A stretch of DNA of 64,000 nucleotides, from NCBI GenBank assembly GCA_047495785.1, contig JBLDXI010000054.1:4154001-4218000 (forward strand), in the 5' to 3' direction. Shown here piece by piece: positions 1 through 64,000 of the stretch. Origin of the DNA: Lepidodermella squamata (Eukaryota; Animalia; Gastrotricha). Below the pieces are notes generated by a model. It had not been told where the DNA came from and made no database searches. It saw only the letters and a list, made by a program, of their open reading frames with translations. A program made the translations under genes and the position numbers. The stretch's first letter is position 1, and the number at the start of each line of letters is the position of its first letter.

Positions 1-2507
1 GTCATTTTTACCATCCACTTTCCCCCTCGCATTAGCAGTGTCGCCTATAATCTTCATAGTCGTTTATCGTTTATCGTATGATCGTTTCCATCTTTTATAT
101 CCCCTTTTTTCCTAACAAAAGTAATAATGATAGTTTTTCAAGAGTTGAAGAAAATCGGCTTAGCCACAGCCGAGTCGAGATACCTCAGAATAACGCAAAA
201 TTCCTTACCAACCGTCGATATAAACGATGGCCATATCCCATATCGTGCCTTTACTATTTTTTGCTCTTCATTTTGTTTTAAAATAATATGCGACGATATA
301 CAAACGTTTACATGGGCAGTAAGTCATTTGAAAGGGCATGATAACCGCGCTCGTATAGCTCCGCTATTCCCGCATAGACATAATTTAAGATAGACTGACT
401 ACCCCTTTCATTCCCTTCATACACCAATGTAAATCCCATGTACATATTGCAATGCTTCTTACCGACTCGTTTGAACGAATCTGCATGAAGAATGAAAATA
501 ACAAAATTTCCTTAATCTTCGCGTTATATTAGCATTGATTTTTTGATACAAGCCTCCAGTCAACAGATTGCGTATAGCTTGAAGTTAAAGTTGGTCTTGC
601 AGAGAATTCCCGATAAAATAGTGATTGTGCCATCTGAGCAGTAAAACATTGCTTGACTTTCTAACAGAATCAACCACACTGTTAAATTATACAAAGATAA
701 TCTGTCACCACAACGTTTTTATTCGCTGCCGATGATAGTAACATTAGGTAAACAATAATTATACCGCAACCATTTACGTCTTACACCTTGCAACTCGCTA
801 TAGAAAATAATATAGTGTCACCTGTTGCCTTTCTAACTGAAGAATTCGAATGTTAGCCGACAGAAAATCGATCAATAAAATAGAAACATTGTTGAAACAT
901 TACTTTTTGAGAGTTCTGTATATTTGTCGTATCGTATAACGCAATTTCTCCCAATAGCCGATTGAGATATCCCAATGAGCAATCCGAATTGTTCCCAACG
1001 TCATTTTCAGCTATTTTAAACAGTTTTTTTTTAATTTGGAAACCAAGCAAGATTGCAGAATAGCCCTTCTAGCAGAGCCCATTTTCCCTAATAACTTGTT
1101 CCGTAACTGCGTGTTCTATGAGTTATTAAAAAGCTAGCATATTTTCACTGTAACAGTCTTCTGGCCTTCTAGGTCCATTTAAACTCTTTATTAATCAATT
1201 TGCAGACCAATTGATAGGGCTCTTCGGGCTCTTTAATATGATGTGATACATTATAATTCAATAACCTGAAGGCTGATGAAAACAATAGGCAAAAAGCAAC
1301 TTTCGGATTGCTCATTGAGACATCTCTATCGGCAATTGGGGGATTGCCAATACAATATACAATTATTACGAAACACATGCGAACTTGTCCAATGCATTAC
1401 AATGATGAAACATTTATCAGCCTCAATTCTACCATGAACTTACTAAAATTTGGTCACATTTTGACATATTCTGTTATTCGTAACGTTGAGCCATTTACCA
1501 CCAAATTTTTGAAAGTAATATCCTATCAAAGTCGTTCCCAGAGACTTTGAGTCCCAGACCTTACGACAGACCTTAGGAAGAAGACTGCTTAGGAGGATTC
1601 TTGATTTCGTTTCGAAATGTAAAATCTATGCGCTTGGTCCAGGTTCGGACGAAATGATATGTGCAAATGATCGCCAGTTCAGGATCCCATTTCCAGGAGG
1701 AAAAATAATTGGGACCTGCCCATTACGTCGCACTGCGAAGCAAGTGCGCGTAAGACAATAGCACTCTTCCTGGCATCAAGACAGACGCGCGACGGTGCTG
1801 GGGGTGCGGGCCAACAAAACCCCAGAAGATCAAGGTCTAAGGAAACTGCGACTAATAATAGTCATAAATATTAATTTAAAATTTAAAAGAGCATTAATTC
1901 AATCTTTTGTTAACAAAAAATTTATATTTAAAAATCTGTCGAAGATTTCAAATTCAAATCGCGGCCAGGTCTTTTTGTTTCGGCATTCCCGCCATTTTTG
2001 TCTTTGAGCAGTTGCCGCCTGCCGCTCGCATCCAACGCCAATACCTTTCGGCTTTTTGCTTGCATCGCTTTTTAATGAAGAACGAAAAATTCTGTGTAGC
2101 TGGTTAGTGAAGTTCAGGCTACAGGCCCTCAGAATGTATGGCTGACATACCCTATTATAACCCGACTCATTTTCTACGTACGACTTCTCATTTCTCGTGT
2201 ATTACGGGTTCCCTTTTTCTAGCTATTGGCGCATACCAGATATGAAGTAAATGTGTACCAAATAATCTCATCATTCAAATTGTGTTTTCTATTTGCTACT
2301 GTTATAACTGTTGACCGTTGCTCTCACAGTTTAGCCTTTCTAACCATCCCTATTTTGTTCCTTAATCGTATCATAATCGTATCATGCCAGTTTTCCCTTG
2401 AACTTTCAACACGGCCCTGTCCGAAGCTTTCATCTGCCATGGCACTGGTTTAATCATTTCTCTTTTTTTAATAGTACCGTAATGATTATTGTTGATGGTG
2501 ATATTTA

Positions 2508-5500
2508 ATGTCGCAGAACATAACAGATGAATATTCTTCTGACGAAGTTACCGTTTACAAAGATGAAGGAGAAACCGAGGGTGGACAAGCTGTCGGCGAA
2601 AACTTTGGCGCCGACAAGGTTGATTTGATCAAAGAGGCTGAACAAGTTAGTTAAATTGATGCCCCAAAAGTCCTAGTTAACTTTCTGCTTTAGGTTTCTA
2701 CCAAGTCCTCTGAATCTTCGACAAGATCGGGAAAAGATACTCAATATAGTGGTAATGATTTGATATCTCTATACCTCAATTTCCTTAATAAATTGTGTTA
2801 TAGCTCCCGAACGCTCTACTCCGGGGACTCATCGCCAGCTTAACAATATAAGCACATCATTGTTCGATGGCAATGGAAACCTCAGCCCGTCAGCGGCGGG
2901 ATTGTTTTCGCCTTCCTATGCTGCCCTTTTATCGGTGGGTTTCATTTTTGTATCTATTAAACTCCAATCTGCAATTTGCATGGTATTTTGTTGTCCTGCC
3001 TTCTCTTTAGTATTATTTATAATCGCGCTTCATCAAGGACGATGTCACTTTCTAGAATAGGCGGCTTCCGCTAATTAATGTAGGCACGTGAGATCCCTGT
3101 CTCACTCCGTCGTTTAGTATTGCTGCATTTTTTAATGTTTGTTTATCATGCTATCATAATTTTGTTTGGAGTTTGTCGGCAAAGAGCGGCGGTGGTTTTA
3201 TTCAATAATCTTTCATCGCTTTTCAGCATGCGTTGTTTTATGACGCTAAGTGTGATTAGTGTGCGCGCGTGTGTCTATTACTGTCTTCTGTTTTGTAATG
3301 ATGGCGTATAATGAGCGCATTAAGTTTTAACAGGTTTCGTGTGCGATGCGCTATCTGGCGGCGTTAAACTGGCTCTTCTGTGTTGTTCCTAAAACGTGCC
3401 TATTGCAGGTTCACCCGCGTTTTATAGTCCGCAACAGCGGCGGCACTCGTTCAATGTATCGTGTCGCCTTAGGTCTCTTTATCTAGATGAGCATCGCTTT
3501 GCTATGTCATCGGACTTTTTGTATTCCATCAATGATATACTTGGTACTCAAGTAGCTTTAAATCGTTGATAGTTTTGAGAGCTCTGATGGCGTTTCTTGA
3601 TAAGGGTTTAGACTTCAAAGTCGTCAATTTTCCTATGCTGGTCGGCTTGGCGGCAGGTGATAGCAATTAAAACTCTGTCCCGCACGTGTGACTCGCAAAA
3701 AGCGCGACTCTTCGGATCGCGAGGAGATTTGCGTGTGCATGAGCGGCCGTGCGCGATGCCGAGTGCCTCGGTTTTTCTGTGCGTGTGCGGATTACTTCGC
3801 AATTATGTGTCGGCATTCGCGGCCGCCACTTGGTTAGCACTCTCAATCAGCGTGTTACGTTGCCTTACGAGCGATTACTGCTGACCAGCGGCCGTCCGGG
3901 GCTGTGGGGTGGGCTAACCGGGTGCGTGCAAGCATGTGCCGTTAATTAGGCGCTGTTTTGTTTTGTAATTGCGCCACCTCGGCAAATATAGACGCACAGC
4001 ACACCTTGCGTCTTTGAGCTATTTGCGGAGTGATGATGATGACGAAGAAATAATAATGACGATGATGGTTGGCGCATCCAGCGATCGCCTTTGGGATTCG
4101 ATTACCCTCTGCTCTCCGCCACGTGTTAGTTCTTGTCGCGCGCGGCCCGCCCGCTTTAATAATATGTCAACATACTAGACGGTTCCTGCCCCTGTTTATA
4201 TGATGCGCCCTTGTGGGTGTCGGCCGCGTAAACATTCACCGCGCTTCAGCTCCTAGGCAAATGTTTTTAAATTAGAAAATAAGACAGAACAAGAAGAAAA
4301 GAAAGAAGACTGAAATTGTTGACTTCATTTCATTTTTAATTTACAGGCGGGAAATCGTTTGGCAGGTGCTTTATCGCCTGGTACACTCGGATTCCTGGCG
4401 GCTAATCAACCCATCGCTTCCCCGGCGCCACTGTCTGCCGAAAATTTGTCGGCTCTGATGGCAGCTGGCGTCGCTTCGCCCCCGGTGGCGCAGTTGGCGG
4501 CGGCCGTTGCGGCACGTTCTTCTCCTGCGCTGGCCGCCCTTCAAATTGCAGCAGCACTACAGCCATACAACCGTAGCGCTGCCGGGTCGACGACACCCGC
4601 TGCCTCTGCGACACCGGGTGCGAGCGGTCTCGAGGGCCTCGTAGCGTCCGGCCTGCAACATTTGGCCGCTGTTGCCGCTGCTCAGTCACCGCCGGTCTGG
4701 CCGGCCGCCAACTCAAACTCGTCCGCTGCCTCGAACTGGCTCTACGGTACAGGGAATCCAGTCGGGCTGACTGGTGCGCCGGTAGGTGGAGGCATTGGTT
4801 CTCCCGCTCTAGCAGCCTGCGCTTCTCCATCAGCCAGCATATTTGCCCGTTTGTCGCCTGCTCTTTCGACTCTGGCGTGCTTGTCGAGTATGCAACAACA
4901 GCAGGCACCACCGGCCCATAACCAGGCCGCCTCGTTCCTATTGAATGCCATGCAACAGTCGCAACAGCAACAAGCCGCCATGCCTAGTCCATCGTCAGTG
5001 ACATCGGGCTCGAACCAGTGCGGTGGCAACGGACAGTCAGATCAGCAGAGCCAGGCGTTGGCGAGTGAGGTTATGTTCCTGCGAGCAGCTATGATCCAGC
5101 AACAGGCGCAGCACCAGCAGCAACAGGCTCAACAACAGCAGCAGTTGGTGACTATCCTCGACGCTGCGCAACAGATCATTTCGAATAATAACACAACTCC
5201 GACCAGTCAACAGACCCCGGTAACACCGCGGGCAAAACCGGCCACTTTACCCACCCCAACATCACGGCCTCGTCCGACGATTGCCGAACCGATTGCGATG
5301 TCGGGTTCGATAGCCGGCGCGAAGAGGCCGCATCACGCCTTGTCGCATCAAACAACTAGGCCTGATCAGATGATGGGCTCAATGATGCCCGGCATGGGTG
5401 GTGGTGGTGGAGCTTTTCACGCGCCGCAATCGCCGGGTCATCATCACCCGTCCGCTTTCCAAGCGATGGACCCACGTCGACAGGCTCACATTCTGCAGCA

Positions 5501-6825
5501 ACAGCAACATATGCAACAGCAAATGCAGCAGCACTACACAGGCGGGCATATTCCTCACCATCAACCAAACCCACACCACCATCATCATCATCGGAGCCGG
5601 TCGCCGCCGAGCCAGAATCCTCAGGAGCCGCATGTGAAGAAGCCTCTGAATGCGTTCATGCTGTTCATGAAGGAACAGCGGGCGCAGGTGATAGCAGAGT
5701 GCACTCTCAAAGAGTCTGCGGCAATTAACCAAATTTTGGGCCAGCGGTGGCACAATTTGAGCCGCGACGAACAGGCTCGGTATTACGACCTCGCGAAAGC
5801 CGAAAAGGAGCGCCACCAGCAAATGTACCCGAACTGGTCAGCGCGTGAAAACTATGCATCACATGCGAAACGTAAGCGCCGGAGGAAGATGAACGTGATG
5901 GGTGGTTACCCTGGCGGCATGATGGGCATGGGTGGAACCGGGCCCGATGGTCTCAAAGACCCGCGGGGTGACAACGCCCTGAAGAAGTGCCGAGCGCGAT
6001 ACGGCGTCGATCAAATGGACAAATGGTGCAAACCTTGTCGACGAAGTGAGTTTTTCTAGATTAATTACGTTTTTTCCTAATTATGATTTGTTAATTTCAG
6101 AGAAAAAGTGCGCCAGATACTACAACTTGCCGGGTGCCGATGACGACGATGTAAATGACGGCGCTAAAAGCGAACCCTCTTCGCTGCACAACAACATGGC
6201 TGGGGGTTTAATGCCGGGAATGAACCCCGGTATGCCCGGGCACATGGGACCATTCGGTGGACCTGGTGGCATGCCCGGTGGTCATGACGATGATGACGAG
6301 TGGACCGATAGTGGGTCGTCGGTCGGCGACGACTCGTTTGACAACGAAGATGAGGAGGACCAGCTGAACGCGTTTCACCTGGTCACTGAATCTTCATCCG
6401 GGCCTACAACGCCCTCGCCCACCCCAGCCGACGTCGGCCTCGCGCCACTTTCGCCGGGCTCGTCCTCGATCCACTCGTCTGCCTCGCACCACCACCCCCA
6501 TCTTCACAACCTTCACCCCGCCCATCACCATTACATGCCGGCAATGGTGAAAATGGCGCCGAGCACCCCAGTCGCGCCGGATCAACTGCCTCAGATGTAC
6601 CAACAGTTGGCACCTCAGCAATTACAGCCCATGCCTACGCAACAACTGCCGCCCCAGCCAGCTTCGTCGTCTTCGGCCTCGTCAGAGGTGCCTGGAGCAC
6701 CGCCCTTGCCAACAACGCCGCCGTCATCAACCGCCACAACGACAGCGGCCCAGCAGCATCTGTGCTCGCCGAACTCTTCGTCGAGCACCGGCATTGCCTT
6801 TCGGCCACTGTTGCCTGCTAACTAG
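2508..6825 (+). CDS. TCF: TCF/LEF (pangolin) HMG-box transcription factor with beta-catenin-binding N-terminus and C-clamp; exons 2508-2645, 2694-2751, 2804-2934, 4347-6045, 6101-6825
   Basis: Exon 1 [21 protein letters not shown]...DKVDLIKE (beta-catenin-binding motif). HMG box [41 protein letters not shown], basic tail KRKRRRK. C-clamp KKCRARYG...WCKPCRRKKKC is completed across a 55-nt intron. All splice phases are consistent. Confidence 0.96.
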
Positions 6826-8680
6826 CTGACTCATCGCCTTCTAGTCAGGTGTTTTCGTTTTCTTTCTTCTTGTTGTCGATTCAAAGATTTGAAGCAAAAG
6901 ATTCAGTTCTTTAGGATTCAGTCAGTCAGTCGTCTTAGCCATTCGAACAAATGATAGGTTGTACTAGCTCGTGTGACTTGATTAGGTTGTCGAGACTCTA
7001 CTCCGGTGTTCGTGCCTCTTTCGCTCTACATCTCTTTCTCTGCTCATGACTGCATTCTTTTGATTCTTCATATCAATTTTTTTGCCGATGTCCTTCCGCT
7101 TCACAATTAAAGCAGTGCTTCCTTGATTTAGTAGTTGTAGAATTCTGTTGGTTTTTGTCAGTCAATCAACGCGCACCGCATTTTGTGCCTTGCCTTAGCT
7201 CTGTATTCGAAAATTCATTTTCTACGCAATGATTTTTACAAGATGGACCAGTATTACTTGGGCCAAATTTTGTTGAGAGTGTCATCCATTGAAATGTACC
7301 ATTTTTTTGAACAAAAATCGCTGTTTGATTGCTTTCTCATGCCATCACGTATGGGTGTGCGTTTGCGTGTTAACTATTTTTATTTCTTATCGACTTTTTA
7401 CCTCTACGATTTTTACGCTCGCAATCACAACCACAACACTGTCTTCTAAAGGTAGAGGTGCTGCTCCTCAAATCTTTCTGCGGGTTTTAGCACTGCTTTC
7501 TCCTTCTTCCGCCGCCCGACCGCGGTCTTCACCAGCTAGCTAGACGTTGGCAGGAGGCCGCGGTTCTTGTATGATACCTTCCTTCACGCTTGAATGTACC
7601 ATAAGAAACAGCCTATTTTGTGTTTTCGTAACCTATTGTTATTGTTGCCCATAACTTCTTTGTTTATGCCAATATCGATCATCATTTTTTCGTTAACGAA
7701 CCCTGCCATGCTAATTATTTACATCAATAACAACAACTTATCTTCGGGCTTGCGTTCTCAACGTTTGCCTCAGAGAAATTTATATTATCAAATTCATATA
7801 TGCATATGAATGCAAAATCATTATTATTATTATTGATACGTTGGTAGTTTATCGCTTTTTCTTCTCTTATTCGGCACGGTCGATATTGATTTTGTAGAAT
7901 TCTACGAATATCGATTATGAAAATGATTGTTGCCCTTCGTTCTCCTGTGTTCGTATCACGCGATTGGCGATTCCTCTGTGGTGTAGTCTATCTCAAAAAT
8001 AATTTCGCAAATTTGAGTTTTCTATATATACAAATGAAAATACGTCTATATATTTGAGTTTTGATAACGCGTCTTCGTTCTACGTGTGTTAATCATCTCG
8101 CGATTTTGTTGCTGACTTGTCGTTTCTTCTTTTAATTAAACACCGAGAGCCCTGCTGCTCGCTCGTCTGGGACATCGATTGCCTTTTCTTTCATAAACGT
8201 GTATAAATGCAGAAATCGTCTCTTTATTACTGTAGCAAAATGCGTTTTCTTCCTCCGATGATATGAAGATTTGCTGAACTAATAATACGATAGCTGTCTG
8301 CTGTCTGCTCATCGATTCTTCCTACGATTTGTGGGTAGATAGTAGCCAAATTTACGCAAATTTCGAGTGAAAATACTTCTAAATTTGTTGTCGATGATGA
8401 TGATGATAATAATAATTGTGAATAGACGAGTAAAAGTCAAGTTTGCTACTCCAATTGTTTGCCTTTTGCCTTCATAATTTTACGCTTAACGAGTTCATCA
8501 TTTCTTTTCATGTTTATTCAAGCTGAACCGACTCGGTCATAAAAAAAAAACGAATCACAAATATAGACGAGAATGAAAATAGCAATAATCAAATACATTA
8601 GTAACAGTTTAAATGGTAATCGAAGCATCATCATTCACGCTGATTAGGGAGCACAGGATAGTACACTTGGTTTTTTTGCT

Positions 8681-10840
8681 TCACGGTTTTATTGCCCGAT
8701 CGGCCTGACTTGTATGCATTTCAAGCACGTCCAATAGCCGCTCGATTTCTCGCAGCTGCTGGCTGATAGTAGGAATAATGAACAGTTCTTTGCGCAATTC
8801 ATCGTATCTGCTCATCAGTGAGTACAAAGTCTGTGCGGAATAAAACACAACGCATCAATTATTTTACTCCAAGAATGCTAATCCAAAAACTCACTTTTAC
8901 TAGCTGTTCCGCCGAGTCGCAACTAGCAGCTGCCGTTTCGTCCATAACATGAAGGTTTTCAACTGTTAGTTTCGACATCTGCAATAGAAAGAAGGGATTC
9001 TTTAGAAAACTTGATGAAACGACTCGCTTCGACTACATTCTAATCGATAAGTTCAATCGGCAAATTTTTGAAAAGCATTTCTGATGATTGATGATGAAGG
9101 CTGAATTATAAATTTAAACTCATTCCTTTTCGTCATCTATGGCTGTCGGGAAAAACCTCATATGTCAAACATGATCAACATATTTTTACAATATTCAAAT
9201 AGCCAGTAGAAGTATTTACAAAGTATTTCATAGAGCAAATCAAATGACTAGTCATCTTAAAAAAAAGATCAGCATATTTCAGGAAAAATGGGCCAGACCG
9301 CGGGAATGCCAGACTATCTTTTTACGTATTTCGATGAGGACACCTAGTTATACTCAAAGAACGGCTGGTAGCCCCATAGATAAGGACAACTGCTCGTCCA
9401 AGACTGGCACATCTTATGCGCACGTGGCACAAATCTTTTTCGAAAATTTTCAGTGGTCTCCTGGGGAAAATATATAATGGGTCAGCTAACTCCTAATACG
9501 TTAAAAAAGAAGGCTTGCATTGGCCACATCCAATGAGACAAGGAGTGAAATTGAGTGAATTGACTACAAAAGAGCAGATTTATAGTGCCTTAGGCGTTGG
9601 GTAGGGTAATGGCAGGCGTTAAGATGAAAAGGATTTCGACAAAACTGATAGTTCCGGAAAGTCAGATATATGTCCAAGTCATACGGGATATCTGAGCCAC
9701 GACAAACTAACATCTTTGTTCAATACATCGCAAATGCTACAAAGAACGTCTGGGGTGAGAAACGAAGCAACGACAAGAAGCCTAAGAAAAAGAATACACC
9801 CCCTCCCCATAGTTGGAATCGTTAAAATTATACGAAACGGCTTAGATTTATTATTTCAGATCAATGAATGTCGCTTTGAAAAACAAACAAATTTAATGCA
9901 TTTTTCGGATATTGCTTTGTAAGTTACAGTTTCACTCGGTTGTTTTTATCGTACTGGCCTGACTAGTGTGTGGTTCAACATGAGATATCAATTGACATAT
10001 TAGATCGATATTACATCACCAATCATTATTTAGAGCTTTGAATCCTGCGCAAATTGGGCCAGCAACTTGTGGTTTTAACCTTGACCTGTTCGATAAAGGC
10101 GCGCTCGAACAAAAAAACCTGAAGGCGCGTCAGTTAGGGGATCTAATTCCGACTTAAATCGCTTGAAGCTTCGAACGCTTTTATTTTAGCACCAAAGCCA
10201 CGAGGATTCTTAAAACATTGCGAGTTGCGAACCAGGCGTACTATTGTTTTCCTGGCTTACTCTTTTTAATAGAATATGTCAGCGCTATGTCAACGATTTA
10301 GCGGAAATCAGACGAAAAACCAATGTATTTTATTACCGTTTTGAGCTGCACCGCAACTTTTTCGATAGAACTTGCGAGACTGTCAGCGAGGTTCTGCGTT
10401 TTCGCGATTATGTCTGGTAGCGCGTTTGGGTCGACTGGTGGCGCGGCTTCCCGGTTCGCCGCCGCAGCTGCAGCTGCCGCCACTGAGCCCAGGCTGTTCG
10501 AGAGCGGCAGGCCATTCGGGCCGATATTCGCCTGCCGAACGTCGTTCATCGAGTAGTAGCGCCGTTTCATGAGCGAGGGCGAGGCGGTTGATGCCGCATC
10601 GGCGTCGGCCACAATTGCGGCTGCGGTTGTCACGGAGGTAGTTTCGATGCTTTTCGAATCGCTCATCTGCGCTTTGTGCGAGGGTGAGTGGCCGTGGTCG
10701 CTGCTCGACGGGCGCATCGGGGCGCCGAAATCGGGCGCAACATAGGCGACGAAACTGCCGCTTTTAGCAGCGCGAGTCACGATTTCGTCACCAATAGCCG
10801 TCTCCTCGCTGGGTTTAGTAGCTGTACTACTTTCACTCAT
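8681..10840 (-). CDS. BORCS6: BORC subunit 6 (lyspersin/C17orf59); exons 10840-10337, 8978-8895, 8830-8681
   Basis: Spliced C-terminus PPVDPNALPDI...QLKT|MSKLTVENLHVMDETAAASCDSAEQLVK|TLYSLMSRYDELRKELFIIPTISQQLREIERLLDVLE resembles the conserved BORCS6 coiled-coil core. Phase-0 GT-AG introns. Confidence 0.8.
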
Positions 10841-11707
10841 GCCTCGATTAATCAACAAGCATTCTAAAACATCTAATGAATAAGTAAACATGAGTACGAT
10901 GACATTCTTTTTTCAACTTTATAATTTGCAAAATTAATAGCCTTTTTCTGAAGCCATGGATACACGTAGACAAAAGTTGTCAATAAAACAAGAATTAGCA
11001 GTAGTTGAAATACAATTTCATCGGATTCATAAAGCAGCACATGCAATGGTAGTCTAAAATATGCAGAGTTGCACATGTATCTGCTTGCTACAATTTGCTA
11101 AAGATGATTCGATGCCATCATGCATACATGCAAAGCAGGTCAGTAGTTTATTAAGTTGTAATTACGTGAGTGCGTACTTCATAGAGGCATCGGGCAGTTT
11201 CAATTTACCTCTTTCTCGCCATTTATTCGGGCTTTCATTATATAAAACAATCAGATAAACGATAAACAACCGCGCCATTTAAAACAAAACAGGGTAGTGC
11301 AACGGGATTAATCGGAAGAAGATATTTCGATTTTTTCAAAGATACAGGATTAGCTTTCGGCCAAAGATAAATCAGCAATAAATAGCTTAAATTCCATAAA
11401 AACACAGAGCAAGCGGCCTACAAAAACATGAAGCAATAAGTGACCAAAATTGTGCCCATTAACAACCGGGCGATGAGTTGGATGGTCCGTGGCGGTGATC
11501 CACTCGATGTCGGGTGCTCGCTAGCAAAATATTATTTCAGTGGCATACGGAATATACTTTAAAAACGTCAATTGCGAAGCCTAGTTGACGCTGACATTCA
11601 CGAAAAACATCGGTCAACGTCACAGGCGGAACTTCAGTATTGCTGGTACTATTCATAATACAGCCAAAAATATGAATTCTTCAAGTTCCCTTGATTTTTT
11701 CTGCTTC

Positions 11708-13771
11708 TTAAGAGGCGAAGAACGACGCTGGCACAGACGTTTCGGTTTTGTCGAGGAGCCGTACAACGACGCCGGCAAAGTCTTCGCGGCTACACGCGCT
11801 CTGCACGAAAGGGTCATCCAGCAAGTCTGCAGCAGCTTTACGGCTCTGGGGATCGGGAATTAAACACCCTTCCATCAGGAATTTTTGGAATTTAGGGGAA
11901 TGCCGGGAAATGTTCTTGATCGGTGGCTGGCCTCGCACGCCGATCAGGTAAATAGCTTTGATAGGCTTTTCGTCCATATACGGAGGCTGCAATGAATAGA
12001 TAAAATTAGATACTACTTCGGAATTCACTTTCTACAATACCTCATTGTCGATCATTTCGATGACCATGATTCCAAGAGACCAAATGTCGACTTTAGCATC
12101 GTACTGTTTGCGCGTCACCATTTCAGGCGCCATCCAGTAAGGCGTTCCAACGACGGTGGTGCGTTTAAGGCGAGCTTCGGAGAGTTGAGCACAAAATCCG
12201 AAGTCAGTGAGTTTCACGTAACCGTTGCGGCCCAGCAGCACGTTGTCGCTCTTGATGTCACGGTGGATGATGCCACGTTCGTGCAAGTACTTCAACGCCT
12301 GCAGCGAGCAGTCGCAAACGTACGCTATGGCCTCTTCAGGCATCACAGCCTGAGTAACGATGTCTGTCAACGCTCCGCCGTCCAAATACTCCATGACAAC
12401 GTACAGGAATGGATCGAGCAAATAAGCATCGATGTAGTTAACTATGTTCTTGTGCCGCAGGGTTTTCATCACCTGCAACTCGTCAACCAACAACTCTTTC
12501 TTCGGCTGCTTATTCAGGTCCATTCGCTTGATTGCTACATACTGCCGATTGGAGCGACGCACACACAATGTTACCTGGCCCGAAGCACCCTGTCCCAAAG
12601 TTTTGGTTGAAGCCTCGTACAACGAAGCAGGGTTGCCAGGCGAAACAATTTTAAGTAAGCACTCGCGAAGCTCCTGATCGGTCATTTTTACATTGGTGGC
12701 GACAGCCGCCGGTCCAGTCGGAGCTCCGGCGGGCGATCCAGCAGTTAAAGGCAGGTTATTCGGCGGTGCAGCTTGTTGCGGTGGCGGGGAAGTTTTCGGA
12801 GGTTTGTACTCCGGTCCCGCATCGGCGAATGGAATCTGCTGAGGGGGCGCGAACGGCTTGGCAGCTGGTGGCGAAGCTGGTGAAACCGACGGAGGCGGTA
12901 CAGGAAGGGGCCTGGAAGCTGCCGAGACGGCTCGATCAGCCTCGCTCGGCTACAGCGAATTTAACTATAATAGTTGCATAAGTCAATAAATAATTTTGTA
13001 TTACCCTTTCAGGCAGAACAGGCCTAGATGGAAGAGGGGGCGGGGGTCCTTTCACAATCGGAGGTGGAGTATGCAATTTAGCTTGGTTGAGCTCGTCCTT
13101 CGGCGGCAGTCCGATGTTGTCTTTTCTCCTGTCCATCGCAACCTCCGGGGCGGTACGAGGTTGGATGATTCCATCCTTGAAATTTAAGAAAACACTATCA
13201 AATATTAGCTACACATTCTGCTCAACGTACTGGCGGTGCATTTGTCGGAGAGCGGAGCTGAGCAAGTTTGTTGGCAAGATCAGCCGCCGACGGATTAAAA
13301 GACGACTGGTCTCGATATGGCTGCTTTTCAGCAAGTGGGGAACCTTTGTAAGATTCCAAAAGGTCAAGCGATTCCGTGGACGACGCAGTATGATCGTCTT
13401 GCCGATGAAGATACTTTGCAGATTCCGGCACTTGAGCATTTTGAACAGCGAGGAATTTCACCAATCCTGGAAAAAGTGGCTTGCCGTCTATTTTGTCGTA
13501 AATTCTGAAAATACAGTATAAGATCTGACAGCCCCATGAAAACATCACCTTACCCAGCCTCTCGCAGCTGTTGTTCCCATGCATCCGGCAGGCCCCTCAA
13601 TTGCCCAGTTTCTTTGTCGAGATAGACATGCACATTTCGCGTTACCTATTCGCCTCAAATAATATATTTTTCAACCAACATAAAAATAATACTCACACTG
13701 ATTGGTGTCGAGATCTCATGCGGACCATCGTCTTTATCTTTCTTCCCTTTCTTTCCTGTCAATCGATGCAT
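11708..13771 (-). CDS. PAK: Group I p21-activated kinase (STE20/PAK, invertebrate Pak3-like), multi-exon
   Basis: N-terminal CRIB-like EISTPIS|VTRNVHVYLDKETGQLRGLPDAW, Pro-rich linker. Kinase motifs LGQGASG, VAIK, HRDIKSDNVLL, DFG, TVVGTPYWMAPE. Confidence 0.93.
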
Positions 13772-14735
13772 CACTCAATTATTTAAGACTATTCCAGACC
13801 TTCTAATGCGTCCTTCTAGGTAAAACGTATCGAAACATGAATAAAGCAAGTGAAACAAAATATAGCATCAAAGAGGCAGAAATAAGTTGACAATTAAAAA
13901 TTCAGAATGATGATGGAAAACAGGCTAAAACAACAGCGAGAAAACTGCGCTAGCCCAAATTAAGTTTTGATCACTTGGTATCATCATCCGTGTAACAACT
14001 GTTAATAGCTATTTTGAATTAGCCTTGGCGCATCATTGCTGATAGTATCTATGTAAAAAATGCCTAGCAGCCTCTTCGGCTGCTTTCAATAAAGGGCATC
14101 ATGCGAGTACTTTGGTCATAATCCACCTGCTAACATTATACCAAATTAGCTTCCATGGCTTCCGCAATAAAATCAGCCTCCTCGATGCTGGTGACTAAAT
14201 CGGTGCCACAGGCCTAATTCCACCAACAATTTTGCCGAACAAGATTTCGGGCTTAATTTCGTTGTGTAGAAGGTGAATCGATGTCAATTCCGAATCGTGG
14301 ACGATAGAATAAGTATAGAATTAATATTGAAATGGTCGAATTTTACGATGTTACAAAAAGCCACAACTGGTGAGGTGCAGCCACAGAAACACATGAAAAG
14401 CGGTAATAAGGCCACATAGAACACTACAAGCTAAACAACGGTTCGCAATTGTTAATTGCCCTCCTGAAATAGCTCACAAAACCGGTTTTCGGAAACCGAA
14501 AAACCGAAAAACGCCCCTAAAATCTTTAGCGGGCTATTCTTAAGAAGTCGCCCTTTACAAAAAATTAATAAAATTATAATTTTCGTTACAAACAATAACA
14601 TTTTATTGATTTCTTTTAATTCAATTACTATTTTGACTTGTATTTTTGCCGCATGACTAACCACTTCGGTCGAGCTTCAACCTGCTTCGTTTCAGATGTC
14701 GCGTTTTGCCGTTTCAGATTCCAGACGCTATGAAA

Positions 14736-14808
14736 TGCTTCCCAAGCAATTGCTTCCAAAGCAACTGCTTCCCAATCACTGCTCTAGAAGCAAAGTGCTT
14801 CCCAAGCA
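14736..14808. repeat. Array of five ~15-bp quasi-palindromic units (TGCTT-CCC-AAGCA); a related unit occurs at 15545-15563
   Basis: TGCTTCCCAAGCAAT / TGCTTCCAAAGCAAC / TGCTTCCCAATCAC / TGCTCTAGAAGCAAAG / TGCTTCCCAAGCA, read directly. Confidence 0.8.
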
Positions 14809-14814
14809 GGTAAA

Positions 14815-15544
14815 TAAACATGGCGTAACAATCATCACGCTGGGTCAGGCAGCGCCGAGTTCGCTAGCCAAATTGCAATCAACTCAAGATCGGGCCATTC
14901 GTGTCATTTGCGGTGCACATCCCTTGGCTGATCCCGAACCATTAAGACGCCGTCTAGGTTGGGTCGACGTGAATCAAAAACACGCGATCCACCTTGCTAC
15001 ATTCATCTGGAACTGTCTACATCAACAAGCGCCATCAATGTTGCAAACACTATTCCAATTGAACGAAGCCAGCGCGTACGGCTTTCGTCACTTTGAGCCA
15101 ATGATCAAGCCAACAGAACGCAAAGAGCGCGGTGCACTCAGTTTAGGCTACCGCGGGCCTGATTGGTGGAACCAGCTTCCGACGGCAGCACATCAAGCAG
15201 AATCAGCGCAGGAATGTCGTGAAGCTGTTTATCAGTATTGTTATTCCAATAATGCCGGCAAATTGAAATTGAATATAAATTAGCCTTGATTTTGTCTTGT
15301 ATGTATCTTATATTTTTATAAAGCTATCCAGCTTGTCAAGCATTGTTGTTGCCTAAAAATTGTTGTTACATCACTACTACACTATCTGCACTCGTAAAAA
15401 GCAATTTTTGTTATCATTTGCCAATGTCCTATTAATCTGTAAACTGTCCTGCAATTACATGTTTCACTTTCAAATTACCTCTTGTCAAGCTGCCCTCTTC
15501 TGGGCGTTAAAGCTTATAAATAAATAAATAAATAATAAATAAAT
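14815..15544 (+). mobile_element. 5'-truncated non-LTR retrotransposon (CR1/L2-like ORF2 C-terminus, 3'UTR and (TAAA)n tail)
   Basis: LAKLQSTQDRAIRVICGA...LRRRLGW...APSMLQTLF...SLGYRGPDWWNQLP is a typical post-RT LINE segment. (TAAA)n tail at ~15517-15544. Confidence 0.85.
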
Positions 15545-15564
15545 CACTGCTTCAGAAGCAGTGG

Positions 15565-15990
15565 CTACGTCTTGATGTCATCCCCGACCCTCGTTCTGCT
15601 GTGATTCGATTGGTCACTGGATATTGCCCACCATCCTCTGACTTGGATTTGCGGTTTCTTGAGCAGGAGTTTGAAGAGGTCCCGCACGTCCTGTGTTTTC
15701 GGCGGCGATTTGAACGCCAAGTCTCCTCTTTGGAGTGAAGCTGACCATTGGAATCCGCATGACTATCACCTACACCACATGGTGACCCGGCTCGGTCTCC
15801 CCGTCTTAAAGTCTGCCCCGACTCACATCGATCTCCGCACTGGCTCTTTTTTGACCCTGGATGTTTGGGTGGTTAATAACGCTGCTTTTCAATTTCAGCA
15901 CGTCAATTACAATTACAAAAGAGTTACCGTGGGTGACCGCCTCAGCAGCGACCACTTCAACACGTCGCTACGCCTCGAAATACCCGTGAT
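15565..15990 (+). mobile_element. Fragment of a LINE apurinic-type (EEP) endonuclease
   Basis: GGDLNAKSPLWS, PTH...TLDVWVVN and SSDH motifs of the APE-like endonuclease. Confidence 0.8.
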
Positions 15991-16667
15991 CGGAGCTCGT
16001 CGTTTGCTGATCCTGGTACTGATACTGATTTATTTTTGCAATTTGTCCCGCGACGTTTAGCAATTAAAAAGGGTCGAGGCGCCTCACCACTGATACAGTA
16101 TATTATTCTAGTTCACAGGCAATGCTTCTTGTATATTTGTATGATATAGTACGAGTGTTTCATTTATATCTGAGATTCGTAGCACGAGATGCGGGCATGT
16201 TGACGAGGCGGAGCCGAGTCGACATGACCAAATCGAGTGCGGATAATCCAGATATGAATGAATTACGAGTGCTATATCGTAAAATATTGCATGAGCATTG
16301 GTATACTATAACACTATATTTTTTGAGCGAATGCTATATTTCGCGAAATGAAAATGAGAGCTATTTACGACCTCAGAGGGTATAGAATTCCACGCCACAC
16401 GCACACGTCGCACAAATGAGTACTTTGATAGTTCATTTTCTGAACTTCTCCATCACAACCGCATGGTTTGACAGGCGACAGTTTTTCGAATTTTTTCGTC
16501 AACCATATTCCGATATAAAGCTTATGGCAGAGAGCTGCTGCCTCCTCCCGACCCCGCCCCGCGGTTCGATCTCTCTCGAGCCGATCGTAGAGGCTTTCAA
16601 CGAATGCTATGGGACCTCCTGGCTGCTATCCCTCTTACAGTCTAGCTATCCCTATATTCCTGCTATC

Positions 16668-17003
16668 CCTAATACACGTTACCGACCCCATCGATCCCGG
16701 GAGCCTTAAACGGTTTCAGACGGTCGATCTCTTGAGCCAGCATACGTCGCGGCGGAACTCGTACTGCTGCTTAGCTTCTCGAAACTCACCGTCGAGTCGC
16801 TTGATCTCCACTGCCAACTGGGGGTCACAGCGAGGGCCAATCGCGCGCTCAAGAACACGTTTCTGCTTCAGGATCAGACGCATATCGGCAGACATGGAAA
16901 TCTTCTTTACTTCACTGCGGTCACACAGGGGTACATGAAGGCGTCGCGCCTCGACGATAGCGGCATTGATGGCACGGCGGTATACGCAAGCAGCCGGTCC
17001 ATC
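16668..17003 (-). mobile_element. Inverted, internally deleted LINE ORF2 fragment (tether and start of RT)
   Basis: Minus strand reads ...AINAAIVEARRLHVP...LILKQKRVLER... then, in another frame, EIDRLKPFKAPGIDGVGN (the KAPGxDG motif that precedes non-LTR RT). Confidence 0.7.
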
Positions 17004-18140
17004 TGAATCTGAATTTATTTTCCCGACCGGGGGAAGCGACTGGCCAAAAATCGATAATCAGTCGATCGATTATCGAAAATCGATTTTTACGAAATTGGGG
17101 TAATCGCTATGAATTTGAAGATATAAGATTCGGATTCCTCGAAGTGGAACACGCATTGTGGTCAACTTGACATTTCCCAGGGATGGCATCTTATACACAT
17201 TAAATGGCGATTTATGTTATATATTGTCGACTTTAAATGCGACATTTATTAGGTATATTACATTTCGACGTTTTGGTGTTTACTTTGTAGACCTGTAAAT
17301 CCCATTAAAAAAGCCCTGGTTATTAAAGTCATTTCCTTGAGACTCAATTTTCTTTGGAGTATACATTTTTAGGCGACCATTACCTGACCATTACCACCTG
17401 ACATATGCCCTGATTGCGCTTTGCGCTTGGCCTTTGGCGCAACTTGGCGCAACTTGGAAACTTTTGTATGTTGAGCTCCACGGATATTGTTGTTTATCTT
17501 CGACGGAGAAGCCTCCATTATATTTCTCTACCCGAAATATACTCGCAAAAAAGCAGATTGAATACATTTTTATCCTTAATTTATTATTTTATTCATACTT
17601 TTAATATAATATTTCGGTTTACTCAATTTCAGAACCTTCAACAGCTTGTAAATAAGAATTAACACAGCGTTAAGAAAAGGCAACGATCTCGTTTATGATA
17701 ATTTGCACTGATTCTTTTAGTAATGCTGGACTCGGACAGGCAGTCGTTTTTGTTGATAATATTCGTATTTTGCATCATGTCCGTGGCGTATTTGGCCCAC
17801 GAGGATCAGGAATCAAGGTATGCATAAGCTTGCGGCTTATTGTTGCGAAACATTAATAAGTAATAATAAGCGCATATAAATTGTTCATTCGATATGAAAG
17901 AAGAAGACGTATTCTTTGCAAGCCATGGCAAGAATGGAAAAATCTCAGATCTCACAAAAGTATAATACGATATAAGGGCGAGTTTTTATCTCCGATGTGA
18001 TCGTGTCCTCCTCAAACTAGAAAACTTTCAAGCAATAATAATAATAATATTAGCAATAATAACATCGTGACGTGTAATAATAGCACGCAACCAAAGCAAA
18101 ACAAAAGTTCTCTCGCAAGTGGGCTCGATTTGAAAAAAGT

Positions 18141-19279
18141 TTACATGTCGAGCAGGGCTGTCTCGGAGCGCAGTCGACGCCGAGTGGTCGCCATTTTCAC
18201 CTGGTTTTGGCGCAACTTGCCGCTGTCGTCAACCACATTAGCGCCACCAAAAACGATCGAACGCTCGGTCATCATCGCTGGAAACATCGAAGTCTGGGCA
18301 GGCGGCGACATGAAGAAAGCAGCAGCAGCCGCAGCAACGCTGTTGTCCAGGTTCGTCGAGCTGGGTGTGCTCGGCGTGTGCAAGGCCGAGTCGTTCATGC
18401 GTTGGCAACTTCCGGCGCTGTTCAGAACTATAAATAGAAAAAGAGTTAACAAGACAAAAAATCAGCAATAGTAGAAAACATACCGCTATTCGCCCAGTTC
18501 TGTTGAATACGCAGCAGCTCTTGAACTGTCATCGACTGACGGTCATTGAACGAGTTCTCCATCGACTTCCCAGCTGATTGACTCGACTTGGAGCTGAAGA
18601 AGCGATCCGGACCATTAGGGGTCTGCACGGGCGTGTTCAGCAGCGTAGTAGGCAAGTCGCCGAGATGATGCGAATGGAAACCACCGTAATGCTGCGAGTT
18701 TGGAGTCATTGGACTACCAAACATGCCACCAGATGGCAGCGGCGTAGCACTGCTGAACATTCCACCAGTCGGCGGGGTCTTGGTCATTCCAGAATGAAGC
18801 TGAAAATAGCGAAATTTCAAATATATAAACATAATTCGAATAAAAAAGTTTTAGCTACTGGTTTTAGGTGAATTTGGAGAGAATACTAGCAAATAGCTGA
18901 ATATCTCAATGCTTGATGCTGACCTGTACAAGAGATATTTCCAGTAAAGTTATCTTACGTTTGTTTCCTTGGAGTTGATGCCGGCAATCAGCTGTTTCTG
19001 GTTGATGATTTCGTGCATGGCGCGAACAGTTTGGCGATTCAATTGGTACATGCGTTTCTGGACCATGGCAACTTCGCGATCGCTCATCGGCCCGAAGGCG
19101 CTCGTGTAGACAGACACAACAGCCATAAGGTCTTCGAAGAGTGGGGCTTTAAAAACAAGGTGGGCAAAGTCATCAAAGGCGTGCTTCTTGTCGATGAACT
19201 TTTCCAGCGAAAGTAAGGAGTCATAAAATGACGAAGAGGGCTGCGATTGAAAGTGCTGCGTGAAGTTGTTAATGTTCAT
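18141..19279 (-). CDS. Uncharacterised ~307-aa protein; exons 19279-18959, 18799-18484, 18427-18141
   Basis: Three ORF pieces join in frame through GT-AG introns (AAC|gtaaga...tttcag|CTT; G|gtatgt...tatag|TT). Helical-looking N-terminus, S/T-P-rich middle, basic C-terminus. No family recognised. Confidence 0.65.
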
Positions 19280-20322
19280 TGTGTCGGTATGCGAGCAGGA
19301 AATAGTTCAAAGTTCGATCGACGTTGCTGTTATTATCGAATGATGAAAATGTTCGAATGAAAATATTAACTGGCGAGTTGTTTTTCAGTGCATAGGCTAG
19401 TCGACTTTTATGGCAAAAAATCCTTGAAAATAATGAATAATTCGATAGGCGCGTGTCGAGCTCGTGCTGCGTACATGAATTGCGCAACATCTTTCCTCAG
19501 CCGCCGATAAACAGATCGATTTCGAACTTTGATGACCCTAACATGTGATTTTGCGATGTCGTTTCCCCGCTCAATTGCGCAATTCGTCGCCGAATTCTTA
19601 ATTGCCAGCTTCATTAGCGACTGGCGACAGGGAGAAAAAAATTAATTGCCCACGCCATCGTCAACTTCTGAATTTCTGATCTTTATTTTTTTATCCATCA
19701 AGAAGATACACTTTCAATAATAATATTATTCATGATAATAAATTCATTTGTCAAAAAGCGGCTTCATTCGAAAACATTAAGTCAGACGTCCCATGAAAAT
19801 GACTTGATGCAGATTAGAAAAACCATGGGAATAGCTTGGATTCCAAGCAGACTAATTTTGTGTCATCATCACGAAATGTATGTAAAAATGCGGAAATCGG
19901 CGCTCTAGTAAAAGGGCGCCCTATACATATCTGAAGGCGAAAAAAACTTGAGGTGCACCATGAAGAAAGATGGAAGGAAATAATGAAGTTAAGCAAACGA
20001 GACATTAATTTTAGTGATCCGAGCAGAAACAATAACAATCAGAAATTTTGCTGCCGTACTAATAAATTAGTGATTTTCATATTTCTACAACATAAAGATT
20101 ATATTTTGATTCAATAGTTTTACTGACGATTCGATTTCTATTTACAATGATGCTATTTCTGTTATATCGTCGCAATTAAAAACTTTTAAAATATTTCAGA
20201 TTTAAAAACTGGATAGATACAACATCAATTATGAAATTTCATGTATACTTTCGGAAGTCATTTTTTACAAGTTAACTTTCACAGTTTGGCTGAGGAAGAA
20301 GGCATATATATCGAGCAGTTAT

Positions 20323-22566
20323 TTATGACGACATTAACGTTGCCGTCGTTGGTAGATCGGTTTCGAGCAAAGGTTGGCGTACGGCTGGGTCGACACCGTG
20401 CCCAGTCGCTTCCGCTGGTGGCCGGGTGGCCCCAGACTTGCTGGAATCGCCAGTGGGCGGTTTCGAGAAGATTGCACTCGTCGGAATGGTGCTGTACGCC
20501 GTGCCGAGGTTTTTCTCTTTTCGTGCAGCCAAAGCTGTCGATCGACGCACGTTGAGAATGATTAGGAAAATGAGGCCGCCGACGAAAACAGCAGCGGCAA
20601 TTGTCCCTATCGCAATGTAGACGACCATGTCCTCTTCGCGCTGTCTAGCAGGTCCGCCCGGTTGCTCGAGCGATGAATGAGTCACTTCGTCGTGCCTATT
20701 GTTGAGCCATTTGCCGCCGGCGCTGGAGTTCGAAGGCTCCTCATCGTCATCGATGAGAAGTTCGCGCATTGTTGGAACCTCTTCGTAAGACGTTGTCGAC
20801 AAGCCATTATCTGGAACGCTGCTTAATTTCTACAACGAAACAAGTGGTTATTTAGAAGGTATTAAAGCTTAGTTCGAGAAAATCTTACTTCAAATAAATT
20901 GTTAGACTTATGTGGTGGACTAGTTGTCTTTGTTACCATCGTTTTAGTGGTAGTAGTAGGTGAAGGCTGCGAAGTGGAGATTGATTTCACCGTCGAATAC
21001 CGATTGTCAGCCGAATGCGAATCTGTCGGTCCTTTCGTAGTGTTCGAATTGATGAGCGATAATGAGATCGAAGCCCCTGGCGATACTGAGGATGAAGTCC
21101 TGAGGCTACTGCGGATTGATGCGTATTTAGTCGTACTAGTCATTGCGGCTGTCGTTGTCACTTTTGAAAAACGATTTGTTGCATTATGTGTCGTTGATGT
21201 AGAGGCAGTCTTGATAGAGCTAGGCTGATTTGTCGTCGGACTTTCCCGCCGCAGTGATGTCGTTTGCGTAACTGTCTTCCTCGTCGAAGTCGCTATCGAA
21301 GAAGATGATGTTGTTGATGCAGGTTCGCTGGTTTGAGCCAGTTCTATATAGGAGGCAATAGAATAGAACACAGCATTAATTTTCTGAACGCATTTCAAAA
21401 CTGTTATGCATATAAAACTTTTGAAATTCACAAAAGGAAAGTGTGTTTACATTTACGTCGATTCGATAAGGCATTAAGAGCGGTTTCATTTTTCAATTTC
21501 AATTGTTCAAACTTTGCCCAAACGGTTTCATGTCAGTAGCATGAATAAAGTTTACGGAAACTGGTAACGTTGACGAAGCTTGATGGATTGATATCATGAG
21601 GACTATGATGATTTTGAGGATTTTACAGACTATTCTAATGCGCTCATGTCCCAGCAAACCTTTTTATAAAAAATTGCTGCGCCTCATCGGAAATCAACTA
21701 ATTATTAATTCAATATACAAACTTGTTTGGGTACGCATTGACGTAGTCGTCGTAGTTGATGCTGTTGTACTTGGTCTAGTCGTGTAGACTTTAGCTGTAG
21801 TTGTTGACGTAGTCGTTGGTGTCGAAGTAGTCGTAGCTTTCGTTGTCGTTTTCACAGTGGTCGCTGGACTTCGAGTCGTTGTCACTAGACGACGTGCTGT
21901 TGTAGTAATGCGATTCATGGAATTGCTGCTTCTATTGCCGCTGACAAGCATCAAATCTGCAGCGGCGCAAACGGCCGGAATTTCATCCTCGCCACCGTCG
22001 CAATCACGCTTGCCGTCGCAAAACGCCGCCATTGCAACACATTGGCGTTGCCCACCGATGCTACCGCCGGTTGTTCTGCACCAGAAGCCGTCATCTGTCG
22101 CTCTACCGCCACCCTTCGTCGCACAAGGGCAAAACAGTTCGTCGTACGCTAACCGATCTGCCTTACTCGCCAAGGGACATTCCGGACGGCCGTTGCAACG
22201 CATAGCGGCAGGTAAGCAACGCCCCGATGGACAGCGGAACTCATCGGGCCGATCGCACTCTCGAGTCGCGCAAAATACATCGTCCTCATCTTGGCCATTC
22301 GGACAGTTGACGAATCCGTCGCACAAGTATGACCGATAAATGCAGCCGCCGCCTCCGTTCTGCGTCGAATTGTCACACACCCAGCCTGGCTGGCTGCGGC
22401 GCATTGCTCGGAAAGAAATCTCGCACGTTCGATCGCTGTAGTAATGTATGTCGAGGGTGTTTTGGAAGTCGTCTGCATTTTGCGTTTCCGTGAAGATGCG
22501 GCGCCGCTGAGCCGTCGCCAACGCTCCTATACTAAGGGCGACCAACAGTTTAAAAAGCTGGTCCAT
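20323..22566 (-). CDS. Type I membrane protein: signal peptide, 3 LDL-receptor class A repeats, Thr/Ser mucin-like stalk, TM helix, short cytoplasmic tail (internal exon boundaries approximate)
   Basis: MDQLFKLLVALSIGALATA signal peptide. LDLa motifs CDGFVNCPNGQDE, FRCPSGRCLPAAMRCNGRPEC, CDGKRDCDGGEDE. Poly-Thr stalk. TM VVYIAIGTIAAAVFVGGLIFLIILNV followed by RR. Confidence 0.85.
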
Positions 22567-25514
22567 TTTGTTCCAAGTACAACTTGGCTCTAGTGCGAAA
22601 CGAATCTGAACTCAGACAGTCGCACCATACAAGTTAATATAAAACCTAATAATTCCTATTTATCATTGAGAAATGAGGACAATTGAATTTTCAAGCATTA
22701 TTGATGACGGCTTTTCGATAATAGCGCGATTTAATCCGAGCATGACCATGTTTATTGTACACGTCTCCTAATAGCACTTGGTACAGGAAAAAGAATGAGA
22801 AGGTCATTACGGCGCGAGAAAAAACAGCCGGCTTTATTTGTCGAGGTGAATAAGACGCAACACCTTATAGCGATGAATAATGAGATTTGTATGCTGCGTC
22901 TTATCAAAAGTTACATTTCCGCTTTTATTGCGAGACGAAATCACAAAAAATCTCTGAACAAACAACGCGTATATCCGATGTTCGCACACCCTAGTATTGC
23001 CTGATTTCATATAATTCAAAAGTAGTACCTGTGAGTGAAAAAATTGAGTAAAATTCAGATGCGCCCGTGCTTTATCGCACATCGTCTAATCTATCATGCA
23101 GCTATGTTTGACGATAAAGCAGCATCGAGCTGATTTTTCGGATCATGAAAATGACCTAGGTAGTGTAATACAGGCCGTAGTAAAGTGGCATCTGCCCATT
23201 GTTACTTCAAAGAATTTAAGTAAATGAAGATGATGATGCTGACATTATTGCTGAAAATAACGAGCAGTTGATGGTGAGAAAAGCAGGCGTTGTGTAGTAA
23301 ATAACCTAATTACATTCCGATAGGCAATAACGGGCTAATGCGCTTGTTTTTAGCCGCTCAAAATCACATCACTCGCGCGAGCCTTAACGAGGTTATTATG
23401 GAACCAGTCATCGGCAACGCATGCGTGGTGCGGGCGCGTTTTTGCGCGGCGGCGGCTGCTGCCATTTTTGAGCCCCGCGTTTCGGCGTGTGTTGTTTATG
23501 CGCGGGGTTGTTGGAAAAATTTTATCGACGGCAGCAGTCGCGCTTATCAGTGCCGAGGCGGTTGCGTTGCGGCTGAGTGGGCTGCCCGCGCACCTGAGAC
23601 CGTGTGCGGCACTGTTACTACACCCCGATAATGTTATTCGGGCCGGCGATGATGACAGGTCGCGGCAACGTAAATCCGGCGTGTTAAGACCCTTGTTGCC
23701 AATCGACGGTGGTGATGTGGTTGTGGAGACAGGCGCCCGTGCCTATTATTCATGCGCGCGATGCGTCGACGGCCGCGGGGCCATATGCGCGCGTCTTTTG
23801 GCGCTCGCCTTATCGCGCGACGTTGTCGTCGTCGACGAGGGGACGCCGGCGATTACCATGCCGACGACGGGTTGTAGCAATTGTGGTGCCGTGTGCAGCC
23901 CCTCCGGCTTGTTGTTTCGCGCTTGTTTGATTGTAAACCGAAATGGCGTAATCGCGAAAGGACATGGGGTCATTGCGGCTTTTTCCGCGCCCGATTTGGT
24001 CACCGAACAGCGCAGCGCACACGTCAATGCCGGCGGCGTAAGCACGGCACTCTCAGCGCTGGCGTGTGACATATCGGCCCTGGACGCATACAGAACAGAA
24101 ATAAAGAATGGTAAAAGGCGGAAATTTCTGCTGGTTCGAATACCAAACGCCCGCACTCAGCGACATGCCGAGCGCGATGAGTGAAGACAGACGGCGTTCG
24201 CATTTATATGAGGCGCGACAACAAACCAACGAGCAACTGCTTGTTTGCCTTAACAACAAGGTGAGGCAGCTGCGCCCATGATGCCCTACCTTATTGCTAT
24301 TGCTTTCCTGTTGAATTGGCTTGGTTGAAATCAAAGACATACATAACATTGTCTCATTATATTCAACTTTATAGCACTCACTTGTGATCAAACGATAGTT
24401 TTTTTGCGACGCACAGGGAAAAGTTGAAAAAGTGTTGCAATATAAGTACGCAATTAAGTTGCAGCATATTCTTCCCCTTCCATTTCTGATTTTTTTTCCA
24501 TCTGTATCCTTCGGCTCCTATTCTTCCAATCTCTCTTCAAATTGGAAGAAGATTTGGAAGAGAGTGAAGGAAAAAGAAGGGAAGAAAATAGAAGAGGAAG
24601 ATTGCTGAATAGATTTTTACGAAAATGAACATCTCACCTTACCTGGTTATCATAACATTGCGTTCATCACCCGGTGCAAATCATCACTTTTTGGATATAT
24701 CAGTCATGCACTCGCTATCGAAAATTGTTTAAAAAGCGAAGTCATGGAAATAAAAAAAGCAATCCACTCCTGCAAAAGCACCAGTACCTTTCAGGGCGAG
24801 CTTATAAACACTTGGCACATATACAGTTATATTTTACGAAGGTGCTTTATCAATACCAAACCGCTTTTTACTGAACTGAAAATAATCGGAATTTCGCGCC
24901 TGCCTAGATCAACTTGGCGGAAAATTGCAAAACATAACTTTTCCAGTTTCATTGCTTTACAGCCTTTCAATTAGCTCATGACTGCTTTGACCTCATGGGT
25001 CTGTCAACCTTCAAGCCAGAATACAACCCACTGCACTCTATACCGTTTGATTCAGCCCGATCTCCCTAGTAAATAAAAACTGCCACAGTTGTAAAGCGTA
25101 GCGTACGTTTCAAATTTCAAGTAGTTTCACTTCAACCTAAGCTAACTGACATTCTAAATATTCATCGGCGACAAAAAACGTTGGAATTTGACTCTGGCAT
25201 CCATTCGAGGTCGTAGTTGAACTGTGGCTACAAAGCGCCAGTTATCGGTCAATTAAAAATTGAAAGTGCATACAAATTAAGCCGCGAACCGATCCCAATC
25301 TTGTCTGTTGAACAAAATTTATAACCATCATCTGTAACGTTTTATTTTGAAGTTACTTATGAGAAACATTGAACCAGATTCAGTAAAACTATCAACAAAA
25401 CGTAGGATGATGTGGTATTGTTTAATCAATCGTCATCAAATGCAACAGCAGCTGATATCAAGTCGTCGATATCTGATAAATAAATAAATAAACGAAAATA
25501 AACAAAATCAATAA

Positions 25515-26672
25515 TTATAAGTCTAACAGACCTTCGTGAATATCATCATCATCGCCGCCGTAAGTTGGGGCAGCCGGCGGGTTTTGGCTGTTTTCTGAGC
25601 TCGCACCAGGCAAAGCATTTTCGTAAAAATTCAACAAATAATTTTGAACGTAGGCAGACAGGTTGGCTGCGGTACTCAAACCGGGCTGACAAAAAATGCG
25701 CCTGACAGCATTGCCACCACTCAGAGAGTCGCAGCTATTTTCAGCCGCCGCGCTAGCATTAGGTTTATAGTAGACACAGGCGATATTTTTCGGCGTGACA
25801 TTTAGGTACATGCTCAGATGATCGTTCTTGTCGGTGCCGCTGAATGATAGCAACCCGCTGTTGGGACGGCGCAGTTTCATTACGCTGGTACCAGTCAGCA
25901 GCAGCGAGGCACCCCGAATTGATAAGACATTCGGCTGTAAAGTTCGCAGCAACGATCGCTGAATGCAAACATTTATTTCACCTAAACAAACATTGTTCGT
26001 GTTAAATAATTCATAAATCGTAACTGAGAACAAAAACGGCGCTATTTCAAAACTTTGGATCGATGTAATAGCAATTAAGTCAACCTGATCGATCTCGCAC
26101 CGTCAACACGTGGTCGCCCTGGGCGGATTTCACGCTGAAAGACACTATTGAGCATATCGTTACCGGCACCTTTATAAAAGATCACAGTTCGTGCACGTTT
26201 GTTAAATTCAATCTATCACCTTCCCATTTGGCAAGTCGTTCGCGCAGCTTTTTATTTGATTTATTGTATAGAATCCCTGAAAAGTAGAACACCTATGATA
26301 TTTCACAAATATCTGAAATTACACCCACTTTCATTGGTTTGTCCAAACCAGCTTCCGCTTGGAGCACCGCCAACGCTGCGAAGTCTTCAGCTGATCGATT
26401 GATTTGTGATTGAACTGTCGCATGGGACTGAGTAGCAGTCATGTAGACATCGGCTCTTTTGTGTTCATTCGCCCTCGCATTTGCCTGTTTTGAGCGTAAA
26501 TGAGATTGTGACTCGATAGGCATTCCAGCCAAATCGGGTGATGGTTTTCGTCTCTTAGGCTCTGACGGCTCGAATTCCCAGTCCTGTTGTGTTCACCATT
26601 GACAGGTCGATTTTCAAAAAAAAATCACTCAGCACTTACCACATCGTCCAACTCATTAGTGCTTTTGAACAT
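25515..26672 (-). CDS. HROB: Homologous recombination OB-fold protein (HROB/MCM8IP/C17orf53), five exons
   Basis: Spliced sequence LPNGK|VPVTICSIVSF...VLTVRDRSG|EINVCIQRSLL...GASLLL...YLNVTPKNIACVY resembles the HROB OB-fold (LPxxKVP...DPTGE...YLNVTPxN). Confidence 0.8.
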
Positions 26673-29226
26673 TCAATGCAACCGTAGTTCTACGACTAAA
26701 GTTTCCTAGGAGAAAAATAAATAATAAATAGCATAAAATCTATATAAAAGCTTCCATTATCTCAGTTTTCCGCGATCTCACAATGCCTTTCATTGAAGTG
26801 TCACTTTTCGTCAATCACTTCGGCAAATTTCGCGAAGCTATACCTCATCAGGCCAACGCCTGGCTAAAGCTGGGGGCCCAGTCACAATAACGACTGCCAA
26901 ATAAGCAATTTTTACATCTTTGGATTCTTATATCCATTATAAAACAATTAGGCAGGACCGAAATATCTGTCAGGGTTTTTAGTCAGTTGAAAAATACAAA
27001 CCACTGTTCATAATAATTCCGTATTTACCGTATTTATATCCCAAGTTCTCTGAATAAATGATATGTACGTGATTTACATTTCTTTAGGAACCATAAGCCT
27101 ACTTTATAAATTAGTAATAAAATCGAAAATAAAGCTGTCAAGTGCGCATAATAAACTCGCAAGTTTACTTAGCGTATTTTGTCAGCCTATTTTCGATTTT
27201 ATTTTGTTTAATCCGTTCAATTTCCCTTTTACCTTAATTCTATTCATGCTTTGTATGCCGGGAAAGCGCATTGTTATCGCAATGTGATGCGCCCGAAGCT
27301 TTATTAAGCGGATGAAAGCGAGAAAGCGAAAAGCATGCTTTCATTCTTTATGAGATTTTTCTCTTTTCGAATGAGAGCCAAGTTGGCTGTTCTTATTTAG
27401 GAGTCAAAATATATATAGAATGCATTCGCCCTGAAATTCTATGGCTGTAGTTAGCTTTGTAGCTTCATTACATGGGCAGAAATTGCATCCAATAGCTAAT
27501 AGCCACGCATAATATTAATTAATTTAGATATAATATGGCGATCGCAACACTCGACTAAAATGCCGCAGCTTAGCAGCAAGTCCAAGAAATTCAACTAGAA
27601 GATTGATATAGTGTGATATGGAATAGTTCGACTTTGTGGAGTTGTGATTTACCAACCAAGTAGCATCTTAAACAAAATAACAAGCCATTTTGCGACGCTA
27701 TGAGGTAGGTAGTTGGCAAAAAAGCTCGCGTTCTATCATTCTAGCAGGTAGCAAATGCCGCGCAAAAAAATCGCATCAAGCCTTTTCGCAATAACGAAAT
27801 TTTATTCATTTGAACCTCATTATTTTCGGGATCGCAGCTTCAACTTAAAATAATACGATTCTATAATATGCTATATACATACGAATATTCTAAGCTTCGC
27901 TGCCTTACTTCAAATGACTCCTTGCTGTGACTAGCTATTGTGTTAACTAATCAAATACGCTTGAGGTCCCACGTAGAAGCATTGCATCAGATCAAAACAT
28001 TTGACGGACTACATGCTAGCCACGGCTTCATCGAGTGCTGAGTATGTATTATCCTAATTTCAAATGTTGATCTCTACGCCAAGACTGCCAAGATCTCTAC
28101 TGCCAAGATACTCGACACTAGCTTTGGCTCTTCGTTAATAGACCACCTCAGCGCAAGTGCAATTGACTGTAGTTGTAGGCACCAGCGCAATGGACCGCAA
28201 CTTCATATCGGTCAAGACCAGACCTCTCTGCCAAAAATCCTCGCTAAGGATTACGCGATTTGCATGATGGCATGATTGCCGCATACAAAGACTACAGCCA
28301 CTCGGAAGAAGTTGGCTCTATGATCTAGACGATGTAACTGACCGAGCTATTCTCTGCGAACGCAATAAGGGTACGGTTGGCTCAGCTTCCAAGGCTGCAA
28401 AGCCAACACGGAAGGTTTAAATGCCGTAATCATCATCAGGTGGATGTCATCGAAATCTCACTGTCATTGAACTACATATCAGTTAACTCACAGTGAAGTT
28501 TGTTTCGATCATTCGATGGGCACGGCCACCCTTCACCCTTTCAGTTCGTCATCGTGCGTGTGGCCTGTGGTGGCCCACCAATTTTCGATTTCGAAAATAC
28601 CGCGCGTAATGAATTTTCAACCATATTTTTATTCTAAAATCGTTAGGTATTAATTATAAATTAAAATTACTTTCAGCAATAATATGCGTTTTGGCGTCAT
28701 TAGCTACGGCGCAAGCCACGCTGCTATCTGGCTCAAGGCTTCCGCTGCCACCTGTTGCTTGCGTGTGAAATAATAGGTCGGGTTCTTTTGCTAACTTTTC
28801 ATGCCAATCATTTTAAAAAGCAGCAGAATGCTCGTATTCATATAACTTCAACTTCATTTCGCAGGAATTCACACGCTCAGTGTTTCGTTGAGACTGAAAC
28901 TCTAATGGACCAAGATGCTCATACAACAAAGAACGAAGTGCGTGGTCCGGAGAGCTCATTAATTGAACAAATGAACGATTGCTTTATTTGTAATTGAAGC
29001 TATTGCGTCTCTTCTCATCATTCTCTTGCCGATGCTCCGAATGAAGATCACCTGTAATTATCGTTAAGAATAGGATTTAGCGCTAACGCATAATTTAGTT
29101 CCAGCTTCATAATTCGGACAACCAAGTGTTTCTTCACTGATGATTGCTCTCCATTATTATTTCATAGAATTTTCATTAAAATCGAAGAAATTTATTAACC
29201 GAACGAAACGGTAGCAGCCTCTCAAA

Positions 29227-29526
29227 ATGGTGATAGTGTCCGTTTTGTTGTTTGATAATGGCTTTTATCAGCGATGTATTTGACAGGCTGGAAAAAAACC
29301 CGCTCATTCGGCTAAGAAAAAGGGCAAGAGGGCCGGAGGGAAGAAGAAGAAGGTAAAGGAGATTGCCGTCCCAAGACGAAACGAAGGACTCAACTCTTTC
29401 ATAGCTGTCCAAAAGGCTTTACAGACAACACACAATGCACCTCAGGCTCTAGATTTCGCTGGATTCAAGTGGCCAAATGCGCCCAAAGGCAAGAAAAAGA
29501 AGGGTGGAAAGAAAAAGAAAAAGTAA
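29227..29526 (+). CDS. SMKR1: Small lysine-rich protein 1-like (80 aa); exon 1 coding part is ATG only (29227-29229), exon 2 29287-29526
   Basis: M|AGKKPAHSAKKKGKRAGGKKKK...THNAPQALDFAGFKWPNAPKGKKKKGGKKKKK*. HN..xxL..GFxWPxAPKGKK is the SMKR1 signature. 57-nt GT-AG intron. Confidence 0.75.
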
Positions 29527-30304
29527 TTCCTCAGATTCGTCAATCTTGTCGATCACGTGCAAGTGGCAACCTGAATGGTTCCATGATCGTCGATGGTTAC
29601 ATAATTTCTTCCAATACTAAAACCGCGTATTTTTATTCTTTATAATTATGTTGTTCCATGCTTGATCATGACGAACTTTTTTGTTGTAAGTAAAGAATGC
29701 AGATTGTTTACAGAGCGCAGGGACCTATCTGATTTATGTTAACTAGGTGTTGATATGTAAACTATTTTTAGACAACATAACACTCCGAATACAAAGATGC
29801 AAAGAAGAACGATCAAAGATGCGATAGCGAGTCCGATCGCTGCTTGTTCTAGAGTTGTGACTAGAATTATAACAGCTGTAAAGTTTTCTTTACGGTAAAC
29901 GGTAAACCAGGCTTACATTGCTTGATTTCTCGCGATACACGGTGAAGAAATGTCGGCGCGTTTGCTATGTCTGACGAGTGGCCGTTGGCGGTTGCAGTTG
30001 TGTGTCTATCAAAAGTTACATTCAAGTTTCATTTTTTGCTCTGCGTTAGCAATTTCATACCGAATAGCTATAACAGAATATAAAAGAGAGACATATATTA
30101 ATGCATTCATATTTCAAGGTAATAATGCACCATCATATTAATTGTTCAAATGGTTTGCGGGCACACTGTGACTAACGCAATTGTTATTGTCAACTGAGTG
30201 CTTGTTTGTTAGCAGCTTTGAAAACTACCATGTATCGCAACGGATATTAGTGGCATGTTACACAGTTCCAACAATTTACGGTGTTGCGCGGCTAATGCTC
30301 AAAA

Positions 30305-30640
30305 ATGATGCTTTGGTTTTATGCGTCGTTGGTGCTTACTTTGTTTGCAACAGCTTCGAACGGCGAGGGCACGTTTTATGGAAAACAAGGTAAAGTCTGC
30401 GCCAATCAACTACTATCGAATGCGTTACATTCCAATATATTTACCAGAAGAACTCACTATTGAGAGTGGGGGCTTGGCAGCAACTATAATTCTTGGAATT
30501 CTTTTAGCAATACTTGTTTTTTCACTACGTAAGGAAACAAATTTTAAATGAAAGATGTGTCAATACTTTTTAACTGATTTCTCATAGTGACTGTTTTCAT
30601 TTTGCTGGCAACTGGACAACTGGTATGCTCAACCTCGTAA
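30305..30640 (+). CDS. Putative 72-aa signal-peptide + single-TM microprotein; exons 30305-30389, 30448-30528, 30588-30640
   Basis: MMLWFYASLVLTLFATASNGEGTFYGKQ-EELTIESGGLAATIILGILLAILVFSL-LTVFILLATGQLVCSTS*. Two phase-1 introns of 58 and 59 nt with gtaaag/gtaagg donors. Confidence 0.65.
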
Positions 30641-31215
30641 AAACAAGTCAGACGAATCATAATTCGCTTTTTTACTGATCTTATCTCCGTTGTGCATCAG
30701 AATTTCGGTCATGATACAAATTCTACAATTTATAACAACATATAATATCATCATATAATTTTTGAAAAAGCATTAAATTTCCGGCTGTTATTAGATAGCG
30801 TTTTGCTCTCATCAGATCCTTTCTTCCTCAGCAGTTGAATCAACTAGAACGAGAGGCACCAAGTGAAATGCGGATAGAAACATATCATCTTGCGCGAGGA
30901 GTCATCGCTTCATAGGCGGCGTTCAGAATTAGACATCAGATGAAGATGACAGTAAGTAAAATGAAGTTGCATTTATGCTATTTACAGTCAACAGGTGAGT
31001 TATTCAATCAATGCATAAAAAACATAGAAAAAAGCGGCCGTAGAAAATATTGCAGTAGCATCAGCTCATCAAAGGTTTCAGCCGACCGAACGAATTTACA
31101 ATGCAATAATATTATAGATATCATAACTTTAACATGGAGCATTGAGATTATCATTTTTTATCAACAATAGTATTCAGGAATTTGTTAAATACTATTTTTG
31201 TACTTGAGTGAGTTT

Positions 31216-34200
31216 TTAACACCGTTTAGTTTTGCCTGAAGAATGCTTGCGATCCTTCGGAGGCCGTCTCGCGTCGCCTGGTGTCGCGAGTGTCGACGGC
31301 ATACCGCCCGAGTAGGGAGGGGGCACGGGTGGCGGCACGTGACCTGCCGGGGTCGCCGGTGGGGAAGATGCAGGGGTGGACGCATGAACAGGTAGCAGTA
31401 GGACGAGTTGCGACGCCGTAGACGAGAAAAGACCCGATGCGCGACGGTACTCTTGATGCGCTGCCGATTCGGTGGGCAATGATGTCGATGAGACCCACGA
31501 ATCTTCGACTACTTTGGCCGGTTGGTTGTACGCCGCGCTCACCGGCTGACCTTCACCGCTGTTACCGGTGCCGGTACTCATAGAGGTACCGGCCGAGGAT
31601 GATAAGGACCCTGAGGCGACGCACGACAGGCCCGTCATGCCGCCAACTGCCACAGGCAACGAAACCTTGCCCTTGACGGCGATTGGAGCAGCGGCGTGTT
31701 GCCAGTGTTGTTGCGGCATCGGCGCCGGCGCCATCGAGTGGACACGAACTGGTTTGGGCCGAGCAGAAGGCTCGTCAGTCACAACCCCGACCATAGGTGG
31801 GGGCGGAAGCACAACATTGCTGCTGTGGCGACGTTTGGCGAACGACGACGCGCTAGATGGCTTGCGCGAACCGCCGGCGCCTGCCATTTTAGCTTTGGCC
31901 GCCAAGTCAGGTCGCGTGCCGATAGGCCCAAACAAGGCAAGAAAGACAGGCAGCACGATCATAGCGTGAAGCGAGGATAGGACGATGCAAATGAACAAGG
32001 TCTTGAAAAAAGTGCGGAAGATGTACGCCTCCGTCGTAGCCATGGCCATGATCGACAGCGTAGTAGCGCAGCCGGCCTGTACGACCGTGAGGCCCAAGTC
32101 GCAAATGGCTTCGACGGTCTTCTCGCGTCGCGACTCGTGCTCGGAGATGACGTAGGCGTGCATGAGATGGGTGGCGTAGTCGACGCAGTAACCGACGCAG
32201 ATGATGATGCATACCATGGAAATTGAGTCGAGATCAACCGACCAGAACGACATGAGGCCGAAAATGCCGACGATAATCGAAAGAATGGTCATGAACAGCC
32301 AGAAAATGCACACCGGATGCACGATCATGAACATAGATGCAATAATGACGGAGGCGATGGCGATGAGGATGTTGTAGATGGTGAGTGGCAGCACAGTGAT
32401 GTACTGGTCGTAGAAGACGAACTCTTGGTTGTAGGCGAAGACGCCGAGTTGTGGGTACGAGTCGGCGACTTCACGCGCCCTTGTCATAATGAGGCGCTCG
32501 CGGTTCGAGTCGATGACGTCGCGAGACACAACGACGCCGCGAGACGCCAGGATTCGCGTTCCCGTCTCGTCGAATCGAATGTCATCCTCGTACTTTTTGT
32601 ATTTAGAATGGCGCAGAAACTTGCAGCGTAGGATGTTTACAAAATAGGTTAGATCGAGGCGTTCGCTCGTCGGCGACAGCACGTCCGTCACGTTGCGCAG
32701 GTACGCCACGTAGTCGCGCAGCCAGAATTCGGTGATATGCTCGCCCCAAAATAGATCATTGCTTGAAGATTCAAGTTTCGTAAACATTTCGAGCGCATCC
32801 CTTTGTACGATTGGATCGGAGTAGTCTAGCTGCTGGTTGTGCAGGAACACGAGAGAGACAGACTGGCCGTAGTGGCGAAAGTAACGCCTCAACGCGTGGA
32901 AATATCGAACCGATACAGAGTTGTCTGGCGCCAGGTGCTCCATGCGCAAACCTTCGTGTATCTGCGACGCGCCATACAATGACAGCCCTATGTAGACGAC
33001 GAAGGCAACTAAAACGCAAATCCTGCCGGGCACGGACAACAAAGCCGGTGCATAGACATGTTTGAAAAAATAATACGCCTTGCTGTTGCCATGGTCTTCG
33101 TCACGCATTTCGAACTCGACTTCTTCTTCCTTGGTTTTGACTGGTTCAGGCGCAATGCTCTCTTCAACGCCGCCAGATACAGGTTGCTTCTCCGAGACAA
33201 GAGCGTCGCGGCTGGGCGATGCCGGCGGGGTGTAGCCGCCCGAGCACATGATCATGTAGCACGTTGAGCGGTCGTTGGCGAACGCTGATGAGCGAGGTTC
33301 AGCGCGCGTGCAACACAGCAGCGAGTGGCGATTCGCAGCTTCGGCGTGGCCGAACAGCGCGAGACACCCGGCGAAGAAGCTCATTTGCAGGAAAAAGTCG
33401 AAGAACATGGCAGCTGTCGTAACTTTTGAAAAGATCTGGATTCCTATTGAGAAAAAAACATAAATTCGAACATTATATTCATATTCCGGCTAATTTTAGA
33501 AAACCAAGATTAACTTTTGAAAACAGTGCAAGCCTTTAGATCAATAGGGGGTTCCTGAACAGATGAAAACTTCTATACAGCTAGCTACATTCTGGGGACA
33601 TTAACCCACAATTTTCTGAAAAAATCCAAGCAGTTTAGGGCTTCAAAATTTAAATACAAAGCTAGAACATCAATTTTCGAGACTTTCAAAGGCGAAGAAT
33701 TATAACGATGTGTTTTACCTGGATATGGCATGTAACTGCCGATGATGAAAGACAGGACGTTGACGAAGGAGGTGATGGTGATCGACGTGCCAGCGTCCTC
33801 CATCGTCAGCTTCATGCGCTTCTCGACGGAGAGGCGCGGGTTCGTGCGGTTCCAAGCGCCCATCAGCACAAACATGTCGTCGATGCCGATGCCAAGCGTC
33901 AGGAACGGCGTAACAGTAGATAGAGTGATGAACGGCACACCGATCCAGCCGGAGAAGCCGAAAGCTGCAGCAGTCGCCAAGCCAGTTGATAGAATGCCGA
34001 GCATTCCGAGCCAAGGCTTCGAACGTACCATGTCGTTAGAGATGCACAGCACCATGGAGAACAGAATCAACGCGGCGAGAGCGAGGCCGAATTTCGGCAG
34101 CAGGCGCATTGTAATATTTTTAATCTCGGTCTCAACTACGCTAGCCGAGTAGGGAAACACTTCGAAGTACGGGTCGTTCAAATTCGTCAGTAGCCGTGAA

Positions 34201-34976
34201 AACGCAATCTCCCAGTTCATATTCGCTACTTGGTCTTCACTTCCACCGAGGCAGTAGTACAACTGAGCAGCTTCTATCCAAGTTATGCGATTATCTTCGC
34301 CCTCGGTTCGAACACCGCCGATAAAAGGTCCGATGAAAATGTTCATGAAGTAAGGATAGGTTCCACCATAGAGCAAACCGAGTGGATTGACTCGCTTCGA
34401 CATTGTGGCTGAAAGGCATTCTTTAGTCGTTGAGCTACGTTCGCACAGCGTCTCGTAGGTTTCCTCGAGTTTTCCCTTTTTATTTCGAACTTTGAATTCG
34501 GTAAGGCGGCGGTCGAGCTCGGATATACGAAAGAAAGCCTTGGTATCAAAGAGATTTACCCCCGGCCTGGCGATGATGAGCGCATGGGCGAACCGGCATT
34601 TCGTACTCTGTCGCTGCACGTCGGAGCCTAGCGGTGTGGAAGCCTGGCTGCTGTTGTCAGCGCCGAGCAGGGACGTTGGCACCCGATCGCAGGCCTGAAC
34701 GGCAAGCTGGGATGCGATTGGCAGGCCGTTGAATTTGTACATGGCTTCACGGTCGTATTTGGCTCGGCCGTCGTCGGGCGTGAACAGGTACTCGGCGTTC
34801 GAGTACATTTCCAGCTTGTGAATGCCGGCTGCCGAGGTGAGGGCGACGATCAGCGGTAGTGCGATAAAAAAGTAAGGGAAACGGCTGACCAGTCGGCCGT
34901 AATGTGAAAACATGAACGCGAACGCTCGCTCGGCGCAATTGTAAGCAATCGTGCACCGACATGACATGAACGACAC
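31216..34976 (-). CDS. Patched-related (Ptr/PTCHD3-like) RND/sterol-sensing-domain membrane protein; main intron ~33716-33446
   Basis: SSD with SKPWLGMLG and GIGIDDMFVL. Second half with DLDSISM and GYCVDYATH. Multi-pass TM pattern and long Pro/Ser C-tail. Confidence 0.92.
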
Positions 34977-37166
34977 GGTGAGAACACTAAAAACAAAAGA
35001 AAAAAAGAACTCTTAGTTTTATCATTTTTTATCGCCCGATTAATTTCAATTTTAATGAAAAATTTTAATCTATCTATTTCTATAAATTCAAAAATTTCAA
35101 ATTTCTTTTTTTTTAAATAATTCTGAAAACAATTTCTATTTCAGAGTGGGAGATTTGAAAGAAATATCGGTAAAGAATTACGATAAATTATGAATCTAAA
35201 AATCATACTTGTTTCTCACCGCACACCCAAACGGCATTTCGATCGATTAAAATTAATAAAACAAAACACCGCTCGTGTCCTTGATTGTTCTGATTTGCGG
35301 TGGGTTAAGTAAAAAAATTGATTTTTCAACAATTGTCGGTAAGATCAGCTAAGAATTAGTTTGTGTAACTTTCAGTAATAAATTCAATCGAAAATTTTGA
35401 AACTATGAAAACAGTCGCGTGTCAGCTTCACCAAGTCGCGTGCTGGAGCAACTCGGCGCCTTGCTCATCCAGCATCATCTGATTTCACGAGCGCGAGAAG
35501 CCACGCAACACACGTGATGTTCGCCTTCTCTATCTCCTGAGCTATTTTACTTTGCGACCAATAAGGTGCAAAGGTAAAAACGTAATTTATATAAAGCGAA
35601 AAAAAATAATGCATGCATTAGGCTTGGAGTCTATTCCTGTCATGTCTATTCCGCCAATATAATAAGGGCAATTATCTTAGAATTGAAAACTTACGCCATT
35701 TACACAGCCGCCAATTGAAAAAGGTACAAAATGAAGCAGCCAGGAACTGTTAACCGTTGGACATTGCGTTTGATCACGTGAAAAAGATTCCTAAGTCAAG
35801 AAAAAAACAGGTAAGTCGAATGGACTTTTGCGGTCGGTAAATAATTGAGGTGGATGAGAATAAAGCGGAAATAGACCGGAAGAGAGGTGGAGTGCAGTGT
35901 CGCCGAAGTCGTGGCTTCTCAAGTAACCTTTAGCCGATTGCGTGCGCCGCTGAAGCCGACTCACAATCGTGCGCAATTGTACACAATGGCCGCGCCCGAG
36001 CCTCTTGTATTTTGTTATGCCAACACGGCTGAACGGTAACGCGACCGTGCTCGCTGAGAGAGTGCTCATCGCGCGTAATCCCGCCCGCAGTGCAAATTGT
36101 GAGAGAGACGTATGCTTCGTCGCCCTCGTTCCCGTTCGTTCCCGCCGACTGTCGTTGTCGCTGTCGTCACCAGCAAAGAACCGCTCATCCCGCCCCACTG
36201 CTACCAATACCTATGATTCTGCTGTCGTGCGGTGTGTGGTTGCCGTTATTGTTGCTGTGCGAGGCACGAAACCGCAAACATTCAACGCTAAAACAAAGCC
36301 TGTAATCCGTCGAAGTAGGCGGTCAGTCTGAAACAGAGACGCGGAACGCACGTTATTTTCGGCGGCGATGGGCGTGTTTTTCCACAATAACAGGCGCTGA
36401 TGATACCCACCTCTGCTCATCCACTACCTTGATAATGATAACGATTACCAAATAAATGTTGTGCGCCTTCGCTCAAGTAGCGAAAAACAAAAACGGCGCG
36501 CGCCCATACACGGCAAAAATACGACGTCACGAGATAATAAGTAATCACGGCTTCTTAATTAGGCCGATTTGTCTCCTATAGGTAATGGTAATTATTATGC
36601 TAGGAAGCAGGCGTGTTTACAGCTGCGCAGCAACTGCCGCAAGTGAGTTCATCCGCAGCGCTGGCCTAATATTGTGTGCGTATAGAAAATGCGGGAATGC
36701 CAGGTCACGACAATGCATTCCGTGTCTGTCTCTTTCTCTGGCTCCGTGCTTATAAAAACAATATTAGGCTGGATTCGCCCACTCACCGTGCCTGCCTGCT
36801 TTTGTTTGCACCGCCGTCTTCTTGGCTATGTTACATAACTCGGACTGCTGCTAGCGTACCAATAATGGCGCGCCCGGTCATCCTAGCGCCCGCTTGTTGC
36901 CGGTAGTCGCGCGCGTCAAGAGCCTCAGTCGCACATTTGCAATGCAAAAGCGTCTGTTGCTCTTGTGGTCAACGCGACAATCGGCGGCAAACACGAGATC
37001 AAAACACACACCGGCGAATCAATCCAAATCACCTGAGAATTTACTGACAAATGCGGACTCAGCAGTCGACAATAAGATAGATAGATACATAGATAGTGTT
37101 CACAGCAGATCACCGTCATTAAAAAAGAAACACAACTTAAGAGTGTGTCACATTTCAGAGTCATCA

Positions 37167-39775
37167 CTATTTTTTCTTTGGCGGTGCCGATTTCGCGGCG
37201 GCACGAACGACGTTTGAAACAGCCAGCATGCTACTCTCGATAGCCTGGGCCATCGCGGCGGCGCCGTACTTGTTGTCACCCTTGTAGGCAGTGACGCAAG
37301 TGCCCGCTTCTTCGTCGGTGATACCGTAGCCGAGCCCGAAGCCGTCAGCTACGACCGGTCCGAATCCACCGAGGCTGATGTTGGGACTCGATAGAGTGGA
37401 TGTCGAGATGATAATATGGTTAATGCGCTTGTAGGCAGGGTCGGTGTAGAGGGCCGGAAGCTCGGCTGAACCTTCAGTGAACGACAAAGTTCCTGAATTA
37501 TTCGATTACAAGTAAAACCTTAGTACATATGTTGACAATTAAAACTAAGGAGTATAACTACCGACTACTGGAAAACTAGGGTACAAACCTTTGGAAGCTG
37601 AATCGTTGCGTTTAGCTTCAATACCCATTTCCGCAAGGACACGAAGTGCCATTAGATGGCGATCCCACCCGTGACCCATGGCGGCTTCCTTCGTCAGTTG
37701 GCTGTGCTTGCTGGAGCACTTGCGAATAGCGTCAATCATCGCCTGTGAAACAGCCGAAGCATCCGACGTGCCGATCAATTCACAGGCTGTCCGAGTTTCT
37801 TGCGTCGCCGATCTAATGGTCTCAGTTCGGCCGTGACGGAACGCGGCAGTCGAGCAAGATTCGTAGGTTGGAGCCACCTGGCCGCCTGATAACCGGTAGT
37901 ACGCCAGTTGCAGCGACAACTGCAACACTGAATCTGGCGACAGACTAGCCGCCTTAATATCACCGCGAACAAGCCGCGGCTGCCTAGCAACGCTCACTTC
38001 GAACTTAGCCAATTTCGCATCCAGATCAGCCTTGGCCTTCTTCAACGTATCTTCGACCCGGGCATCGAGGTTGAACTCGAGCCGCTTCACACCTTCTGGC
38101 GCCTTATTCGAACTCTTTACAGAGGACAGTGAAACGGCCGGCTTTTCGGTTGAATCGCCTCGTACTTCGTTCATGTAACGAAGCACAGCGATGCCATCAC
38201 CCCATGAATGTTCGAAATTAACAGCGGCTTGCGCATCAGGAGTAACAACCAACTGAAAGAACAACAATAAGAGTTAAACATTTTAACGAATAATTATTTC
38301 GTGTTTGAAGCGTCTAAATAATGATGATTTCAAGTTTCTGGACCGATTTTTCGGTCTCTTTGTAGCAAAACCCAATTTCTACCCGATGATATGGACAAAG
38401 ACCCTGTCAATCAGTGCGCTAATAGGGCCATTTTAGGCTAGTTTTTTTTATGATATTTAGGACAAGCAGGTAAAAATGTTGAATGAAGTATCGAACCTGA
38501 AAGCATTTGTCGAACCAGCGATGGGCTGGGTCCCCGACCAAAAACTGAGTGACAGTGCTTGGGATGTCACCTGGCGACGTCGAGTCGAGGCAAACAGCGA
38601 AAAGCGCTGTATCGATGGCCTGCAATGTTGGCTCGTTCCCAAGATTCTTCGACATGTGTTGCCGAACATCGGCCCACACATCTCGGTCCATCGACGTCAG
38701 CAGGCCAAGAGGCAACGACGCCGCCTTTTCGTCAACCGGCAACGAAGCAATGTGCTTCAAATTGGCGTAGATGTGGTGCGGGTCGACAATGTGGCCGTCG
38801 GGGTCGTACACGTCAAACGTGTAGAATTGACCATTTCGAATGACAACAACGTGACGGGCGTTCGGTTGTGACGTCAATTCGTCGCGGTCTTTCATGGGAA
38901 TGCGGGTCGACGCGAACAGGCGGGGATACTGCGACATATCCAGCGGGAAGGCTTTGTGCAGATACGCCATGAACCAGGCCATGCGATCGGGCACGAACTT
39001 GATGATGTTGCGGAATCGCGGCGTGTCGGATAGCGACTCATCCATGTGATAGATGTCTGGGTCCAGGCAGTTCTGCTGGTGGGCGTTTCGAAACCGCAGC
39101 GATGACACGATGAGATTCGTCGCCCTCACCAACTGGTCGCGGTACTCGGGTCGGGTATCGCATTTCATTTGGATGAACGGGTTGTAGTTGAACACAATCG
39201 GGGTGCGAGCTTTCAGGTAAGCGTCGTACCAGAAATCAGCAATATAACTGGTGTGTTTATTTTGTTTATCGCGCTGTCGCAGCGCCTTGTCGAGACTCGG
39301 ACCAACTGAGCTTTCAAACTTCCTCACCACTGATTCGGTGTACAGGTACTCGGGCGATGTTGCGGTGAATAAAGCCTTCTGCGAGTCCAGGTATCTTTCA
39401 AGAGTCTGCTGCAACTTTGGAATGGGCAACCGCGGCAAGCTTTGCTGGAATTTATCTGAAAATTCGCAACAAATTTGAATGAAATTGGGTAGTTGAGTGC
39501 TATTTTCTTCCAATAAATGGTTGTGCGGAGTCCAAAAATTATAACACAGGATATTAAATTCCCAAAATTCCCACAAGAGTAACTGACCAGTTCGTAAGAT
39601 GCTGACATGGATTGGTTCCTTGGATCTGGCGGAGGAAGTGTGCCTGTATCAGAAAGATGTCAATGCCTTATTCTATGAGCCAAATCCAGTCTACTTACAA
39701 GCCATAGCATTGAGTGATTCCTACTGGAACTCGCCCGCTGGCCAGGCTTTGTCTCAAACAGTAGGCTTTAATCAT
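37167..39775 (-). CDS. CPT2: Carnitine O-palmitoyltransferase 2, mitochondrial
   Basis: Presequence-like exon [16 protein letters not shown]. Motifs [76 protein letters not shown]. Confidence 0.95.
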
Positions 39776-39789
39776 CGCGAACGAGAATT

Positions 39790-39861
39790 CTATGAGCAAC
39801 AAAAAACCAAGAACTATGAGTCAAAAGAAAACAAAATAATTTTCTCATTTTTTTATTTATT
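39790..39861 (-). promoter_or_regulatory. RPS14 poly(A) signals followed by a U-rich tract and an unpaired 3' splice acceptor 14 nt before the CPT2 ATG
   Basis: Minus strand: AATAAATAAA (39861-39852)...ttttgttttcttttg...ttttttgttgctcatAG (39791-39790)|AATTCTCGTTCGCG ATG. No consensus donor lies between. Confidence 0.6.
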
Positions 39862-39993
39862 TGTTGCGACAATTTTTCACAGTCGGGCACTTCTCATATC
39901 ATCGCACTTCATCAGCAGCATACAGCCGAGAACTATTCTAGCACTCGCATTTCTTATAATTTCTAGCAATACGCCAATAGCAAGGCGTAATGC

Positions 39994-40443
39994 TCACAGA
40001 CGACGACCACGGCGACCGCCCTTCCGCCGGGTGGAGTCGGAGGGAACCGGGGTCACGTCCTCGATACGACCGATCTTCATGCCAGCACGAGCCAGGGCAC
40101 GCAGGGCTGACTGGGCGCCAGGGCCGGGGGTCTTCGAGCGGGTACCGCCGGTGGCGCGCAGCTTGATGTGCAGGGCAGTGACGCCGAGGCCCTTGCAGCG
40201 CTCAGCAACGTCTTGCGCGGCAAGCATAGCGGCGTAGGGCGAGGCTTCGTCGCGATCCGCCTTGACCTTCATGCCACCGGTGATGCGGCAGATGGTTTCC
40301 TTGCCGGACAAGTCGGTGATGTGAACGAAGGTGTCGTTGTACGACGCGAAGATGTGCGCGACGCCAAAGACCAAGTTGTTGTCGGTGAGAGGGGCGGCCA
40401 AGGTGACCTGCTGTTCGACCTTAGGGGCACGACGCGGGGCCAT
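39994..40443 (-). CDS. RPS14: 40S ribosomal protein S14 (uS11), coding region intronless
   Basis: [26 protein letters not shown]...[16 protein letters not shown]...[14 protein letters not shown]. Strong G/C-ending codon bias. Confidence 0.99.
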
Positions 40444-40573
40444 TTTGTTGTCAAGTTAGCAGTATAACTTTAACAAAACTATCAAATGAAAAGAAACTGC
40501 TTAAAAAAGAACGTTCAATGAGCAGGTAGAAAAAACGATCGCAGAGATAGTAGAATAAAAGAGAAAGCGCTGT

Positions 40574-41664
40574 TCAATTCATTGCAGCCGATTTTTCCGG
40601 TTCCTCCTCCTCATCGTCGTCGAGACCGTACAGCGTCATCAGCTCCGCCTTCCTGCGTTCAACGATGGCCGCCTCAACCTTAAACGTAAAATCGTATTCA
40701 TAATAAAAAAAAATGAAATATTATTGCGCCACTAACCTGTTCACGAGTGGGAAGAGGAACATGAGCGATGAAGGTGAGTTTATCGATCTCAACATCGGTG
40801 TCTTTGACTTCTGCTGATTTGGTTACTTCCATCGCTGAAGGTTTGCTTGGAAGAGGAGCGTCTGGGTGCAATTCTTTCCATTCTTTCACCAGCTTTTCTC
40901 GAGCTTTCCGCTCAGCGGCTGCTTCGATCGGGACTAGAATGCCGTCATCGTCGTCAAGGTAGCCGTAATAGTCGGCATCGATGCCTCGCATCAGTTCACC
41001 GCGGGTTTTTCTCGGGGCCGCGACAGCTGGAAATTATATTACTTGTTTAAAACAAACCAATAATTGCAAAGTTAAGCCATTTACGTTCTTGTTCGAACAG
41101 TTCTTTGACCCCGGGAAGTGCCTTGGCAGCGCCGAAATACAAATAACCTTTGACCGCAGGGATTTCCTTGCCGTCAGTGTCAACCATCTTGGGCGCGATT
41201 TTCTATGACACATTTGAATAACATTTAATAAGAAGCTTCAGTTTTGAAGGCGAATGAACTCACTTTGTAATCAGGTCCGCCAAGTTCAACAATTCTTTCT
41301 TCCCATCTTGTCTTTTCACGAAGTAACTTGTTGATTTCGTCATTAAGGTCGCGAATTTTGTACTCACCCAAACCGGCTGTTCCAAACTTATGATTTATCA
41401 ATATAACATGAAGTAAGTTATCTTACCGTTTTGAATTTGAGCAACGAGTCGAGAGATCTCCATGATTACTTGGCGGCGGCAGCGTTCGGCTTTTCGCTCA
41501 TCGTAAACCTCAGCAGTGCTGGTCGGTCGCTTTTCGGGCAAGCGAACTTTGTCGACGTAAACAGCCCTCCAGCGAGCTAACGCGGTCCTAATATACAAGA
41601 AATTACTTTCACCAACATAATTATTCATCCAAACTTACATTGCCTTTTCTGCACTTCTAGCCAT
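40574..41664 (-). CDS. ISY1: Pre-mRNA splicing factor ISY1, multi-exon
   Basis: MARSAEKAM|[75 protein letters not shown]. Confidence 0.96.
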
Positions 41665-41809
41665 TTTTCGAGGATAAAATCGGGAATATAATAACGTAAG
41701 TCTATGAAAATCAATGTTAGATTAAGTGAGATAAATGCGGAGCAATTCGAAGAGTAAGTGAAGATTTTGAATAAAATTTGATGTTAGCAGAGTAGGGATA
41801 AAAGGTCTT

Positions 41810-42697
41810 TCACCGGTAAGATTTCATCTCGAAAATCGTCATCTAATTCAAATCCTATCATGAAGTTTATAATTTTCTAGAATGGCTCCATTCAGTTTTC
41901 GACCAGACATGTGCGAATAAGAGTTAAAAGACATTTTTAGTGCAGTAGGAAGACTGCCATTGATGAAGAATTCGCCAGCTGAGCTGGTGCGAGATATTAG
42001 AGCTTCCCAAATGAGTTCTTCCGAACCGACGCATCCGAGTATGAAGAATGAAAATACAAAATAGCCGTAATCGCAAGTTATCTTCTCAACTACGAAATGT
42101 TCAAGAATATAGACACTTTGCAGCCAGTGGCGCCGAGTTCATCCGCTGCCTTGAATTATTGTCGATTGCACTGACTCTGGAAGAACCGTCAGTAGTAGTA
42201 GAGAAAATGGTAGATCAGTAGAGGAACCGGCAGCACCCAACCCCCAAATAGCCGGAGCAATACGAGATTCAAGTTTCGTTTAGTTAACAGCAGATCCGTA
42301 CCCTGTCGAAAAACCGCAGCCCGACAAACGCATTTCAGGGTTATCTTGCATACATGAGATTCGGGTCACCAAAATGATATGACCATGATCAAAACCTTTT
42401 TGTAACATTGGATATCACATCAGAATACCACTGATCACCAGCGATAGCATCAGCGGCTTGCAGAACTGGAGTGGGGAGAGCAGATTCACATACTATAGCC
42501 CAGGTTCAGCGCCTTCAACAATATCAGCGCCTTCGTGATCAACAATGATCGGGAATTTCAATACGAGTTTCCAGCGGCAGCGGCGTCGGTTTTCAATCTA
42601 ACATCGCCACTTCTCGGAGGCGCAACGTCAACAGCCAAGTTACAAGCAGCCTACCCGCTTCTCAGACAATAGTTGCCTTACATTCAACTGTGTACAT
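41810..42697 (-). pseudogene. Decayed zinc-type alcohol dehydrogenase paralogue in tandem downstream of ADH5
   Basis: Collinear remnants with stops and frameshifts: VECKATIV*EAG, VDVAPPRSGDVRLK, FPIIVDHEGADIVE, CLSGCGFSTGYGSAVN*, AIWGLGAAG, ELGATGC, SGRKLNGAILENYK. Confidence 0.85.
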
Positions 42698-42951
42698 CGC
42701 AAGATATAACGTCTAGAAAATTCAAGAAATTGTTAATAATGCAATAAATTTAACAGAAATCGCAATCAAGAAAGTTTTCGATCGGTGGACCGCGAGAATG
42801 GCCTCGCGCAATTCAATAATCTATGCATTTCAATGCTTTTGTGAAGACTTCTAGTTAGATAGACATGAACAATAAATCACCAGCATTTATGGAGAATATA
42901 ATCAAATTTGGTCACTGGAAGTTTGCAAGGAATGCTAAGCATTTGAAGAAC

Positions 42952-44195
<1,244 letters not shown>

Positions 44196-44579
44196 TCAGG
44201 CATTGAGTCTCTCGTCTCAAAAATATCAATGACGACTTCCAAAACAGCAACAGCAAAATAGCAAACGAGGATAAAAAGGAAATCCCAAGCAACAGCACGA
44301 AATCCGCGATGCGCGGGACATTATAAAATGAGGCACCTCGCAACAAGTTACTTCAAAACACCCAAACAACAAGAGGTCACGCGACCATCTTACACAGTTT
44401 TCATGCCCACCTCACGCCCTTCGAACCCGCGAGGGAACCTTTCCAACAAGCTCGAGTCGGCGCGCGCCATGTGGAAAATTCGGCATCGTCAAGGTCACAA
44501 TATTAAAAGAGTAATTTTACTTTACTAACAAAATTGAAAGGGTTTATAATATTTTAAAGGCTAGAAATTCTATTTAATA

Positions 44580-45250
44580 GCAGCATACGTTTTCCCAGTT
44601 TTTTTGATCATTTTTTTCCTTGGAGGGCGATGCTGACTTTGTTTCAATCAACTTTGACTCTGAAGCATGGATGAAAGGTCGAAAGGTCGAGAAAGTGATC
44701 TGCATCAACCCTTGAAGCCAGTGTGGGCCAAATGCGGACTCCGGAGCCTTTTTGGCTCTTTTAGACTTATGCAGGCTTTTCGGGGTCTGGCTCCATATTG
44801 GCTCCGGACTATGGCTTAGATGGGCTCCAAAGAACTCCCTTGCAGAATTCGACTCCAGATAGGTAAGTTGCATTATTCGGTCGAACAAATGAACCTGCAC
44901 CATTCAAAACATTCCTAGACTATTCAACAGCGATGCCGCTGTGTTGGCTTATCAGAATGTATCACCTTCCGCATTGCCTCAGGCCGCATTCGTTGTTAAA
45001 GCTTCTAAATAAATTGTATCACTTGATGCTTGTACGCGAGATCCTGTTTAACGCTTGATCTTACGGGTTCGAAGAACGAGGATCATTGGCTTTCTTTCTT
45101 TTGTTCTTGAGCCTTGCCTAATAGCTTTCTAACACAAGCCTGGCGAGTAAAAATGTGTTATTCGGTGTTAATTGGCTCACGTAACCTTTGGGAGTAGCTT
45201 GTCAATTGGGGCATCAAAACATGTACACCGATGCCTCGGACTCAACCAAG
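44580..45250 (-). mobile_element. Possible heavily degraded non-LTR retrotransposon remnant (RLE-clade-like pre-RT region)
   Basis: Stop-riddled minus-strand text QFI*KL*QRMRPEAMRKVI...RC*I and KRAKKAPES loosely resembles pre-RT segments of NeSL/Utopia/R2-like elements. Weak. Confidence 0.3.
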
Positions 45251-45510
45251 GTAGTTGGATCACTTAACCATTTGCTCAGTTTATTCAAATTTCGCAAGTC
45301 ATTATAAACCGAGGACTAACATCCTCTGTGGGACGCTATACATAGTCAAATTGTATATTACTCAAAGCGCGAGGTTCATAATTCTTCAAGTAATACATCT
45401 TCATCACACTAGACATTTAGCAAAAAATATGCCCATTTGGTTTTTCAACCCGTCTTCTGAATATGAAACAGTTTTGAAAAAATCATAAATAAAATGCTTA
45501 GACAGCAAAA

Positions 45511-48500
45511 TTAAAGACGATTGCTATGCCATTGCCACTGTCGAAGTTGACGGTCAAAAGAGTGCGACAACCATTGTCGCTCAAGAATGGCCATTCTATC
45601 GATAGAGGCACGAAGCGGTCTACCTCGCTTCAAATCGCGGTCTTCCTCTCCGTGAGCGTCCAAATAAGGTGATCCCCAGATAGTGTATCGAGGCCCTGAT
45701 TTAGAATGAAATTGTCAAGATTATCCAGTCATGACTCATCAAGCTGAAAATTACCCCGGATGACAAAAACGCATGACGTTGGAACAACCAAGAAAAGTCC
45801 TGTGCCAGCTCCGCATTTTCGGGAGTGATAGACGGCCTCGAAAACGCCGTCTCGGTTGCAACAAACTTCACGAAAGCAGCTGAAATCGAACTTTATGCAA
45901 ACGATAACTCAGAGAAAATATGTCAAACATACACAATTTGACCACAGACCAAACAAACCCCAGCCCTGGTTGGAACACGGTGACATTGACCACAGCGCCA
46001 AGGTCGGACCGCGTGAAACAATTGATCAAATAAATTTGGCACTCGGAGCAGTCGCGGTTGAAACCAGGACTGGTGCATTGGATTGATCACAGTTTTCAAC
46101 AAGCCTTGATTCACTGGCGAAGCGGAAACCTCGTCGAACCACATTTTCAGAGCAGCAGGGCAAGAGGTTAAGATGGCTGAAGCATCCTCCTCAACCGACT
46201 GCCCCTTTGAAGATACATTTGCCGATGAGTTGACTGACATGGACCCTTCTTCATCGATCGCAAACCTGTTGAAACATTCAAATGCGTTTTTGAATACTAT
46301 ATATCAATCAAGCGCTTACCAAACGTAATCCCATGGATCAATTTCTCCGGAAGCTCCAATCGCTGCGTTAACGACGCCAGCGTCCAATCCAAGGCAATTG
46401 ACGAGAAAAGTGAATCGCTCAGCCACCCCACACGGTTTACGCTTTCCGCCAGCACTGTCAAACAAACAAGTCTGCTGGCGCTGATGTCTCTGATTCAAGC
46501 AGCACGTCAAAGTCGCAGCTAATTCGAGGAAAGGCAAACAAGAACACCGGACAGCATCGGCAAGAGCCTGCGGTGACCACACGGTGGAAGAAATTCCACT
46601 GGATACGGGTGATGAGTCGTTCGATTGCAGCAATTTGGTCTGCTCCCCCAGTATGAGTATTTGAGCAATTATCGAATTGGCACTTTTTGCTTTCTTCCAC
46701 GATGACCGCTCGGAATCTGACAATTGCCGGGCGGTTTTTATCACAGCTTGGACAACTAAAATGGTTCGAAAGCAAGTTATAGCATTAAAACTGAAATCGA
46801 GACATAGTAGCTTACTTTTCAAATTAAAAAGCGATTGGATAATGGCAGAAACATAGGCTGATGAAAGCTCGAACGGCAGGCCGGATAGGACAAAAAGCAA
46901 CAGTAAGACTGAAGGATCGTAGCCGAGGAGGGGAATTGTCGTTTTTGAGCTAAACAAAGCTGGATCGGCTAGTCCTACCAGACGAAGGAAGATTTTGCGG
47001 TAAAGCAGTCTCAGTTCGGCTGATAAAATCGTAAAACAACACGCAGCAACGCATGAGAGTAATGGGTAGAGCGCCTGACATGAACAGCATTGCTCGTTCG
47101 AGCCCTGTCGTAGTCGGCAGAATTCGAAGTTTGCTTGGATCACGTGAATAAGCAGTGAAGTCAGGCCCAAAGCACCACTCGATCTGAGCAGAGTTGAAGC
47201 TGCGTTATCATGAGACAACGAGGTCTGCTGCATGATCAACGAAATGTCGGTTTCGAATTGTCGAAGTGCAAGGAAGATATGTGCCCGGTGGGAGAAAACG
47301 CGACGGCGAGCTAAAACTTTGTCTGTGTGCTTGGGGTCGAAATATAGAGCTATACTACGAAGACGTTCCGCTGAGTCGAAAGCTGGCGGGTCGGGAAGCA
47401 ACTGCGACTCGTCATCGCGAGCGAAAAGAGCGTTCGGCACCAACGGAACCGCACAATTCGCCAACTGCCGGCACAACGGACATGCGTATTCACCGAGCTC
47501 TCTCGCTGCCAGGGTCACCTCGTTGCCAAGGCCACCGATAGCTTCGTCAAGAGCCGGCAACATTTCATTGTCTCCAGCAGCTAGACCGCCCATGTCAAAG
47601 TCTTCTAAGAAATTACCACCGATGCCAGGAATAGCGAAAAGCTGCTCGAGAACATTGTTCAATGACTCGTTGCCGCCGCGGTTCACCCGAAGGTAGTTAT
47701 GATGACAATCAAAGTGAGCAGCGCTGAAAACAAACCAGAATATTAGCATAAAATATAAGGAAATAAATTAAATTCTAATATAGTCTTTCTAACCCCTTCC
47801 CATCATAACAAAGTTAAGGCGCAAATAAGTCATGAAGAAGCAAGTTTATCTATGATTTATTGACATTTAAAAAAAATAAACTCACTGTTGAGCACTTCCA
47901 CTGCCACACAGGGTAAGGTGAACATCGACGGGCCAAAATGCTGAAGAGGCGCAAAGCGACGACGGCGACGTAGCGACGGCGTTCCGCTGATGCGAAGGCG
48001 ACGGTTCGTTCTCATCTTCGACCTGGCTAGCCCTGGCGAAATCGCGGAACGCGTTCATTATCACTTGTCTTGCGTGCCCAGCTGAATGATCGAATGAAGG
48101 AATCGCCTCAAGATGCGAAGAAGCAGCGGCGCTACCGCTAACTGGCGGGGGTAAATCAAACGGTCCCTCAGTATCATAACGATGATGCAGGATAGTCGAC
48201 GATTGGCACATTGATATCACAACAAAGGGTCGCTCGACAGTCGAAGGGCCAGACAAGTTGCAAATACAGCAGTCGTAAACCTGCGACTGTCGCACCGGTT
48301 GCAGCGGCGACAAACTCGACGTGCCAATCGCTTCCATTAACGAAGATTGGTCGACAGAGACAGATAAGCTATTCAAAATCAGGTATAAGATTGCGCCTAG
48401 AATTTAGCATAATTAGTTCAACTTACGCAGATAGATTTGAAGATTGGTCGCTTCCGATCTCTACTTCACCTTCAACAACCATTTGTTCGAGAAACTGGCG

Positions 48501-51500
48501 CTGCTGCTTAGCCATGAGAGCCAGAATCTTTTCGCGACGTTTAGCAGCAGCCTTCGCCGCATCAGCACCGCCTGAACCGCCAGCCTCCGAGTCTGCGCTA
48601 GGTTTGCTCGATCTGCCACTAGAATTCGCGCTAATCGCATTGATCATCTGTTTTAACGTTTCATTGCATGCGGAAATTTTGTCCAGGAGTTGTGAAATTG
48701 CTCCGTGAGCATCGAAAATTCGAGGCCCCACATTGGTACAACTAGCCGGGAGAGCGCGCGAGCTGAAGTGGTCTCGAATGTGACAAAGCAGCGAAAGCAT
48801 CGAATGCCCGATAGCTAATTTGTCGCTAGATGACGCCTCACGCCATGAGGCTGGCAGCGAGAACATGAGTTGCAGAGATGCACGGTCCAAGCCACCACCA
48901 GGCCATTGCGCATCTTGCTCGACATTGCCCGGAGGAAGTTCAGCCAACCGTTTTCTCCTCAGATCCTGTTGAAATTGCTCATTAGGCGGCTGTACAGAGG
49001 CGATCACTTGGCACAAATTGGAGAAAATGTTGTCCGACTGATACCATCCATTCAAAAAATCGCAGTCAGAGACGGCTACAGGTTCGTTTTGTGAGACATG
49101 AGTATTATCCTTGACTAATGCGTCAATGCCCAGTTCGATTAAATTAACAGCAACTGCGATTACTTGGTCCGGAAGGGTAACGCTCGAAGGTCCCGCTGTT
49201 AGCTCATTCCAGTAGCGAAATAGCAAAGCAAATAGAGCAGCGTGTAGGAAGCGCGAGGTTCCGCAGAGTTTTGCAGCGAGATCGCCGACGTTGGACGAAC
49301 TGGCGAAAGCACAGAACGGTGCCCACAATTGCTTGGCACACGTTGACGATCCAATCGAAGAAATCCGAGAGACGACAGACACAAAACGGTCCATGCAGTT
49401 TTGAAAGTCTTTACGCTGGTAGGAGCGAAGGAGGACATGCGCAGGATCGAAATCGCGCCCGTTGGTCCAGATAGTGTCGCGAAGAACGTACGTTCCTGAC
49501 ATAACTTGACCTGTGACGTCAGTTGAAGGCTCCTTGAAATCGGCAACGTCAGAGATGCAGGCATCCACATCGTCGGCTGTGGTGCCTGTGTTGTCGATGC
49601 TAGACGCCATTTCAACAGAAGCAATGTGTCGCTGCGGAATTGAGTCGATGAGCTCAGAATAAGTTCGATCTGCTAGGCATAACTGAGTGACAATTTCTCG
49701 CCGCAATTGACTACGGTAGAAGGCGCGTGCTTCTGGTGCCATTATGTTCATGGAAGGTAGCAAATGAAGACGGGCAATTTGAAGGATCAATAGGAGCGCC
49801 GACTCGAGTAAAACCATCTCGTTGTAGCGCTGCTCCCCGAAATAAGCAGATTTGACCTGAGATGGTTCCTAAAATTAGAAAAACACAGGAAAAGACATCA
49901 TAACGTCAACAAATGAAGACTTTCAAGAAGAGTTTATTTTTAGTTGAAAAAGTTGACATTTCACGCAAGAATTAATTTAATATGTGGTCACAATAAAATG
50001 GACATCAGCAGTATATTATTTTATATTTTCTAATGACTAACCTGCTCCATTCTGTTCGCATGGGTCGGCTTGAAAATGGAGAAAGTGTCCAGAACGTGAA
50101 ATTGCTCTAGAACGAAGGCTACAAGTCGATTCGCAGAAAGCCCAGCAGACAAGGCTGCCTGAATCAGCGACAAATCTAGGTCAATGAACGAAGAGGCGAA
50201 ATTTGTCTGGGCATAGGCTAGGGCCTTCGTTCTCAAGATGGTTCCATTGCGTAGCCAAATGTTACAGCCTATTTCCGACCTTGCCGCTTGCAGCTGAATC
50301 AATGGACGAACGAGTTGACTGAGAAACTGTTCATCGTCTGGTAGTAACGATGCTATGGCTTTAGGGTCGTACGTCGCATGAACAGCGTGTACAAGGGCTG
50401 ATATAGCCCGATGAAGGGGCAAGTGGAATGAAAACTCGAAAGCACACAGCATTGCCGAAGGTTCAGAACCATGAGCCCGATGATGCTCCAGCTCAGCGAC
50501 AAGGCTCTTGACAATTTCAGACGCGTATTGCAGTTTTTCGGCATATTCCCAGGGTGCTTGCTCAGTTTGAGCCGCCAGTAACCACAGAGGGGCGGAGCAC
50601 GCTTCCAGTTCAAGAGAATACGCAGTGGAGAATGCAGTCTCCGAATCCAGCTCAATGTGATTTTTGAAGTACTTTTGATTTGCATTCATTCCGTGGCACA
50701 GAGACATAGTATGAGCCCACCTTAATAATTATAAATACTTCAATGAAAAATCAAGTCACTCGCCAGAATCTTACTTCTTTATCAAAGACGAGTCGGTTAG
50801 AAGCTTTGAAGCAATCGATCTATGGACAATCAAGTTGTACAAATCTGAAACTAGTGGCCAGTAAGCAATCGCTTGGCCCAGGACTCGATTTTCCGTATCA
50901 ACCACCGGGAGCAAAGCATTGTTGCGACGCTTAGTCGAACAGTACCGTAACAGAGCGATAAGCGAGGATAGCTGAGATGATAAACCCGAGCATTCAAAAA
51001 CAGCTAGTTGGGCTAAATCTGCATTCGAGTACAGCTGGACAGTGACGTGAAGAAAGCGCTGCGCTAGGCCGCGTTTCGACTCGCGATCGAGATCACTCTC
51101 ACTTCGGACTTTCAAGTTCAAGCACAGCAATGCAGCAACTATTGGGTATTGAACAGCCAATCGCCTCGTCATTTCGCTAATAATTAAAATCAACAGAACT
51201 GCTGATAAGAAAAGTTAATTATGAGTAAAGTTACCTAGCGTAATGTCTGACAGGAAGCAGTGAAAGGAGAAAATTGAGCAATCGAGTAGGTAATCTAGTC
51301 GCAAGTAACCATCGGAATAGCTCGTCTAACAAATTGTTACATTGATCTTTATGTGAGTAATATTGTGCCGATAGTGAAGCTGCAATGAAAATAAACATCA
51401 TCAGCAATAGCCTAACTTAGATTTGGATAAAATTACGCGAAAACAAGGTAATGGTGCGGCGAAGACTGGCAAGTAGTTCGTCCCGAGCCCATAAAGAGGA

Positions 51501-52458
51501 CCCGATGGACGTAGGATTGCCTTCCACCTCATTCGCTTTAGCGTATGCCGTCTCGTCTAACAGCGCATTCACCAGTTCCTCCTTGGCAGAATAGCCAGCA
51601 TTGGCGATAGATTCAAGCCAGTCACACATCTAAAACAATCGAATTGAAAAAGAATATTCCAATAGTCAATGATACATTACCTTTCCTAAATCATTCTCTG
51701 CCGTTAAAATGCTCATCGGCATGATAAATTCTTCAGGTTGTTCGGCATCCATGATGCGTCCACGAGTAACCAATCGCTGCTTGTAATTTTCATGATAGCA
51801 GTGTCGGAAGAAAACGGTAAGTCGAAACAATTTTCGAAATAAAATATAAGGCGCAGTTGCAACAAGCTCAGGAGGCGGCTTCACAGTCGAAGAGCGGCCG
51901 TGGAAAGTGCAAAATCCCGAAGGCGACATGACCGACGAGTTGCCGCAATCACACGTCCCACCGCTTGACGAGCGGAACATATTCGAATCATGACCCTCGT
52001 GGTTTCCGGCCCGAAAACAGTCGGCGCACAGTGACATGTTAGGATTACGAGAACAAGTTTTGCACCGGTAACCGATGTAACTAGTTGACCACACTAAGCC
52101 ACACACCGGGGAGACGTTGAATGGGCGCAGAGCTCGCGCCCAGTCCTCTAGTTTGCCGCCTCCTGACAACAAGCATTCCAGCTTCTCGAGGTTCGGACTT
52201 GGCGTTAAAGCATTAGAAAAATGTTCCAAGTTGTGAGGAGGCAATGGCATCAAAACATCCACCATAGATTCAAACTGACTAATTTTGTCAGCTTCCCCGT
52301 TGGCTACGCCTGAGTTAGAACGGTTTTATTCATTCAAATTATAAAAACAAGTCGAGTGAATTACCTTGCCGTAGTGGGCCGCATACTAATTTTCTTTCCC
52401 TACTGCTTGAAGGAAGAACAGCTGATGGCGATGGAGGTGAACTTGATTTGTAAGACAT
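45511..52458 (-). CDS. UBR3: E3 ubiquitin ligase UBR3 (UBR box, RING, UBR C-terminal domain), many exons
   Basis: UBR box CGLVWS...YRCKTC...MSLCADCF...HEGHD...CDCG. RING CCIC...CG..H..H..C...CPLCRQLAN. C-terminus WGSPYLDAHGEEDRDLKRGRPL...WQWHSNRL*. Confidence 0.93.
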
Positions 52459-52778
52459 TGCTGTTTACGTTATACCCGTAAACTTCCTAAATTAAGTATC
52501 AGAGATTGAATCACGGCAATAAACTAGCTTTTCGTGGTTTCTTCAAAAAAAATCAGCAATATCAAGCGCAAATGAAAGCGGTTAATCACGAGCCTCGCAT
52601 CCGGGATATGAAAAAATTACCCAACGAAAATGTACATGCAGTTTCGCAATCACAGAACTAAACAGTCACAACAGCGGATTCAACTTTTTAGAATCGAAAA
52701 AAATTATGCTTTCATAAGCTGGCTATCGAATTAATCACAAGTAAATATGTAGTTCAAGAATGTATAGTCAATTGCGTT

Positions 52779-55700
52779 TCAATTTAAAGCCATGTTTGGC
52801 GGATCAGAACCGAATCGCTGGCGGTAGAGAGTTGAATACAGGGCACCTGCTTTTGTGGGATCGATGTAGGCCTCGCAAACGTAACACCACAACGAGAGAT
52901 CTGAAAGCCCAAGTGCCATAGCATGCCTGCTCCCAGTTTGAGCGAAATGCTCCAGTGCATGACCCGAACGGTGGCGACCGCAGCCGACTTGAAAGCAGGC
53001 CAGACAAATCCATCCCTCGAATTTGTCTCCACAGGAATCACAAGCGTTTTCGCCTAAACATAAAATACATTTAGCTCATAAATTATCATTCAGCGATGAC
53101 ATCTAAGGCCCCAGTCAAAAATGTTCACCATCATCTTCAATCATCCAATTAAGTCAAAATAAGTTAGATAAGATTGCATTTTTAGTTACCTGACAAGCCG
53201 GTGGGTAAATCTGATGCTTTTCGGCAGCATATAGCATACGATTCGTGTTTGCATCCGGGTAACACTTCCACAAGAAATCCAGTTTCGTCATTCAATCCGG
53301 AAGCAGATTGTGAGCCTATTCCAGGGGGCGTGGACAATCCAAGAGCTGAAGCAGTATTTGGAGCGACCGAGGTCGGGGTTACTTCAATCGTCACACGATT
53401 AAATGCCGCAGCTAAGGCATCTTCGTCTAGCATGGGTTTACTCTCAGCAGCTGGAAAATTAGGGGTCTGCATGGGCGGCGGCGGTGGCTGCACCGCTGGT
53501 GAAACTGACGAGTCGGGATTCGCTGGTGACGGGGTTTGACGAATATTTCTGTAACCTTTCTTGGTAGTCGTCGAGCTCGCTTTCTCGCTGGCACTCGCGG
53601 CCGCATCTCCGTCCGTAGGGATGCTGACTCTGAAAGGTGCGAGACAACGCCAGTACTCGCTTTGAGTTTCCAAAACAAGTGAAATAGTCTCAACAGCAGT
53701 CGACAAGGGTTTCTCAAGTCCAGTCGCTGCAAAAGCTGGAGTCATACCGAGTAGGGCGAGGCAGCAAGCTTCCGAAGCATCAGAAATGCTCTTCAAATTG
53801 TAGCCACCTTCCAAAGCAATCACGCACCGTCCTCCTGCAAGCGATGACAAATACAAAGTCATCGCTGCATACGCTTCTGGTGTCACATTGTACCCGCCCA
53901 ACGGATCACCAACAGCGGCATCGAATCCCGCTGAGATGAAGACAAGTTGTGGGCTATACTCATAGGCGATAGGCATGATTATTCTCTCAAATGCTGCCAA
54001 GTATTCACTGGCACCCATCTTGCCTCCTGACCACGGAATGTTGACATTGTGACCAACTCCTTTCCAGTTACCAACCACATCGTAGTCGCCTTCTTTTTTA
54101 CCCGGGTAAAAGCGACCATTTTCGAATCGGTGGAGGGATATGTACAGGAAGTGAGGATCATCAATGAAAATCGCCGATGTTCCGTCGCCAAAATGCACAT
54201 CCCAGTCAACAATCAAAATTCGATCCAGCTTGTATTTCTCCTTCGCAACCTTGGCCGCCACTGCAACATTGTTAAAAAGACAAAACCCGGCGGCACAGAA
54301 CGAGTCTGAATGATGGCCCGGAGGGCGAATCGCCGCGAATGCAGAGGCAGAGTTACCCGTCATCACGGAGTCAACAGCATCAATCAACCCTCCGGCGGCG
54401 TGCAGAGCCGAAGTAAGCGATTCGGGGCATGCATACAGCGAGTTTTGATCGCTAGCCCATTCGCTAACCTGAGAAGTGGACAACTTAGGCAGGCTGAACA
54501 CTTGATCGACGTGCCCGGGCGTGTGGACTGAAATAAGCTCATCTCGAGTCGCCGGACGGGACTGAATTACTTGAACTGTTCCGTCGTTTTTCAGCTCATC
54601 GCTCAAGATTTTCGTATCCCTCAGTCGCTGAACGATAGAAATTACTCGCTCAGGACATTCTGGGTGGCCGAACTCATGATCTGGCGGCTGATAACAAATT
54701 AGATGAAAATTTTAGCTTAAAAATAAGAACTTTTTAATTAAAATTACCTTATGCAGGTGCATAGCGTCTCCTTGGCTTATAACTAAGCAGAGACGCGCAA
54801 ATTTGGCCAACGGTCTTGGCACAAACAGAACAGCGTTGATTCTCCGTTCCATTTCAGCCGTAACTTCAGGAGCTTGATACCCGGAGTTCTGATCAACGGT
54901 CCACAGATCGAAGGTGGGTCGGTATTCGTCGATATATCTGGCTTTCGTGCGGCGCTTGCTAGCTGTCGCGAGCCAACTTTTCCACGGCTGCTCATCCGAC
55001 GAAGTTTTACCGTGGTACGCGAACACAGAGGGCCAATAAGGCCGAAGCTTCCGAATTAGGAGCAGTAGGGTTCTCACGAGGACAGGATCGCATGGGCTGA
55101 CAGCGCCCGATGGCAGCAAAGGCGCCGGCTCGCCGAGTAGGTCCCGCAGAGTTAAAGCGGCTCCCTCTGCTAGGGATTTCAAATTGTAGCCACCCTCGAG
55201 GAGGACACATACTTTTCCATCAGCAAACTGTCTGGCCATGTGCGTCAAATGGGCGTAGCCGGCAGGCGAAATGAGCATCTCACCTTCAGGACAACCAATC
55301 GCAGCATCGTACCCAGCCGAGATTATCACCAATTCAGGGTTGTATTCTCGAGCGATCGGGCTGATGATTTGTTGAAAAATGGCAATGTATTCCGAGTCTC
55401 CCATGCCAGTTTTGTTCAATGGAATGTTAATATTGAATCCTCTACCCTTGCCAGCTCCAATGTAATCCAAGTCACTCTCCCGCAGATAAGGCCAGAATGC
55501 AGCATATTCAAATCGGTGGACGGAAATGTACAAAACTTCTCTGCTGTTGTAGAAGATCCGCTGCGTACCTTGACCATGCTGTTAATGTATAGATAGGCAT
55601 GAACTACGAATCAGTTTAAAGGGGCCTCGAACTTACATGAACATCCCAATCAATAATAAGAATGCTGAAATAAATAATTCGATTGATTTTGATACATCAG

Positions 55701-56490
55701 AGTGAGACGGGGACATACCGACGAAGGCCCCTCTGGATAGCTCGCTTTGCTGCTAGAGCTGCGTTGTTAAAAAAGCAATAGCCATTTGCCTTATCACATG
55801 ATGCATGATGACCCGGCGGCCTGATTATAGCCATCCCATTGTTTATCTGCCTGAGGCGAACACGGAACGTTAAATAATGTACCTTAGGAAAAATGCGCGC
55901 ATTTACCCCGTCAGGATAGCTTCAACAAGGTTGAGAGTGCAGCCTGCTGATAGCAAGGCGCAGGAGTAAGCAGCATTGTCAAAATGAGTCCCATGTTTCT
56001 CGGAGAGTTTGATAAGCTCAGCATCATCAGCTTTTTCCGACCGATGCATGTCTGCGAGAAGACCTTCAGTGTGAATTGTAGCAATCTCCTCATCCGTTGC
56101 ATATCGAGGCTTCATTACTCAAATTGCATTTTCTTTTCAAAAAATTCTCTGCTAAAAATACCGGAATTTTCACGCATTTGTCCACTAAACCCAGCTCGCG
56201 AGCTCGATCATAGCAAACGGAAATCCTCTCCGGTCGCTCGGCTGCAATTAAATGCATGAAGGTCAAACTGACATGAAAAAACATTTCTGACATACCGTGA
56301 TCGGGCATCCATTTGTGTCTCGTTACAAGCATTCTTTCGGATAAAGGAATGTTACACTAGAAATTTCAACCGTAAAATACTACCTTTCATCGTAAACCAA
56401 ACCGGTTCGAAGTCTAGGCGGTTCAACGGCCGAAGTTGAAGTCCGCTTAACCGGTGTGTTCGAATTTGAGCGCAGTTGTCGGCGCTCCAT
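52779..56490 (-). CDS. HDAC6: Histone deacetylase 6 (two class IIb deacetylase domains plus ZnF-UBP)
   Basis: Two sets of RPPGHH/DWDVH/SAGxD/LEGGY motifs. The last exon encodes CDSC...[22 protein letters not shown]...[13 protein letters not shown] (ZnF-UBP). Confidence 0.96.
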
Positions 56491-57604
56491 GCTATCTGTA
56501 ATTTGAAGTCTAAACAAAATTCAAAAGACAGATTTAATTTGAAATTAGTTTTCATTCTGTCGCCGATCGCCACCAGGCTACACTCTCAAAACCCCGCATA
56601 AGCTTCAGTCAGATATCAGAACCAGTGATTAATGATGATTAGTGGAAGTAGTAGTGAAATAAAGTTCTACGTTCACCGAAACAAAACAAGTTTCACCACT
56701 TGAAAAACAAATAACGATCGCACCCGGCAATATTACGCATTCCCAACAATTTTGAACTATCATTCAAATAGAACCCACACTCGGAAGAAAAATTCTAGCA
56801 TTTGCATATTATTTCACACGGTCAGAAAGGCGAGGCGACATGATACCAGACGGAAGATGCAATAAAACAAAGGACAGTAGGTCAAATATCGTTCAATGAA
56901 AGGATCTTATCAGCAGGAAGTATTGCTATGAAACACTAAAGGTGGGGATCAGTAAAATTTAACAACAGCTTTTTAGCAGTAAATAGATGGCAAAACAATT
57001 ATCAAAAGACAAATGTGGCAGAAAATGAACTAAACGTATTTCATTGCGCAAAAAGGCGAAAGATTTTTATTGCTGCTGCTATATTATAATATCGTCGTAG
57101 CGTTTTTTGTGGTATTCGAAACCTTCGCACAAATAGAAAGCATTAACAAAATAAATAAGATTCATAATTTGCCAATAAACAATGCATAATCGCGCGAAGT
57201 TAATTGCATAATCTACATTTGCATACGTCAGTTAGCTAGCAACGCGGCAAACTGAGGAAACAGCATTTTTTGTACATGAAGCAAGACTCGGCTGAAAACT
57301 CTCTAGGAATGATGATAACTGCCAAGTATGTATGATACACACGGATTAACAACACTAACCGTTCGGTGCAAGCGCAAGATGATAAAATAACATTTGCTGC
57401 ATAATGAAGCTTGTATTCACAGTTAGTTCAAGCGGCCATAATACTTCAATCCGCAATACAGAAAATATAAGATGACCAGTAATATTCAATATTCAACTCG
57501 AAGAATAGCAGCAACAGAAAACGTATGGAAGAACTTTAATAAGACTGAATATGAGCCAAAGGACGGAAGCGGAGCAGGTAAAACTAATGGCAAAATAGTT
57601 TCTC

Positions 57605-60600
57605 TTATGAACACAAACACTTAGTACGATCCTTCTTTCGTTTGCTCGATGTGCTTTCGCCTCGAACAAGGTTGGCAACACTACCGGCAACCCGCTGATG
57701 GAAAACTTCAGCTGGGTGGCTATCAGCCGGCAAGCGCGAAGATGAACTTTCATCAGCAGCTGAGGCCGTGGTTTCGGCAGTCGAATTCGAAGGCTTCCTG
57801 AGCCGCAGTGAAAACTTTCCAATATGAAATTTACCACGCCTTTTACCAGGCGTCGGCGAGGTAACCGTCGAAAAGCTTTCAGCAGCGCTGTCCGGGTCAA
57901 CAGGTATTTCAAGGGTCTTTTTCATAGTTTTAGGGCTCAACAGAGGCGTTTCTTCGGTAGATGGGATTCGCAGCGTCAACGTTGGAGCTTCGCGAATAGT
58001 AATAACTGGTTGGTTTGTATCTTGCGACATCAGCAGTGGTTGGGTGTGATTGGCGTACTTATCCGAAAAAGCATTCTCGTCCGTTTCAAACTCTTCAAAG
58101 CCGACAAGGCCAGAATCCTGATCGCCAGCAGATGATGTAGCCCCGCTTTTATCACTCCTCGCTACCATTGGACTGGAGGCCCCGGAGCTGAAATATAGAG
58201 ATAAAATTAGCAAAATATTATTTCCCAAAATTTGATTCCTACCTGTGAGCTGCATCGCCCTTGCCCACTGGTGGGCTCAAAGATTTAGTACGCGATTCGT
58301 TAAGTGGAGTTTCAGGGGCTAATTGACTACTCATATTTGTTTTCGGCAATTTGAGGCTAGCACCGACCGAAGAATCAGCGCTGTTCGTGGAAAAACCAGG
58401 TAAAGGACTCGTAACCCTGGCTGGCTCTGGCTTTGAGTTGCCCGAATTCAAGGAAGGAGCAACAACCGGGGAGACGAAATCATCCTCTTCTTTCGCCAAA
58501 CAGATAGATGGGTCAATCGGGCTCGTTAAAGGCTGGCGAGTCGGTGGTGGCGGTGATCGCTGTCGTTTCCTCTGATAAGACAGCTGTTTACGCCGAAGAG
58601 TATTCGAGTCGAGCGATGGCAACGATCCTGTTTGATTCGTGCTCGATAGTACTGACAAATGATCCGTGTAATCGTAGCAATCGCCAACAATGCTGTCTTT
58701 AGTGCCTCTATCCAACTCGTCGCCATCCAATGCATCACTGCCAGCACAGTCTATGTCGCTATCAGCTTGATAATTACTGTTCGGAATATGAGCTTTGTGA
58801 CCCAAAAGGGTTGATTGAAGAAGACCAGTTCGATGTACAATCGGCAAAGTTCGGGTGGAAAGCGCCGCGATACCGTGCTGCACAAACTTTTGACTTGGTG
58901 GTGGCGACCAAAATGGTGAAGTTGACGAATTACTCTGCGACATAACTTCTGTAGAGGTTGACACTTTGCGTGCTCGGCTGTTGTCCATGAAACGAACTTC
59001 CAGTTTTTTCGATTTTCCGCGGCGGAAGCATCCATCGTTGACTATCACCCCATCGCCGATGAAAGTGGGCAGTGCTACTTTGTTCTGCATGAAATTAAGG
59101 GCCTTTGTAGCAACTTGCAGATTGCTGTTTGTCATATGAGCTCGCATCTTCGCCGAAAGATACTCGAACATTTCAGTGAGAGATTCGAATTCGGATGATG
59201 GATATGTAACAGGTGGACAGCTGAGTGCAGTATTGTCCTTGTTTTTCTTCCAGCTCGCCAACATTTCAGACAGAGACATGTGCTGATTCTCGCTAGCACT
59301 ACGGAAACTAGAAGGGAGAATAGGTAGAAAATTAGCAAAATAATTAAAAGAAACTATACCTCTTGAAGGCAATGCACATTGGCAAGCCACGAAGTTGTTC
59401 GATTAAGCGGGAGTAAAGATTTCGAGAAATTGAAACGCAGAAGAACCACAAGACGAGGGATACATTGGGTAGAGCATTCGAGGAGAATTCTGCTCTGTTC
59501 AGGCGCGATGAAACGCATATGCCGTCGTCTTTAGACAGCTCTACGCAAATTGACACTTCAAATGGCTCTTCACCGTTGCGATCAACTGAAAATCTGAGCA
59601 GCATTTTGCCATTGCTCATGTCGTGATCAACCAACATCAGGTCAGCCTTGTTACGGTGTGCCATGTAATATGATGGCAGAGCAGCGAGAATTCGCTGAAA
59701 CGACGATTCTAATATTGAGATTAGCTGGAAAAAATCAAATTTAAAAAATCAGAAAACTAAGTTTTTTCGCACAACGCACCTCTCCTGGGAATCCGAAATT
59801 GATAGTAAGCTGGCAATCATCAACGGCAAGCTCGGGCAGCCAATGAATAGGCCTTGTTAGGTGACAAAGGTGCGAGTAGAAATGCGGAAGTGTGTATACT
59901 CTTCGAATGAATGCACATCGATGAGCACCCAAAGGTAAAGGAGGCAAGACTTTGTCCCATGACGCGGGTGGCAAGGCGGAAGAGACGGGACAAAAGACAC
60001 CAAGCAGTCGCGACAAAGTTTCAAGCATTTCCAACTGGTCAGTGTCAGTGATTTTCCACAATGAGGGTAACATTCGCCCTAAGACCTGACCTCGCTCCAC
60101 CAAATTGACAATATTTTCGTCTAAGATGCCGTTGATAATATCAGGCAGTAAAGCATTTGCAGAATGAGAACAATTGGTGAGCTCGAGAAAGCGGGATGGG
60201 TCGATACAAATGAACGACTCCAATAACGAGGAAACAGATGACGTTAGGTAGCGGAAGTCGTAAATGACTCCGGCGTTGTGGAAGAAAGATGTCTCTCGTT
60301 CAACATCACTAGTCGGAATTCCAGCACGTTCGGCGTAATAAGCGAATTCTGCCCATGGCAATACAACAATCGAACGAAGACGTAATTGACGAATGTCTTC
60401 GTAAAGCTGCACCAAAGCTGGAGTCAATCGATGTGACAGTTGCGGGAAAAATGCCGAATTTTCAGAGCACCGTTTTAGGATGCTTTGTCTCAGCTCTGAT
60501 ATGCCTTGTCGTGAGCGGCAGGAAACAGGATGGACCAAATTTGATGTAGCTGGCGTCGTGTCAGATAAACGATTGAGAAAAATTACTTGACGTTGACAAA

Positions 60601-61951
60601 TCGGCGGCGATTTTCCGTCTTCAAAAAGTTTAGCAGATTCTTCAATGATTTCATCGGATAACTTTTTGGCTATGGAAGTTCTCAAATTCAACAGCTGGTT
60701 CAGCTTCTCTTCACAATACGCCATATTAGCGGTCAAGGAATCCGCGTTGAGAGCATCGGCATGTGTTCCGACGATTATTATGTTTGCTGATGGCACGCGA
60801 GCCCAAACAGAAAGAACATTACGAATCACCGAATCAACCCCTCCGCTGTCGGCAAGATCAAAGGCTACGATGTAAATTCCTTGTTCGATGAAAAAAATAT
60901 CTCCAAGAGCTGTGAAATCATCAGGTAGCTCCCATATTTCGAAAAGATATTTACCAGACATAGAGCCATTAGCTGACATCAACGCTGACGGATCCCATAA
61001 AGAAACGCCGCTAAAACCAGAGTTAGTTTGAGGGATGAGCAGCGGGTTATCAAAAGTCAAGCATTTTATGAGCGCTGACTTCCCAACCCCAGGCTCTCCA
61101 ATAACGAAGACTTTAATTCGATAAGTGAGTTGATAGTCGAGAAAATATGTCAGCAGTTGTTGAAATCCTTTGGGAGTGTACGCCTGGTGAACCATTTCTG
61201 AATCAGCAGCAACGGGATGAGTCAACTGCTTACATCCCAGTAGTTTCAGCTGCTTCAACTGCTGAAGGCAAACCACAGCGGATGGTAGCCTCTTTATGCC
61301 AGTGGCTTCCATGCTTATAGTTTGAAGGTTGGAGCAGCCTTTGGCTAGTGCAACCAGGGCAGTTTCTGTAATACCTGGACATTTATCGACACATATTTCT
61401 CTCAGCTCTTGATTTCGTGAAGCGACGGCTTCAACGCCAAGATCTGTGATTAACGTGCATTCACCAAAATCAGCTGACAGCAACGAGGAGCAATGTTTTG
61501 CCAGATCAGACAAGCCATGATCGCCAATCCTAGTCGATCGTAAAGAAATCGACCGCAGATTTCGACATGACTCCGCCACATTTGACAGTGAAGCGTCAGA
61601 AAAGGCCAGGCAATTGCTCAAGGTCAGGTTGGTTAACATCTGAAAATTCGAAATAAACCCGTCAATTACGGGCACTGACACGTGGTTTAATCGATTCAAG
61701 TTCAGCTTCGTGAGAGAGCCAGAGCCGCACATCCGCTGGAGTGCAAATATGTCATCGTCACCGACAACGTCTCGATCACCACTGCTACCATCAACTGTGA
61801 CGGCTTGTAAATTTACTAGTTTCCCAGCCACTGCATCGGCGAGTTTAGGGTCGATACTGCCTTCATGAACCACCAACTGCTTTACCAAATTTCCTCGTTT
61901 GATCAAGAAATCATTTACGCCTGCACTGCCTTTTTTAATCTCAAGGGACAT
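57605..61951 (-). CDS. ROCO-family protein: F-box-protein-type (Cys-containing) LRRs + Roc + COR, disordered C-terminus, no kinase; exons ~61951-59780, ~59724-59359, ~59307-58243, ~58187-57605
   Basis: LRRs such as LxxLxLSNCLAFSDASL and CTLITDLGV. P-loop KVFVIGEPGVGKSAL, IIVGTHAD, VSCRSRQGISELR. COR-like FFHNAGVIYDF...ICIDPSRF. Confidence 0.82.
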
Positions 61952-62750
61952 CTAAAGAGGTTCAAGAATATATTTACTTTCCTCTATCCTTTTCTTTTGC
62001 GATGTGTTGACACTTTCTATCCAGAGTTCTATCCAGAGTATCTATATTCTATATTCAAGATATATTCGTCTAATTGATAAGATGAAAGCTGGGGCAGAGT
62101 AAGCAATAAGCATTGAGGATCTAGGACTCGTTAATCGTCAACTGGCATAGTATCTCGCAGATCACAGAGCCTTTTCGTGTGGGTTCGAAATGAATTAGCA
62201 TTCAGCATTGAGGACAAGGGGCGTCAAGCGACGTCAAATGGAGTCAAGGAGGTAGGAGAGTTCAGAGCCAAAACTCAGCGCAAGGAGCAAGGAAGGAGAC
62301 ACTTTTCGCGGCATCATCAGTCAGCACCGGCAACAACTGACCGCACTAACTGAAAGAAAAACAGTAAGATTTTTAATAGCATCGGTGTATTTATGTCTAT
62401 TTCAATTCAATGAGTTTTTTGTCAAAATTATGGTAGTCAATATGTGTCAATACTTTATGAAAAAAATTGAAAATCCGGCGCATCTGATACGTTGTTTTGG
62501 GTATGATGATCGCGCTTAATCAAGATTGAATCATCTTGTTATTTCATGTCATCAGTCAGCTCTAATGCTCGTTAAAAGGGCTCGCTAATAATGTATTAGA
62601 AGCAGTAGACAGCGCTTTAATGGCAAAGCTAGCCAGTTTTAGGATTGCAACTGTTATATATTACTTACTTGCAAAGTACCTGTTTGCACTTTTTTCATTT
62701 TCAGTGTTTTAATTATGTTAGTGTTCAAACTGTTGTGATTTAGAAGGTTC

Positions 62751-64000
62751 ATGCTTTTTAAACGTTCCATTGGCTCAATTAGATTTGTTTTCACTCGTTT
62801 TTACTCTCGAAAAAGAATGTCAGACGCTGCAGTAGAATCGAGCCAACATGATGCAGCCGCTGGAGACAAGCCCAAGTCTCAGCCAAAAGTCTTCGAGGAA
62901 GTTTTTCCCTCGTATATTGAGCATCGTGAAAAGTTGTGGCAGAAACACAAAGCTGATTGTACGGCTCATCTGAGTAGGAAGGATAAGTCCTCGATCAAAG
63001 TAACCTACGAGTCAAAGGATGGGGAGAAAACGTTTGACGGTCTTTCATGGCAGACGACCCCCGCTGAAGTCCTAAAAAATCTTGACAAGAAGTTGTCTAA
63101 GGAGGCGATTATTGCTCGGGTTAACGGTGAATTGTGGGATCTTGAACGCCCTCTTGAAGGCGATTGCAAGTTAAAGGGATTGCGTTTCGAGGACGATGAA
63201 GAGGCTCAAGCTGTGTTTTGGCATTCCACTGCCCACGTTTTAGGAGAAGCGATGGAGCGCTATTACGGTGGCTTACTTTGCTACGGTCCACCAATTGAAA
63301 ATGGATTTTACTACGATATGTTTATGGATAATGGCAAGAGTGCAAGTGCCGACGATTTTGAACCTCTCGAAAAAATCATGACCAAAATTGTCACTGAGCG
63401 GCAACCATTTGAACGCCTCGAAATGACTCGCGATCAACTGCTGGAAATGTTTGATTACAACAAATTCAAATGTCGCATTATCCGGGAAAAGGTAATATTT
63501 ACCGCTTTTTTCGTAACGCAATAATAATTGATTGTTTACCTTTGCTCAGATCGATACCCCGACAACCACTGCATATAAATGTGGCACCTTGATTGATCTG
63601 TGCCGTGGACCTCATGTACCTAACACCGCTCTGTTGCGTGCTTTCAAGGTCACGAAGAACTCGTCTAGTTATTGGGAAGGCGATTGCAATGCCGAATCGT
63701 TGCAACGTGTCTACGGAATTTCTTTTCCCGAAAAGGATAAACTGAAGGAATGGGTGAAACTTCAAGAAGAAGCAGCCAAGCGAGATCATCGTCGTATTGG
63801 CCGAGAGCAGGAATTGTTCTTCTTCCACGAGCTCTCCCCTGGCAGTTGTTTCTTTATGCCCAAAGGTAATTATTGTCAAACTAAATTCTAGTCACCTTCA
63901 AGCGATTACCAAACGACTTAGGTGCCATTATCTACAACCGTTTGATGGAGTGGATTCGCGAAGAATACAAAAAGCGTGGCTACAGTGAAGTTATCTCGCC
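62751..64000 (+). CDS. TARS1: Threonyl-tRNA synthetase (5' part; runs off the window)
   Basis: TGS domain [81 protein letters not shown]. Confidence 0.98.

Follow-up and report, generated by a model that had tools for sequence, protein, structure and literature searches.

A probable trans-spliced leader joined between two in-frame start codons of a threonyl-tRNA synthetase gene in Lepidodermella squamata, with a possible role in mitochondrial versus cytosolic targeting

The window analysed here, a 64,000-nucleotide stretch of the Lepidodermella squamata genome, ends within a gene for a eukaryotic cytoplasmic-type threonyl-tRNA synthetase (ThrRS). The gene had been named as ThrRS in a first-pass annotation of this DNA, an assignment borne out by Pfam matches to TGS (exon 1) and tRNA_SAD (exon 2) and by the closest database fragments, which are animal cytoplasmic-type ThrRS at 51–59% identity. 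The class II core of the enzyme lies beyond the window end, and the syntenic ortholog described below has both tRNA-synt_2b and HGTP_anticodon. Counted from the downstream of two in-frame start codons (ATG2), the part of the gene within the window is organized as follows:

62817–63491, plus strand: ThrRS exon 1 from ATG2 (A at −3), covering the TGS domain and the first part of the editing region.
63492–63549, plus strand: ThrRS intron 1, 58 nt, GT..AG, its joint present in a contig of run X1 (see below).
63550–63865, plus strand: ThrRS exon 2, with the tRNA_SAD domain.
63866–63921, plus strand: ThrRS intron 2, 56 nt, GT..AG, its joint likewise present in an X1 contig.
63922–64000, plus strand: start of ThrRS exon 3, the gene continuing past the window end.

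The upstream neighbour of ThrRS is a divergent gene on the other strand (59741–61951), and an Rfam scan of the window gave zero matches. For an HDAC6-like protein of the window the best matches were those of molluscs and fish, at about 50% identity, which points to an animal, probably a spiralian, that lacks close named relatives. A search of the protein collection with the ROCO-type neighbour gave a single clear relative, P0241, at 57% identity. It is encoded on L003 and L004, contigs of one related species from two ENA metagenome samples. Gene order is shared among these sequences, with ThrRS divergent from ROCO, followed by an HDAC-like (HDAC6-like) and a UBR1-like gene (window 46000–64000, L003 1–17797, L004 1–6855), and the ThrRS of the relative is 62% identical over the first 247 residues, above any other match. 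Both short introns are missing from the relative's gene (L003 3113–4513), in which the first 448 codons form one open frame; by this comparison the introns at 63492–63549 and 63866–63921 represent a recent gain or loss.

In front of ATG2 the reading frame extends back to an upstream start codon (ATG1):

62751–62816, plus strand: ATG1 and a 22-codon presequence-like extension, identified by composition statistics and by conservation in the relative.

ATG1 (62751–62753) is in frame with ATG2 (62817–62819, MSDAAVE...) without an intervening stop, and the 22 residues between them include seven basic and no acidic residues; this arrangement of two ATGs and a basic, acid-free extension had been described in the first-pass annotation, and every coordinate checks out. 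Of the 969 22-mers in the window that begin with ATG and contain no stop, 1.2% have at least seven basic residues and no acidic one; among 20,000 composition-preserving shuffles of the extension's own nucleotides, none does. The extension also contains RFYS, which, if cut after the tyrosine, presumably fits the R-2/R-3 processing (cleavage) motifs. By composition, then, the peptide encoded between the two in-frame AUGs resembles a targeting sequence, as in ThrRS genes of the tars-1 type (see below). The start context of ATG1 is weak (T at −3) and that of ATG2 strong (A at −3). Several other invertebrate ThrRS fragments have an N-terminal extension preceding an internal methionine, and one such gene is present in the database both with and without its N-terminal extension (P0001 and P0002).

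The relative has the same arrangement. Its 5′ end reads ...AAATTTAG ATTGTTT ATG... and encodes MLLKRSIRFVIACRFQSRFTK followed by MSSEVAA..., such that ATG1, the open frame and ATG2 are all kept, and its presequence likewise contains no acidic residues, with six basic ones. Thirteen of 19 aligned presequence residues are identical between the two species, and the three indels that separate them (9, 3 and 3 nt) all preserve the frame. At the DNA level the presequences are 85% identical over 60 aligned positions, with an alignment score that was reached by none of 2000 shuffles, whereas the approximately 25 residues after ATG2 are only about 20% identical, and the intergenic DNA further upstream aligns at noise level only. 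Since this block exceeds the adjoining coding sequence in conservation and keeps its frame through three indels, it is presumably being translated, and the two-species alignment shows the 22 codons from ATG1 to be under constraint at the protein level. Together with its composition, this supports the view that the N-terminal extension resembles a mitochondrial presequence and is evolutionarily conserved.

An alternative is that ATG1 never yields an imported protein, that the conserved block is an RNA signal made up of outron and 5′-UTR, and that mitochondrial ThrRS is supplied by another gene. Many eukaryotes do have a separate mitochondrial ThrRS gene (PMC10196762), and the main mRNA of the locus, described below, lacks ATG1. 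An RNA signal of this kind, however, would hardly be expected to change by three indels that are all multiples of three while retaining ATG1 and an open frame, to keep 13 of 19 residues where the next 25 are only about 20% identical, or to encode a presequence-like composition in both species; moreover, ThrRS genes with two starts are on record for C. elegans, Drosophila and Arabidopsis. We therefore regard an unused ATG1 as improbable.

RNA evidence bearing on the start codons came from two sequencing runs whose contigs were aligned to the window: X1, with RNA status recorded as a guess, and X2, represented by a DNA contig of another haplotype or strain. As X1 contigs lack both introns exactly (GT..AG, 58 and 56 nt), X1 is RNA. 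The 5′-most X1 contig (233 nt, depth approximately 235) fits 62781–62992 with zero mismatches and carries 21 non-genomic letters in front (CGTATCGATTTTCGAATTCTA). The genome at the junction reads ...CAATTAG/ATTTG, the slash marking the point of joining, and because an acceptor AG is removed in splicing, the AG of the contig must derive from the added piece, which thus ends in ...CTAAG. Most known spliced leaders have AG at their end (table in PMC3795323). The 21 letters have no match in the 64-kb window on either strand at up to three mismatches, the upstream neighbour is divergent, and the X2 DNA matches the window across the junction with no insertion; from these observations together we read the added piece as a trans-spliced leader. 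A short non-genomic leader is thus joined to this mRNA between the two ATGs, at the following site:

62780–62782, plus strand: internal TAG acceptor (AG at 62781–62782) within the codons ATT-AGA, with the X1 leader junction; the exon begins at 62783.

For this one gene, therefore, an AG acceptor is joined to a leader that the locus itself does not encode, and the acceptor of the short variant (62782/62783) lies between AUG1 (62751) and AUG2 (62817).

That the 21 letters are something other than a spliced leader, be it a strain-specific insertion, an artefact of assembly or library, or a cis exon that lies far away or is missing from the assembly, is in our judgement very improbable. They were seen in one contig of one run, whose RNA status is a recorded guess, they contain three restriction-site palindromes (ATCGAT, TTCGAA and GAATTC), and they match none of the published leaders that were searched. 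On the other hand, the junction falls exactly behind a genomic TAG, and the contig depth of about 235 indicates that it is both dominant and precise. A cis exon or an artefact would also have to be reconciled with the removal of both introns in X1 and with the absence of the leader from 62.7 kb of upstream DNA that contains other genes, including the divergent neighbour, and a strain-specific insertion with X2 DNA that has none at the junction.

Searches for the identity of the leader were made in several collections. The 21 letters match neither the chaetognath leaders nor the rotifer leader, nor any of 30 consensus leaders listed in a table, nor the leaders in the SLIDR paper. In the published literature, 13- to 15-mers of the leader had no match, and 11- and 12-mers matched cloning primers only, while JGI metagenome contigs gave two chance matches that lack donor context. 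Treated as an upstream cis exon, the leader had no match within the window at up to three mismatches, and an exact look-up of RPS14 for the leader on a second gene gave nothing on record.

The consequence of the junction for the protein is direct. With the leader joined at 62783, ATG1 is missing from the main mRNA, from which only the short, cytosolic form can be made; the 5′ UTR of this mRNA consists of the leader, which in its visible part has no ATG, and 34 nt of genomic sequence, and the first AUG is ATG2:

62783–62816, plus strand: 5′ UTR of the short leader-carrying mRNA, 34 nt, containing a pyrimidine tract and the AG at 62814–62815, over which the X1 contig is continuous.

The first-pass annotation had proposed that a splice acceptor is hidden inside the presequence-coding sequence, and in this respect it anticipated the junction at TAG 62780–62782 and the resulting mRNA with ATG2 only. 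It had, however, assigned the acceptor to the AG at 62814–62815, 1 nt before ATG2, and it lacked the AG at 62781–62782. The AGs that it listed (62703–62704, 62742–62743 and 62814–62815) are all present, and a tract of approximately 81% pyrimidine occupies 62784–62809, yet we reject the site at 62814–62815 because the RNA contig reads uninterrupted from 62783 through 62816, because the site is AAG (A at −3) whereas TAG or CAG is found at the used acceptor and at both confirmed intron ends, and because the relative has ACTAAAATG at the equivalent position, with no AG before ATG2. Only two AG dinucleotides occur within the 66 nt of the extension, and AGs alone are unremarkable. The context of the used acceptor, TCNATTAG/ATTTGTT, is identical in L003 and L004, a conservation that is inseparable from that of the Ile-Arg codons and could be accounted for by the codons alone.

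Two minor features of the leader junction may be mentioned. Read back from ATG2, its frame meets no stop in any of the 21 visible leader letters and includes AUC and AUU codons, and the distance from the internal acceptor to ATG2 is 34 nt in the window and 40 nt in the relative, the phase being equal in both. The open frame through the leader and the equal phase are probably by-products of coding constraint. The DNA run is also informative as to variation at the locus: over 1.8 kb (62191–64000), X2 differs from the window by 15 substitutions and four small insertions, none of which falls in 62640–62992 (promoter-proximal DNA, presequence and start of the coding sequence). Five of six coding differences are synonymous, and four substitutions lie in the 56-nt intron 2.

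An mRNA retaining ATG1 was not seen in X1, where no contig extends over 62751–62780, although a minor form may be lost among such contigs. Logan contigs clip short, low-coverage 5′ tips, and the data accordingly show the 62783 junction, the one junction class among X1 contigs, to be dominant rather than sole. Upstream of ATG1 the frame is closed by the TGA at 62736, and the sequence contains two candidate acceptors and a short upstream open reading frame (uORF):

62741–62743, plus strand: TAG 7 nt before ATG1 (AG at 62742–62743), candidate acceptor for a long (mitochondrial) mRNA.
62719–62721, plus strand: TAG 29 nt before ATG1, candidate acceptor by positional conservation only, with a TAG at the same distance in L003 (4491–4489).
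62715–62738, plus strand: seven-codon uORF (MLVFKLL) that shares the frame of ATG1 and ends at the TGA at 62736.

The arrangement of TTTAG, 7 nt and ATG is kept in L003 and L004, and as the position of this TTTAG is conserved amid intergenic DNA that is not, use of 62741–62743 as an acceptor is suggested. The same site matches a layout, TAG shortly before ATG, that is found at ROCO and RPS14 in the window. Leader addition at the more distal TAG (62719–62721) would also keep ATG1 and drop the ATG of the uORF, which would be confined to transcripts whose start or splice point lies upstream of 62715. Of the two upstream acceptors that had been suggested to retain ATG1, the one at 62742–62743 thus gains from the comparison with the relative, where its position 7 nt before ATG1 is kept, while the one at 62703–62704 (TTTTCAG, the best match to consensus) has no counterpart there and no RNA support, and is an unlikely acceptor. 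In L003 (4513–4460) the frame of the uORF has no stop between an ATG 18 codons upstream and that species' ATG1, and gene callers therefore lengthen the protein there.

We lean, with moderate confidence, towards a model in which a single ThrRS gene yields two proteins and the choice of acceptor sets the ratio of mitochondrial to cytosolic enzyme. The main mRNA, with its leader at TAG 62780–62782, would start at ATG2 and give the cytosolic enzyme, while a minority mRNA would retain ATG1, most likely because the same leader is joined instead at the conserved TAG 62741–62743 or at the TAG 29 nt upstream of ATG1. The long product would be imported into mitochondria and cleaved near RFYS, between RF and YS, so that acceptor choice would set the mitochondrial versus cytosolic ThrRS ratio. 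Given the weak context of ATG1, the long mRNA could, through leaky scanning, be an additional source of cytosolic protein.

Alternatively, the long mRNA may be an un-trans-spliced primary transcript, a capped fraction of which escapes leader addition at 62782 and keeps ATG1, in which case the switch would be the efficiency of trans-splicing or the use of promoters. In its favour, X1 contigs show a single junction class, a TATA-like element (TATATAT, 62655–62661) lies approximately 90 nt before ATG1, and dual targeting of aminoacyl-tRNA synthetases is known to arise from the use of different transcription start sites (PMC7600831). But an un-spliced transcript starting upstream of 62715 would include the ATG of the uORF, and the TTTAG 7 nt before ATG1 keeps its place in the relative amid intergenic DNA that is not conserved, which suggests that it is used. 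We consider escape from trans-splicing unlikely, though less so than an unused ATG1, and regard leader addition at an upstream acceptor as the preferred source of the long mRNA. RNA processing probably helps to decide between mitochondrial and cytosolic ThrRS.

Two well-studied systems resemble this locus in different respects. In C. elegans, the single gene tars-1 has two in-frame AUGs and a 41-residue N-terminus that is a proven targeting sequence, and 5′-RACE revealed a single mRNA with both AUGs, placing the choice at translation (PMC10196762). As in tars-1, the enzyme here is a cytoplasmic-type ThrRS of an animal with two in-frame AUGs, of which the downstream one is the stronger; in tars-1 the stretch between the AUGs is the mitochondrial targeting sequence and the downstream AUG gives the abundant cytosolic form. 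The extension in Lepidodermella is shorter (22 versus 41 residues), and, unlike in tars-1, leader addition separates the two AUGs of the dominant Lepidodermella mRNA, which would place at least part of the choice at RNA processing. The dominant RNA form thus does not hold both AUGs on one mRNA, although a minor form with both AUGs is possible. In Trypanosoma brucei, alternative trans-splicing of IleRS is proven, the long variant encoding a presequence and the short one the cytosolic enzyme (PMC3273800). There the leader is added at either of two acceptors, and the short variant lacks the presequence AUG, as does the short mRNA of Lepidodermella. T. brucei, however, is a protist in which every mRNA is trans-spliced, the synthetase is a different one, and both variants and their localisations are experimental, whereas the short variant alone has been seen for Lepidodermella ThrRS. 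The Lepidodermella locus resembles tars-1 in the layout of its protein and IleRS in that of its RNA.

Other dual-localised ThrRS genes share the principle of one gene that encodes a longer form with a targeting peptide and a shorter form. Arabidopsis ThrRS and ValRS have two in-frame AUGs (Souciet et al., 1999, as that work is cited in PMC7600831), and Drosophila ThrRS is listed as localised to both cytosol and mitochondria (PMC4826098). These differ from the present case in that Arabidopsis relies on alternative initiation on one mRNA and Drosophila on annotated alternative polypeptides, neither with trans-splicing.

In a limited literature search we found no animal example of alternative leader acceptors controlling the targeting of a synthetase, and no paper linking gastrotrichs with spliced leaders. 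It is plausible, at somewhat less than even odds, that this is the first case in an animal in which two conserved spliced-leader acceptors bracketing AUG1 set the fate of a synthetase, where the same 66 nt would serve as both import signal and trans-splice site, and in a phylum, possibly Gastrotricha, without published trans-splicing. The locus would illustrate how an animal that seemingly relies on one ThrRS gene can supply both of its translation systems, and it suggests that animals with leader trans-splicing may split the two forms at RNA processing, as trypanosomes do, in addition to the ribosomal choice known from C. elegans. A lesson for annotation is that the main protein here does not begin at the first ATG of its open frame, and that leader acceptors within an apparent coding sequence can conceal isoform switches. 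From the junction, both the 3′ end of a leader and an acceptor in use are now available for a genome in which trans-splicing is absent from the literature searched.

Candidate leader acceptors are present at other genes in the window. The start codon of ROCO is directly preceded by CTCTTTAG (61952–61960, minus strand). At RPS14, a single-exon gene (39994–40443), a TAG lies 35 nt before the ATG (40444–40490, minus strand), and the open reading frame starting at 33408 likewise has a TAG 35 nt before its ATG (33409–33450, minus strand).
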